DNA of 63,611 nt, the filler included, from Hausera hauseri (lineage: Eukaryota), in NCBI GenBank assembly GCA_046269625.1. It is 11 parts of 11 records of this genome, joined end to end, with 100 filler letters (N's around TTAATTAATTAA, not from the genome) between each part and the next. Parts side by side here need not be neighbours in the genome. Positions count along the whole stretch, not along the records: positions 10,800 to 17,811 come from JBJURY010043998.1; 10 more parts are not named here. One strand, written 5' to 3'. This document shows positions 1 through 63,611 of this stretch, piece after piece. The notes below the pieces were generated by a model. That model had not been told where the DNA came from. It did no database searches and was given only the letters and a program-made list of their open reading frames with translations. Made by a program: the position numbers and the translations under genes. The stretch's first letter is position 1; each line of letters starts with the position of its first letter.

Positions 1-1050
1 TTTATGCCCACAATATCCAGTAAACCAAAGAAGATAGAGAGTGTCCAGTGCCGAGTTGCACGTTGCACAGAATAGCGCTGGCAAACTTGATCTATTGCGT
101 CAACGCCTCCTTTGGTTAAGTTACATGAAATAAGGATTTCAGGCTTATTAGAAGCTGGATCAATTGTTGAATCATGGTGCATTGTTGATAACAAAAGTAC
201 TGCTTTTCCTCGTTTAGGAACATATGAAACGAGTGTGACATTGTCTTTGAAGCCAAAATGTGATGATTCAGTTACTCGAAGCTTTCTTGGTAAGAATAGA
301 GAAGGAAATTCTAGTTTATTATTTTTCAAAGTTCCGATTATAATAAGTCTCTCTGAATGCAAACTTTGGCCAGCGGTACGCTTGTAAAGAAATTTTCATT
401 ACTAACATTTCGTCCGGCATTATGCAGACATTGCACCAGATTTTGAATTACGTCACTGTCTAAACCAATTGATCTGTCAGCACCTAGCTGTTTTCCGAGG
501 TATGGCAGACCACTGCACACGAAATAAGTTTTAGAATCAACTAGGAACCAAAGTTTATTGCTGTACTTGTTTGGCTTTGACGACATGGACTGTTTGAATG
601 GTGAGCGAGCTCTAAAGGCTAAGATTTGTTCGTCGAATGTTAGATATTCTGATGATCTATAGATCTCCTGGTTTATTTTCATAACACCATTCCACACTTC
701 ACACAATGGAGCAAATTTATCTGCAGTTTTTCCGTCTGCTGTAGAATTCAAGCCATCCAATCGAATGCAGGAAAGTATCACTTGAAAACATGATCGGGGT
801 ATGACAACTTGAAATAATGATGGAACTATGGGTAACTAACTCGATGTAACATCTACATCAATCTTGCTAAAACCAAGCACACCAGTTGCACGTAGCAAAC
901 CAAAAATGCTAACATTTCTTCAACTGCGATTTTAACAAATTCTTCAGCATCTTTTTGTTTGTTTCTCCACAACTGTTTGTACTACATATTGCTATGATCT
1001 GTAATTCGTTTTACTACGTTCATTGGTTTAGAAGCTTTTGCTATGCTCCT
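1..1050 (-). mobile_element. piggyBac transposase pseudogene, catalytic and 3' part
   Basis: Minus-strand translation gives piggyBac motifs: LTFDEQILAFRARSPFKQSMSSKPNKY, NVSNENFFTS, VTLVSYVPKRGKAVLLLSTMH, TKGGVDAIDQ. Frameshifted. Confidence 0.9.
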
Positions 1051-1169
1051 AAAAGAACTAATCACAATATGACAAGCAGATTTCACAAAACCGTCGAATA
1101 AAAGGACGGGGCGAATAAAATGAACGAAGAAAACAAGTAACTCGACAAAAGTTTATTATAATTTTTCGG

Positions 1170-4100
1170 TTAATCCGCTGACGCGTATGAGTCCTCAGAA
1201 GATGATCGGGACGGTTCTAGTCTGCGAAGTCGGCGAGGAGGGGTCGTCAAGCCGTACGAGCTGGAGCTGGACATCCTTGGCCGCCGCGTTCCGTTGGTTT
1301 GGTTCCGTGAAATCAACTCTCTCTGGGATGGAACCAACGATTCAAAGAGACGGTCTGTCGCCGCCATCAGTTTGATAAAGACTGATAGGAAGACGGACAA
1401 ATCAAAAAGTCGCCGATTCACCCTGTCGGCGTAGAATTTTTCGAGGGAATATGGATGGTCATTCCTTAACCTGATAAGGTGTCGTACAAAATGGCTGCGT
1501 TGCAGTAGCTCACGTACCGTTTGGGAAATCCGAATAGGATCGGTATGGAGCTTGCTGGGTGTTAGTGCAGTGTCTTTTTCCGCGTGAAGTTGTTTTTCGC
1601 CGGGTTGGGAGCTGTCGATCTTCTTTTTGCGCTTGTTCCGCGGGGGCGACACGGCTGTCGGCCTTTGTTTCTGCTACAATGTACGCTGGTCGAAGCACTT
1701 TTGTAATGCGATACCCCGAAATCATCGCTTTGGGCTCTGCGATACAAGGTCCATTTTGTCGGAAGTTGTGGGTGATTTTGCTTTTCCCGACCGAGCTTGT
1801 GGTTCTGCATTTGCCTGAGTTTTTATACTTCCTAATAATTTTTGAAGGTACTCTGTTTTCTTGGTTTATATCGTTTGCATACATATTTCGGTTGTTATTT
1901 GTGGGAATAGAACCCTATGTTGTAGCACTTGTCTCATATACCCCTTCATCATACCATATGTATTGGGTTTTGATAAGGTTTTGTTTCTGAACTGAATGTC
2001 GTCCAAAATTCTGTGCTATAGGAAATCGTTTTGTTGAGTACTTTGTCGCCTGTACTCTAATGCCTTGTACGCCTGTCACGTGGATGGAGTTGCCTTGCGC
2101 GTCGCCTGATTGTATTCGGAGTGTTCGTTGCTTATCAAAAGCGGTACATGCAAGTGTCGTTATCGGCACTGGGGGTTCGATCCCCAACTGCCTAAATGCG
2201 AACTTCACGTTGAGTGCAACCAGACATTAGCTTTTTGGTAACTTTAGGGTTTTATTCGAGCTTAGGTATCTTTGATATACTTCTAGTGCGACTTGATACT
2301 GGCGCGGCAGGGGTTTTGTTTCGTGCTATCGTACGTTCAGTCTCCGGAAGTAATGGCATCGGGGTTATATTAGTTTCGGCTTGGACCAGTGTTGGTCATG
2401 CTACGAAAGTGTCCATGTCAAATGGATCGATCTTTTCATAATTTTCACGAAGCTTGTCAACATCAGTCATGCTTGTTGTGTCTTGTTCAACTACGTCTTC
2501 GATATCTGACTCATGATAACTGAATGCTGCTTTTACGTTCGCCAAGTGACGTGTATATACAGCATTGTCGCGTCTTAGTTTGGCATTTTGCTCAGTGATT
2601 TCTATGAGTTTGTAGGGGTCTTTGTATTACAGTTCAAAACCGTGTCTTTGTTGGCTTTTGAACCAGACAAAGGAAGCTTTTTGTAGATTTTTCGGCACGA
2701 GTGTTTTTCTGTGGTTGTTGTTGATCGCAGGATTCGTGTCAGTTGACGAGGAATTTTACTGAGCTTGTTTGAGAGCAGGGATGGAAGTTATTTTCTCACT
2801 GCTCACCAGATATTGTGGGAATTTGAGATGGACACCAAATAATAGTTGTGCCGACAGGCATCGGTGCTTGTGTTTCTCCAACTTAGCACGATGGGTAGTA
2901 CATCCAGTCAGTTCTTATTGTCATGATATAGGATTCATAAGAATGATTCGAGTGTGAGATGAAATCGTTCAATCGAACCGTTCGCCTATGGATGGTAGAA
3001 CGATGTGTGTATATGTTCTGAACCAAGCGATTTGGTTAATTGGTTGAATATGGCTAATTCTAACTGGGTACTTTGATATGTTATAATATTTTTGGGTACT
3101 CCAAATCGAAAGATCCACGAATTTAATAATACTTCCACAATACTTTGCGTTGTAATTTGACGAATTGGAATGGCTTCAGAGCATCTTGTTTTCCTATCCA
3201 AATTAGTTATGATATATTGATATCCGTTACATTCTGGAAGTGGTCCTACTATATCCATATAGATGGTCTCAAACCGTGAGCCAGTAGAATAGTATAGTAT
3301 TGGTGACTGTATAGTTTTTTTTTTACTTTATACTGTTGGCAAAGTGAACATTCCTTGGTCCAACGTTTCATGTCAAGCTGTGGCTTTTGATCCAGGGTGA
3401 TGGATGTTGTGAGTGGTGTCGAATGCCTATTTTCGCAGGTTTACTGCAAGAATGGGGCGTGGACAACCATCGAGGATGGTATTGTATTGTATTCCATCCT
3501 TTGTGTCGACTGTTTTAAAGAACGTAACATCGTCTTCATGTGGATGGTTCGATCGGAGAACCTCTTCCGTGAAAATTAGATCGAAGGATATTGTCGATAT
3601 CCCCGATCTGGAGAAGAAATCAGCGACTGTATCATCTTTCCAGTTATATATTCTATCTGGATTGAAAATTCCGATAGAAATGAGATGTGTCGCCCTTGAC
3701 AAGGTGATGGGTTTTCTATACTCATCATGTGAATGAGTGGTTTGTGATCCATACAGATTGTGAACACATTTCCTTCCAGAAAATGTCTGAACTGTTTGAC
3801 ACTGAGAATTATTGCTAGCAATTCTCGGTCGAAAATCGAGTAGCTTCGCTCAGGCGAATTGAATTTGTCGGAAAAGAATTTAATGGGAGCACTTTGCCAT
3901 AAATTGATTATGCAAGCATGGTGCCTGCAGCTATTGTGAATGCATCTGTTGTTAAGATAATCGATGCATTTCGTTTAGGATAGTGTAGTGTAGGTATGTG
4001 AAGAAGCGTCGTTTTCTTATTGGCAAATCCTGTTCAGCCTCATCTATCCAATTTACCTGGAATTTCTTGGGTCCTTGACTTAGAGCAGATAGAGGTAACA

Positions 4101-4470
4101 GGATTTCCGAACAATGAGGAACGTAACGATGGCAGAAATTAATTATGACAAGGAAGCTGCGAAGCCCAGTCACGGTAGATGGCTTCGGTATTTGTTTGCT
4201 GGTTTCTAGTCGCTCAAGAAGAGGACTGTGACCATCTGGTGTTAGTTGAAGTCCGAGAAATACGACTTCTGTTTTGAAGAATGAACACTTGTTTATGTTC
4301 ACTAGTAGGTTGTTTTCATTCAATCTATGAAAAACGGGCTCGAGGTGTAATTTGTGAGTCGCTTCATCAGGTGATGCAATAAATATGTCATCTGTGTATG
4401 GGATTGGATAAAGCATGTCGATGAGGACTTGGTCTATCTGGCGTTGGAATGTTTGACTTGCAGAAGAAAA
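1170..4470 (-). mobile_element. Decayed Gypsy (CsRn1-like) pol: RT-RNaseH-integrase plus long 3' extension
   Basis: RT YTDDIFI (3952-4470), RNaseH LAIILSVKQFRHFLEG..DHKPL (3576-3950), integrase MDIVGPLP..RFGVPKNI (2986-3258), integrase C-terminal GPY/F-like VPKNLQKASFVWFK..YKDPYKL (~2480-2700). Many stops and frameshifts; no LTRs seen. Confidence 0.88.
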
Positions 4471-4474
4471 AAAT

Positions 4475-4780
4475 CTAGTACAGTCTTTTCTTGCTCTGCT
4501 GCTCCCACTGTATAAGGATTTGTGCGACAATATTTCCAGCTCTCGTTTTTACAGTATTATCAGGCGTTTTACACCACACTGTATTATTTTTACTTGTATA
4601 ATAAGTTTGTGCTGACTCACCTTCTTCCGCTTCAAAGGCGCTTTCAAGTGCAACAATATTTTCCTTATTTTCATTGTTATTATCACTTACTGAATCATGC
4701 ACACTTAGAGTGCCTGTAATGTTTTCCGCTTCAGAAACTACTTCTGTAATCTCGGTACTATTTAATTCTTTTTCAATCTG
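4475..4780 (-). mobile_element. piggyBac transposase N-terminal fragment
   Basis: Acidic region followed by YYTSKNNTVWCKTPDNTVKTRAGNIV, typical of piggyBac N-termini. Same strand as the 1-1050 fragment. Confidence 0.6.
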
Positions 4781-5449
4781 ATTGTGGTGCCGGCGTCGAC
4801 CTTTGCCCTTCGGCCTATTCGGTTGGGCACGGCCGAGGTTTCCGCTGCCGGCGCGTCGGGCGCATAGGCAGGCCCCGATTTTCTACACTGAAGACCGAAA
4901 CATTTGAATGCTGCTAAAACTTAATTGATTCGATAATCTGTAGAAAAAAAACTGAAAATCCCAATTCGTGCTCAAACAGTTGATTACAAAACTCTTGAAG
5001 AAACTTCTAACAGACAGTCACGAATTCAACTCACCAGAAACAACGGTTAAACATACTGTCATCGATGTTCATGTCGTAGGATGTGGACCATGCAACACAA
5101 TTATTGAAACCAATTATTCTAAACGTGTATAGTATTTCTTTTAACAATATCAATATTATCGTGGCTGTTTGCCGTCATATGCTTTTATTTTATCAATACA
5201 TGCGAATCAGCAAAGTTAAAAATATAAATCATCCAAAGAAGAATTCTACAGAAAGTGTCGTGCATTATAGCGATACTATTGACAACGATTTTTGGTCTAG
5301 TCAGCTGACTGATTTGCACATCAGCAAATTTAATGACTACGGCAGATCGAAACATCTGAAACCCGTGGAACAACTCGGTCTCACTTGCCAATGTACTTTG
5401 TTCATTTCACTCAAATTCCGTTTGTGGTGTCTTTTACAGTGATACTATA

Positions 5450-5580
5450 GAAAACAACAACAATAACAGATACAGTAACAAAAACAACATTAGATGCAAC
5501 ATCAAATGACACAACAATCACAACTAATTCAGCAGCTAGTTGCATCAACATCAACTGTAGCAGCAACAGCAACCTCAATT
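5450..5580. repeat. Degenerate (CAA/CAG)n low-complexity tract
   Basis: Imperfect trinucleotide repeats visible in the sequence. Confidence 0.7.
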
Positions 5581-6091
5581 CACTTTTTCCCAATTAAAGG
5601 CAGTTCTTGTCGAATGAAACAGATAATTTAAATGGCTAAGTTTTCATCTCTGCATTATCCACGGAGTTAAGAATTAAATTCCAATCTACAGAATAATCGG
5701 ATAATCCCATACTCAATTACATAATTGGTATTGAATTATGAAGACTCGATTTGATTGTTACACAATCGCTCATTTAAATACTTTACATAAATGCTAATGT
5801 TTTATCGTTACTGATGAAAGTGGTGAACGTAGTGGGCAAAGCCAACATCACACAACAAAAAAACTTAACGCGTGTTCCATGTGCAGATATCAAGTCAATC
5901 GATAATCGATATTATGAACTTTGTCTAAAACGGACGCAATCCCTTTACACTATTGAGAGCTGTTAACAGGGGTTTTCGTTTAAGTGCCAGAGACAATTTA
6001 TATACGACCAGTGGAATTTTTTTTGTTTTAATATTATAAAGTGAGAAAACAATTGAAAATTTGAAGTTGAATAAAGAAGATTGTTCTCCGT

Positions 6092-6191
6092 NNNNNNNNN
6101 NNNNNNNNNNNNNNNNNNNNNNNNNNNNNNNNNNNTTAATTAATTAANNNNNNNNNNNNNNNNNNNNNNNNNNNNNNNNNNNNNNNNNNNN
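6092..6191. other. Artificial 100-bp contig spacer with six-frame stop linker. Recurs at 10700-10799, 17812-17911, 25206-25305, 32630-32729, 37751-37850, 43647-43746, 48547-48646, 53851-53950, 57892-57991
   Basis: N-run, TTAATTAATTAA, N-run, identical ten times. Confidence 0.99.
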
Positions 6192-8782
6192 ACTCTTGCC
6201 ACTTCCCAGAAGTTTGTTAATGATGGTCTCCAATGCTACACAAATAAAAAAAGCCAACAGATAATAAAAATAAAAAAATTAGCAGTAATTTACAGTAATA
6301 GCTGATACAAAATTTGTTCCCTCTCATAAGATGTGATGTATTATGTTAAACACTCAATTGTGAATATAATTTTCTATTAAATTTTCAAAGCTGAAATAAA
6401 AAGAAGTTTACATGTGCGGCTACCAACTATTCCTGATGCCATGTTTAAATTCATCTGTGCTTACATTTTATGCGATAATAAAGTGACTTGTTAATTCTTT
6501 AAATCTGGCAATTTGTATTCAGCAACCATCAGAAAGGAACAGGAAAGTTTTGTTGGATTACTGCAGGCACCTTCACATTCATCAAACAGGTTAAAATACT
6601 TATGACTGTATGTTACTCCCACCTCTATACAGCATTAGTTGCTTTCAGTTCAATAATTAGATGGTTAAATTCTTGATATCTTCACAAAACTGGTACAGAA
6701 AAATATGCTTTTGAGTTTACTGATTGTTTAAACCACAGTGTGAAACAACATGATGAATGAAATCAGGATTCACATTAACAGCATGTAAAAGTATATGGTA
6801 CACATTTCAGTAAGAAAGATGCTGATAATTTACACTATCCATCATCGCATCAGGACTCCAGGTTGTAAAACATTTTTGCTGGAACCGTGTAAGTTACAGT
6901 TTGTGGCAATAAGTCAGCCATTTCTTTAACATGGGAGTTTTACACATGTCCATTCTGTTGCATTACTTAAAGTATTCACAACATTACAGAGCATCACTGA
7001 GTTGGAGGTTGTGATGACCTGAATATTGATAATAAATACTTGGAAAAATATTCCACTAACAAAGAAAACAGAGACCACTTCATACTGACTACATGAACTT
7101 TAGCACATCTCCAGTGAAGAAAACACAGAAGAGATGGATGAAATTTCAGAAATGAATTATTTCAAAATCATATTTCTTTTTCTGCATTCTCAAAAAAATT
7201 AATAAAACAGCAATAGATAAATTGTTTCGTTTTTGTTGTTGTTATGGAAAACGAATTAATGCAATCTAGAGAGACTTGTTTTCAGTACAATCGTATTTGC
7301 CTTTGATTCGGAAAATAATCCAAAAAAATGAAAAGTTGAGAATGAAATTGCCAGAGCAAAAGACCAAAGTAATTGTTTGAGATATCTTTGATATCAGACA
7401 GAATCTGATATGAAAGAAATTTTAATTATCGTTCTTAGACGCTGGAAAATAAATTGAACTGGAAACTTCTGCAATTTACTTTTATTTGTATTTTTCTCTG
7501 CATTGAAATAATGGCTTTTGATGAAATTTTAATAAAATTGCAGCAATATCAGAGTATAAATGGCAGAAGTAGATGAAATGTTTATAATGTATGTTACGAA
7601 ATGGTAGAAATCGTCGATCGCTTACATCATTAGAAAATAACAATTTGTACTGTGCTCATAAAGAGTCACAACTTTACTTCAAGACGCAGATTTTGATGAA
7701 ATTCTGTAAAGTAATTTTGCGTGCTGAATTCAGGTATGTAAAATATTTTTGCTCCTATCCAGAAATTTCTAAGTTCATCATACTAGTTTTTGTAGTATCG
7801 GTACTTCGTCATAAATAATTCGCCAGTATGAAACCAAAAAATACACAAAATACCGATGTTTCATTTAATAAAATAATAAACATATCAAAATCAGGTATTG
7901 CAATCAACTTTATACAAACTATTTCGCATTTGGAAAGTATTTTATCTTCGAAAAAAAAGCTTGGAAATTAGTTTCTTGTTCAATCCTCACCAATTTTACT
8001 TTCTGATTCACAATAAAATTGATGTTTAATTGATGAAGAGAACAATGAACTTTATTCCAAAATCGTTAAGAGGGTAAACGTTAGCAGTACTTGCCTACTT
8101 ATTAGTCAGTAATGTGTTGCAAGAATACTCAAAAATACTTCGTGTGTTTACTGACCTAAGGTTTATTATCTTATACGTTAGATGGGTTTTTAATGGGGCC
8201 TCCGTCAGGTCGTTTTTACCTGGTCGGAGAATTTCCAAATTAGTTACCTTTACTTACTTACTTTCTTTACTTAACCAAAAACTTCAAACATAAACAAAAT
8301 AATATAATTTATGCTCTCTAATTTACAACAGACACGCGAAAAAGGAAATAAGACTTACATGAAATCATGGCAAAAATTATAAATAATTTTGAAATCGCAC
8401 GTAATCAATTGTGTGTCAGTACTAAAAAATGTCTTCTTTTATAGTTAGTTGTGTACAGAATAAAATGACCATTTTAGGACATTTGTCCAAATTTAGACAA
8501 CAAATAAATAAAGTTTTGCTATCACACACATGAAGAAATTCCCGTACATATAATCAAGCTAAAAATAAATGGTCAGCGAGAACAAAATCAATGAATTAAT
8601 TTCAATACATAAAATTTTGTTAGTCAGTCAGCAAACAATACGATAGTCAATAGCCAATAGGCATAATTTTATTCGTCAGTCGATTCAGTCGATAGTCAGT
8701 AGACAATCAGTAGACAATGATAGGATCAAGGGTTGGAGGAAATTGACCAAAATTTCTGTAGACTTGTAGAGATGAATGGTGG

Positions 8783-10144
8783 TTACTGATCAAGACTAAG
8801 GGGAACATGTATAACTTTGCCCGTTGTTCGAGACTTGTACCGTATGGATTCGGGCTCGTATACCTCCTCGTCGATGGTTACAGTTTCGTCGACTTGAATC
8901 TTTCTTTTCCTGCCACTTGTAGATGGTAATGGTGCTTTTAGCACCCTATCGGGAGCCGCGTCCGTAATGATTGCTTCATTAGTCCATTTGAGTTGCCGAT
9001 ATATTGATTGATAACATTGCACCAGAGCGGTGCTACGTAATGGGAAGCCCTTGGAGTCATAAAATTTACGGGCTAGTTCTTTATACGTATTGTTGGTTAA
9101 TTGATACTTCCGAATAACCTCTTCGTGATGTAATACATCACGAACTCCGGCTATTCGGCGTATTGGGCATTTGAGATGATTCACTATCATCTCGACCACG
9201 TCGGCCCCGATGACAATCTTGTCCGTTAAGATCTCAGTTACTTTGTGGTATACGTCCGGCGGATCCATTTGGTTATTGATATTTACTTCTGCTAAGCCAG
9301 TTATGTGGCTATCGAAATTATTTATCCTTTGGCGAGGGGATACCATACAATAAAATAGCGTGTTTCCATGTATATCGATTATTGATATCTCGATTGGTTG
9401 TAATTGGTTCCACTGGTCATAGGCCAAATTAACGGCGGCTATGACCAGATCACTGTCTGTTACTTGTTGGGTACGTCGATAGGGCATTGTTTTGTATCTG
9501 ACATAATCGGGTTCGGGGAGGTTAAAACATTTTCCAGCGGGTAAGGCCGATTGAAATTTTTCTCTTTTGATTACCTCAAAGGCAAACAAAATTCGATTTG
9601 TAAGAGACCGGATCTTGAGTGTGTTCTGTTCAATAAAGGAGTACTCGAATGCCAAACCGTGTTCTGGATCCATATTCAGCAGATCCCCTTTTATTGATGT
9701 CTTCTTGTTTATTGTTTTTATGTGGAACTGACCAGCGATACAATAGATGTTCATTGAATGAAATTGCTCGGGTAAAGAAAGAAGATCTTTCATATAGAAT
9801 GACGTTGCCTTTGTAATTTGGAGCAGAGCTAATGATCGGTTTGACATACTGTAGCCTTTTAAGTTATTTGGTATTTGCTGGGTTAATGGATAGTTTAGGC
9901 TACTCGTGTAATCATTATGAGTTACATAATATTGGTTTGTTGGATTGGCATTGAGGAGATGATTTTTCGCATTGGCATACCAATGCTTTGATCGACTGAT
10001 GGATTGTATTTGATAAGCAGTTGAAGACGACACTATAAATAGGAATGTCAATTGGATGTTAATATGGATATCTACGCACATCACAACGGTTATCATACAC
10101 ACAATGGTAATCGTTATGGTTCTATTTTGCTTAATTTTTCGCAA
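8783..10144 (-). CDS. Uninterrupted ORF with C-terminal DEDDh (REX4/ISG20-like) exonuclease fold, catalytic residues degenerate; probably carried by a mobile element
   Basis: IEISIIDIHGNTLFYCMVSPRQRINNFDSHITGL...VYHKVTEILTDKIVIG...VRDV matches the REX4/ISG20 pattern (VSIV..G..L....V.P...I.DY.T..TGI...IL..KIVVGH). The Exo I position reads VIAAVNLA instead of VALDCE. The start codon is uncertain. Confidence 0.7.
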   Translation of the reverse strand: MRKIKQNRTITITIVCMITVVMCVDIHINIQLTFLFIVSSSTAYQIQSISRSKHWYANAKNHLLNANPTNQYYVTHNDYTSSLNYPLTQQIPNNLKGYSMSNRSLALLQITKATSFYMKDLLSLPEQFHSMNIYCIAGQFHIKTINKKTSIKGDLLNMDPEHGLAFEYSFIEQNTLKIRSLTNRILFAFEVIKREKFQSALPAGKCFNLPEPDYVRYKTMPYRRTQQVTDSDLVIAAVNLAYDQWNQLQPIEISIIDIHGNTLFYCMVSPRQRINNFDSHITGLAEVNINNQMDPPDVYHKVTEILTDKIVIGADVVEMIVNHLKCPIRRIAGVRDVLHHEEVIRKYQLTNNTYKELARKFYDSKGFPLRSTALVQCYQSIYRQLKWTNEAIITDAAPDRVLKAPLPSTSGRKRKIQVDETVTIDEEVYEPESIRYKSRTTGKVIHVPLSLDQ

Positions 10145-10216
10145 AGAGGTAACCTGATGACGTGGGGTTATCTCCGTTAACAGGGTTGCGTTTATAGCAA
10201 TCCCTAGACTCCACCG

Positions 10217-10699
10217 TCAGCTGGGACTATTTGTGGCTAACGGGTTCGTTAGCTCACGTAAGTTAATTCGTACCCAGCTTTGTCTTCTCTTGTGTCGTTG
10301 CCGTAGTATGATCTTCATTATTATTATTGCTATTATTATGAGTATTACGGGGGTTATTAAACTTATTATTATTAGTTCTAGGCGAGAATATTTATATTTT
10401 GCTCGTAGTGGCTTTTGAGTTGTAGTCGTTAAATTTGTAAGGGGTTTCTTAATATGTTTAAATCTATGTAATGATTCTAAGAAGTTATCTTTTGTCATTG
10501 CGGACATCACTTTGGTGGAAGTCACTTTATTGTGGTCATCTAATAATTGTAGCATAATCGTGTATTTTGTATTGGGTTCTAAAGCTGCACACGGTACTAC
10601 CAGGTCATCAGGGGTTATAATTCCTTTAGCTACTATAGTGCTTTGTTTTTTGCAAGTAAATTTAATTTTCACGAAGTCAAGATCTGGTCTAACGGAGAT
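10217..10699 (-). CDS. C-terminal part of a type I membrane protein (FN3-like domain, TM helix, basic tail); open to the contig edge
   Basis: LEPNTKYTIML (FN3 L-x-P-x-T-x-Y motif), Thr-rich stalk, hydrophobic LIIISLITPVILIIIAIIIMKIIL, then RQRHKRR stop-transfer. Confidence 0.7.
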   Translation of the reverse strand: MSVRPDLDFVKIKFTCKKQSTIVAKGIITPDDLVVPCAALEPNTKYTIMLQLLDDHNKVTSTKVMSAMTKDNFLESLHRFKHIKKPLTNLTTTTQKPLRAKYKYSRLELIIISLITPVILIIIAIIIMKIILRQRHKRRQSWVRINLRELTNPLATNSPS

Positions 10700-10979
10700 N
10701 NNNNNNNNNNNNNNNNNNNNNNNNNNNNNNNNNNNNNNNNNNNTTAATTAATTAANNNNNNNNNNNNNNNNNNNNNNNNNNNNNNNNNNNNNNNNNNNNC
10801 ACTCATTAAATGAGTCTTATTTTCATCCTTTTTTGAATTTCTTGACTTTATATTGGCTATTTATTGAATTGACTTTAAATTGAATTTAAACATTAATATT
10901 CGTTTAAATTCCTCCTCACAGTTCCGAAACATGAAGAACTGATTAATCACTCTAAATTTACAGTTGGTGCCAATGACTG

Positions 10980-13244
10980 TTTTGATTGCTGACTTGATTT
11001 TACTGAGATAAGGAATTTCGTCACATTTGTTCCAGTTCGATCAAGTTACTAACTGTTTCTGTTTGAATACGAGTCTCCCAGATTTTCTCGTGTCACAAAT
11101 CAAGCCGCACATCAAATGCGGAACGATATTTACTCGATTAAGTATTTTGTTGAAAGGACAGCACAGCTTTAGCCCTTCGCTTGTTCGCGATAATCTCAAT
11201 ATGCTCCATGAGATTTTGATGGTGCACAGAGAAATCTATTCATCACTGCCTATGAATTATATTTCTCCTATTGACTTCAGTGTTCAATTGGAACAAATGA
11301 CCAAACAAACGGAATATCTTGGACAATTGTTGTACGTCGATCCACATATCACATCATCATGGCCTTTTAGTTTACCCAATAATAATCCAACCAAACTCGG
11401 TGGACTAAAGCTTCTTAGGTATCTCTATCAAATCGGTGTCAACCTGATCACACAAACACATTTCTTTCTAACATTTTATTTTCTGGAAAGAACTCTCGAA
11501 ATCGTGTTGCAACAATTGAATTCTTGGTTATTTCAGGGGATTTTCAATAAAAGTTTGGTATATGAGCAGATCGATGATTTCTTATTCATGCCGACTGTAA
11601 TTATTTGTCGAAGAAAGGAAACACTTGCTTGACACACGCATTTCGTTTGAATGATTTGAAACTGAAGTACGGAGAAACATGGCTGTTTGACGAAATTGGT
11701 GATGATTTGCTGCGTTATGGGAAATCTCTTTGTTTATTCAACGAAATTGATCCTGCTCATTTATTATTACAACACACCAAGTCATTAAATGTCGGCCACA
11801 GTTTAAACTGAGCTATTTGATTAAAAACGATTCACAATACCAAACGCAACGGTATTATGAGACTGTCGAACAGCTGCTAAAGTACCTGCTAATGTCATAG
11901 GAGTGTTTCATGAAGCAAAAACAGAAGGATCAAAAAGATCTCGAGATAAATTCGTCAATGAAGAATTAGGACGACATCAAAGAGAAAATGAAAGGATTTC
12001 GGAAATGAAAAGAAGTGAATATGGTAACCTTCGATTGGCTGCTGAATCTGAAAGACAAATGAAGAAGGAAAAGAATGAAGAAGAAGAGCATGAAGACCAT
12101 GAATTGATTCAAAGAGCAATGACAGCTAATAAGAAAATTATTGATGACATAAAAACCGACTGATTGAACTTTACTCCAAGAAAGTTGCTGATGTTGAAGC
12201 TCGAGAAAAGGTTTTTAAGGAGAGAATAAGAGTCTACGTTGAAACTGTTAGGATCTATGGAGCATCATGAACCTTTTAAGGAAAATAAAAAATGCCGATA
12301 AAATTATTCGGATTGTTCTAAGGGAAATTACAAGCGATGATAAAGATGTTTCAAACAATCTCGATAAGCAATCAAATGTTTCTAGTAATGCATTTCATTC
12401 GGTCATTCAAGAACTTATGTACCCTCATAAATATCAGACTTCTTCCACTGACACTGATAAAGTAAATTTTAACCAAACATCCTCAGACCTCAATGGGAAG
12501 GCACAAAATGTTAAGAAAACCACTTTCCCACATCCCTCAGAATCTAATATTCAGGAATGGCTTTATCTCGCCGCACAACCATCGTCATATGATGAAATGT
12601 TCGAAACCTACAAAGGAATAGTCACATTATCTCATCCATCAGCATCAACTGTACAAGACATTTTGTATCATGGTGACGATCATTCAATATCTATTGATAC
12701 TCCACCAAAACCTGAAGTATTATTCGGACATCCCTCTCAATCAACTATTGAAAAGTTTATTCAACTAGCATTGAAACACCCCAATGCACTTAAAAGAAGA
12801 TAACCTTAAGAATAATAGTGCACAACGACATCCATCTGAATCGACAACTCAAGAATCACTTTATTCTACCCGTGTTCCATCTCCACAGTTCGATGGAACG
12901 TTAACAAAATCAAGAATATTAATATTCATAACCATCCGTCATCGTCCACTATTGAGCAATCAATGTATTCAGACTTTCAAGAATCCCCAATGAGAAGTGA
13001 CTTAATCCAATGGGCTCTTAAAAAATTTTCTGGTATGACTAATGGGGAAATGTTGCAACTAACAGATGCCAATCCGGAACTCAAATTAAGCGGAATGTGC
13101 GGTCTAGTAAATGCAGTATCCGTCCATCCGATGAGTCATTCGATAGAAAGTCAATTAGTTGGAAAGACTCAAAAGGGCCACAGTCAAAGTAAGTTTAAGT
13201 GGATTATAATGGACATTTTTCTCTACTCACTGTGCAATCAATGA
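10980..13244 (+). pseudogene. TUBGCP6: Gamma-tubulin complex component 6 (GCP6) fragment, frameshifted, no introns visible in this span
   Basis: GRIP1-like motifs GLKLLRYLYQ, SWLFQGIF, THAFRL, DDLLRYGKSLCLF..DPAH; then a charged coiled-coil (11903-12163); then repeated HPSxSxIQxxLY motifs (12267-12970) resembling the GCP6 insertion repeats. Split over at least 6 ORFs by stops and frameshifts. Confidence 0.75.
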
Positions 13245-13294
13245 ATTGTCTGACTGAGGGATCCAGCGTGCCCGCCTCCGCTGCGCCGCATCCC

Positions 13295-13515
13295 TTATCC
13301 CTGTTTGTCTTTTCCAATAATATACACCTCTATACTTTCAGTGCTACAAACAGAGAGACTTTGCATTGTCTTTACAGACATTTATCTCCCTTGCTTCACA
13401 CCTCGGATTTTTATTTGTCGCATCATGGCTCTATCCTTAATGTCTATGACTCGTTTTCTTCTTTTTTTCTTCTCCAATCATCCACCTCACTCTCCACTTT
13501 CGTCTACGGGGTGGA
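13295..13515 (+). other. Ubiquitin-like domain ending RLRGG, fused in frame to gag (one frameshift in the T7 run 13462-13468)
   Basis: Reconstructed ~74 aa: LSLFVFSNNIHLYTFSATNRETLHCLYRHLSPLLHTSDFYLSHHGSILNVYDSFSSFF/SSPIIHLTLHFRLRGG. RLRGG lies at 13501-13515 in the same frame as gag. Confidence 0.75.
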
Positions 13516-14562
13516 TCGGACCCCGATCCTTCTTATGCTGAAAATTCCACTAAGACCAGATCTGGTCGTCGTCCTGCTGACATTACACCATCTGCTTCTC
13601 ATAATCTTCCTTGTACAGAGTTCTTCCTGGACAAAACTAATTCCATTCGCACCTGGCTATAATTCCATTTGCAATGGCTTAAAGCCAATCACATCACAGA
13701 TTCTTTCTTACGTGCTAATAGCTTGCTGATTCTTTTTCCAGCAAATATCATACAGCAAATTAATAATCTTTCCGATATACTCACCTCCTCAAATCCATAT
13801 AACATGCTCTATGAATCAGTCCTACATATTACCGACCCTTTCATTGACAGCATAATACAAAAATACTTTAATGAACATGCTATCGGAACTCAAAAGCCGT
13901 CTGATTTCTTTAAAACTGCAATTTCTCAACTAAGTTCCTTAGGCGTCACTCCTACAAACAGTGCCGATCTTCTTCGTCGGTATTTTCTTTCTTACTTACC
14001 AACGTCTATCAGAGAGTTGCTTACTGTCGTAGACGATTCAACGGCACTCGAGAAACTCGCCTTACTGGTAGATAAAAGTTCCAACACCTTACAATCAAAT
14101 AGCTCACAAGCAGTAGCTACAGCAACTGCTCACACGCCATCACGCGCAGATAACACTTTATTTTCGCAACAACTGCATATGCTGAAGAAACAATTCGACA
14201 CACTCCAACAGGCAATTTCTGCGATTACAGCCAAACTTAGTGATTTATCTGTGCCTCGAAAAAGTGAAAACCGTGTTTCGCGTAATCGTAGCCTTTCCAT
14301 GCATTCCTTTTGATCCAAATCTCGAGATGGAAGAATAATTTGCTTTTATCATCAAAAAATCCACAGAGACGCAAGAAAATGTCTTCTGGGCTGTCGATTT
14401 TGTAACGAACGTTATGCAGTAGACAACCCAATCTGCATTTATCACACAAAGTATCAGTCCCAGGCTAGGTCGTATGTGTCAGTATGCAAATATTATAAAA
14501 AGAATTCTAGTTTTTTTCCATCTACTTCTCGCTCTTTTCCCCAACAAACCTCAAAAAACTAA
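13516..14562 (+). mobile_element. gag: Gypsy CsRn1-clade gag with two CHCC zinc knuckles (two premature stops)
   Basis: QKPSDF..LLRRYFLSYLPTSIRELL..LEKLALLVDK core; CFYHx9Cx3C at 14341-14394; CIYHx9(Y)x3C at 14434-14487; ends TCA AAA AAC TAA. Confidence 0.88.
14553..14559 (+). promoter_or_regulatory. Candidate -1 ribosomal frameshift slippery site A AAA AAC at the gag/pol junction
   Basis: X XXY YYZ heptamer in the gag frame immediately before the gag stop TAA. Confidence 0.65.
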
Positions 14563-17500
14563 CAACGCCGCCAGATGCCACTGCACATTCTGGTATAGGC
14601 AATACCGTTGAATATTCTAGCCGTTTAACACCGCCTCTGCAATTTTTCCGTTAAAAGCTTCATTGCGCCCGAACAATGCTTCACACATCGACTTCCTCGT
14701 CTATTCAGGAGCTGCTTTTCGCTCCTTCCCTTGTCCTTCACTCCTACATCCACTATTGTTTCTTCTCCACCGCTTTTCACTGCCAGTGGTCAACCGTTGC
14801 ACACAGCAGGTGCCACAGAACTGATTTTCACATTCGCCAACTTGCCAGATAAGTTTGTCTGGAAATTCCACGTGGCCAGTATTAAATCCCCTATAATCCG
14901 CTGAGATTTTCTGGCCACACATGATCTGCTAATTGACTGCAAGTATCGCTGTCTGCTGCGCACAGACTCCATCGTTGATGCCAATAAATATCTACCAAAC
15001 CTCCCATTAGAAACTTCGTTGTTTTCGGGTGTTAACTCACGTGTAAATATAAAAATGTGTTCGTTGACTAATAACGGTATATTCAGTACTTCATCCATTT
15101 TTTCCATCCCATCAAACGTATCTAAGTCAATTTTAAAACAACCGAGTAAACGGAGTGTTGATGGTGGCAATTACGGTTGTTCTTCGCCAATACCATCTAC
15201 TGTCGTTTCTGATGATATGCCTCAATCATTCTCATCACTGGATTCCAATCTCAAATCTTACATCACAACTTCTTGTTTCCGCACACTCAAAAAAGACGCC
15301 AATTTCAAGCCGCTTTCTACAACTTATCACCATATAGTCACCGAACACCAAAGACCTATCAGACTAAAGGTCAGACCACTATCACCTATTAGACGAAAAG
15401 CCGTTGAATCAGAGTTCAATGAACTCGAAAAGCAGGCATTATTAGAAGATCAAAATCACCATGGGCTTAACCATTGCATGTAGTAACACAAAAGATGGCA
15501 CTTACAGACCATGTGGTGACTATCGACAGTTGAACAATCTAACAGCCCTGGATGCTTACTCATTACCTCTCAAAGGACATCCTGCATAGCCTAACCAATA
15601 CTAATACGTACTCCACAATTGGTTTGCATAAAGCTTATCATCAAATTCCGGTTGCATCTGATGATATTCCAAAAATTGCTGTTATTGCTCCATTTGACTT
15701 CTGAATATATCTTTATGCCATTTGGTCTCTGTGGTACTTCCCAAACTTTTTAACGTCACATTGATACCGTCCTCTCGGGCCTTGACTTTACTCATCCGTA
15801 CATTGATGACATATTAGTTGCCTCCGCATCTGTTAAACAACATCAAGAACACCTCCGTATTATCTTTCACAGACTACATCACAGCAATTTGCAAGTCACT
15901 TTTTCCAAGTGCCATTTCTTTCAAAAACGTGTTAATTTCCCAGGCCACGTGATCACTCCTCACGGCCACTCTCTACAACCGGATCGAGTACAGCAATTGA
16001 AAAACATAACGAAACCAACGACTACTACGAATATGAGGAGTTTCTTAGGCACACTCCACTTCATCCACAAATACGTACAGCATTGTTCTGAGCTTACAGC
16101 ACCTTTCGCACATCTATCATCCGGAAAAAAGAGGCAGTTAATCCACTGGACTCCTAATTTAGTAACCAAATTTGATCACTTACGCGAAGGCCTAAAAACC
16201 GTCGAAATATTGGCCTATCCAAAACCCAAAGCAGATCTTATACTTACCACTGATGCTTCTGCCACAGCTACTGGTGCAGTACTACACCAGATTTTTAACG
16301 GCGTCGATGAACCATTAGAATTTTATTCCAGGAAATGCACACAACCCGAAATCCGTTACTCAACATTTGACCGTGAGTTACGCGCCATAGGTCTGGCAGT
16401 AGAACATTTCAAACATACTTCTCTCTTGTCCATTTGTTATTCAAACTGATCACAAGCCTCTCCTGCATATCATGTCGTTAAAACAGCTATCACTGAGGAA
16501 AAAACGACATATATCATACCTATCTAAATTCGGTTTTGTTTTAGAATACATTTCAGGTACAGACAGTTTAGTCGCAGATTTTCTATCGAGGTCAGTTTGC
16601 TCCATTACAGCTCAGCCGATTTTCCCATTCGAAGTCTTAGAGGCCAATCAACCTTCTGTTGATTTCATTAGCTCCTTCAAATCATTTGAGATCATTGATC
16701 GCATTACATATGATACGTCGACCTTCGGTAATAAAATGATCATTCTAACTCCACCTTTACAAAAGCCAGCTTTCCTTCATACGCATTCACTCCATCATCC
16801 GGGTTCGAAAGCAACCTTTTGCCTGCGTCAAAGTCATGTAGTTTTGCCATCAATACGCAAAGATGTACAGGCCTGGGTTAAGGAATGCGTAGCCTGTCAA
16901 AAATACAAAATCAACAAACACCCTAAACCGCCGCTTTACCATTTCCCATGTACATCACGTTTTCATACAGATCATCTTGATCTCGTTGGCCCTTTACCTT
17001 CTGATAACGGGTATCAACATATCCTGAATATGATGGATCGTGCTTCTTGCTGGCCTGAAGCCGTTCCTCTTTGTTCAACGAACACTGATTTAGTAGCCGA
17101 TGCCTTTATAGAAATCTGAATGATCAGTCACCTTCGGGTTTTAGACCTCAATATATTAGCCCATACAAACTCCTGAATCCCTCATCTCATACAGGTACCA
17201 TCTTACACCAAGACAAAACTTCCAACGTCCATATTTCGAATCTGAAGCCCGATTTCTTCATTAATGACAATCCGGATGCCAATTCCACCTCCAATTCGAA
17301 CTCAACTCTTACTCCTCCCATTCCATCCTCAAACTTTCTTCATGACTTTGCACCGTTGCAGCAATCACTGTTCTGTCACAATCAGTCATCATCATCTTCT
17401 CCATCCATCTCGCCTCCCTCTATTTCGTCATCTCCACTATCTTTTTTACCGCCAATACCTACATCGATCGTTTCACAGCCTTCTGTTTCGTTGCCTTCAA

Positions 17501-17700
17501 TTGCATCACCGTTTTTGTTTGACTTATTCTCTTTACCACTCTCATCATCTTCATGACGAGCAACATCGGACATTGGACTAGTCAATCTCACAAAAATTCT
17601 ATCACAAAATGTCGCTCAACAGCCAAACACAAATCAACCAAGCAAGGTACGCAGAGTGACATTTATCATCTACAGCAAGGAAAAGTTCTTTGATGGTACA
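14563..17700 (+). mobile_element. pol: Gypsy pol (PR-RT-RH-IN), decayed
   Basis: Protease FLVYSGA (~14690), RT RPCGDYRQLN and YIDDIL, RH LTTDASATATGAVLHQ..YSTFDREL, IN HSLHHPG..CVACQ, HLDLVGPLP. Internal deletion near 17120; Ser/Pro-rich tail. Confidence 0.92.
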
Positions 17701-18060
17701 CAACGCTTGATACATACTAAAACCGAATAGGCACTAAATACTGTTCATTTGTTACGATTTATTGTTTTTGCCTATATTGTTTTTATCTCTCCTTTTAACT
17801 TTACATAGTTTNNNNNNNNNNNNNNNNNNNNNNNNNNNNNNNNNNNNNNNNNNNNTTAATTAATTAANNNNNNNNNNNNNNNNNNNNNNNNNNNNNNNNN
17901 NNNNNNNNNNNATCTCACCAGAACCACCAGGTTCCTCTGAGAATCAGGAGAAACTGATGGACTAAAATCTGACCTGAGATCAGCTCAAGATTTGACTTTT
18001 AAATAGATTTTCCATAGACTTAGTGTCTTACAAATATCAATTTTATTTTATCCTTAGACA

Positions 18061-20181
18061 ATGGAAAACATCGAAACTTTTGCTTTTCAAGCTGAGATTG
18101 CTCAGTTGATGAGTCTCATCATTAACACTTTCTACTCAAACAAAGAAATTTTTCTGAGAGAATTGATCTCAAACGCATCTGATGCCCTTGATAAAATCAG
18201 ATACAGAAGTCTCACTGACCCATCTGTTCTTGATTCCCAGAAAGAAATGCACATTAAAGTCATTCCAGACAAAGATGCAAATACACTGACCATAATTGAC
18301 AGTGGTATCGGCATGACGAAGGCTGAACTCATCAATAATTTGGGTACCATTGCTCGATCTGGTACGAAGGCATTCATGGAGGCATTGCAAGCTGGTGCTG
18401 ATGTTTCTATGATTGGTCAATTTGGTGTTGGTTTCTACTCAGCCTACCTTGTAGCTGATAGAGTTCAAGTCATTACAAAGAGCAATGAAGATGAACAATA
18501 TATATGGGAATCTTCAGCTGGCGGATCATTTACAATTGCTCCAGATCACAGTGAACCAATCGGACGTGGTACAAAATTGATCTTGCATATAAAAGAAGAC
18601 CAGACTGAATATTTGGACGATAAGAAAATCAAAGAGATCATTAAGAAACATTCACAGTTTATTGGTTATCCAATTAAATTGGTTCTTGAAAAAGAACGTG
18701 AAAAGGAAGTCTCTGACGATGAGGCCGAGGAAGAAAAGCCAGTCGAAGAAGAAGAAGACAATCCGAAAGTTGAAGATTTAGATGAAGATGCTGACGAAGA
18801 AAAGAAAGATGAAAAGAAAAAGAAGACAATTAAAGAAAAGTACATTGATGAAGAGGAATTGAACAAGACAAAACCATTGTGGACAAGGAATTCTGAAGAT
18901 ATCTCAACTGAAGAATACGCCGAATTTTACAAATCTTTGACTAATGATTGGGAAGATCATCTTGCAGTTAAACATTTTTCAGTTGAAGGTCAACTCGAAT
19001 TCAAAGCTCTTTTATTCTGTCCAAAGAGAGCTCCTTTTGATTTGTTTGAAAACAAAAAGAAGCGAAACAACATTAAATTGTATGTGAGACGAGTATTCAT
19101 TATGGACAATTGTGAAGATATTATTCCAGAATATCTTAACTTTATCAAAGGTGTCGTTGACAGTGAAGATCTTCCATTGAACATCAGCAGAGAAATGCTT
19201 CAACAAAACAAAATTCTTAAAGTTATCAGAAAGAATATTGTGAAGAAGTGTCTTGATTTATTCGAAGAGATTGTTGAAGACAAAGAAAACTACAAAAAGT
19301 TCTATGAGCAGTTTAGCAAAAACATTAAATTGGGTATCCATGAAGATAGCGTAAACAGAAATAAATTGGCTGAATTACTCAGATACCAATCAACAGCAAG
19401 CGGTGAAGAATTAATCAGCCTGAAAGAGTATGTATCCAGAATGAAGGAAAATCAAAAGGACATTTACTACATCACTGGTGAAAGTAAGGAAACCGTGGCC
19501 AATTCAGCTTTCGTTGAAAGACTCGTCAAGAGAAACTTGGAGGTTCTTTATTTATGCGATCCAATTGATGAATACTCCGTCCAACAATTGAAAGAGTATG
19601 ACGGAAAGAAATTGGTCTGTGTTACTAAGGAGGGTTTGGAATTGCCAGAAGATGAAGATGAGAAAAAGAAATATGAAGAACAAAAGGCTGAATTTGAGCC
19701 ATTGTGCAAGGTTGTTAAGGATATCTTGGAAAAGAAAGTTGAAAAGGTAACTGTTTCTAACCGATTGGTCTCTTCCCCATGTTGTATTGTAACTTCGCAA
19801 TTTGGTTGGTCGGCAAACATGGAGAGAATCATGAAAGCGCAAGCTTTGAGAGATAGCAGCACAATGGATTACATGGCTGCCAAGAAACATTTGGAAATCA
19901 ATCCAGATCACAGCATTGTTAAAGCATTGAAATCGCGTGTTGATTCTGACAAAAATGATAGAGCCGTTAAAGACTTGGTTCACCTCCTGTTTGAAACAGC
20001 TCTTCTGGTTTCCGGTTTCTCATTGGAGGATCCGCATGTCCACGGTAACAGAATCCACCGAATGATTAAGTTGGGCTTAGGTATTGATGAAGATGAAACC
20101 GAAGTTTCTACTGAAGCAATCGAACAAGTTGTTCCAATTGGTGCCGATGAAGATGCTGAAAAAATGGAAGAAGTCGATTAA
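18061..20181 (+). CDS. HSP90: Cytosolic heat shock protein 90 (Hsp83/HSP90A), intronless CDS
   Basis: Intact 706 aa; [48 protein letters not shown]-terminal MEEVD. Splice acceptor ttttatccttag lies 3 nt before the ATG (5'-UTR intron). Confidence 0.99.
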
Positions 20182-21086
20182 GTTTCGATACAATAAATAT
20201 TACAATTTGTGTTATTTCATGTATTATCTCTTAGTTTTAATAATTACCTTCGTGCATTAAAGGATAATACATTATGAGTATTTGTCCACATAACTCTTAC
20301 ATATATTAAATCGTGTATGAGATATTTAATGCAAGGTTATCTGCAATTTGAACTAATAATGCTATACGAAACATACGAATGAACCATAATTTGGCCTGAG
20401 GAATTTCCAGATTTGGAAAATTTTCGTGCCGCTTCGTGTGCATGCGTAGTTGGCAGGAGCAAAACTATATGAAGTAAACAATAAAACTTCTCCATTACTA
20501 TAAAAACTTGATTCTACTAAAGGCTAATTGACTTGCATAGTTTCATCGAATTTGGTCCCCAACTTTTGTTTGAAACTCTGGCTTTCATAAATAATGCACA
20601 ATGAACGGTGTTGAGCAGGAATCTCTTATCTTACATGGCCGCAGTAAGTTCGTTAAAAGGTAGAATCTAATATAATGGCATATAAATATGTTTTACAGTC
20701 ACACAACACTGACGACTTACCAGAACAATGATAGACCTACTTGTCGGAATGTTTGGTTTTCAACTCGTGATCTCCGGATGAAACTACAATCATATGTTGT
20801 GAATCGTGACTAAACACCTTCGTTGGAAGTCTGGTAACGTCCTTGACAGAACGTTTAACTGTTTGTGTATGACGAGGCTGTCTTGGTATTCTAATATTCA
20901 ACTAAGTTTAAACGAATTACAATAAATATAATAAAATGTGGTACTTATTTCAACATTTTGTTGATTAAGATTTCAAATGGACTAACATTTGTATATAATC
21001 CTTCACAGATTATCTTTCCTAGATTACATTTACAGATAAGATTGCTACTCAATAAATAATCTCAAATTGTAAAAAGTGCAAACATA

Positions 21087-23822
21087 CATTGTGCGATCAA
21101 TAAGAATTCGGATTGAGACAGAAATAAAAGGAATATATTGATAATTTTTATGGATAATACTTAAATTTATATATTGAAGTTTCTTTTAATGTATCATTTC
21201 TGTACTTCATAGCAACGGTAGTCAACCAAAATTTCGTCATAATCATGATTTCTCCAATAGAGTATTGCAAAGGAGGTATTGCAAGGATATTTATGATCAA
21301 CTGCAAACGTCATACCATATGGATGCGCCATCACTGACAACAATGAAATACCTGGTGCGCGAGTTTAAAGGTGGGAGGACATCAGTTCGCGATGACCCAC
21401 AAGAAATTTGTGATTCCACCAACGAAAAATTGCTCTACATTGTGCGAGAAGATCGACGAATTTCTGTAAAAGTGTTGGCAACTTACTTAAACAACAGTAT
21501 CGGTGGTGTTCACGCCAAACTTAAAGCTCTTGGAATAAAAAAACTCTGTTCCAGGTAAGTTCCTTGCTTTCTGACAGGGGAAATGATACAAAATCGTCTG
21601 AATAGCTGCCAAAACAACCTGAAAATTTGGGAACAACATGACGACAAATTTCTACACAATAGCATAACAGAGGATGACACGCCACTCTTCGTGTCTAAGT
21701 CGAGAGGAGTTGCTTTTTCTGCGGCATCGCGTTCTGTGTCGGTTTTAGCTTTAGCTACATTAGCTATTCTTAAAGTGCTCACATAACTGTTAGCAAGATT
21801 CTTTAATGCAAATGCAAACTGGGTTACTGATTCACCCTTTTGCATTATATTCTGGAAAGCCATACGTTTTTGTGGCGGAGTCACGGTTGGTAATATTTTA
21901 CGGTATAAAGCTCCTACCAGAGAGGACCAAGATTCCTTCTCATTAGTGAGCTCAGTATAGGCGTCAGCAGCCAAATTTTTCAAGTATAGTGACAAGCATT
22001 TTGTCACGCTAGGTGCAAGTGCGGCAACTTCTGCGTCTAATTTATATGTTCTCAAAAACTCATTTAATTCGTCCGGGTCACCGTCGTACGCCGGCACATT
22101 CAAGGAACTAAATGTGAAAATTTCCAGTTTCGACGCTACTGCTGGATTTTCTGCCATAGTATTATTTACGTTATTTAAGTTTTACTTATTTATTTTAGGA
22201 GATTTATTTGTCCTATTCGGAATTTAAAATTCTTTAAGTTGCTCAGTTACAATTAAATTTATACTAGTCAAATTTGTTTCAGACAATGAGCGTCGATTAC
22301 AACTTTTATCTTCTCTATAAATTTTTCCTCCACTTTCACGTAAAGTTACGTTTTCCATACCGTCGGGAATTAAATTTATTATCGTATGATTTATGTTTGT
22401 CAATGTTCTCTATACATTTATCATCTTTAATACACTGAAACTCTAAATTTTAAAATTCTCTCAGTAATCTTATAGCTTCTTAATTGATGTGTGCTAGCTA
22501 GTCAGTAGCGTCGTCGCTGAGGTGTGTTTATTTAACTCTGAAATAGTCAATAGTCTAGCGTAAGCACAATCTGTCCTTCTAGGGTCCCAAAATATTATGT
22601 TTCGGTGGGTCTTAAACAACTCCCGAAACTAAGATTACTTCGAAATTTAATATAGTTTTATTTGCTGTTAAGGACTGTCGTTCTCGATCAGTCGATGTGT
22701 CTACACAAGATTAACGTGCTGGAATTGCATGCATAACAAATTACCGTGATAAGAAAAGTTCTCGTCTCAATTATGTATGATTAAGTTTAAATTTAAATCC
22801 CAGTGTGGCCAAACACTCTTTAAGGGACGGTGATGAAACTATGACAGTTTAACACCAGAAAATATATTATTAAGACAAATATCAATACTTGTCTGACGTA
22901 CAGCGTAGATATCACTACAGCATTAGTAAGTCAATCCACAACATACACAAAGCTAGGTCCAAACACGGTCGTCCATCTTCAATAATTAGCAGTATAGTTA
23001 CTAATTGCTAATTTCTATTCTTCTGAATACTCATTCCGACTTCTGGAACTGATATTTATACCATTCGTGACATGTGGGTGTTTTCGTACATTGCATTTGA
23101 AAAATAATTATTTTTCCGTTTAGTTCAATTTGTTCAACATCTGCGATAATTATTTTAATTTAACTAAATATCTATAGCAATTATCAATGGACGTTTGTTG
23201 ATTACAATTTTCAATCTCGGCGAAGTCAGTTTCGACTAACTTTTGTACTTTTGTAAATAGAATCAATTTTTCAAATACAATTCTGAATTAATATTACTAT
23301 ATATACATTCCAATGATCTACGTACAATTTTGCTCTAATGACTTATTTATAACACTAAGTATTACAGTGACCTTATTGTAGCTACCCGTCGCGCAAGAAG
23401 GAAATCCAGAGGAATTCCTCTGTGGTTTTTACACGATAATGCACCTATGCATACAGTGACCATTTCTCGAGCTGCTGTTGAGAATTCCGGCTTCACACCT
23501 TTAGATCATATGCCACAGTCCCGATCTCGGATCGAGTGATTCCTGACTCTTTCGAAGTCGGAAAAAGTATTTGCGCGGCCAACGCTTTTCTGATTTCAAC
23601 AAGTTGAGAGGCACCGTGGAGAAATATCTCGCCGATTGTTCCAAAATTTTTTCCAGGATGCATCCTGGAACTCGTTACCAGTTGGAAGAGATGTGTGGAG
23701 AGAAACGGATCTTACGTAGAGAAATAATGCTTATGTATGGCCAACTTGTTGTGCTATAAAAATGATATTGATTGGAATTGGTTTTCTGTCTCAGTTCGCG
23801 TACTTATTGATCGCACAACATG
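21087..23822 (+). mobile_element. mariner element with both TIRs, interrupted by an LTR-retrotransposon fragment
   Basis: Left TIR cattgtgcgatcaataagaattcggattgagacagaaa matches the reverse complement of 23783-23822. Transposase pieces: REFKGGRTSVRDD, *VPCFLT, ITEDDT (21245-21685); HDNAPMH..SPDL (23400-23725). Confidence 0.9.
21690..23366 (-). mobile_element. 5' fragment of an LTR retrotransposon (probable LTR ~22600-23366, leader, gag N-terminus)
   Basis: ORF from ATG 22157 with capsid-like VPAYDGDPDELNEFL..FQNIMQKGESVTQFAFALKNLA. Putative LTR starts TGTAATA at 23366. Confidence 0.7.
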
Positions 23823-23832
23823 CATATATATA

Positions 23833-25205
23833 CAGTCTGGGCCACGTAAATCTCACCCGAGAGTGAAAAATTAAATAACCTACTGAACATAGAAGTAAAT
23901 GTCTTTGTTTAAGCATAGACAGATAGGAATCCATATATGAACAGTACGAATCCGGTGTTAGATATTCGAAAACAACTGTACGAGTGGAATAATAACTGAG
24001 TAGAACTCGAAAACTCGATGAACCGTTTGTTTTGCGGATAATCTGATGGCTTCAATAGATTCCCCATGTGCCAAAACCTATTATGGCAGCACAGTGGATG
24101 CGATTAAATCATCCAAACAAATGTAATTGTTTTATAAAAAGGAAACAAACAATAAAAGTAAAAAGCAATAAAAATAAAATAAACCAATGAATTGAAAGCC
24201 AAAATATAATTAATCTTAACCTAATATATGTTGATATTAAATTGTTTTCCACCTGCATCTATACAATCTTGAAGTCTGTCTGGTAGTGATCGGCATACTT
24301 TCTCACACAAATCCAGAAATCATCTGAAACGCATCTACAATCGCGAGTCTTAAATCATTCAATGTATCAATGTGATTGGCAAACACTTTGTCCTTGATGA
24401 ATGGCAATAAGTAGAAATCTGGTGGCGTTAAATCGGACGATCTACCTGCCCATTCTATAGGTCCTCTCCGACGTATTCATCTCCCAGGAAATTTCTTATT
24501 CAACCAGTTACGAACACACTCGACGAAATGTGGAGGAGCGCCGTCTTGCTGTCATATTAATTGATGAATATTATGTCGTTGATGAAGAACTGGTCAAACA
24601 GTATCATTTAATAGGCCAAGATACTTTGCAGCTGTGACAGTCCCTTCGATGAAGTAAGGACCCACTATTGCAATTGTTGGAATTCCTGCCCATACTGTTA
24701 TCCCAGACAAGTTTAAGAAATGTTCTACTGTTTGATGAGGATTGCTGTCATTCCAATATATGCAATTGTGTCTGTTAACACATCCATTATGTTTAAATGA
24801 TGCTTCACCTGTTCAAATAATTCTGTCAATTAATGAATTATCATCATGATATTGACTGAGAAAAATCTCAGCAAACTGAGATCGGATATCATAATCTTCT
24901 GAATGTAATCCTTGAACGAGACAAGGAATGAACGGATGTAAATTCAGTTCGCTCATTATTGTTCGAAGTAATATTTGTGACATTTGTAACTGAGATGATG
25001 TCCGCAGGGAAGAGGTTGTAAAATTTTCAACGTAAAAAGTAGAAACCGTTTCCTTGTTCCTTTTGTATATACAATGGACCCTTATGTTTCAAATTTTTTA
25101 CCAAATTTAGATAGCACGCTTTGAAGAGATACGGTCATTAGGATAAGTTTCTTTTCACCTTTGGAAGCACTCCTTAATGCTTTATTGCTCGAAATAATAC
25201 TTTTT
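23833..25205 (-). mobile_element. Tc1/mariner DD41D (rosa/visitor-type) transposase pseudogene
   Basis: QQDGAPPHFVECVRNWLNKKFPGR*IRRRGPIEWAGRSSDLTPPDF: 41 residues between the last two Asp. Terminus TA-CAGTCTGGGCC at 23831. Confidence 0.88.
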
Positions 25206-25379
25206 NNNNNNNNNNNNNNNNNNNNNNNNNNNNNNNNNNNNNNNNNNNNTTAATTAATTAANNNNNNNNNNNNNNNNNNNNNNNNNNNNNNNNNNNNNNN
25301 NNNNNACACACACACACACAAAATTCTATTGGTTAATTATTACCATATAAGAAGTAGTAAATATGACAAATTTGAAAAA

Positions 25380-25835
25380 ATGAGTTGTTCAATCTGCTTT
25401 GAAACTATCACTGGCTTCAATATCCGTTTGCATGGATGCAGACACCGTCACTGTCTCAATTGTATCGTCGATTGGTTTAAACAGCGTCCAACATGTCCAG
25501 TGTGTCGCAATACTAACAGCAGATGCACAATTTACAATCAAGATGGACACAGCGTCAAATCCTGCCCGATAACAAGATTAAAGAAGCTATCAAATAATGG
25601 ATGTGTCGTTTGCTGGTCTCCAGATGTAGAATATACAGTGGTTGCCTGCTTCAAGCAACATCACCAGTGCCTAAACTGTTTTATAAAGTTGGGATTGGAT
25701 GGTTGCAGTCAATGCAAAACAATCCGGCAGAATGTAGATATCTATAATTCAGACAGAAAGCAGATTTCAGATATTACAAGATTGGCTAATAAAAATGACT
25801 CTTGGATAGGCCTGGGTGAAGACGCATTTATGTAA
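25380..25835 (+). CDS. Small intronless protein with two tandem RING-type zinc fingers (candidate E3 ligase)
   Basis: CSIC..CRHRHCLNC..W..CPVC and CVVC..CFKQHHQCLNC..CSQC. AATAAA overlaps the stop. Confidence 0.8.
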   Translation: MSCSICFETITGFNIRLHGCRHRHCLNCIVDWFKQRPTCPVCRNTNSRCTIYNQDGHSVKSCPITRLKKLSNNGCVVCWSPDVEYTVVACFKQHHQCLNCFIKLGLDGCSQCKTIRQNVDIYNSDRKQISDITRLANKNDSWIGLGEDAFM

Positions 25836-27414
25836 ATAAATCTTCGGTGTTTGGTTTGAAGCATTTTTACTAACCATACTTGTTTATTTTGCTACCTTTT
25901 TAAGCACAGTTTTATTTCGAATTTATTTTAATGATAAATGTTAAAAGTATGTAATGAGAACAGTCACTAGGATTATTATTCTGTTATATAAATATATAAA
26001 TAATATTAAATTATTATTTGTAGTATACTGTAAAAATATCCATATACATACTGTCATCAAGATTTCTTAAGTACAATCATAAAATGGAAGTTATTAAATA
26101 CACTAAATATGAAACGGAATTTTGTGCAGATACGCTTAAAGGTCGAGTGGATAGGATGAATGGTCGTATTTCTCGAATAAATTGTGTCTGATTATGAAAT
26201 GTAGATTTGTTTTTTTTTCAGTAACAAAATAGCCGTAAACGTTTGAAAACCCAATTTTTTTAAATAGGGCATGGTGATTTTTTTACTACATAAAGTCGAA
26301 ATTTTCTACTTTGAATATTCGGGTTCTTTTATAAGCGCAACAAAAGGATTCAGAGTTATTTTCGTTGGCGGATGTATTCGTAATGAAAAATCTTTTAATT
26401 CCATAACAAATTTGAATGTATCGGATATCGTAATCTACAGAATTAGCTGGAATTATGGTTTTCAATATCCGTTATTTGATCAGTTCGAGTTAAGTTGGTA
26501 AGAGGGCTTCGCTATCTGGTTTGTTAACATAATGGAGGAGTAGGCTTAAGAAGACAAATGGCTACTGGCAATCACGGCAAATTGTCTGCAACCCCCCCAT
26601 CCTTTCGCAACGGCCTTAAATAATTCTCAATCCATCTGCATCACATTTAACGTAGATTTTCTATGTGATAAAGGCGGATGGCAAGGAGATTTATTTAAGT
26701 GAGTTGACTTCATCTATAAACCATGTAGAGTAATCTGGCAAAGAGATTCTTGAGGATCTAATGAATGACGATCAAGAATTCGACTCGAGAATTACAATCG
26801 TACAGACATGACCTCGAATGTGAAATAAGAATACAAAGAAGAATGACCGACTTTCATTCACTTCATTTGCCCTTAAATACAGAGGCGAGGAGTAAGGGCG
26901 TGGTTGGGCTATCCCACTAATTCCCTTGGGGGAGGACATTTATATAACACAGAACTTTCCAGGTAAGTGATCCGGAGAAGGTGCACAACTCGTCTGGAAT
27001 ATATGAAAGAACAATCCGTCATAATATACTCTGCTGCGTGGCGTTCTTAGCAAAAGAAACCTGAAAGACAGAATGATCGAAAAAAAAATTTCTACTACCA
27101 CTGCTGTGACCAACCTTCAAAAATCAAATTATCGACAGAACATAAAATTATCAGATAAAACATTCACAATGACCTCCAAAAAATGTCATAATTTACACCG
27201 AAATACAAACCAATCAAAACAATCGATAAAACAAATTTGTTACTAAAAATAGTTTTATGATATGCCAAAATAGAAAATTGAACAAACACGCATAATAAAC
27301 AACAATGAGTCAATCGAACCAATGACAATAAGTAGAGTATAATGTCAATAATAAAAATCTAATAAAAACTAGAAAACAATTTAATTTGAAAATCAATATT
27401 AAACAATCGCTAAA

Positions 27415-27995
27415 AATCCAACCTCTATCGTGTAATTTGTCGGTGCCCCACGAAGCCAATTCAATTCGTCGTTCCAATCATCCATTCGCCACGCTTTTGG
27501 ACCGAATAAAGGTAATGTCATGTTGAAAAGTAAATTCTCGATCCAATTAGCGTACTGGCAATGCGTATCAAACAAAATCGCACTGCCATTAATAATTCCC
27601 GGTTTGGCCGTGACATCAGAGGCCAATGAAAGATAATAATAATGTAACCCTGGCAAATCCGGGAAATCGGCATTTGATTTGTTCAATCTCTGAAGAATCC
27701 AACTGTAGAAAAAACCGCGATTGAGAGCCATATTGTGCATGTGTAATAATGCTGTTCTGTTGGCAATCCATGGAACTTTATGCAACGAATTATACTGCGG
27801 GATCATGCCAACTGTCGATGGATCGAGTGTCAGTTCATCCCAGGATTTGTATTTACAATTCTCCCTGTTTACTGAATCCATTTTATTCATGATTATTTCG
27901 AAATTATCATGGGGATAATACGTAAACGGTGATTTCGATGAAATGTTTGCATAAGTATATCCAATAAATAAATCGAATAAAATAAAATGGAGCAT
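27415..27995 (-). CDS. First coding exon of a conserved invertebrate secreted/membrane protein (possibly GPR158/179-type Cache ectodomain family)
   Basis: Signal peptide MLHFILFDLFIGYTYA, then NRTALLHMHNMALNRGFFYSWILQ..PGLHYYYLS..ADV..INGSAILF..LFGPKAWRMDDWND. Probable donor GTTGGA near 27422. Family recalled from memory. Confidence 0.6.
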
Positions 27996-28589
27996 TTTCT
28001 AAAAGAAAGGTTAATTTATTAATGAATGATGAAAACGATAATATAGAAAATAAAATTATTTCCTGACAAGATTTAAAAATACGCAAAATCTTAGTTAAGT
28101 TAAACAAGCAACTTTTATGAATGATGACCTTTAATATATTGGAAGTTGAAAATCTTTTTAGATGAGAGTAAACATGTACACAAAGAAGTTTTCCTTAGAG
28201 ACAACCCTGTTTACATGTAATGTAATAATACATATATTAATTAAACGTCGGTTAAAATGTGTAATTTTTCGTTGAATGATAAGGGGCGATAGTCTATGAG
28301 TGCCGCCATTTTGTTGACACAAAAGTCAGTCATTTTCAGTTGGATATTTTTCACTTCCCATAAAAACCACTACAAAATTATTATTTCCGAACATGGAATC
28401 CAAATAAAGTTACTATGTTCCAAATAATGTGCCAATCCTTGTACTTCAAATGAATCACAAAAGCTACCGACATTAATGCATAAAGCTGCTGCTGACTGCA
28501 AAGAAATAATGATATCGACATTTTTCTTCATACAAAACGAAAATTAAGCCACAAAAAAGAAAATACGTTAACAAGCAACTTTAATACTT

Positions 28590-29911
28590 ACCTTCTGTAT
28601 ACCTTCATCATCATCGTTATCTTGCTTAAATTCATCGGCTTTTATGTCCGATATCAACACAGCTCGCAATTTATTTTCCAACTGGATAATTCTTAATGAA
28701 ACATTCAAACGCTATATCCGATAATTTCCGCAAAAGTACCTGTAAGATTTAAAGTCTGTAAGACTCTTTTCAACATTTTCCAAGCTTTTATTCAAAAGCA
28801 TATTTGAAATTTTAATATTAACACGCTATAAGAAAATTGATGACAATTCCAGTATGAAATCACGCCTTATGTGGAAAATTTAAACCGTCCATCCCATTTT
28901 CTGCACCGAACAGTTGTAGAAATTTTTATTTTGCTAATTAACCATTTCAGATGACCATTTCATAGTATTCAAAGACAAACTTCGTATTTCGTTAGTAGAA
29001 TTTGAAATTCTACTAATTCTTTATATAATTAAACTATATATATAAATATGTACTATATAGATTTTTTTTCAAATTTCCTAAATTATCAATTTTCTAACTG
29101 TCGCCCATTTGTATTCCTTCATTATAAAAAGGATACTGCTGATTAAGTCCAAAAGTAATACCAAATTTCGGGCAACTTTATTCTCATTTCCATAATCATT
29201 CAATATACATTGCTATTCAAAAAAAATTTATTTCATAAGCACTATATTTGTAAACAGTTACTAAGTATGGAAATATACGTTGTATTTATAAAAAATATCT
29301 ACAGAATTTTATTTAAATATATACCCAATATATAAATTGTTAAATGTTAGCCACAGTAATAAATACACAGTAAAAAATACCCCGTGAGTCGCCTAATTTA
29401 TAAAAATTAATTAAAAAGCGGATATACTATAAATTAAAACTTACCACAATTAGCAAAGACGATATAACGGTCGAACCCGACTTATCCTCGCCATTCTCAA
29501 CCTCTGACGACTGCCCAATGGACTTATCCAAAGATAGAAATCCATTCCTTATTCCGTCTCGTAATTTCTGTAGATTTGTCGGACTACCGAACTCATCTAG
29601 TTCGAGTGACTGAAATTCCGGTGTATCCATAATTGACTATAATGAAACAAAACAATAAAATCAACTTAACCCGATGATCGAAATTACCTGCAGAAGTCGT
29701 CGTGAACAAATTTCACTGACAGCACTTCCAGCATGACCGTCATAGACACCGAAGTATGACCAATTCTGAAATGGTGACTGCAAACTCAATATAGCTGTGT
29801 GAGCATCCTCCATGTCGATACGCCACCCTTGCATCGCTGAAAGACCGTAGCTTAAATTTGCGCCAACTTCCAAATGACTAGTTTTCTCTGTTTTTCAAGA
29901 AATGCTCCCAT
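28590..29911 (-). pseudogene. PPM1A: Protein phosphatase 2C (PPM1A/B-like), damaged copy with introns
   Basis: MGAFLEK / SYGLSAMQGWRIDMEDAH..YFGVYDGHAGS, 51-nt intron 29637-29687, DKSGST, LGDSRG. Frameshift after codon 7; the catalytic C-half is not visible. Confidence 0.8.
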
Positions 29912-31056
29912 TTCTAAAATAAAAATCTGAAATGATGAAAACCTACAACAAAATGAATAAATTAAATAAAAAGTGCCATGCTGGAATAGAATGGTATTTG
30001 ATGAAATTTAGAAGAAAATGATATAAATGACATTCCGTCTTTAAAAAATTGAACAAATTTAAACAAATTTATATGATCATATCATTTGACAAATATATTA
30101 ATTTTTCAAATTTCAATATTTCATAGGTTAGTTTAATTATGTCTTATTTCTTTTACAAATTTTTGCTCAACATTTTTGATTGATTGATAACCGTTAAATT
30201 TATATTGAGTTATGTTGGAGGGGATTAACTAAAAATGGAAGTTGGATAATTTTGCCTCCAGTTCTTAGTTTCTCTAAAAATGAGTTAATTCATTTTAATT
30301 TCATTTGCTTTTTCCGATTGGTGATAAGCATCTGAATATGAAATTGTGGTTTGTTAAGTTTGTTAAGAATTCATATTTTAAGTTTTACTATGGCAAGTTA
30401 TGTAAATGAAACATTACCTGAAAATAATTTTACATTGAGTACTGTGACGAAACAAAGCATCAATGTTTCGATCAAGAAATTTGATTGAGTTACTCATGCA
30501 CTCAAATTCCTGTCAAAGAAATTAAATTACAACTATTACATTAATTACAATTACTCTAATAATTATTATATCGTGGGTAAACTCTGAATCATACGTATTG
30601 TTTTCGCTGAATGATAAGAATTCACCGGAAGATAAAGTTTCATTAATACAGATACAAAAATAACCAACACAGAAAAAAAAACTTAAATCAAAACAAGAAT
30701 TTAATCATAATACCATCCTTCCACATTTACCTGTATTTTACATATATCTTATCCACATTTTTGCTATATCACAGACATATTGACTACGTATATTTGGAAT
30801 ATTTTACCAAAAGTACCCATATCTCAATAAAACGTTAACATAATATAAAGTTGAACGATTGTTAATTTTATTTAAATTAATTCGTAGTTGTAGTTTTATC
30901 AAACTAGCTGAATTTACTCGATGAAAGACTCACTGTAAAATTGTTCGAATAAACTAATCAACATCAAAGTGTAAATGCGCATTAACCATAGTTATATTTT
31001 TCACAGAAAAATAAGTTTTTCAATTCAGAAACGAAATATTTCTCATTTAACTTTAG

Positions 31057-31825
31057 ATGAATTATGATGAAATATCGTTGGAAAATTCATCTGCATCTTT
31101 TCGGCTAGATGATATTTTATTTTGGGAACGATTGAGATTTGATTGTTTGTTTTAAATTTTTGAATATATCTGCCAAATAATTTATGGATTTTTAGGGATA
31201 TCCAATGTCAGTTCTATCAGTGATATTACGTTGCCTTTCTTTGATTTTGGTTAGTGTTTGGGATTTATCGATTTTATCCAATAAAAAGTAATTTCAGACG
31301 ATGACGTTCCGGCACTGGAAACTAACCTTTTTGATGTTCTTAGCGGTTTACTGATGCACTGGAAAGATATGGCTAGTCGATTTCAGAAACTGGAATCTCT
31401 GCACATATTTCTCTACAAAAGCTGTTACTGTGAATTATTGACAGTCGCTGGAAATTTCTGGGAATTTTTACAATTGGAATTAATTCGTCGAGAAGAAAAT
31501 CGTCGTGATTTACAGTCAAATCACCAACCTCATCGATCTCACAGCATGGATTTTACGGATATTATAAAATCAAACAATTCGGATTTGAAAAACTCCGAAT
31601 TAAATCGAAGATCGTTGAGAATTTGTCGAAGTTTTGAAGATTCCAATATGAATCTTTCATCTGTACCTGGACAAAATTCCGATCCAATCGGTTTGGAATT
31701 TGTTGATTACCTCTGCCAATTGGCAGAATTAAACAGATCTCTAGCTTTTTTTGTAATACTTGATGGTCCTCAGTCTATCCCGGTTCGATTCAGATCGTTA
31801 TACAAAAACCTTATTAAAGTGTCAG
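31057..31825 (+). CDS. Exons of an unidentified host gene with short introns
   Basis: Long open exon ~31299-31819 bounded by tttcag and GT; short upstream exons; protein-like composition. No family recognised. Confidence 0.45.
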
Positions 31826-32969
31826 TCATTCGTTATTTTTAATACTGGATTTTTAATGGAAAATTTGAGAAAATGAAAAGTTTAATTAGTAGTAGAAAAA
31901 TCAATTTAGCCGTATGTTATGATGTAATAATGATCATATATGCACCAATTATGCAAATAATCCGTAGAAATGAGTAGGTAGCGGATTTGAAAATGTGATG
32001 TAAATTTTAATTATGCTAGATATGAAACAATTATAATTAATAAAATTGTAGCTTAATTAATCATATAGTAAATAAATAAGTAAATATATATAGAGATATT
32101 TATTAAACTAAATAATTGATTATTTCAATAAAATTACAAATTTTATTTAGTTACAGATTAATCAATGATCCTAATTACGTTCTTTATATTTTATTATCTA
32201 CTTCTTAGACAATCAAAATTAAATAGAATCATAATCAGTTAATTTCAACACTAACTTTTCCGCATTTGATATCAAATAATCGTGTTCTTCTTGTTTCAGT
32301 TCTGTATTTTTGAAAATTAAAACTATATATTTTGTTAAGCAAAAAATTTCGTTTGATGCTAATTTATATCGTATTTCGTTAGATTTTTAAGTTTACTTAA
32401 AAGCTCTTTCATTTGATAGATTGAGTTATTTTATCGATTGACATATAGTTTTTTTTGATTACCTGAATATTTATGAACAATTATAAACCTCAACAGTTTA
32501 ATTAAGCCAATTTATTTAATTACCATTACCATATTGGCACGTAGACCTTAATATTTTTTCATTATAAGAGTAAAGATTTATATTTGTTAAGGTTTGTATT
32601 CCTCATATAAAATAAATAAATCTTTACGTNNNNNNNNNNNNNNNNNNNNNNNNNNNNNNNNNNNNNNNNNNNNTTAATTAATTAANNNNNNNNNNNNNNN
32701 NNNNNNNNNNNNNNNNNNNNNNNNNNNNNCAAAACTTAATAAAACTGAGAGTTATTAATTTGTTGATGCTGCAGATTTTGGTTTTTGAAAAATCTTTGGA
32801 ACTGTACGAGTGCAACAATACACAAAATAAAAAGCAACAGTACAGAGCAGGCAAACAGCTTCCTTTCGATACATAACTGGATAAGCGTAAATAAGGAAAT
32901 ATTGGACACTGCAAAACATTTTCAAACATTAAAAGCCACATTGACGTAAACAGGTATCTGTCATTGCAT

Positions 32970-33042
32970 GGTTCCATGGTGTAGCGGGCATCACGTCTGC
33001 TTAACACGCAGAAGGTCCTGGGTTCAAATCCCAGTGGAACCA
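32970..33042 (+). tRNA. tRNA-Val (anticodon AAC on a Val-TAC-type body)
   Basis: GGTTCCA/TGGAACC acceptor stem, TCTGC-TTAACAC-GCAGA anticodon arm, GGTTCAAATCC T-arm; 73 nt. Confidence 0.85.
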
Positions 33043-33513
33043 CAATTCAAGAATTGTCGTAAATTCCTCATAAACAATAACCTGCAACAATCAGTCTCGT
33101 TGCTTCATCTTACATTGTAGAAGTGACAACATTTTACTGCGGTAATCTGCTGTATGTTGTGGAAGTGACTAAGTTGTGTATCTTTGCAAAATGAAGTTGC
33201 ATAACCTCTTCAAAGATTGTACTTAAGGTTTACTTCAAGAAAATGTTTTAACATAGGTTGACTTAAAATATGTCTACAGTAATTTTCAGACACTGATTTT
33301 GACTTGTATTGACTGTAGGAGCTTCATTATGTCGAAAGGAATTCCAAACTACCTTGCTTTGAAAGCTCCATTGTAAGAACAAAAACGAAGATAACCAAGG
33401 AAGTATCTGTGGACGTCTGAATATGGGTACTTTACTAAAGTTGAAAAGGATGTTGTCATAAAGAAGACAGGAACAAGGTGTTTTTGATAAGTTACCTCTC
33501 ATTGACCTTCATT

Positions 33514-33583
33514 GATTCCAAAGTGTAGCAGTCACCAGGTCTGCTTCACATGTAGGTCCTGGGTACAACCTCAAGTGCAACCA
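33514..33583 (+). pseudogene. Degenerate tRNA-Val copy
   Basis: gattccaaagtgtagc..tctgcttcacatgtaggtcctgggtacaacc..gtgcaacca, with broken stems. Confidence 0.7.
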
Positions 33584-33996
33584 ACCAGTACCAATGTTTT
33601 CCAGAGGTAAGTCAAGCCCTATTGTTTGTTCCAGTAAGCAGTGTTGACGAGCAATTCCTTTTCCTTGTCCTCTGGCCATATTGTCAGGCAAGTGGGACAA
33701 CCTTATCTCTCTCAAATCTGCCCCTATTGTTGTTTACAACTAGTCAAAGTTTTCTACACAATCAAGTGAAATTGTGAGGTAGTAAAATTGTTGATGTTAT
33801 GGGTTTAAGTCTTAGAAACATCTTTGTACAAAAGGTGCAAACCACAAAGTGAAAGGCAACAGTATGCAGCTGGCAAAGGCCTTGGTTTGGAAAAACACAA
33901 CCAGATGAATGACTAAAATTGAGGAACGTGTGATCGCTGCAATACTTTCACAGACATGAGAAGTCACACTAAGTAAACAGATGGCATTTGCTGTAA

Positions 33997-34069
33997 GGTT
34001 CCATGGTGTAGCAGGCATCATGTCTGCCTCACACGCAGAAGGTCCTGGGTTTAAGTCCCAGTGGAACCA
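33997..34069 (+). tRNA. tRNA-Val (anticodon CAC), T-loop variant TTT; possibly a pseudogene
   Basis: Same body as the 32970 copy; TCTGC-CTCACAC-GCAGA; GGTTTAAGTCC. Confidence 0.7.
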
Positions 34070-35304
34070 AAATTTCTGTATCTCTTCTATTGTTTTAATA
34101 GAATTAGTTTTGACCAGCAGTTCATTATCATTGAACCTCATGTCATACTACCAAGGAAGTTGTACACCTTTTCCTGCTTAAATTTGTCTTGTTTAAAAAA
34201 AGAAACATTACTTAAACCTTTCAACAAAACTTAATAAAACTGAGAGTTATTAATTTGTTGATGCTGCAGATTTTGGTTTTTGAAAAATCTTTGGAACTGT
34301 ACGAGTGCAACAATACACAAAAAAAAAAGCAACAGTACACACATATTGCCCCTTACACATGCACTTAGAGAAGCACCAACAAGTGTGACACTGAAATGAC
34401 GGGATGGAAGCACTGGCGCATGCCCGCTGATGCACACAAGCATACACAGAGATACTACAGGGCCAGAAAAAGGGTGAGGCTGGTGACAGTCCCTGTCGCT
34501 ACGCTGGTGTCAGTCTCTCTAGAGGAAGGAGGCAGAGTGACACAGGGTGGCCAGTGGTGACACACAGCCTGTCATCAAAAAGTGACAGAGATGACCCATT
34601 TTTCTACCCAGTCAGTCCTCTCCGAACTACAGCACTTGTTCTAACTTTCTGCATTTGAATTCCCTGGAGTCTATCTTGATCTCCTTTTCACCAGCTACCT
34701 TTTAACACTAAAATTAAAGCTCTTATTTTAGGAATGTATATCTCTCACTGCCAGATTTTCCACTAAAACTATTTTAAGCTGAGAAAGGAATTAAAGCCTT
34801 TTTGGTCAAACTTTATATGACTTTATAAACTGTCTCATGTTGTGAGATCTGGTGAGATGTGCTAGGGTGGCATTCACCTACTGCTGCACCAAAATTAACT
34901 CAGTATCTGTAAAAAGGATTGAATTTTAGACATGGACTGTGTGGTCATGAGTTTTTGACTTCCCTTCTGAATGTTACTGCCACCTCCTCTTAACCACTAA
35001 CCTTATGTTACAACATTCTCAAGCAGTCACTTTGAGAAGTGAGGTACACCCTAAACAGGAAACAAGTTCATCACAGGAGCACATAAGGACAACCATTCAC
35101 ACTCACTTTAAGAGTGAAAATTTAGAGTCACTAATTAATCTAACAAACGCATCAGATGTTGTTTTGTTTCCCAGTTGCTGATAAAACTAAACCAGGGTGA
35201 AGTAGTGGGGGAAACAGAGAAAGTAGATTTTTAGGAGCAATAAGTGATCTGATGTCCTCTAAGACAGGACGTGATGAAGGTTGAAAAGTCTGGCAAAGAA
35301 CTTT

Positions 35305-37750
35305 CTAAGATTTCTCAAAAGGTGTTTTGTGTTTTCTCTCCTTCTCTGGTGGAGCCAGACTGGGACCAGGCTGTGAGCTGAGTGTGTTTTCACACTCAGG
35401 TAAGTCCTCTGGGATGGATCGGCACTCTGACATTACTCTGAAGGCTTCCTGTACATACGAGTTGTTGCTGACAGGAAGATGCTTCATAGTAATGAAGTCG
35501 TGTTTGAGAGCATCTGATGGGGTGACCCGGTCTCCAGGATTTACACCCAGCATCTGTTTCAAAAGCTCTATGAATTCTCTCACATCTTGAAGCTCATGAG
35601 TATTGTCAATAAATGATGCCATTTCAACCAAATCATCCAAAGACTGGAGCTTGTTGTTCTTGTTTTGACGTATTCTCTCTCCTGTCTCTCGTTGGTACTG
35701 TCTGGGTGTTTTGAAGCTCCAGGTACTTTCACCGGCAGTCTGGTCCAGTGCAAAGTACTGTGGGGCCCGGTACCCTTGGTCAAGAACACAGATGTCTGGT
35801 TGACCAAGCAGATTTATAATAGAGATTAAGATCTCGTAGTCCAAATTACCTGGAAACATGACCCGACTAAGATAAAGTTCCCCCAGAGTACAAGCAAGCC
35901 CCCACATGTCCACAGCTTCATTTGGTAAAAACCCCAGATAGACTTCTGGGGCCCTGTAAGCTGGAGCCTGAATTCGATGAAACTCAGACAAGTCAGAAGT
36001 TAAGTGACAGAGTCCAAAATCAATTAACTTCACTCTGAAGGGAGTAGACGTGTGATTAACTAACATTAAATTGTCAGGTTTAATGTCAGTATGAGCCATT
36101 TCAAGTTCCCCTAACGCGGTGAGAGAAATTAATATTTGTTTGGCGATTGCTCTAATTTCAGACACTCTGAGAGGCGACCAGTCTCTTTGTCCCATGAAGT
36201 CAAACAGGTTTTGGTCCAGCAACTCAAATGTAAAGCAGAAATGATCTTGATACTTGAACCAGTCAAAGCAAGTCATGATGTTTATCTGGTCAGCATTAAA
36301 CTTTCTGAGGTGGAAAATTGCTTGTGCCTCAGTTTCAGCCGAATAAGCATCTTCTTCTGCCATGACCTTCAGAGCAACTGCCCCATCTGTCTCATTTTTC
36401 CGACATTTAGCCACCAATCCATAGGCTCCCCGTCCAAGAAATGTTTCTACATGGTAGACATCGGATTTATTGCAGATAGTGAAACCCTCTGATATTTCAT
36501 CCATCAGATTATTTGACTCAGAGTTTGGAGCTTCTATAACATTGTTGTCACCTGCTTTTGGGTTGTAACTGGCAGGTGGCCCCACAGTGGGACCAGGATG
36601 TGGGGTGTTTGTGTTTTCTTGCTCCACAGGTGACTCCTCTGTGATTTTGGGTTGGCACTGTGACATAATTTTGAAGGCTTCTTTTACATAAGAATCATTG
36701 CCATTGACAGAAAGATGATTCATTGTAATGAAGTTGTGTTTCAGAGCTTCTGCTGGGCTGATCCGGTCTCCAGGATTCACAGCTAGCATCTTTTTGAGCA
36801 GGTCTATAAATTCTTTTCTGTCCTGTAATTCAAGAGGATCGTTGCAGGGCGCTATTTCTATTAAATCGTCCAAAGATCGCAAATCGAGACAATCCGTTTT
36901 TTCAATTTTCTGCCCAGAGTCCTCTTCATATTGTGTTGCTGTTTTAAATTGCCAGACGCATTCGGATCCAGATTGTTCGAGTGTAAAGTAGTTTCTGACT
37001 CTACACCCACTGTCAAGGACATCTTTGTTGGGCTGACCAAGTAGATCTACAATAGTTTTCATGATTGTATATTCTGAACTACTCGGAAACAAATACTGAC
37101 CAGAATAAAGTTCAACCAAAACGCATGCAAGACTCCACATGTCAACTGCTTCATTTGGCTGAAATCCCAGAAAGACTTCTGGGGCCCTGTACCCTTCAAC
37201 CTGAAATAGATTGTACTTTGATAATTCAGATGTTGAAATACAAAGTCCAAAGTCAATCAGCTTAACTCTGAATGGTGTAGAGTTTTGATTAACTGTCATC
37301 AGGTTGTCGGTTTTAATGTCAGTATGGGTCAGTCCTAGATGTTTCAATGCAGTGAGGGAAATGAACATTTGTTGGGCTATTGCTCTAACTTCAGACAAAC
37401 TCAGAGGTGACCAGTTCCATTGATCCATGAAATCAAATAGGCTTTTTCCAAGAAGCTCAAAAGTGAAGCAAAAGCAGTCCTCATACATAAACCACTCAAA
37501 GCAGTTCATGACGTTGATTTGGTCATGATTAAACTTTCTTAGACGTGAATGTGCTTCAATCTCCTTTTCAGCTGAATAGTCCTCTTCTTTTGCCATAATC
37601 TTTAACGCAACAACTTGGTCAGTGTCATTTTTCCTGCACTTAGCCACTAATCCAAAAGTCCCTTCTCCGAGTATCTCTTCTACACGATAAACATCTGATT
37701 TATTGCAGATAGTGTCACCCTTTGCTATTTTATTCTTGGAATTAGTTGGC
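35305..37750 (-). CDS. HIPK-like (CMGC/DYRK group) kinase with two tandem kinase domains in one exon; 5'-truncated by the contig end
   Basis: Two sets of GxGxFG/YG, VALK, HTDIKxDN, PFRVKLIDFG, YRAPEV, VDMW motifs. The frame is open from 37749. Confidence 0.9.
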
Positions 37751-37850
37751 NNNNNNNNNNNNNNNNNNNNNNNNNNNNNNNNNNNNNNNNNNNNTTAATT
37801 AATTAANNNNNNNNNNNNNNNNNNNNNNNNNNNNNNNNNNNNNNNNNNNN

Positions 37851-38112
37851 CTCCAACCGATATTGTATTGTTAGTAAGTGTCAGAGGACAAGAATGTGTT
37901 TTGGTTTCAGTAACAGTCTTTTTGTACCTTATTTTCATGGTACCTTTCAGTGTCACCGATGCGCAGGGAAAGTTAAATTCTGTCAGTGAAACCGCTCATT
38001 GTCCAGCAGATAAATCCAAAGGATTGTTCCAATCTGCAACGTATCCATTAACGGAATTGTTCGGACGAGTCGTCGGACAACTGTTGCTCGGCAACACTAT
38101 GTAAATACTCAT
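37851..38112 (-). pseudogene. Minor capsid (penton) paralog 2, N-terminus
   Basis: MSIYIVLPSNSCPTTRPNNSVNGYVADWNNPLDLSAGQ*AVSLTEFNFP. Confidence 0.75.
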
Positions 38113-38159
38113 GATCTCTCTATGATTATGATGATGATCGTGATAACGCAGTTTGTTTA

Positions 38160-39225
38160 TTATCGACGTTGACGACGTCGAAAATGTAACGTCAAATGTG
38201 CCGTTGACCCAAATAGAAATTTAATGGGTTCCCAAAATTCATCAAACATATACACGGAAACACTATGCACAATATTGTGAGACAATGATAAGTACATAGG
38301 TGTGAACAAAATAACGCGAACAGTTTCACCCGATGATGATGTTTGTATGTGTCAGAATTCAGTTCGATAGAAGCTAGCAGTTGTTTACGTTCTCCGCCAA
38401 TGAGTGCGGATTTGGCTAAGTCCGTTACAATGTTGATTCGGTGAAATGCTCCATAGAGTTTTGGTTTGTATTTGGCAACATTAGATCGTCCAACAATGTT
38501 TTGATAGAATTCGCGTTTTGAAAAACCCAAATTCCGAGCCAAAAATTCATCAAAGGCAAAATACGTAATACTGTCATGGAGTGTAATCGAAATATGACCA
38601 TCTGCGTTTATTTTACATGTCTTTACGGCTAATGTAGCCGTTTTCTTGATGAATTCACACAATTCCAGTTCCGTTTCCATTAGTAAATTGTGTGGTATAA
38701 TACATGAGCGAAAGACTGATTATGACTTAGTCCACTTTACTATAATATCGGATTCCGCATCAGATGAAAGGTCCAATTTTTCACCAATTATAACATGTCC
38801 ACATAGTCGTAGACGTTTTGAGTGTACATTGGCTGATTTAAAACCCCATGCTTAAGCATCAGCTACAGAATTAAACTGCATTTCCATGGGATTTCGATGC
38901 ATTAGTTTCATACGATAGTTTGAAAAATAAGCATAAACTGAGAAAATTTCTCGCGAATAATTGTGAATAATATATGGGTTATTGTGTCGGATTGTCCGCA
39001 AACAACTTGAAATCAATATATTTCTTGTCGGGTAAAGTAAATACCACTGTTCTGACGTATTGTCATTGGTGAAAATGTAAATGCGAATTCCATCAAAGCC
39101 ACTTCCCAGGCTCCGTGGCGTAAATCGACCGGTTGGTCCAAGTGTATGGTAAACTGTTTAGCGGTATCGTCGTCATGTTGTGATAATGATCTGTTACTAT
39201 CAAGTACCAAATAAGTGCTCATCAC
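38160..39225 (-). pseudogene. Minor capsid (penton) paralog 1
   Basis: YLVLDSNRS..FTIHLDQPVDLRHGAWEVALMEF at the N-terminus; INIVTDL..ALIGG..QLL and LHFR-type C-terminus. Confidence 0.8.
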
Positions 39226-39965
39226 TCAATCTGCGATGAAAAATCCAACTCGGTATAGTGTATCCGTGCCACGTGACAAGATATTGTTTATTCGAACCTT
39301 TGCCGCGTGAACGTAGAATTTCCTAAATCCGATATACATCGGGTTTCTCGGGCAGTACCTGCAGTTCCTGTTCGTAGAATTTACCGCGTACTTCCTCACC
39401 GTTTTCATCCTCTAAAACGTACATGACAGGTGTTTGTTTTGTGTTGATTGCCGAAATGCGGCAAACCTCATCGCTCCAGTTCTGATTGAAATTCTTAATG
39501 AATGGTGTCGTACTTATTTTCGAAGTACGTACGTAAGCACCGATTTTAAATTTTGGGCGTTTAATTTCCTGTTGTTGTCGTTGCGGTGTTCGGTTTTGAT
39601 AATGCTGCAGGTCCAAATCATCTATTGCGTCAACCGCGCGCATTCCGTTGATGCCACTATGTGTCGAATGATTGTATGCATGAATAATATACGGCATTAC
39701 ATCTACCCAGCGTTTGTTGCTTGCTTCGTAAAGAATTTGTTTAGGCGACCGCGCAATGTTTGGTAATATCGTTCAACGAGTGCAGCCTTGTAATGGGAAA
39801 ACACCGAGTAGGGGTTTACGCCGAACCGTTTCAAGATCGCTTCAACGTGGGCTTTGTAGAATTCCTTACCCAAAGCCATTTGTAAATGCTTCCGTTGTTG
39901 TTGTTGCTATTGCATCAGCAGTGTCTGAACGGAGTCGGCAATCTCTTTACCGGATTTATCGTCTG
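39226..39965 (-). pseudogene. Polinton rve integrase with C-terminal chromodomain
   Basis: GKEFY, YNHSTHS, FKIGAYVRTSK..NWSDEV, GKFYEQELQ, chromodomain LVTWHGY..SW. Confidence 0.88.
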
Positions 39966-42860
39966 TCTCAGCTGGACTCCTTTTGCCAGCATTTTCGGGC
40001 CACAGTCCGTCAGAAGACTGTAGCACTTTGGACGTAGGAATATCCATTTCCGATACCGGACACGTCCTTCACTTCCATCCTTGAAGCAGCCGATTTTGTT
40101 GGTGATCGCGCTGCTGTACAACGGATGATCCGGTGGATAGTCGGAAGTGTCCAGTAATCCATCTAATTGCATTTGCTACAGTAGCTGTTTGCGACTGACT
40201 TTTTTCAACCGCAAGAAAAAACTGTCTGTGTCACCGGCAATTATACCAATGTCACAGCCGTCAAACATTTGCCCATAACGTGCCAAATCGCGATACTGTA
40301 ACTCATACATCCGCAACTTGCTCAGGTCCAATACCACTCGTCCGATGTAACTTGGCCGATCCAGAACGTCTTCTCTGTTTAAAAGCACCGCAACCAATCC
40401 ATCGGCAATGTGCATTGACCGCCGAAACTGCGCCTTACTCTTGTACGTGACCAACCGCTTTTCGCTATTGCATAGGCGTACACTGATCTGCTTTATCAGA
40501 TTCTCCCGTTTTTCTGTACAGAGAATTGTTTTTCAGTTTGTAATAGTCCTTTTCGAACTTTGTAAAAGCTGCGGCTCGTTTCTCCGAATTTCTATCTATT
40601 TACGCCTTGAATACGGCCGCCTGAGTAAATCGGATTGCACGATGCAGCTGTGTGACACATAGACCGAGCTGCATGTAGAGCCGTAGCAGACGTTAATGGA
40701 CCACATAATTCAGCTTCGGTTCATGCGTCATGAGCAGTTTCTTCATTTTTAAGCCTGGCGGACATTGGTTAAATGTTCGACCGGTAAATCGTCAAAAACG
40801 TCATGCAACTCATATAGTACCACGAGGTCGACCTCCATCAGGTATCCGACTGAGCCTGCCATATCTGCTAGTGGTAGGTTGACCATTATGTCGTCCAGAT
40901 CTTGTCTGTCGACAACCCATTCGAATGAACCATACGGCAAGGGTTACGAAAGCGCCAAGCCGTACAGGTTATTAATATCAATATTCAGAAGTGATTTGGT
41001 ATCGGTAACACTGAACTGATGCTTGTTGACAAATGTCATTCCGCCGCGAATACCACCATCAAACAGCCGGTACATTTCCGGGTCTTGTAGTAGCTCAATG
41101 TCTCGATCCAGTGACATTAGAGCTGACGCCAAACGCATTCTTGCTATGGAATAAAAGTTGAGTGGCTCCAGCCTATCTTCCGTCAACGCTTTCGCTCGAA
41201 ACGCTTGGAACATATCGGTTAATAAGTACACTTCCAGTTTAAGATACTGGAGCATGTAATCCAACATGTTTCTACAGCTGAGTTCTGTCCAACACCTCTG
41301 TGCTTTCCGGTATTCATCCTCTGCGATACCTGTCCATCGCGGCGGTAACTCCTCTGCTGTCCGGAGTCGCTCATATGATGTTGCAAAGTCATGGAAATAT
41401 GCCTTTGCTGCGTGCAATGTGTGGGGAACTGCGTTGAGGTTATCGGCACATCCGGCAAAGCATTTACTAGCTTCGCCAGTGATTTATTGAGAAATTGCAA
41501 TGAATCAAGGAAGCGTACCTGGAACTGGTTTATGCGTGCTGACAGGGACAAGTATTTCTCCATTGTTGTTTGGATTACGGACAGTTCCCAGTGTGGAAAT
41601 TCGTTGATGTCTCATTTCAGTATATGGTGACAATCATAACCCCGAAAATTATGAAAGATCATCGGTAGTCGTTCCTGTGCATCAAACGGTAATATTTTGT
41701 GGCACAGATGACATTCCTCTGTCTGCAAACGTTAGGCGTTCATATTCATCTGTCCAAATTATGGGTTTTGTGTTGTTATTGCGATACAACGGTGCGATTT
41801 CCGATTCAACTATTGTTTCCAAATGATGCAGGAAATCACGCACACAGTTCCAGCTGTGAATCATGTAATACTGCGATTGACCTGCAGCTTTTATTGGAAC
41901 AAACAACATTCCGACGGCAATTGGAACGTGTTTTTGATCGCATGTCGTGCCGTGGTAGGATTGCCTCAATATCAGCATATATTACATATACTGGACTGTC
42001 CGTTTTAGACCAGTAACTAAATGGCCGTTCCTTTTTGACTGGCATGACGTACATTGTTGTTCCTGATGCATTCTGTCTGCACAGCGTCACATGTTTTTCC
42101 CACGTGGTTTATGATCTGACGACATGCAGACATGTAGGACACCATTTACAACGTATTTGTTTTTGGACAAACCGATTGTGATTTATGTTCAACAGTCGGT
42201 CCAAATTTGTTACGTCCACGTAATGAAAGTTTTCTGCCTGCTCCAAAAATAACAAATTTTCTGTGCGTCCATTCGGGTTCCGACTACGATAGATTATATC
42301 CACAGGTGGATTCTTGTAAATTTCGTCGTCTGCCGGTATTTCATCTATTGTATTGTACCGGAACACGTTGATCGACAGCGTTGGATTACGCCATTCAAAT
42401 GTTAAATGGTTTTTAGTTTCAACGGCATCCAGTTTTCGTCGAATTGCAATTCGGAAAAATACTGCCGATACTGATTTGGACGATATGCATTGTCTGTCCA
42501 TTTCGTCATATTTTAATACCGCTAGAATACTGTAAATGAAACAGTAATCATCGTCCGTGTTTTTTGCATTCACTATCGCATAAGAGTGCTTTAGAGCTTT
42601 AAGTGTCGTTATGAATAAACGTCCGGACAGGTAAATTATGTCACTCGACTTTGTTATAATAAAACCGAGAGTGACAATTTTTGTTATTCGCCATCCACTA
42701 TCCTTTTCCATGTAGTTGGCGATTTTTTTATCCAGCTTTCCGTCTATGTCGGCAATGAAATCTTTGGAATATGGAACTGCTCGATGTGACACGTATCATT
42801 GTTTCTTGTCACCCTGTAGATTCTCAAATTCTGCGTGCATAATATTGCACTTTGCAGTTG
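39966..42860 (-). pseudogene. Protein-primed family B DNA polymerase
   Basis: YCFIYSILA, VIYADIEAIL, FHNFRGYDCH, RFLDSLQFL, GIRGG, DINNLYG, GDTDSFF, FLRPKCYS, AKGV. Confidence 0.92.
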
Positions 42861-43746
42861 TGGTGTTTGAATTTCTCCACTTCAGTTTCTAACCGGTTGC
42901 GCACATGAGCGGGTACACGCCTCGGTTGAGTTGCTGATTTCGCCGACATGTTTACTTTTATGTCCACGTACGATCTGTTTAGGTGGTACTTGACAGTAAT
43001 TGGCGGTCCCTGCTGTTGCTCTTGCTGCTGATGCTCCGTATTGCTGCTTTACAGGTATTCTCAAGACTTGTTGACGCTTGACGTTTCCTGCTTGTTGAGG
43101 AAATACTACTTTTTGCTGCCTCCACTAATATTTCTTTTTTGGACCTCTGAATCTGGTTCAAGTGGTCCTTGTGCTCATTATAAAGTTGTTCATAGTTGAT
43201 TTCATCAATTATAGAACGATCGGGACAGACGTATGCTCGTTTACCGTGCACCGTTGTGGCGCCATAGTACTGCTCCATTTTACTATGGCAACCATCAACG
43301 TTGTGCACTTTACTAGTACAATACCTTGGGTACAAGAGCAATGCACATGCATCATCTTAGACCGAGTAAACTGTCCGAGATGATGCTTGTGCACCTCATG
43401 AAAGTCGGCATATGGACATTTGGGCGTTGAAATATTACACGTTTGACACAAGTAAGTGTCCTCTCCAATGGCATAATACTGTGCCATCTGTTTGTGACAT
43501 TGTCCACCTTCATGTATGCGATAGACGCAGTAAATGGGATATTGCGAACATTTCTGAATTTAAAGTAATTTAAGGTAATGTTAAATTAAAAACAAATAAA
43601 ATATATTAATTATAAATAAATAAATTTAGTTACAATACACCATAACNNNNNNNNNNNNNNNNNNNNNNNNNNNNNNNNNNNNNNNNNNNNTTAATTAATT
43701 AANNNNNNNNNNNNNNNNNNNNNNNNNNNNNNNNNNNNNNNNNNNN

Positions 43747-43890
43747 TTCGTTCGTTCGTTCGTTCGTTCGTTCGTTCGTTCGTTCGTTCGTTCGTTCGTT
43801 CGTTCGTTCGTTCGTTCGTTTGTATGTTTGTTCGTTTGTTCGTTCGTTCGTTCGTCCTTCGTTCGTTCGTTCGTTCGTTCGTTCGTTCGT
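43747..43890. repeat. (TTCG)n microsatellite
   Basis: About 35 mostly perfect TTCG units. Confidence 0.97.
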
Positions 43891-44129
43891 TGGGTTGGAA
43901 AAAAGTTTAGGCTGACCTATTTTCGGACAGTTGCAAATTTGAACTCACCTTAATGAGTTTAGTCGGACAAAAGTTTATTATGATCCAGTTCCAGACAACC
44001 ACAGTCGCCCACCTATCTAACTAGAAACAAACTTTTAATGGAACAACACTATTTCCCCACCTATCTGACTATAACTAACATTTGATAACAAGTAATAATA
44101 GTAGTATATTTCAAAATCACAAAAGCTGT

Positions 44130-44480
44130 CTGTCCAAAAAAGAATAAGTTTGCAAAAATGTTTGTAATATAAGCCACAAATGCTGTCAGTGGATGTTGAT
44201 AATGAAGTCGATTGTATTCAACGCAATATGACAACTGCCGTTCAAATTGAGAAACTAACGATGACGGATAGTAAAATCCGAGCGGATCGAATACCTTTAC
44301 GACGTTGGTCATAAGATGGACGTACACAGCAATCCAATGTTCGCCAGGTAACGATGACGTGTGTGTATTGGCAATGAAGCCGCCGGTTTGTCATAAGTCA
44401 CGTGGCACACGGTCCTATGGAAACACACCGCGAAATTTTGCGTCCATGAGCAGTTTTCCGTAGCAACTGAACTTGGTGGA
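44130..44480 (-). pseudogene. Adenain-like cysteine protease
   Basis: FRGVFP*D..FIANT..PGEHWIAVY..VFDPLG..YQHPL..(S)ICG. Confidence 0.85.
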
Positions 44481-44585
44481 ACTAAATTTAAAACGCAGGA
44501 TTAAAACATGACAATATTCATAATCAATTACTTCATGTTATTGAGTAGTAGTAATAGTAGTTGTAGAGTGATGCATTAGATTTAC

Positions 44586-45810
44586 TTATACAATAACTAT
44601 TCCGTTTTTCGTTATTTCAATCTCGGCATCAAATACACCGTAAATGTACATCACGGTAGACTGTTCCAACGCTTTAGCAAAGTGAACCTCCAGTCGTAGG
44701 TTTCCCTTCTGAGGTAGTTGAATCTGTTCAACGTCATAATCTGGAGTCAGGACAAATATAAAGAATGGGTAGGTGGACTTGAACAAATCCATCGATATGC
44801 CATTGTTGATGTTCTTGTTGAGCAAACCTATGTTGCGCACAATAAATTGCATATATGTGCAAACACAATCATCAGACTCAAAGTCTTGTTTATACGTCTC
44901 AACGAAATCCGCATTCAGACCCAAACTGATGTAATTCATATTGCTATGGGTAAACGTTTCCGAATCGGCGGTATAACTACCTGTTTGTTGAATAGTCGTT
45001 TGAAATGTAACGAGCAGAAATTTCGGCAATCGCATGTCGCCAAATAGTGCATCTTTGTAAAACGTTATCGAACCTTTGGGTATGGTGAAAAATACGAGTT
45101 CTGTGCGTTGTATCGGGTAACAGGCATTTTGCCTTTCCAAGCCCAATCGATATCTCATGAGCACAGATGATTCTACTTTTACTCGACGTACATATCATCG
45201 TTTGTCGGTAATTTTCAATATGGGTTTGAGATTTGCAACGGCTGTTTTCAAACAAAAGGCATTGTTGCTGCGTTTAAGCCGAAACATGGCTTTAACATTA
45301 GGCAGTAGGTATTTCGGCTAATCGAAAAAGTCATAGTACAGCGGTCCACACATTGTAAGTGCTTTTGATTCTGCTACCCATGCCTGACGGTTTGCTGCAG
45401 TGGCGTCATATCCGATAGTTTTCGTCAAATGAGTCGTTTTCGTGTCAGTACTGTAATTCAGAGACGTTTCAATGAGTGCTTTAATACTGTATAGACTGAT
45501 GTTGTCTTCGATTTAATCGCTGTTTAGAGTCAGTGAAGCCTCCTGGAACAGTGTGAGAAAAAGTTAATTGGCCAGTGTGACAGTGTCTGTTGCAGCGAGA
45601 ACCGTTAACGAATCCTTTTTAGCAATGACTTTTACATACAGTAGCGTATCGTTCAAATCCAGGTGTTCATTGTCCGATGCCATAATGTTAAATTGAATGT
45701 CAATGCAATCGTCCCTTGAAACCGAATCAACGGGGTAGATTTCTTCAAATGCCGCATTGTCAATAACAACTTTGTCAAACATACACAATTCTGATTTTGC
45801 AGATGCCATT
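44586..45810 (-). pseudogene. Double-jelly-roll major capsid protein (hexon/PY)
   Basis: KSELCMF..IQFNI..HLDLNDTLLYVK N-terminus; LPKFLLVTF..GSY..FTH; GNLRLEVHFAKAL..IYGVFDAEIEITKNG C-terminus. Confidence 0.9.
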
Positions 45811-45867
45811 TGTCTATCTATCAATCAATCAAACGAAAATCATACGACGGTGACGTTTGTTTATAGC

Positions 45868-46188
45868 TCATGAACTCGATGCTCGACGGCGTTTTCTTAT
45901 CAAGCTGCTGCCAGAGAATTGTTTTTTGACTGATTCAACGACTCCCGGTGCAGCGCTTTTTATTTCTGACAAGGCGTGTTCCTTCAATAATGGTAAAACC
46001 GATTTGTTTTCATATAGTACGTCCTGTGATGTTATTGCTGCCATGGCTCCAATGCGTTTCAACACCGGAAATGCTAAACGTACCAATGTACGCAACCATC
46101 CAGAGCCGTACTGTTTACCAACGAAATACAGCATTTAACCGCCTTGCTGGGGTTCACTGTAAATGGAAACGATTTCAGAATCAATCAT
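45868..46188 (-). pseudogene. Polinton small conserved Gly-rich/amphipathic virion protein
   Basis: QQGG*MLYFVGKQYGSGWLRTLVRLAFPVLKRIG with a basic tail, located between penton and major capsid. Confidence 0.65.
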
Positions 46189-46189
46189 T

Positions 46190-46747
46190 TTGGATTCGAC
46201 GGAAAGAGTTAGACTGGTTTTGGTACCGTACGGAAATTCAATAAGTTAGCCCGCGTCACGTCGGATATTCACTTAAACATTGTTTATAGATGTAGATGAC
46301 ACAGGCAGGTACATTGGATTATCGAGCTTGACATTGACATTGTCGCCAGAAGTATATTATCACTATATGTATATCAGAGGATTCGAAGGTAACAGTATAT
46401 TCAAAATCTGACAAAATGTAAGTTTTGATCTAAAATAAAAACACCGATTTTGCCGTGCGAACGGCAATCTGCTGCGGTCGTGCAAATGGCCGATTCTCCA
46501 AGTTTTATTTTATTGTCACTGTCAGAGGACAAGAATTTGTTTTAATTTCAGTAACAGTATTGTATGTTATTTTCATACTACCTTTCAATGTAACCGGTGC
46601 GTAAGGAAAGTTAAATTCCGTCAGTGCAACCTCCAATTGTCCAGATAAAACCAAATGATTGTTTCAACCTACAACGTATTCACTGGCAGAATTGTTCGGA
46701 CGAGTCGTTGGACAACTGTTGCACTGCAACACCATGTAAATACTCAT
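46190..46747 (-). pseudogene. Minor capsid (penton) paralog 2
   Basis: MSIYMVLQCNSCPTTRPNNSASEYVV..LSGQLEVALTEFNFP ... NPMYLPVS..FPYGTKTSLTL. Confidence 0.78.
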
Positions 46748-46792
46748 GATCTCGACGATAATGATGATAGTGATGACGAAGTTTGTTTATTA

Positions 46793-47791
46793 TCAACGAT
46801 GTCGAAAATGTAACGTCAAATGTGTCGTTGACCCAAACAGAAATTTAATGAGTTCCCAAAATTCATCAAGCATATACATAGAAATACTGTGCACAATATT
46901 GTGAGACAATAATAAGTACATGGGTCTGAGCATAATAACACGAACAGTTTCACCCGATGTTTTGTACGTGTCAGAATCCAGTTTGATAGAAGCCAGTACT
47001 TGTTTATGTTCTCCACCAACGAGTGCGGATTCGGTTATGTCCGTTAAAATGTTGATTCTCTGAAATACTCCAGAGTTGTGGTTTGTATTTAGCAACAATA
47101 GATCGTCCAAGAATGTTTTGATAGAATTCGCATTTCGAAAAATCCAGATTCCGAGCCAATAATTCATCAAAGGCAAAATATGTAACATTGTCATGTAGTA
47201 TAATCGAAGTATGACCATCTGCGTTTATTTCACGTCTTTACAGCTAAAGTAGCCGTTTTCTTGACGTATTCACAATTCCAGTTTCGTTTGCATAATATAT
47301 GAGCGGAAGACTGATTCTGACTTAGTCAACTTTACTATAATATCGGATTCTGCATTGGATGAAAGGTCCAATTTTTCACCAATTATAACACTTCCACCTA
47401 GCCATAGACGTTTTAAGTGTACATTGACTGAAAACCTCATGCCTGAGCATTAGCTATAACTAAAATGCATTTCAATGGGATTTCGATGCATTAGTTTCAT
47501 ACGGTAGTTTGAAAACAAAGCATAAACCGAGAAATTGTGTCGCCAATAATTGCGAAGAGTATATCGGTTATTGTGTCGGATTGTTCGCAAACGACTTGAA
47601 ATAGAGTACGTTTCTGACGTAGTCATTGGTGAAAATGTAAATGTGAATTCCGTCAAAGCCACTTTCCAGACTCTGGCGTAAGTCGAACGGCTGGTCCAAG
47701 TTGTATGTGAATGATCCAAGTGCATGATAAACTGTTGTGATAATGATCTGTTACTATCAAGTACAAAGTAAATGCTGTTGCTGCTGCTCAT
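46793..47791 (-). pseudogene. Minor capsid (penton) paralog 1
   Basis: IYFVLDSNRS..WKVALTEF ... RPMYLLL..IKFLFGSTTHLTLHFR. Confidence 0.8.
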
Positions 47792-48546
47792 TGAATCTGT
47801 GATGCAAAAATCCAACTCGGTGCAGTGTATCCGTGCCACCTGACAAGATGTTTATTCGAACCTTTGGCACGTGAACGTAGAATTTCCTGAATACGATATA
47901 CATCGGGTTTCTCGGACAATACCTGCAGTTCCTGTTAGTAGAATTTACCGCGTATTTTCCCACCGTTTTCATCCTCTAAAACGTACATTACAAATGTTTG
48001 TTTTGTTCTGATTGCCGAAATGCGGAAAACCTCGTCGCTTCAGTTCTCATTGAAATTCTTAATGTATGGCGTCGTACTTATTTTCGAAATATGTATGTAA
48101 GCATCGATTTCATATTTTGAACATTTAATTGCCTGTCGTTGTGTTCGGTTTTGATAAAGCCACATGTCCAGATCATCGATTACGTCAACCGACCGTAATC
48201 CATTGATGCCACGATGTGTCGAATGATTGTATGCATGAATAATATCCAGCAGTACATCTACCCAGCGTTTCTTGCCTTGCTTCGTAAAGAATTTGTTTAG
48301 GCGACAGAGCAATGTTCGATTAAATCGTTCAACGCGTGCAGCCTTGTATTGGGAAAACACCGAGTATTGGTTTACGCCGAACAGTTTCAAGACCGCTGCA
48401 ACGTGGGCGTTGTAGAATTCCTTACCCAAATGCGTTTGTAAATTCATCGGTTGTTGTTTTATAAGTGTCTGGACAGCGTCGAAAATATCTTTACCGGACT
48501 TAGATTTCACGGCAATTGAACGTGCAAAACGACTAAAGACATCAAA
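47792..48546 (-). pseudogene. Polinton rve integrase with chromodomain (5'-truncated by the contig end)
   Basis: DVFSRFARS, KSKSGKD, GKEFYN, KAARVERFNRTL, YNHSTH. Confidence 0.9.
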
Positions 48547-50681
48547 NNNNNNNNNNNNNNNNNNNNNNNNNNNNNNNNNNNNNNNNNNNNTTAATTAATT
48601 AANNNNNNNNNNNNNNNNNNNNNNNNNNNNNNNNNNNNNNNNNNNNCATAATGAATTTAATCTCAGTGCAACAATTAAGGCTATGTGACAAATAATCACT
48701 GGTGGACAAATGAAATTGTATAAGGAACTCGTCCAATTATTCCAGATGAAGTTAACAAAATATTCGCTAATATTCACCATTACTTTTGATAATTTATAAT
48801 AAATTTAATGAATTCTATAACAAATATTTTTGTTACGTCTACAACCGGGAATTATTTTCAATATTTTTAGTTTTGTATAACAGTTCTAATTCCGACAATC
48901 GTCGATGTCAATTTACAACTTCGTTTTACAAGTTTTCCATCGTTATTGAAAAGTGCAAAGTTGATAAAAAATCATTCGTTTTGAGTTCCATGATTTTAGG
49001 GATATAAATTCCATAGTGCAACTGTTTAAGAAGAGTTCACCCTATGCAGATAATTCAACAAACACCGATGCTCTTCAGGTGTTCAAAGTAATAGGTTAGG
49101 CTGCAGTTAAGGTCAGAGAAGGAAGGATTTATCGATGCTCGAAAAACAGTAAACTTCTTCATATGTCAAAAGAATATAAAACGGAATTAAATAAAAAACA
49201 AAAATTTTGGGCACACGATTACAAAGTTCGTAATATTTTTGTCAACAAGTTCGACTTGGAAATACGAAAACGTAAGTGCGATAGCCATTTAAAGGACGAC
49301 AGACAAAGTGATGTTATAAATGCTATCCTTTGTCTCATGAAAGCTGATGCAACAAAAGAATTGAATCCAAAGTCCTTTACAGAAATCATGTCTACCCGGA
49401 TGGACATAGCAAAAAATCCTCTGATTTTAAATTCAGAAATGAGTTCAAAATACACTGAAATCACCCCACTATCCATAAATTTTATGCTAGTTGCAAACAA
49501 GATGGTTTGAAACAATATCATTAGAACAGTGAAGATCAGAAGCAACAGTTCCAATACCGACTCACATGACTATTCACTGTCCTATAAATCCGTGGAGAAT
49601 CAAATTGCTCACAAAAAACATTATTCTACAATCAAAATTCTCTGATGAAATTAGAATTTTAATGAAACCTGAAGCAAGTTCCCATCGACTTAATTTTAAC
49701 TTTTACTTATCGTGTTTGTCGGATATTACACAAAATTGTAAACCAGTTTCTCACAAAAGGGATTACCTTCAAATTAATTTTCAGGATCTCAAGAGAGAGT
49801 ACCGAATAACAACTACTGGAATTTTGACTTTAGATGCTGAAAAAAGTTCCAGTTACCACTTTTGCATGAGTTCGAAAATAAACTGTAAATGAGAAACAGT
49901 TGTATATTCAAAATCCGGTGTCGAAAAAAGCGGAGTCGGAACGGATAAAATTTGCAAAGAAAAGCCGGAAGAGTACTAACGAAATAATTTACGAGGATTC
50001 CAGTAACGAAAAATCTTTGCAAAATTGTTGAAAAGCGCGAAACGATTAAATTTACCAAAAAATTATTGACAAGATGAATTAATTCAGATCCGTGAATCTT
50101 AGAAGATGCGGCTAATTTACAACCGACGAATTTAAACTAACTTTAGAGAATGATTTTGATGGCGAGTTCGTTTTTTTTAAACAATGCAGTCAAGGCTACG
50201 TTACTTGTTCGTTGGTTCGGAAAACACTTCAAAGTACAATTAAGATTGAGAATATTACTCGGTAAAAGTTGTAAAGTCATACCGTCATTGAAGAGCAGTT
50301 GAAAAAACATTGTCACTTTGAATTATAAAAATATACTTAATAAAACGTGTCATTATTCTCATGTAAGTATTATTTCATTTTCTTATATTGTTGGGATATT
50401 CTTTCTTCTCTTTTGTGAATAATAAAAATTTAATTCTAATTTTTATCCATGTGTTACGTCTGTAGAATTGGTATATAAGCATGTTATAGTATGATTACGA
50501 ACACAACATCGTAGAACCATGTATATGTATGATACGTGTAAGTTTTATTATTTCTTGTTTTTATGATAATTCCTTATTTTAAGTATCATATTTTATTAAA
50601 CTTTTACTTCTATAAATCTTTGACTTCTGTATTAATATATTGTATATAGTTAAACAGCTTTAATAGTAAGGTTAATTGGAG

Positions 50682-53600
50682 TGTAACAGGGACCCGTTTT
50701 CTCATCCGATCAGTAAAAACCGAATATCTAAAATTTCTAAAATTAGGGTTTGGGTCACTCTTCCAGTATTTCTCCTGCGACCGAGCTCACCTTGAGGTGA
50801 AATCTTCTATCGAACAGACCCCACAGGCTGCTAAAATGATTAACTAGTATATCTGGCCTAAGGGGGAGGAGAAACCCTAGGCTTTCCTTAGACGAAAAGT
50901 AATAATATAATTTTGGGATCGCAAGATCCGAGCCTTTTTCGGATTTTTAAACTTATCACTGGTGCCCTTAGTTAGGGGGCACACTGGCGTTGTACTCTAC
51001 GCAATAAACGTAAAGCACACGCTAATAACACGATTTCACGTACTGATTCAGCAAGAAGTAGTTCCGGATCAGATGAAAATCCGGAAATAAATTGTCAAGA
51101 AGGAGAACAGAATCCCGAAATGTCCTCAGAATTAGGTACTAGTCTGGGTACTAACTTAAATAATACAATGGTTTTGTCAGTGGATAAATTTGAAAGTAAA
51201 CCGGATCAGGATTACAACAAATTTATACTGCAATACGAAACGTATTCAGAGAGCTTAAGTTGACCATAGAACAAAATGGCACTTAGTGATTTTTTAGAAA
51301 TAAAAAATGACGATGACAAAACTGATTGGGCTAGACTTAGGGACGCCCTGGAAGAAAGACACCTAGTAGACCCATCAGGAAAAGGTCGAATCGGAGAATT
51401 TTACAGGCCACGTCAAAAGAAAGGCGAAACCGTGGAACAGTTTGCATGTACCCTTCAGAAACAGGCTCAGATAACCTATGTAGATGATGATATAAGGGAA
51501 GACGCCCTTCTTGCTCAATTTAGTTATGAAGTCAAGAGCAAGATTTACAATTATATTATCGCCGCTGATCCTGACACGTATAAGGAAGCCGCTAGTAAGG
51601 CTAGGAAAATCGAGGTAAATTACGAGGGATTGGAAAACGTAAAGAAACACCTCAGAAGTGATGACAAGAAGCTGTAAAATTTTCATCAAAAGAAAAGTTA
51701 TTAGAACTTTCAAAAGTCGCCTCAGAAATATCAAAACTCATCAGAACAACAGCAAAAAAGTGTTAATTGGCAGAAACAACCTGAGAAATCTGCGATGAAA
51801 AAGCCACAGATAAATCAAAATGGACAGCTATTATGCATTACATGTCAGAAATATGGACATATGGCCCGTTCATGTTCAAATCATACACAATCAAGTCCGA
51901 AAAAGAAAAATATTTATATAATCGGCAATGTATCCGATACAGATAAAGAACACGAAACTACAGATATGGAACCCGAAGATGTAATAAAAAAATTGCAACA
52001 GAAAATCAGAGTTCAATTAAAACAAAGTAAGGCGAATACAACTGAAGATGAGGATAGGATAGCTGAATTAAAATAGCTATTTCTCGAGCTAAAGGAGCAG
52101 AAAATTTGTGAACGGAGACACAAAATGAGCAGTGAAAGTTCAATTATTTAAACTCAAAATAGAAAAGTCGAGAGAAAAGATTAAACCCTTATACAAGACG
52201 AAGAATTAAAAACGCCCGAATTAAACATATCTTTTGAAAGTGAAACTGAGAAAAGTGGATCGAGTGGAAGAAGTAAAGCAAAAGAAAAGATAAAAAATTT
52301 AAGAAGAAGGAAGGTAAAAGAACGTCGCCAGAGTTTGACAGTTCATATTTAGATTTAGATCAGGACTGCATAGAAATAGTTTGGAAAATATCGAGCTATG
52401 CCAACCAAGTGTTAATTGATGGCACCCAGTTTATACATGACCTTTCGATGTTATTGTAACCCACAATCAACCATCAAGAATGTGCTGATGTATGCTGCTG
52501 GCACAAGTCCATATCAAAATGTTGTACGGTACATAATTTACCGATATGTAAATAGAGTGAGAATGGTTGGAGAAAATCTTGATATAATGGTTACTCTTCA
52601 ACAATATAATCGGGATTTCTGTGTCTTAAGAATGGAATCGTTCAGCACAATAGCCGTATTCAACAAAGAATGAATGAAATAAAACGGCATCAAGGAGAAT
52701 TAGAATTACGGTTGTATAGACAAACGCTGATGGGTTATGAAACCATATATGAAGTAGGCATGCAGGAAAACAGGTACAATCCCGTATGTATTACCTGCAG
52801 ACAGTCCGAACAAGAGATTGTCGATTAAATTGTAATGGATGTCAGAAGAAAAAAATGCGAGAAACTGAACATAAGTATGAAGCCAAACAAATAGAAGCCG
52901 GAATAAATATTCCTATACCCGAACAAATGCAAACAGACAAAAGAGGGCGCTAAAGACCAAAAGGAACGACAAAACTCTATCAACTAAAAGGTAGAAAAGC
53001 TAGAGGTGATGATGATGTTGTTCGGAGATTGCTAACAACGGAAGACGAATATGATAAGGTAATATATCGTTGGAAACGTTGCTACAAACCACGTTAGCAT
53101 GAATTCATAATGCATTCGTTGGGTTTAACACTATTCTGCAAATAACAAACTCACTAATGCAAGTTATAAGGAACGAAATTGAAAAAATTAGTGACAAATT
53201 TGCAGACATTCGTACGGATGGGAGAATAAATGAAATTCAGGAAAGAAATATACTGTCAAGAATGATGGGAACTGGTATATCGTGAGGTAAAATCGTGACA
53301 GCTATGTCTTATCTCCTATACAAAATAATGGTGATGAATGGCGTAAATCCAAATCAAGTAGATGTAGAAAGAAATATAGAGATAGCCACAAGAGTGCTAA
53401 ATAATAATCTTGAAGGATGGGTAAAATGCAGAGGTGAATGGATTACTAGTTTGATACAAGCAACATTATACGAATCGGTGACAGTTATACAACGACAAAC
53501 AGAACATCCGCTACCTCAAAAAGCAGCGAGACAACGAAATCAACAACCAGATTTTGATTTATCATGGGTAACTAAAGTTATAAGTTATGTTATTAGTAGG

Positions 53601-53850
53601 GTTCTATAGGAGCAACATACAAAATTATTAAACTATACATATATGCCTTTTAGAGGACAATAATGTTGCTGGATTCGAACGTTCTAATATCTCGATCTTA
53701 CTATGATGTTCATCAGAGAGCCTTGGTTGGGCAGATATTTCGACACTAATGTCTACTCATCTTTTTGAACCTTGCACACACAATATGTTGTACTCTAGAT
53801 ATATGTAGGTACCCAACTACCAATAGAAAGGTGATCTCACAAATGACGGC
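50682..53850 (+). mobile_element. 5' part of an LTR retrotransposon: putative LTR/leader and gag with CCHC knuckle; no pol visible
   Basis: RQKKGETVEQFACTLQ..LLAQF capsid motif; CITCQKYGHMARSC zinc knuckle (~51835-51876); TGTAAC at 50682. Boundaries uncertain. Confidence 0.72.
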
Positions 53851-53950
53851 NNNNNNNNNNNNNNNNNNNNNNNNNNNNNNNNNNNNNNNNNNNNTTAATT
53901 AATTAANNNNNNNNNNNNNNNNNNNNNNNNNNNNNNNNNNNNNNNNNNNN

Positions 53951-55652
53951 GTGGGCTATCCCCAAGTGCTTTACTAGAGATTTAAAAAGATCAGCTTCAA
54001 ATTGCGGACCCTGGTCCGTTATGATGTGACGTGGTGAACCAAAACGGCTGACCCATATTTTGATGAATGCATCTGCTACTGAGTCAGTGTTGGTTGATCA
54101 AAGCGGAACGGCTTCAGACCCGTGGGAATCATGATCCATCATGGATAACATGTATTGATAGCCGTTGTCGGATGGCAAAGGACAGACAAGATCCAAATGC
54201 ATAATGTCAAAACGGGACGTACAAGGGAAGTGATAAAATGGTAGTTTTAGGTGTTTGTGGACCTTGTATTGCTGGCATACTGCACATCCCTTGATCCAGA
54301 TCTGTACATCTGTACGCATAGTTGGCCATACAACATGGCGTTGCAGTAGGCGAAATGTAGCTTTTGAACCCGGATGATGAAAAGAGTAAAAGTGGTTGAA
54401 AGCTGTCTTTTGTAGTGATGGAGCAAGAATTATCTTCTTGTTGGTCGAGTTGGAAGTGTCATAAGCGATGCCTTCGATGATTTCAACAGATTTAAAAGCT
54501 TCGAGAATGTCAGATGATGGCTGATTGCTTCTCAGGACCTCAGAGGAGAAAAGTGGTTGAACTGTAATTGAGTTAACCGACAGCGAAAGAAAATCCGCTA
54601 CGAAATTTTCGGTGCCTGAAATATATTTCTTGGAAAAACTAAACGTCGACAGGTATGATATCTGTAGTTCTTGTCTGGATGATGGCTGTTTCAAAGTCTT
54701 TATATGAAGTAGAGGCTTGTGGTCGGTTTGGATGGTAAATTAACGTGAAAGAAGCAGGTGCTTGAAATGCTTTACAGCTAGAACTACAGCCAAGAGTTCA
54801 CGGTCGAATATAGAGTATCGGCTTTCCGGTTGCGTGAGCTTTCGAAAATAGAACTCTAATGGTTCATCGACGCCATTGCATATTTGGTGTAATATCGCAC
54901 CAGTTGCTGTGGTTGAGGCATCGGTAGTTAATATTAGTTCAGCGTTTGGCTTTGGAAAAGCCAAGATTTTCACATTTTTCATACCTTCACGAAGGCGATC
55001 AAATTGGTTTACTAAATCGGGAGTCCAATGGATTAATTATCTTTTCTTCCCAAATGAGAGGTGTTCGAACGGTGCCGTTAGTTCAGAGCAGTGTGGCACG
55101 TATTTGTGTACAAAATGCAATGTACCTAGAAAACTCCGCATATCGGTAGTTGTAGTTGGCAACGTTGCATTTTTTAATTGTTGTAAACGATCAGGCTGGG
55201 ACGAATGCCTTTCAGGAGTAATTATGTGGCCTAGGAAGTTTACGCGTTTCTGCAAGAAATTGCATTTGTCGAAATTAATTTGCAGGTTACTTTGATGCAA
55301 TCGATGGAAAATAATTTTAAGGTGCTCATGATGTTGTTTTATGGAGCTGAAAGCGACTAATATGTCATCTACGTATGGGTGAGCTAAATCAAGTACAGAA
55401 AGAACGGTGTCAATGTGGCGCTGAAAGGTCTCAGATGCACTACGTAGGCCGAAATGCATGAAGATGTATTTGTAAAGACCAAACAGTGTTATGACAGCTG
55501 TTTTTGGAATGTCATCAGGCGCAACAGGGTTTTGATGGTAGGCCTTGTGCAGATCAATAGTAGAATAAGTGTTGGTGTTACTGAGGCTATGAAGAATATC
55601 CTTAATGAGTGGTAGTGGATAGGCATCTGTAATAGTTAGAATGTTTAATTGT
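53951..55652 (-). mobile_element. pol: Gypsy pol (RT-RH-IN), same family as 14563-17700
   Basis: FGLRSASETFQRHID..YVDDIL, LTTDASTTATGAILHQ, HHPGSKAT..CAVCQ, RFGSPRHIITDQGPQFE. Close by-eye similarity to the copy at 14563-17700. Confidence 0.92.
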
Positions 55653-55654
55653 AA

Positions 55655-56645
55655 TGATTCTTGGCGAGATTGGATAGTCTATTGACATGTCCAAACGCAG
55701 CAACGTACTAAATGCCATCATGAACATATTCAGTGTTGGTCATAATACCCTTAAATGTGCTGCAGCATATAGTCTTGGTAAAATGGCTCTGTGTCGGATA
55801 CTTCCTAATTCACTCATTATGGGAAGTTATTTTGGCCCTTGTTGATCGTGATAGTCTTGTCGGATTGGGCATTTCCAACCATTTTGGCACCATTTGGAAT
55901 CTGCTCATAAAGAACAGTAATTCTGCCGAAGAGGGAATTAGGAACATCGTATCAGAGTGTATCGGTAAATTAGCTCTAATGGACGCTGGTTCCATTTTAC
56001 GAAATTGCGGAAAATAGTCGCCAGTGGTGACAACGTATCTTGCAACCGACCACTTCGTCGAGAGACTATAATTACCGCCATCAAGTACACCGTTGTGGCA
56101 GATGCATATCCTATCGACAGTTACCTGACCCGACACATGACCGAATTTCTCGCCTCTCTCAAGGATCCAGACTTCAGCATTCAACGAGCTGGCTTAATCG
56201 CTCTCAACACCGTCATCCACAATAAGCCTCATATCATTCGTGACTCACTTGATCCGTCATCCAATTTGAGGAATGATAGTTTGTTAACGTGGCTTCATGT
56301 GGCAACTAAGGTTTGACCTGAGCTCATTAAAGAACTGGAAATGAGACCTTTCAAGCATCTGGAAGATGATGGACTGGGTCTACGCAAATGTGCATTCGAG
56401 TGTATCTCCAGTTTGCTGGACAATTGCATGGACCGCATTAACATCTCTCTGTTCCTCGACCGTATTGAAGAGTGTCTACGTGACAACGGGAAAATCAAGT
56501 GACTCTGCTACCCAATGCTCACTAAAATAGCAAAACATTGTTTCGACAAATTCAACAATCTAATCCCTGCCATGCGCACTCTCCTAACCTCGAAACCTAA
56601 GCAGGACGCAATGAAGCAAGAACAGGATAAACTGGCGCACGACGG
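55655..56645 (+). pseudogene. CAND1: CAND1 C-terminal fragment, intronless, frameshifted
   Basis: AEEGIRNIVSECIGKLAL, RETIITAIKYT, LKDPD..HNKPHIIRD, LIKELEMRPFKHLEDDGLGLRKCAFEC, SKPKQDAMKQEQDK. Confidence 0.9.
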
Positions 56646-59600
56646 GGTAATATTGGTAATTATGCACTTTTTTCCCGACAAATATTTTTTAACACTTTTT
56701 ATTAATAATATCTGTTCCCCATTTTTCCAATATATTTCTGTGAATATTATTGTTGGCATAACACCACTTCTCTTAGGTGTTGGATGTGGAGAAATATCCA
56801 AAGCGCAAGACTTATGGCGTAGCGTTATTTATTTCATAATAAAACTCCTATTCATGCCCATTTCAAATAGTAATTTAACGACATTCTATTCAGCGCAAAT
56901 TGCTTTTATTCAATATTTAGCAGGTTTGCTCTCAATAGGTTGTATGGCTCTTTTGGAATTCGTAAATAATGTACTTGAATGAAAATGGCTACATAAATTA
57001 CTATTGCAGACAATCATGTTGTTGCCTTTGTTGATTGCATATGAGACTTCATATAGGACCACTTACACTGTCATAACGATGTTCTTTAGAACGTTTTTGG
57101 ACAAGGTTCTTAATTTCGGTCGTTACTATTATATTTATATGGCGATTTTGATCGATTCTCACACAGATCCCATCATTATTTACACCAGTATAAAAGGAGT
57201 TGTTGTTGACCAAAATTTATTTATTTGCATTTTCTATTAGCTGCTTCATTTTTATTGAACTTGTAACCGATCTATTTTGGCAATGTCACATTTTCACTTT
57301 GTTTTTAATGATTGCATTCGATTCCTGTCATCTGGAAATTTTAAAATACCTCTGGTACCTAACGCAGTCGTTTGTTGGCGATACATGTTACTACTATTTC
57401 GGCATGACTTCTGATGTCCCCGGAATTCTAAATCGTTTCAGCAAAACATTTTTTCTTTTCTCTACTACTCAACATAAATTTCTATTCTTTTCCACAGCAG
57501 TTTTACATTAGCCACTGCCCGCGACATAGTCCTTCGAGATATCTTGATACTGTCGATATAGTCACTGGATCTCCATCGAAATTTAAATTGGCTTCATTGG
57601 AAAAAAATGGTAAATTACGCTATTACGTTCTGAGGAATTCGACACTCGTAGGGATTCGTGAACTCGATGATGGCCACAGAAATTAATGAAATGATCCAGT
57701 CATTTAATACTCTTGAGTTACAAGCTAACCACAGCATGGCCGACTACCCAACCGTCTGTCTTAAGTCAGTGAGTCCCACGTTAAGGAGTGTGATATCACC
57801 GCATCAACCACTTGGGCTTACACCGACCCTTTCCTTTTTATTCTTTCTCAAGAATCATCATTTACTAACACACATAATAACACATCGTAGANNNNNNNNN
57901 NNNNNNNNNNNNNNNNNNNNNNNNNNNNNNNNNNNTTAATTAATTAANNNNNNNNNNNNNNNNNNNNNNNNNNNNNNNNNNNNNNNNNNNNTGGGTAATG
58001 TTTGCTCTCTTTTTCCGAAAATATCATACATCCTCCCATTGTAGTGTGCCGTATGGCTTAAACGTTTATGACCCGCTTTACATGTTCACATGGCACTGCA
58101 AAAATGGCGTTGTATGTTGCCATATGTTCATTCCTTAGAACGTCAAGATAGCTGAAAGGAATGCAGCACTGCTCAATACCATTTCTGATGACTGCATCCC
58201 ATCGTTCCTTCCGGTTTAGTCGTCCAGCTCTTTTCCTCACTTCTTCCCACTTCTGAGTGTTTACGTTGATCTGTGCATGGATCAATGCAGTGTTGTGATG
58301 GGTGCAAAAGATACTTACGTAACAACTAGTTCTCTTAAAGAGCAGCCATGTTGCTCATGCTGTAGAATGTTAAGAAGTATATTTCTCCCTTCTTGTATTT
58401 TAAGTCGTCGGGATTGTTTGAAGATGTCATTGCTGGTAAGATGAGTTGCCATTTCGTCTCATTGGTTGAAGTGCTGAGGCTGACGCGCTTCGGTGCTCTC
58501 GCTGTCGGATGTAGATAGACCTTCAATGCTACTCCGGAAAAGTCAGTTAACGCCCCATCATCTGAACAACATATCGGTTTATGTGATGTTGGCCATCCTT
58601 CAGCAAGTTCATCGATAGGCGCATCCGCTATCATGGTGAATGCTATCGGTGATATGCTGCCTCATGGTTTGAAAGCTTCCGCACATCGTGTTCCAACATA
58701 AACGCTAACTCCAACAATGTTCACAACGCCATCAATCTGTGTTCTGGCTGTTGCAAATAGTAGTTTGTTGCAGGAGACTTCTACAATAGAGTCATTCGGA
58801 ATAGGATCACAATCCTAATCAAGCTCCAAATACAATATGAACAGCCTTCGGTAAATCCTTTGAGTATGCCTAACAAGCATTTAAATACCCCTGATTGCAT
58901 GTAGCGTTTTCTGGTGAGACTTTAATCCATATAAATAAGGGCTTAATTCACAACTGTGTATTCGTTTGGTGAGGTGCACTGCTATTATGTGGTAGGCAGT
59001 AGATGGTGCTATCACGCTGCAGTGTTCCGTCAGAAGCATTAATTCTACCTTTTTTCCTCCTCAAATTCTTAATACTTTCATATCTCTCGCTGCAATAGAT
59101 ACTTTACCTTTCCCCAATACTCTTTTACCTGCTGATGAAAATCATCACACAATTCGTGTAATACTGAATGGTTCTCTGATTTTCCGGTTAGATGAATTTC
59201 AGCGTGTCTTTCACAGTCTGAACCACTATTCGACCTATTCCAGCAGTGAAGTGGGATGATATCTTTATTTAGACCAGAGCTGTTTCAGTATTTGTTGGCG
59301 CTTCATCATCTAATGTCCGAATAGTGTTGCCGGGGAGCATGTGTCCGATGCGTGCCTCCTCAAGTATAATAATCTCAATGTCGCTCGGATCCTGGACTTG
59401 GACTACCATATCGTCTCCTAGTTCGTTTCACATGGTTCTCCCATATTATTTGTTTTCTTTGTAGAGCAGCTATTGATGTTTCTGCGCACCATTGTCTAAT
59501 CAAATGCAGTCAGTCAATACGTCTTGAGTCGGCTGCACAGGCTGACATGATGTTATCCAGTCGATTTACCACACATGGCTCTATACTCATGATCAGGTAA

Positions 59601-62600
59601 TGTATCCTTACAAGCGTAATACAGGCAGTCATCGCGACCGTTAGTGCTTCTATTCGTGGCACTGATAGGAGCATGCCATGCCAAGATTGATTCGGCTTCA
59701 CCCCCAGATGCGGGCAGAATATTGATTGAGTGCATGGTCCGTTTCCTCTTGCTGAAGTGTTCTGTTGTATAAGTTTAATTAGTGCAGGCGATTAATGAGG
59801 TTGCAGAAGGAAGATGTTCCATTAATGGGGTCAAAAGTATTCATTTCGCTGACAATTTCAGAACTATCTACAGGGCAATGGTTATCAGTCACATTGTCTT
59901 GAAGACTCAACTGTCCTACAGAATCGTCTGAGTCATGGAAGGATTGCGGCGTCCCGAGGCCCGTGGAAAAACAAGGCTCTTTACAAGAATTAAGAGCAGA
60001 ACACGTTGTGAAACCACGTAAACAATGAGCTGTTTGTAGGGAATCAAAAGTATGAAATATTAGGGAAGTGTTTGAAGAACCAAATCGTCCAATCTCGTTT
60101 TGATTCTGTGATGTGTTGGTCTCGTCGATATAATCAAAACTCGGTCGCTTGAGTTGACTCTGTGGGTAATTCGATTGTTAAAACTATGCGCGGTCGTCAC
60201 GGAAGTGTTGTTGTTTGGGCTATATAAAATGAAAAGGCTACGAGGTCTCGACCTAACGTGGTTACACTTAATGATATGTCGGTTATGAATATCGATAAAA
60301 CAATACGACTGATCTCGAGTTACGTATAGAAAAAAATAACAAAAAGAAACAATAAGAACTGCATCGCCTTAGGTCAGATAATTCAGTTCAATGCTCGTAG
60401 AGCGTCTTATGGCCGGTATCGAAAACACCCGGCATCCGCACATAAGCCTACGACCGGCTTAGTGGTAGCATTTGCTACTATCTTTGTGCATGTCTATACA
60501 CCCTCTCTCTGAGATGCAGCCATTCGCCTTCGCAGCCAAAACATGTTCACCGGTTCTTATCTAGCTAGGGATCCTGATAAGATGTTATATGATGCTTCAT
60601 TCTTCCCGCTTCAGCAATTCTAAAAAATGGTCTCATAGTTGTTCAAGCGCTTCTTTCACAGAAGGATACCGCTGGGATCATAATTTGCACAGCAACTCTA
60701 GTGACTTAAATTCCTGATGTATTGCCCCTGAAAAGATGGTTAGCCGCTCTCGTCGCTAGACATTCAAGCTATCGTTTTCTGTCTGCTGCAACTGACACTT
60801 GTGACGATCTCTTCGAAAGCTTGTATGTACTAGGATGGGAATGTTTATATCGACAGTTTATTCTCTGAGTCTCAATGGGTTGTTAGAGCCATCCTGAGAT
60901 GTGATGCAATAATATCGGCATTTGATCGTTTGTTTCTGGCTGACGGTCTAGTCCTTGTTTTCGATGTATAACCCATGTTTTGTCCATGTATGGCTTCGGA
61001 TTGATCACATGTGAAATCGATTGTTGCATGGACAGATCAGTTGAACCAGTCCTATGTCCCCATGTTTGGCGCGCATTTGAAACGTACTAATAATGAGCCA
61101 ATTGTCAGTGGGCACATAAAGGGTCCGACACCGGATGAATGGACCATGTTGGAGTGTTTTTGGAGTTGTGAGCAAATGATCGATACTTGTGCATCATTTC
61201 GTTTCGGTTCATGAGCATACATTCTTGTCGCCTCTTCGTCTGCAGTGTATCAGGCCGACTGCAAGACAACGTTCACACATCCTGATTTCAAGAATCTAAC
61301 GACGTTTCCCCGGTTATTGTACATGGCAGTTCTCTCATAGTGCAGTGTCTGCATTCGACTCCCTTACAACAGTAATCTTTGCCGATTCAAGCATATATTA
61401 CGCTAGTTCAATCAATGTGTTTGTCTAAGTCGTGCATTAAACACATGACGGCAAGCATGCTTCATAAAGATGCAGATGTTCGCTGTGGCGCCTTAGTCCG
61501 CGAGTGACCATTATTGTAAAATTGGTTTGTATTTCACACACGCCCCAGCCTCCGCGCCCCTTTGTGTTCGTTGAGATCAGTTACAGTCAGTGTGCATACT
61601 CCTGAACTTTGGCTATTCATGTTCATTGACAAACCATCCGCTTCACGGATTCAGGAGGTTATTTACTGTTTTTTTATCTGGCTATTTATGTCGGCTTCAA
61701 CAAGTAAGAGAATGTTATCTACAATATGCGGCGTTTCAACCGTTGGTGCTGCGTGTTTTTCAGGTTTTCACAAACCGCATGGATTACAGCGCTCTATCCA
61801 AAACTTGCCGTGCGGTAAAGCGAGGCACAGAAATTCCATAGTCGTCTTCCTCAGAACGCTTGCTGTTACAAAAGAGTCGTCAACAAAACAATGCAATTAA
61901 TCCCCTTAAACCCCTATCAGCGGCGCGCTGTCTCGTCCCGACAAAACAAAGGGCGTCGGCAGAGTTGCAAGCACGCTACCATGTTCCGCTGCCGGGTAGT
62001 TCCTGGCACAGGACCGATTCCTCCTATGCATGCAATGAAATGCCTTCGACAAATTTCAAACACCACTTTGAAATGGCCTGTCGGGAAAGCCAACGAAATA
62101 AATAATTGTCGTTATCGACGGATGATTCTTTTCTGGGTTAATGTTGCGCATACTGCCTCTTCGCCAGTTAAGGATTGGTCATCCCGCGTGCGGCATACTA
62201 CCGTATACCCTCTTTGATCCTGGCAGCACTCTCGCGATCCAATTGTGGTGATTCCAATGCGAAAGAAAACAAATCCTGACCATACAACGTTCGCTTGCGG
62301 CTGGGATGTTAGCTCGATGTCGTCGTAACCGTTGGCGACGCAAAATGCAGACTCTGCTGACAGATAGGATCATGAAATGCTCGTTTGTCAGTGTTGGTAA
62401 AAATATGAAGCTCACATGTAAAAATATTTGTGGAATATCTTGTAGAAATAATGAGTCACATATGATGGCAGCGGGTAGAAACCCGCCAGAAAAGCTCAGC
62501 GGAAAGCCATAGTATAGAGTGGAGCCGATTGAGCAATCACTGTAGTAATGTTTGTTTCCCACATTAATTGTTAACATATTAGAGTCTTTCAAAGCATTAC

Positions 62601-63611
62601 CACAATGACTTCTGATAGTACGATCAGAAATAATGACGACGCAGGGCTGTAAAACCTATGAAACAAAAATGAGAAACCAACGCTGTTAGACAATCGCCGA
62701 AGGGGAAGAAATTGCTCCCCCGTCAAATAATAATGCAGTATGCGCAAGAGAACGTGCAGCACCATGCAACTTCCCGACAAAAATCTGGGAAACGAGAGGA
62801 TATGAATAATTCATTGAAAATATTCAGAACACAGCCAACACAGATTGTCTGTTTAGAATTTCTCAGTAACTGCGGGATCATCCGCGTCGCTTCGTCCATT
62901 GGCAGCATTTGTAAATAGATAGAAGTAGTGTTCTATTACACAATTTTAGGTAGTGACGAGACTTCCCTCAAAATCATTGCATGTAAATCATCATATTAAA
63001 CGCAAAGGCCATCATGACAAACAGCGGCGCAGCGGCCGTATGTCTTCAAAAGTCGTAGTCTTGATCAAAGGATAAGTTTCATCGTGCAACATACCAACAT
63101 TACAATGATGCGGATGTGCATCTTACAACTCATAGACAAATTCAGAACACCTAAATACTTATACCGTTTCATAACAATATGCGCGCATAATGGGCGGCAC
63201 CAACGCACGCATGCATCAGTTATTTTGCATTAATAGTCTTTCGAGAAGTTTATTGACCTGTTTCTTTTTCAAATGTTTGGTTGAAATGGCTGTGTCAAAA
63301 ATGATTACACGCTATCAGTGCTTGTGCGGAAGATGTTTCTTCATTGACGACCCGCTGCCTCTGGGGTCTAGCACCGGCCCTCTTTCTCTCTGTTGGAATC
63401 AAGCGACCTGCGTTTCCAACAAAACGGGCTTCCGCTGCACTGCTTGATATATCGAGCAGAAAGCAGACGTTCGATGCCAACAGACTCCAATATTCAATGA
63501 AGGGTTTGCATTCTTGTGCGTCAAAACTCTGAAATAAATTGGAGACAATAGTAATGTTTATCTTTTCAACAAGCTACTACGGTACAATGTAAAGAGTTTC
63601 CTTGTACATGA

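Follow-up and report, generated by a model that had tools for sequence, protein, structure and literature searches.

Retroviruses and LTR retrotransposons are believed to process their structural proteins with an aspartic protease of their own. In cytopathic pestiviruses (BVDV), ubiquitin inserts serve as a processing signal that is cut by cellular ubiquitin C-terminal hydrolases. In the cellular precursors UBA52 (Ub-eL40), RPS27A (Ub-eS31), FAU (FUBI-eS30) and polyubiquitin, the partner protein is released by deubiquitinases (DUBs), and FUBI, a strongly diverged ubiquitin-like domain (Ubl), is still processed. Among retrotransposons, the CHCC Gag knuckle CX2HX9CX3C is the signature of the CsRn1 clade (PMC2582038); the description of PwRn1 and AgCR in that source mentions ubiquitin nowhere (0 occurrences). 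The searchable literature, which leaves subscription journals outside its coverage, yielded no description of a natural retrotransposon with ubiquitin or a Ubl joined to Gag, in line with an earlier note on this DNA which stated that the architecture was not known in Gypsy elements.

The window analysed here is a stretch of 63,611 nucleotides from Hausera hauseri (GCA_046269625.1), and the locus lies in a 7-kb piece of it (positions 10,800 to 17,811; JBJURY010043998.1). Our reading, which we consider fairly probable, is that positions 13280–13515 hold a decayed copy of a ubiquitin-derived module that heads the Gag of a CsRn1-like clade, and that the nascent polyprotein would be cut by host DUBs after the GG that ends the module. 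The features of the locus are as follows.

11036–13188, + strand: host-like exon of GCP6 (gamma-tubulin complex component 6), outside the element, from Pfam and PDB matches
13241–13279, + strand: short leader that opens with the first ATG of the Ubl frame, a TAA at 13196–13198 closing that frame upstream
13280–13461, + strand: N-terminal three quarters of the Ubl (strands 1–4 and the helix), from tblastn with the relative P0151 (E 4e-10) and positions 53–119 of the Ubl HMM (E 9e-7)
13462–13468, + strand: T7 run, where the Ubl changes frame and the window copy is broken; P0001/P0151 and P0003 are single-frame here
13469–13515, + strand: last Ubl strand and tail in the Gag frame (Ubl HMM positions 114–129), with RLRGG at 13501–13515 and its GG at 13510–13515
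13516–13611, + strand: linker of 32 codons between the GG and the Gag N-terminal motif, rich in Ser, Asp and Pro, from translation
13612–14559, + strand: Gag with a DUF7041-type N-terminal motif (C.xFFLD..S...WL), a helical core and a zinc knuckle, from phmmer and tblastn
14621–17250, + strand: degenerate pol, in pieces in all three frames, from Pfam matches and frame pieces

The Ubl (13280–13515, + strand) occupies two reading frames that meet at the T7 run. Its 5′ part lies in the frame of the ORF at 13199–13729 and reads PLSLFVFSNN...DFYLSHHGSILNVYDSFSS as far as the run. Past the run, the Gag frame reads IIHLTLHFRLRGG, ends the Ubl in RLRGG and continues through the linker to C-TEFFLD...IRTWL, after which it is interrupted by a TAA at 13660–13662; FHLQWLKANHITD then resumes with the frame unchanged. 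A Ubl hidden by a frameshift at this run, and an RLRGG that continues in frame through a linker into a CsRn1-type Gag, had both been proposed in the earlier note. Both proposals hold; each of the two halves matches the HMM of the family, and the linker is measured at 32 codons.

The resemblance of the window Ubl to its relatives was assessed with a Ubl-only HMM built from 27 of them and scanned over the complete six-frame translation of the 7-kb piece (337 pieces). The two halves rank first and second of the 337 (E 9e-7 and 0.016) and fall on adjacent positions of the HMM. With tblastn, residues 633–690 of the nearest relative, P0151, align with 13280–13465 at 42% identity, and homology to the relatives starts at 13280; residues 690–1044 align in the other frame with 13462–14538 at 53% identity (E 1e-115). 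Judged by these scores, the resemblance of the window Ubl to the family is above chance. The window pieces taken alone match neither Pfam ubiquitin nor PDB ubiquitin (phmmer, E up to 10), so that the link of this copy to ubiquitin is made through the family profile.

The Gag that follows carries a CHCC zinc knuckle, CX2HX9CX3C, at 14341–14394; a second knuckle is degenerate. It is interrupted by the in-frame stop at 13660–13662 and by another at 14311–14313, and ends in ...SKN and a stop, as in the relatives. A phmmer search with this Gag against 1.84e9 representatives gave 157 matches (best E 4.5e-64). In pol, the active-site motif of the protease is YSGA, the YIDD of the reverse transcriptase stands at about 15800 and RNase H follows, and the integrase keeps its HHCC motif plus the first part of the DDE core, with its C-terminus coming after an internal loss. 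The Pfam matches are RT_RNaseH_2 (6.6e-23), RT_RNaseH (2.3e-14) and Integrase_H2C2 (4.2e-11). The window thus has both the CHCC Gag signature and the Gypsy-order pol (PR-RT-RNase H-IN) that mark the CsRn1 clade. A search of the 7-kb piece for LTRs gave no long direct repeats and short chance repeats only, a search upstream of the window Ubl found no PBS-like word, a search for tRNA genes found none, and the piece stops at 17811, short of any recognisable 3′ LTR. The window copy is 5′-truncated and, with its T7 frame change, two gag stops, damaged pol and a piece that holds neither 5′ LTR nor PBS, it is non-functional.

The sequence that adjoins the element upstream is a GCP6-like host exon, bordered by a CAG acceptor at about 11033–11035 and by GTAAGT at 13189–13194. 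Its Pfam match to GCP_N_terminal is weak (E 0.04), the best five PDB matches are all to GCP6 (residues about 315–547, E 0.0025–0.007), and six HPSxST.Q repeats lie at about 12525–13160. If the GTAAGT at 13189 served as donor, splicing to the AG at 13258 or 13266 would in neither case join the host frame to the Ubl frame, and in-frame splicing was rejected on that ground. Since the copy has no 5′ LTR and adjoins a host exon, the window locus is uninformative on the start of an intact element. The exon itself changes frame at A-runs, so the assembly may likewise contain a homopolymer error at the T7 run, and the frame change there may be either such an error or a real mutation.

The wider family was examined in relatives that were called as ORFs on contigs from metagenomes or run assemblies and are represented here by their predicted proteins. 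The Ubl-Gag module is present in a single frame in 32 of the 150 cluster representatives related to the window Gag, and 31 of these 32 fall inside one clade of the Gag tree (SH-aLRT 99; inner 40-row clade 92), with Gag identity among the bearers down to 25–30%. About 30 divergent lineages share one layout, namely a short leader, a Ubl ending in (R/K)-L-x-G-G, a linker and the Gag N-terminal motif, and Gag follows the Ubl directly in every member. The Met of the relatives is located 15–45 codons upstream of Ubl strand 1, and the leader is variable and unconserved; many relatives have long upstream ORF extensions that are probably spurious, and in several of them host domains stand directly upstream of the Ubl in the same ORF (histone H2A, 5′-nucleotidase, CNOT1 plus Rrp44, SCC3). 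The linker measures 31–65 residues, is acidic or Ser-rich and is disordered in AF2 models (pLDDT under 50). Relatives that have no Ubl start 22–45 residues ahead of the FFLD motif, which is the length of the post-GG linker. The CX2HX9CX3C knuckle occurs in 28 of the 32 Ubl-bearing and 81 of the 118 Ubl-less representatives. Matches in the protein atlas were confined to DUF7041 Gag clusters, mostly from arthropods; a homologous-protein search with P0003 gave three matches, and a related-locus search of metagenome contigs with P0153 found no relative. Within the CsRn1-like (CHCC-Gag) Ty3/Gypsy LTR retrotransposons, the Ubl is, as judged from these predicted proteins, a conserved N-terminal Gag module of a single clade. 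The distribution bears out the suggestion of the earlier note that the domain had long resided in the element, and it is not that of a local chimera.

A profile of 27 family proteins, from which the ubiquitin-like P0053 was left out, matches mono-ubiquitin and the eS31 and eL40 fusions over ubiquitin residues 3–76 (E 1e-10 to 1e-7), with the family GG aligned to G75-G76; when P0053 is included the ubiquitin match reaches E 1e-11. One member, P0040, passes the gathering score of Pfam PF00240 (31.1 bits), and P0008, P0019, P0022, P0026, P0029 and P0105 are near the threshold; most members are less than 20% identical to ubiquitin. On the profile evidence, the family domain is a ubiquitin homologue. 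The fold was modelled in the relatives P0004 and P0003, the window copy being split by its frame break. The AF2 model of P0004 has the order b-b-a-b-b-b over residues 16–90 (pLDDT 72–91). Among its top PDB matches by Foldseek, nearly all are ubiquitin or another Ubl, chiefly ubiquitin itself, and the model superposes on mono-ubiquitin chains with a TM-score of 0.80–0.86 and an r.m.s.d. of 2.0–2.5 Å. The model of P0003, which belongs to the window's own subclade, is likewise a beta-grasp with ubiquitin as its best PDB matches, and the two models show the order b-b-a-b-b-(3-10)-b and together span TM-scores of 0.73–0.86 against ubiquitin. The family domain is therefore predicted to fold as a beta-grasp, as had been expected from the window alone, and the blocks that had been aligned to ubiquitin by eye agree with the alignment of the profile to ubiquitin.

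The member P0053 differs from the others in that its residues 177–252 are about 72% identical to ubiquitin 1–76 (E 2e-28), with the codon of ubiquitin Met1 replaced and the ORF open upstream. In Gag it shares about 60% identity with P0104, the Ubl of which is highly diverged. The ubiquitin of P0053 has the look of a later replacement, or of a recapture, in the same slot.

Conservation within the Ubl is concentrated in its tail and core. The equivalents of ubiquitin G75 and G76 are kept in all 32 relatives, which answers the expectation that other bearers of the domain would keep the GG; the L73 position is L or I in 31 of them and the R72 position R or K in 25, and the core positions remain hydrophobic. 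Outside core and tail the identity between subclades falls below 20%. The hydrophobic patch is lost, with T, S or C at the I44 position in 23 of the 32 and N at the V70 position in 11, and the family domain, P0053 excepted, is on this account a diverged Ubl and not ubiquitin proper. The residue after the GG is never Pro (S in 13, M in five, others in the rest), although with n = 32 this is not significant alone.

Cleavage after the GG by host DUBs is the best-supported mechanism and probably the correct one. The nascent polyprotein would be cut directly after the GG, freeing a Gag with the same N-terminus as that of Ubl-less relatives and, as the second product, a free leader-Ubl. Such processing fits the R-L-x-G-G tail, the lack of Pro after the GG and the disordered linker, which equals in length the N-terminal leader found in relatives that have no Ubl. 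Many USP and UCH enzymes also contact the I44 hydrophobic patch of ubiquitin, and as this patch is not conserved, recognition by ordinary DUBs is not guaranteed.

An alternative that we regard as unlikely is that the Ubl stays attached as an N-terminal domain of Gag, acting as a ubiquitin signal towards ESCRT, the proteasome or ubiquitin receptors, or as a solubility or assembly module, as in DDI1 and the ubiquilins. The conserved core of the fold and the position of Gag directly after the Ubl in every member suit a retained domain. So do engineered ubiquitin-Gag fusions, which are reported to be biologically active in budding assays and able to replace late domains in retroviral budding (PMC2958808). 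Uncleaved Ubl domains normally have no C-terminal GG, however, whereas here the GG is the sole invariant feature of the Ubl. Loss of the I44/V70/H68 receptor-binding patch argues against ordinary ubiquitin-receptor binding, and a disordered linker after the GG, Ubl-less relatives that start where the linker starts and a slot that authentic-looking ubiquitin can fill (P0053) also count against attachment.

If host DUBs do cut after the GG regardless of the sequence ahead of it, authentic Gag-Pol could be released from a translated fusion of the element with any upstream polypeptide. The Ubl would then be a portable, self-releasing adaptor for gene-trap style expression of an LTR retrotransposon, a reading that we put forward as rather improbable. 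The upstream part could come from host exons joined to an intronic copy by splicing or read-through, or from host cDNA captured in the leader. Three side observations hint in this direction: the host domains that several relatives carry ahead of the Ubl, the replaced Met1 codon and open upstream ORF of P0053, and the position of the LTR-less window copy, which begins about 50 nt past a GCP6 exon of the same strand with GTAAGT at its end.

It is also conceivable, if very unlikely, that the freed Ubl is itself the point of the arrangement, being conjugated by host enzymes or acting as a decoy or inhibitor of ubiquitin or Ubl pathways in favour of retrotransposition; a conjugatable or decoy Ubl is speculation. 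The R-L-x-G-G tail is largely retained, including R72, which is needed for recognition of ubiquitin by E1. Viruses such as baculoviruses encode a ubiquitin of their own, and the 'viral ubiquitin' 6kna is among the matches of the family profile. The very fast divergence outside tail and core is nevertheless unlike that of a protein that has to fit an E1/E2 cascade, and a variable, unconserved leader remains at the N-terminus of the Ubl.

The Ubl would be a local artefact if its likeness were due to chance, if it were a piece of host ubiquitin or of another host exon, or if a chimera had been assembled beside a Gypsy insertion. This might be thought from window pieces that alone match no ubiquitin model and from an LTR-less element that adjoins a host exon. 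The comparative data already speak against this, with the module at an equal position and in a single frame in 32 independent cluster representatives and the window halves matching both the family model and P0151 significantly, and we give the artefact almost no credence. Programmed frameshifting, with Ubl-Gag made by slippage at a U UUU UUU heptamer that lies exactly at the frame change, is equally improbable given the continuous Ubl-Gag frame of P0001/P0151, P0003 and all other members, the stops within the Gag frame of the window copy, its many further frame breaks and the possible homopolymer error in the assembly; an indel in the T run is the likelier cause, as previously supposed, since the relatives encode Ubl and Gag in one frame.

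If a Gypsy clade does head its Gag with a GG-terminated, ubiquitin-derived module, the first step of processing would be outsourced to host deubiquitinases. The family would then provide an ancient and stable equivalent of the ubiquitin captures that occur sporadically in pestiviruses and a retroelement parallel to the ubiquitin–ribosomal protein fusions, and these elements would depend on the host at a step that can be tested directly and at which they might be restricted. The relatives offer a natural series of extremely diverged, presumably still cleavable Ubls from which to learn what DUBs really need, and they illustrate in evolution how a mobile element would capture ubiquitin, diverge it and apparently capture it anew. 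For annotation, gene models labelled 'ubiquitin-like domain' should be expected, in such genomes, to be retrotransposon Gag heads.

The element resembles the members of the CsRn1 clade (CsRn1, PwRn1, Kabuki, Boudicca, Gulliver and AgCR) in its CHCC knuckle, its PR-RT-RH-IN order and a Gag that ends soon after two knuckles. The tRNA-Trp PBS and the LTRs of that clade were not found in the truncated window copy, and the CHCC Gags in our search are mostly Ubl-less. DDI1/Ddi1 likewise joins a ubiquitin fold to a retroelement-type protein, in that case a retropepsin-like protease, but its Ubl is uncleaved and has no GG, whereas the Gypsy Ubl ends in an invariant GG. Engineered ubiquitin-Gag fusions are artificial and usually non-cleavable; the Gypsy Ubl-Gag is natural. 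The cellular ubiquitin-fusion precursors are the best matches of the family profile and share with it an N-terminal ubiquitin or Ubl that ends in GG ahead of an unrelated partner. In the cellular fusions ubiquitin begins at Met1, whereas in the Gypsy family a variable leader comes first, a long disordered linker follows the GG and the partner is a capsid-like Gag. The pestivirus inserts share the placement of a ubiquitin unit directly N-terminal to a protein that needs its N-terminus, the GG at the junction and the use, proposed here for the Gypsy family, of host enzymes instead of an own protease. Those inserts are recent, sporadic and near-identical to host ubiquitin and head a non-structural protein of an RNA virus, whereas the Gypsy Ubl is ancient and clade-wide, has less than 20% identity beyond the core and RLxGG, and heads a retrotransposon Gag from which it would be cleaved. 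At that distance from ubiquitin in most members, the Gypsy Ubl may be taken to work like the pestivirus system without being a member of it.

The part of the window at 10800-17811 (JBJURY010043998.1) was read from sequence as follows (handles P0001 to P0164 denote database proteins, as cluster representatives, related to the window Gag).

10800-17811, + strand: host-like exon, then decayed Gypsy element (sequence reading)
11036-13188, + strand: large exon resembling GCP6 (gamma-tubulin complex component 6; PDB matches)
13501-13515, + strand: RLRGG, followed by a Ser/Asp/Pro-rich linker of 32 codons (frame reading)
14311-14313, + strand: second in-frame gag stop, a sign of decay
14341-14394, + strand: Gag knuckle CX2HX9CX3C (frame reading)
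14559, + strand: end of Gag, ...SKN and stop (frame reading)

The three forward frames of 13199-13731 were read. One frame carries ...PLSLFVFSNN...DFYLSHHGSILNVYDSFSS and ends at the T7 run (13462-13468), and the adjacent frame carries ...IIHLTLHFRLRGG, with RLRGG at 13501-13515. This is the ubiquitin-like domain (Ubl) split across two frames that the earlier note had described, and its further statement that RLRGG runs in frame through a linker into Gag agrees with the Gag N-terminal motif (C-TEFFLD...IRTWL) found after the linker. A TAA stop (13660-13662) interrupts Gag, which the same frame carries on beyond the stop.

An HMM of the Ubl alone, built from 27 relatives, was run unfiltered against every one of the 337 six-frame pieces from 10800-17811. 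The frames 13199-13726 (E 9e-7, model positions 53-119) and 13450-13659 (E 0.016, model positions 114-129) ranked first and second, and are read as adjacent parts of one Ubl domain meeting at the T run. A tblastn search with the nearest relative, P0151, matched 13280-13465 in one frame (E 4e-10) and 13462-14538 in another (E 1e-115), the latter match crossing the stops at 13660 and 14311. The T7 run most probably marks an indel, as the earlier note had thought more likely than slippage, because the relatives encode the region uninterrupted in one frame. An assembly error is a possible source of the frame change, given that the neighbouring host exon also shifts frame at A-runs. The single frame of the relatives makes a programmed frameshift very improbable.

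A protease-like region, a reverse transcriptase (RT) with YIDD, RNase H (Pfam, 6.6e-23) and an integrase zinc domain (Pfam, 4.2e-11) lie 3' of Gag. The pol domains are spread through three frames, the integrase core is partly missing and a repeat search of the 10800-17811 part found no LTR-sized repeats. The Gag knuckle and pol order place the element in the CsRn1 group of Ty3/Gypsy; the window copy is truncated, and neither LTRs nor the tRNA-Trp primer binding site were found in it. The second CHCC knuckle of the window gag (within 14311-17250) has lost one Cys position, the protease active-site motif reads YSGA and the RT pieces fall in three frames. The integrase core breaks off after ~17116, followed only by its C-terminal ...VHISNLKP part. 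The stretch 3' of the integrase (17250-17600, + strand) is strongly C/T-rich, low-complexity and Ser/Pro/Leu-coding, with a GC skew down to -0.58 and frames open on both strands; candidate identities are an integrase tail, a spacer and a polypurine-tract region.

The decisive evidence for ubiquitin likeness is comparative. The two window Ubl pieces alone gave no Pfam ubiquitin match and no match to any PDB ubiquitin chain up to E 10. A 27-protein family profile, built without P0053 (the only member that is ubiquitin-like at sight), gave E 1e-10 to 1e-7 against PDB chains of mono-ubiquitin, Ub-eS31/eL40 fusions and ISG15. The alignment runs end to end over Ub 3-76, with the family GG falling on G75-G76. 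Adding P0053 improved E to 1e-11, and the profile alignment then pairs identically the blocks that had been matched by eye (LSLFV with MQIFV, FYLSHHGSIL with QRLIFAGKQL and HLTLHFRLRGG with TLHLVLRLRGG). As a single sequence, P0040 passes the Pfam PF00240 threshold (31.1 bits), with P0008, P0019, P0022, P0026, P0029 and P0105 just under it.

The β-grasp expected from structure prediction is present in AlphaFold2 models of two relatives. For P0004, modelled with the family alignment as input, the Ubl (pLDDT 72-91) comprises strands 16-22 and 26-32, helix 38-49, strands 57-61 and 64-66, a short helix and strand 85-90; a disordered linker (pLDDT <50 at 99-108) and a confident all-helical Gag follow. 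The best Foldseek matches in the PDB are nearly all ubiquitin or close Ubls (ISG15, SUMO, NEDD8), ubiquitin most often, with TM 0.80-0.86 and r.m.s.d. 2.0-2.5 Å to mono-ubiquitin chains. The model of P0003, from the window's own subclade, has this topology at residues 100-168 and resembles PDB entries of the same kind.

Searching 1.84 billion cluster representatives in a full HMMER scan, with the Gag piece 13663-14313 as query, yielded 157 matches. The closest by Gag identity (P0001/P0151, 57%; P0003, 48%; P0004 and P0005, ~31%) all have a ~75-residue single-frame segment N-terminal of the same Gag motif, ending in RLCGG, RLLGG or AYGG. The Ubl-GG-Gag arrangement is present in 32 of 150 representatives among the matches listed, with GG in all 32 and 31-65 residues between GG and the FFLD..SP..WL motif. 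In alignments of 27-30 full proteins, both glycines are among just four to eight invariant columns of the entire Ubl-linker-Gag. A maximum-likelihood tree built on 144 Gag segments places 31 of the 32 Ubl-bearing rows in a group of 46 rows, set apart by a branch with SH-aLRT 99. A nested 40-row clade (support 92) has 31 rows with the Ubl, five that are N-terminally truncated and four without it; two of these four stand beside Ubl-bearing near-relatives and are probably truncated ORF calls. The remaining 98 rows, mostly arthropod (protein atlas), hold DUF7041-type Gags, with a Ubl only in P0054. The Gag of P0054 is of this other group (LPxFW..P..WF), and a recombinant or a second acquisition is suggested. 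The CsRn1 clade is defined by a CHCC signature (PMC2582038), which occurs in the window, in 28 of the 32 Ubl-bearing relatives and also in most Ubl-less matches; the Ubl therefore marks a subclade. A scan of metagenome contigs for related loci found no relative. We hold these structural and evolutionary statements on the Ubl-Gag family with very high confidence.

The 32 Ubl segments were mapped onto ubiquitin numbering. Buried positions 13, 15, 17, 23, 26, 30, 43, 50, 56, 61, 67 and 69 remain hydrophobic, and in the tail G75 and G76 are kept in 32/32, L73 as L/I in 31/32 and R72 as R/K in 25/32. The I44 patch is lost (T/S/C in 23/32, V70 mostly N, H68 variable) and K63 is not retained. Pro follows GG in none of the 32; the residues present there are S, M, G, N, A, T, V, D, Q and K, and the linker that comes next is predicted to be disordered. 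Three Ubl-less proteins (P0007, P0024 and P0027) begin 22-45 residues ahead of the shared Gag motif, at the point where the linker after GG begins in the others. This pattern, with selection on the fold and the R-L-x-G-G tail but not on the receptor-binding patch, fits a module recognized and cut at its C-terminus, and is not expected of a ubiquitin signal staying attached to Gag. Cleavage after GG by host deubiquitinases, co- or post-translationally, is thus favoured; Gag would thereby acquire its mature N-terminus with no need for the element's own protease. Because we infer this cleavage, and because common USPs could recognize the domain less well once the I44 patch is lost, we consider it only moderately probable as the mechanism.

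Residues 177-252 of P0053 match ubiquitin 1-76 (E 2e-28, ~72% identity), with Met1 replaced by Ile. Its Gag is ~60% identical to that of P0104, which carries a Ubl of the diverged type that can hardly be aligned. Read most simply, the diverged Ubl gave way to host ubiquitin in the P0053 lineage, an apparent re-capture; the slot would therefore need something that any ubiquitin provides.

The exon upstream has a GRIP1-like part, and its best PDB matches are all GCP6 (E 0.0025-0.007). The exon has an AT-rich, intron-like 5' flank with a CAG acceptor at ~11035, a GTAAGT at 13189 and six degenerate HPSxST(I/V)Q..LY repeats (~12525-13160). Several frame changes interrupt it, two or more of them at A-runs (~12155 and ~12795), and it is therefore a pseudogene or carries assembly homopolymer errors. 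Homology to the nearest relative starts at 13280, ~90 nt past the same-strand GTAAGT; no 5' LTR, primer binding site (PBS) or leader of the Gypsy copy was found in 13189-13280, and the gap between exon and Ubl has no room for them. Simple splicing into the AGs at 13258 or 13266 was rejected, as the Ubl frame is not matched.

Host domains (histone H2A, 5'-nucleotidase, CNOT1 CAF1-binding with Rrp44 CSD1, and cohesin SCC3 HEAT) also lie immediately upstream of Ubl-Gag in the same ORF in P0010, P0164/P0011, P0001/P0151 and P0022; the host part of P0164 stops ~30 residues before Ubl strand 1. Such domains could be genomic neighbours, captured cDNA, chimeric spliced transcripts or assembly chimeras. 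Since the exon adjoins the Ubl and these relatives have host domains upstream, a 'self-releasing adaptor/gene-trap' may be considered, in which Ubl-Gag is fused to any upstream polypeptide and a cut after GG would still free Gag-Pol; we regard this as improbable. Two peptides recur 75-170 residues before the Ubl in otherwise unrelated upstream regions: [ML]VSEV (P0008/P0156, P0164, P0040, P0010, P0016 and P0028) and (K)WCQK (P0053, P0021, P0092 and P0104). Back-translation of either gives a TGGTG(Y)C.GA(R)-like DNA word resembling a PBS; in P0164 and P0040 it precedes the host-like segment, and it was not found upstream of the Ubl in the window.

Full-text literature searches, which cover few subscription journals, turned up no natural retrotransposon Gag described as carrying a ubiquitin or Ubl domain, and an earlier description may conceivably exist elsewhere. 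The PwRn1/AgCR paper on the CsRn1 clade (PMC2582038) never mentions ubiquitin, nor does a 2025 paper on a Saci2-like element. In its proposed way of working, the Ubl-Gag module would resemble the cellular Ub/Ubl fusion precursors UBA52, RPS27A and FAU and the ubiquitin inserts of cytopathic pestiviruses. Unlike the latter, the insert of this family is ancient and strongly diverged, and Ubl-Gag is for this reason not a member of the pestivirus kind.
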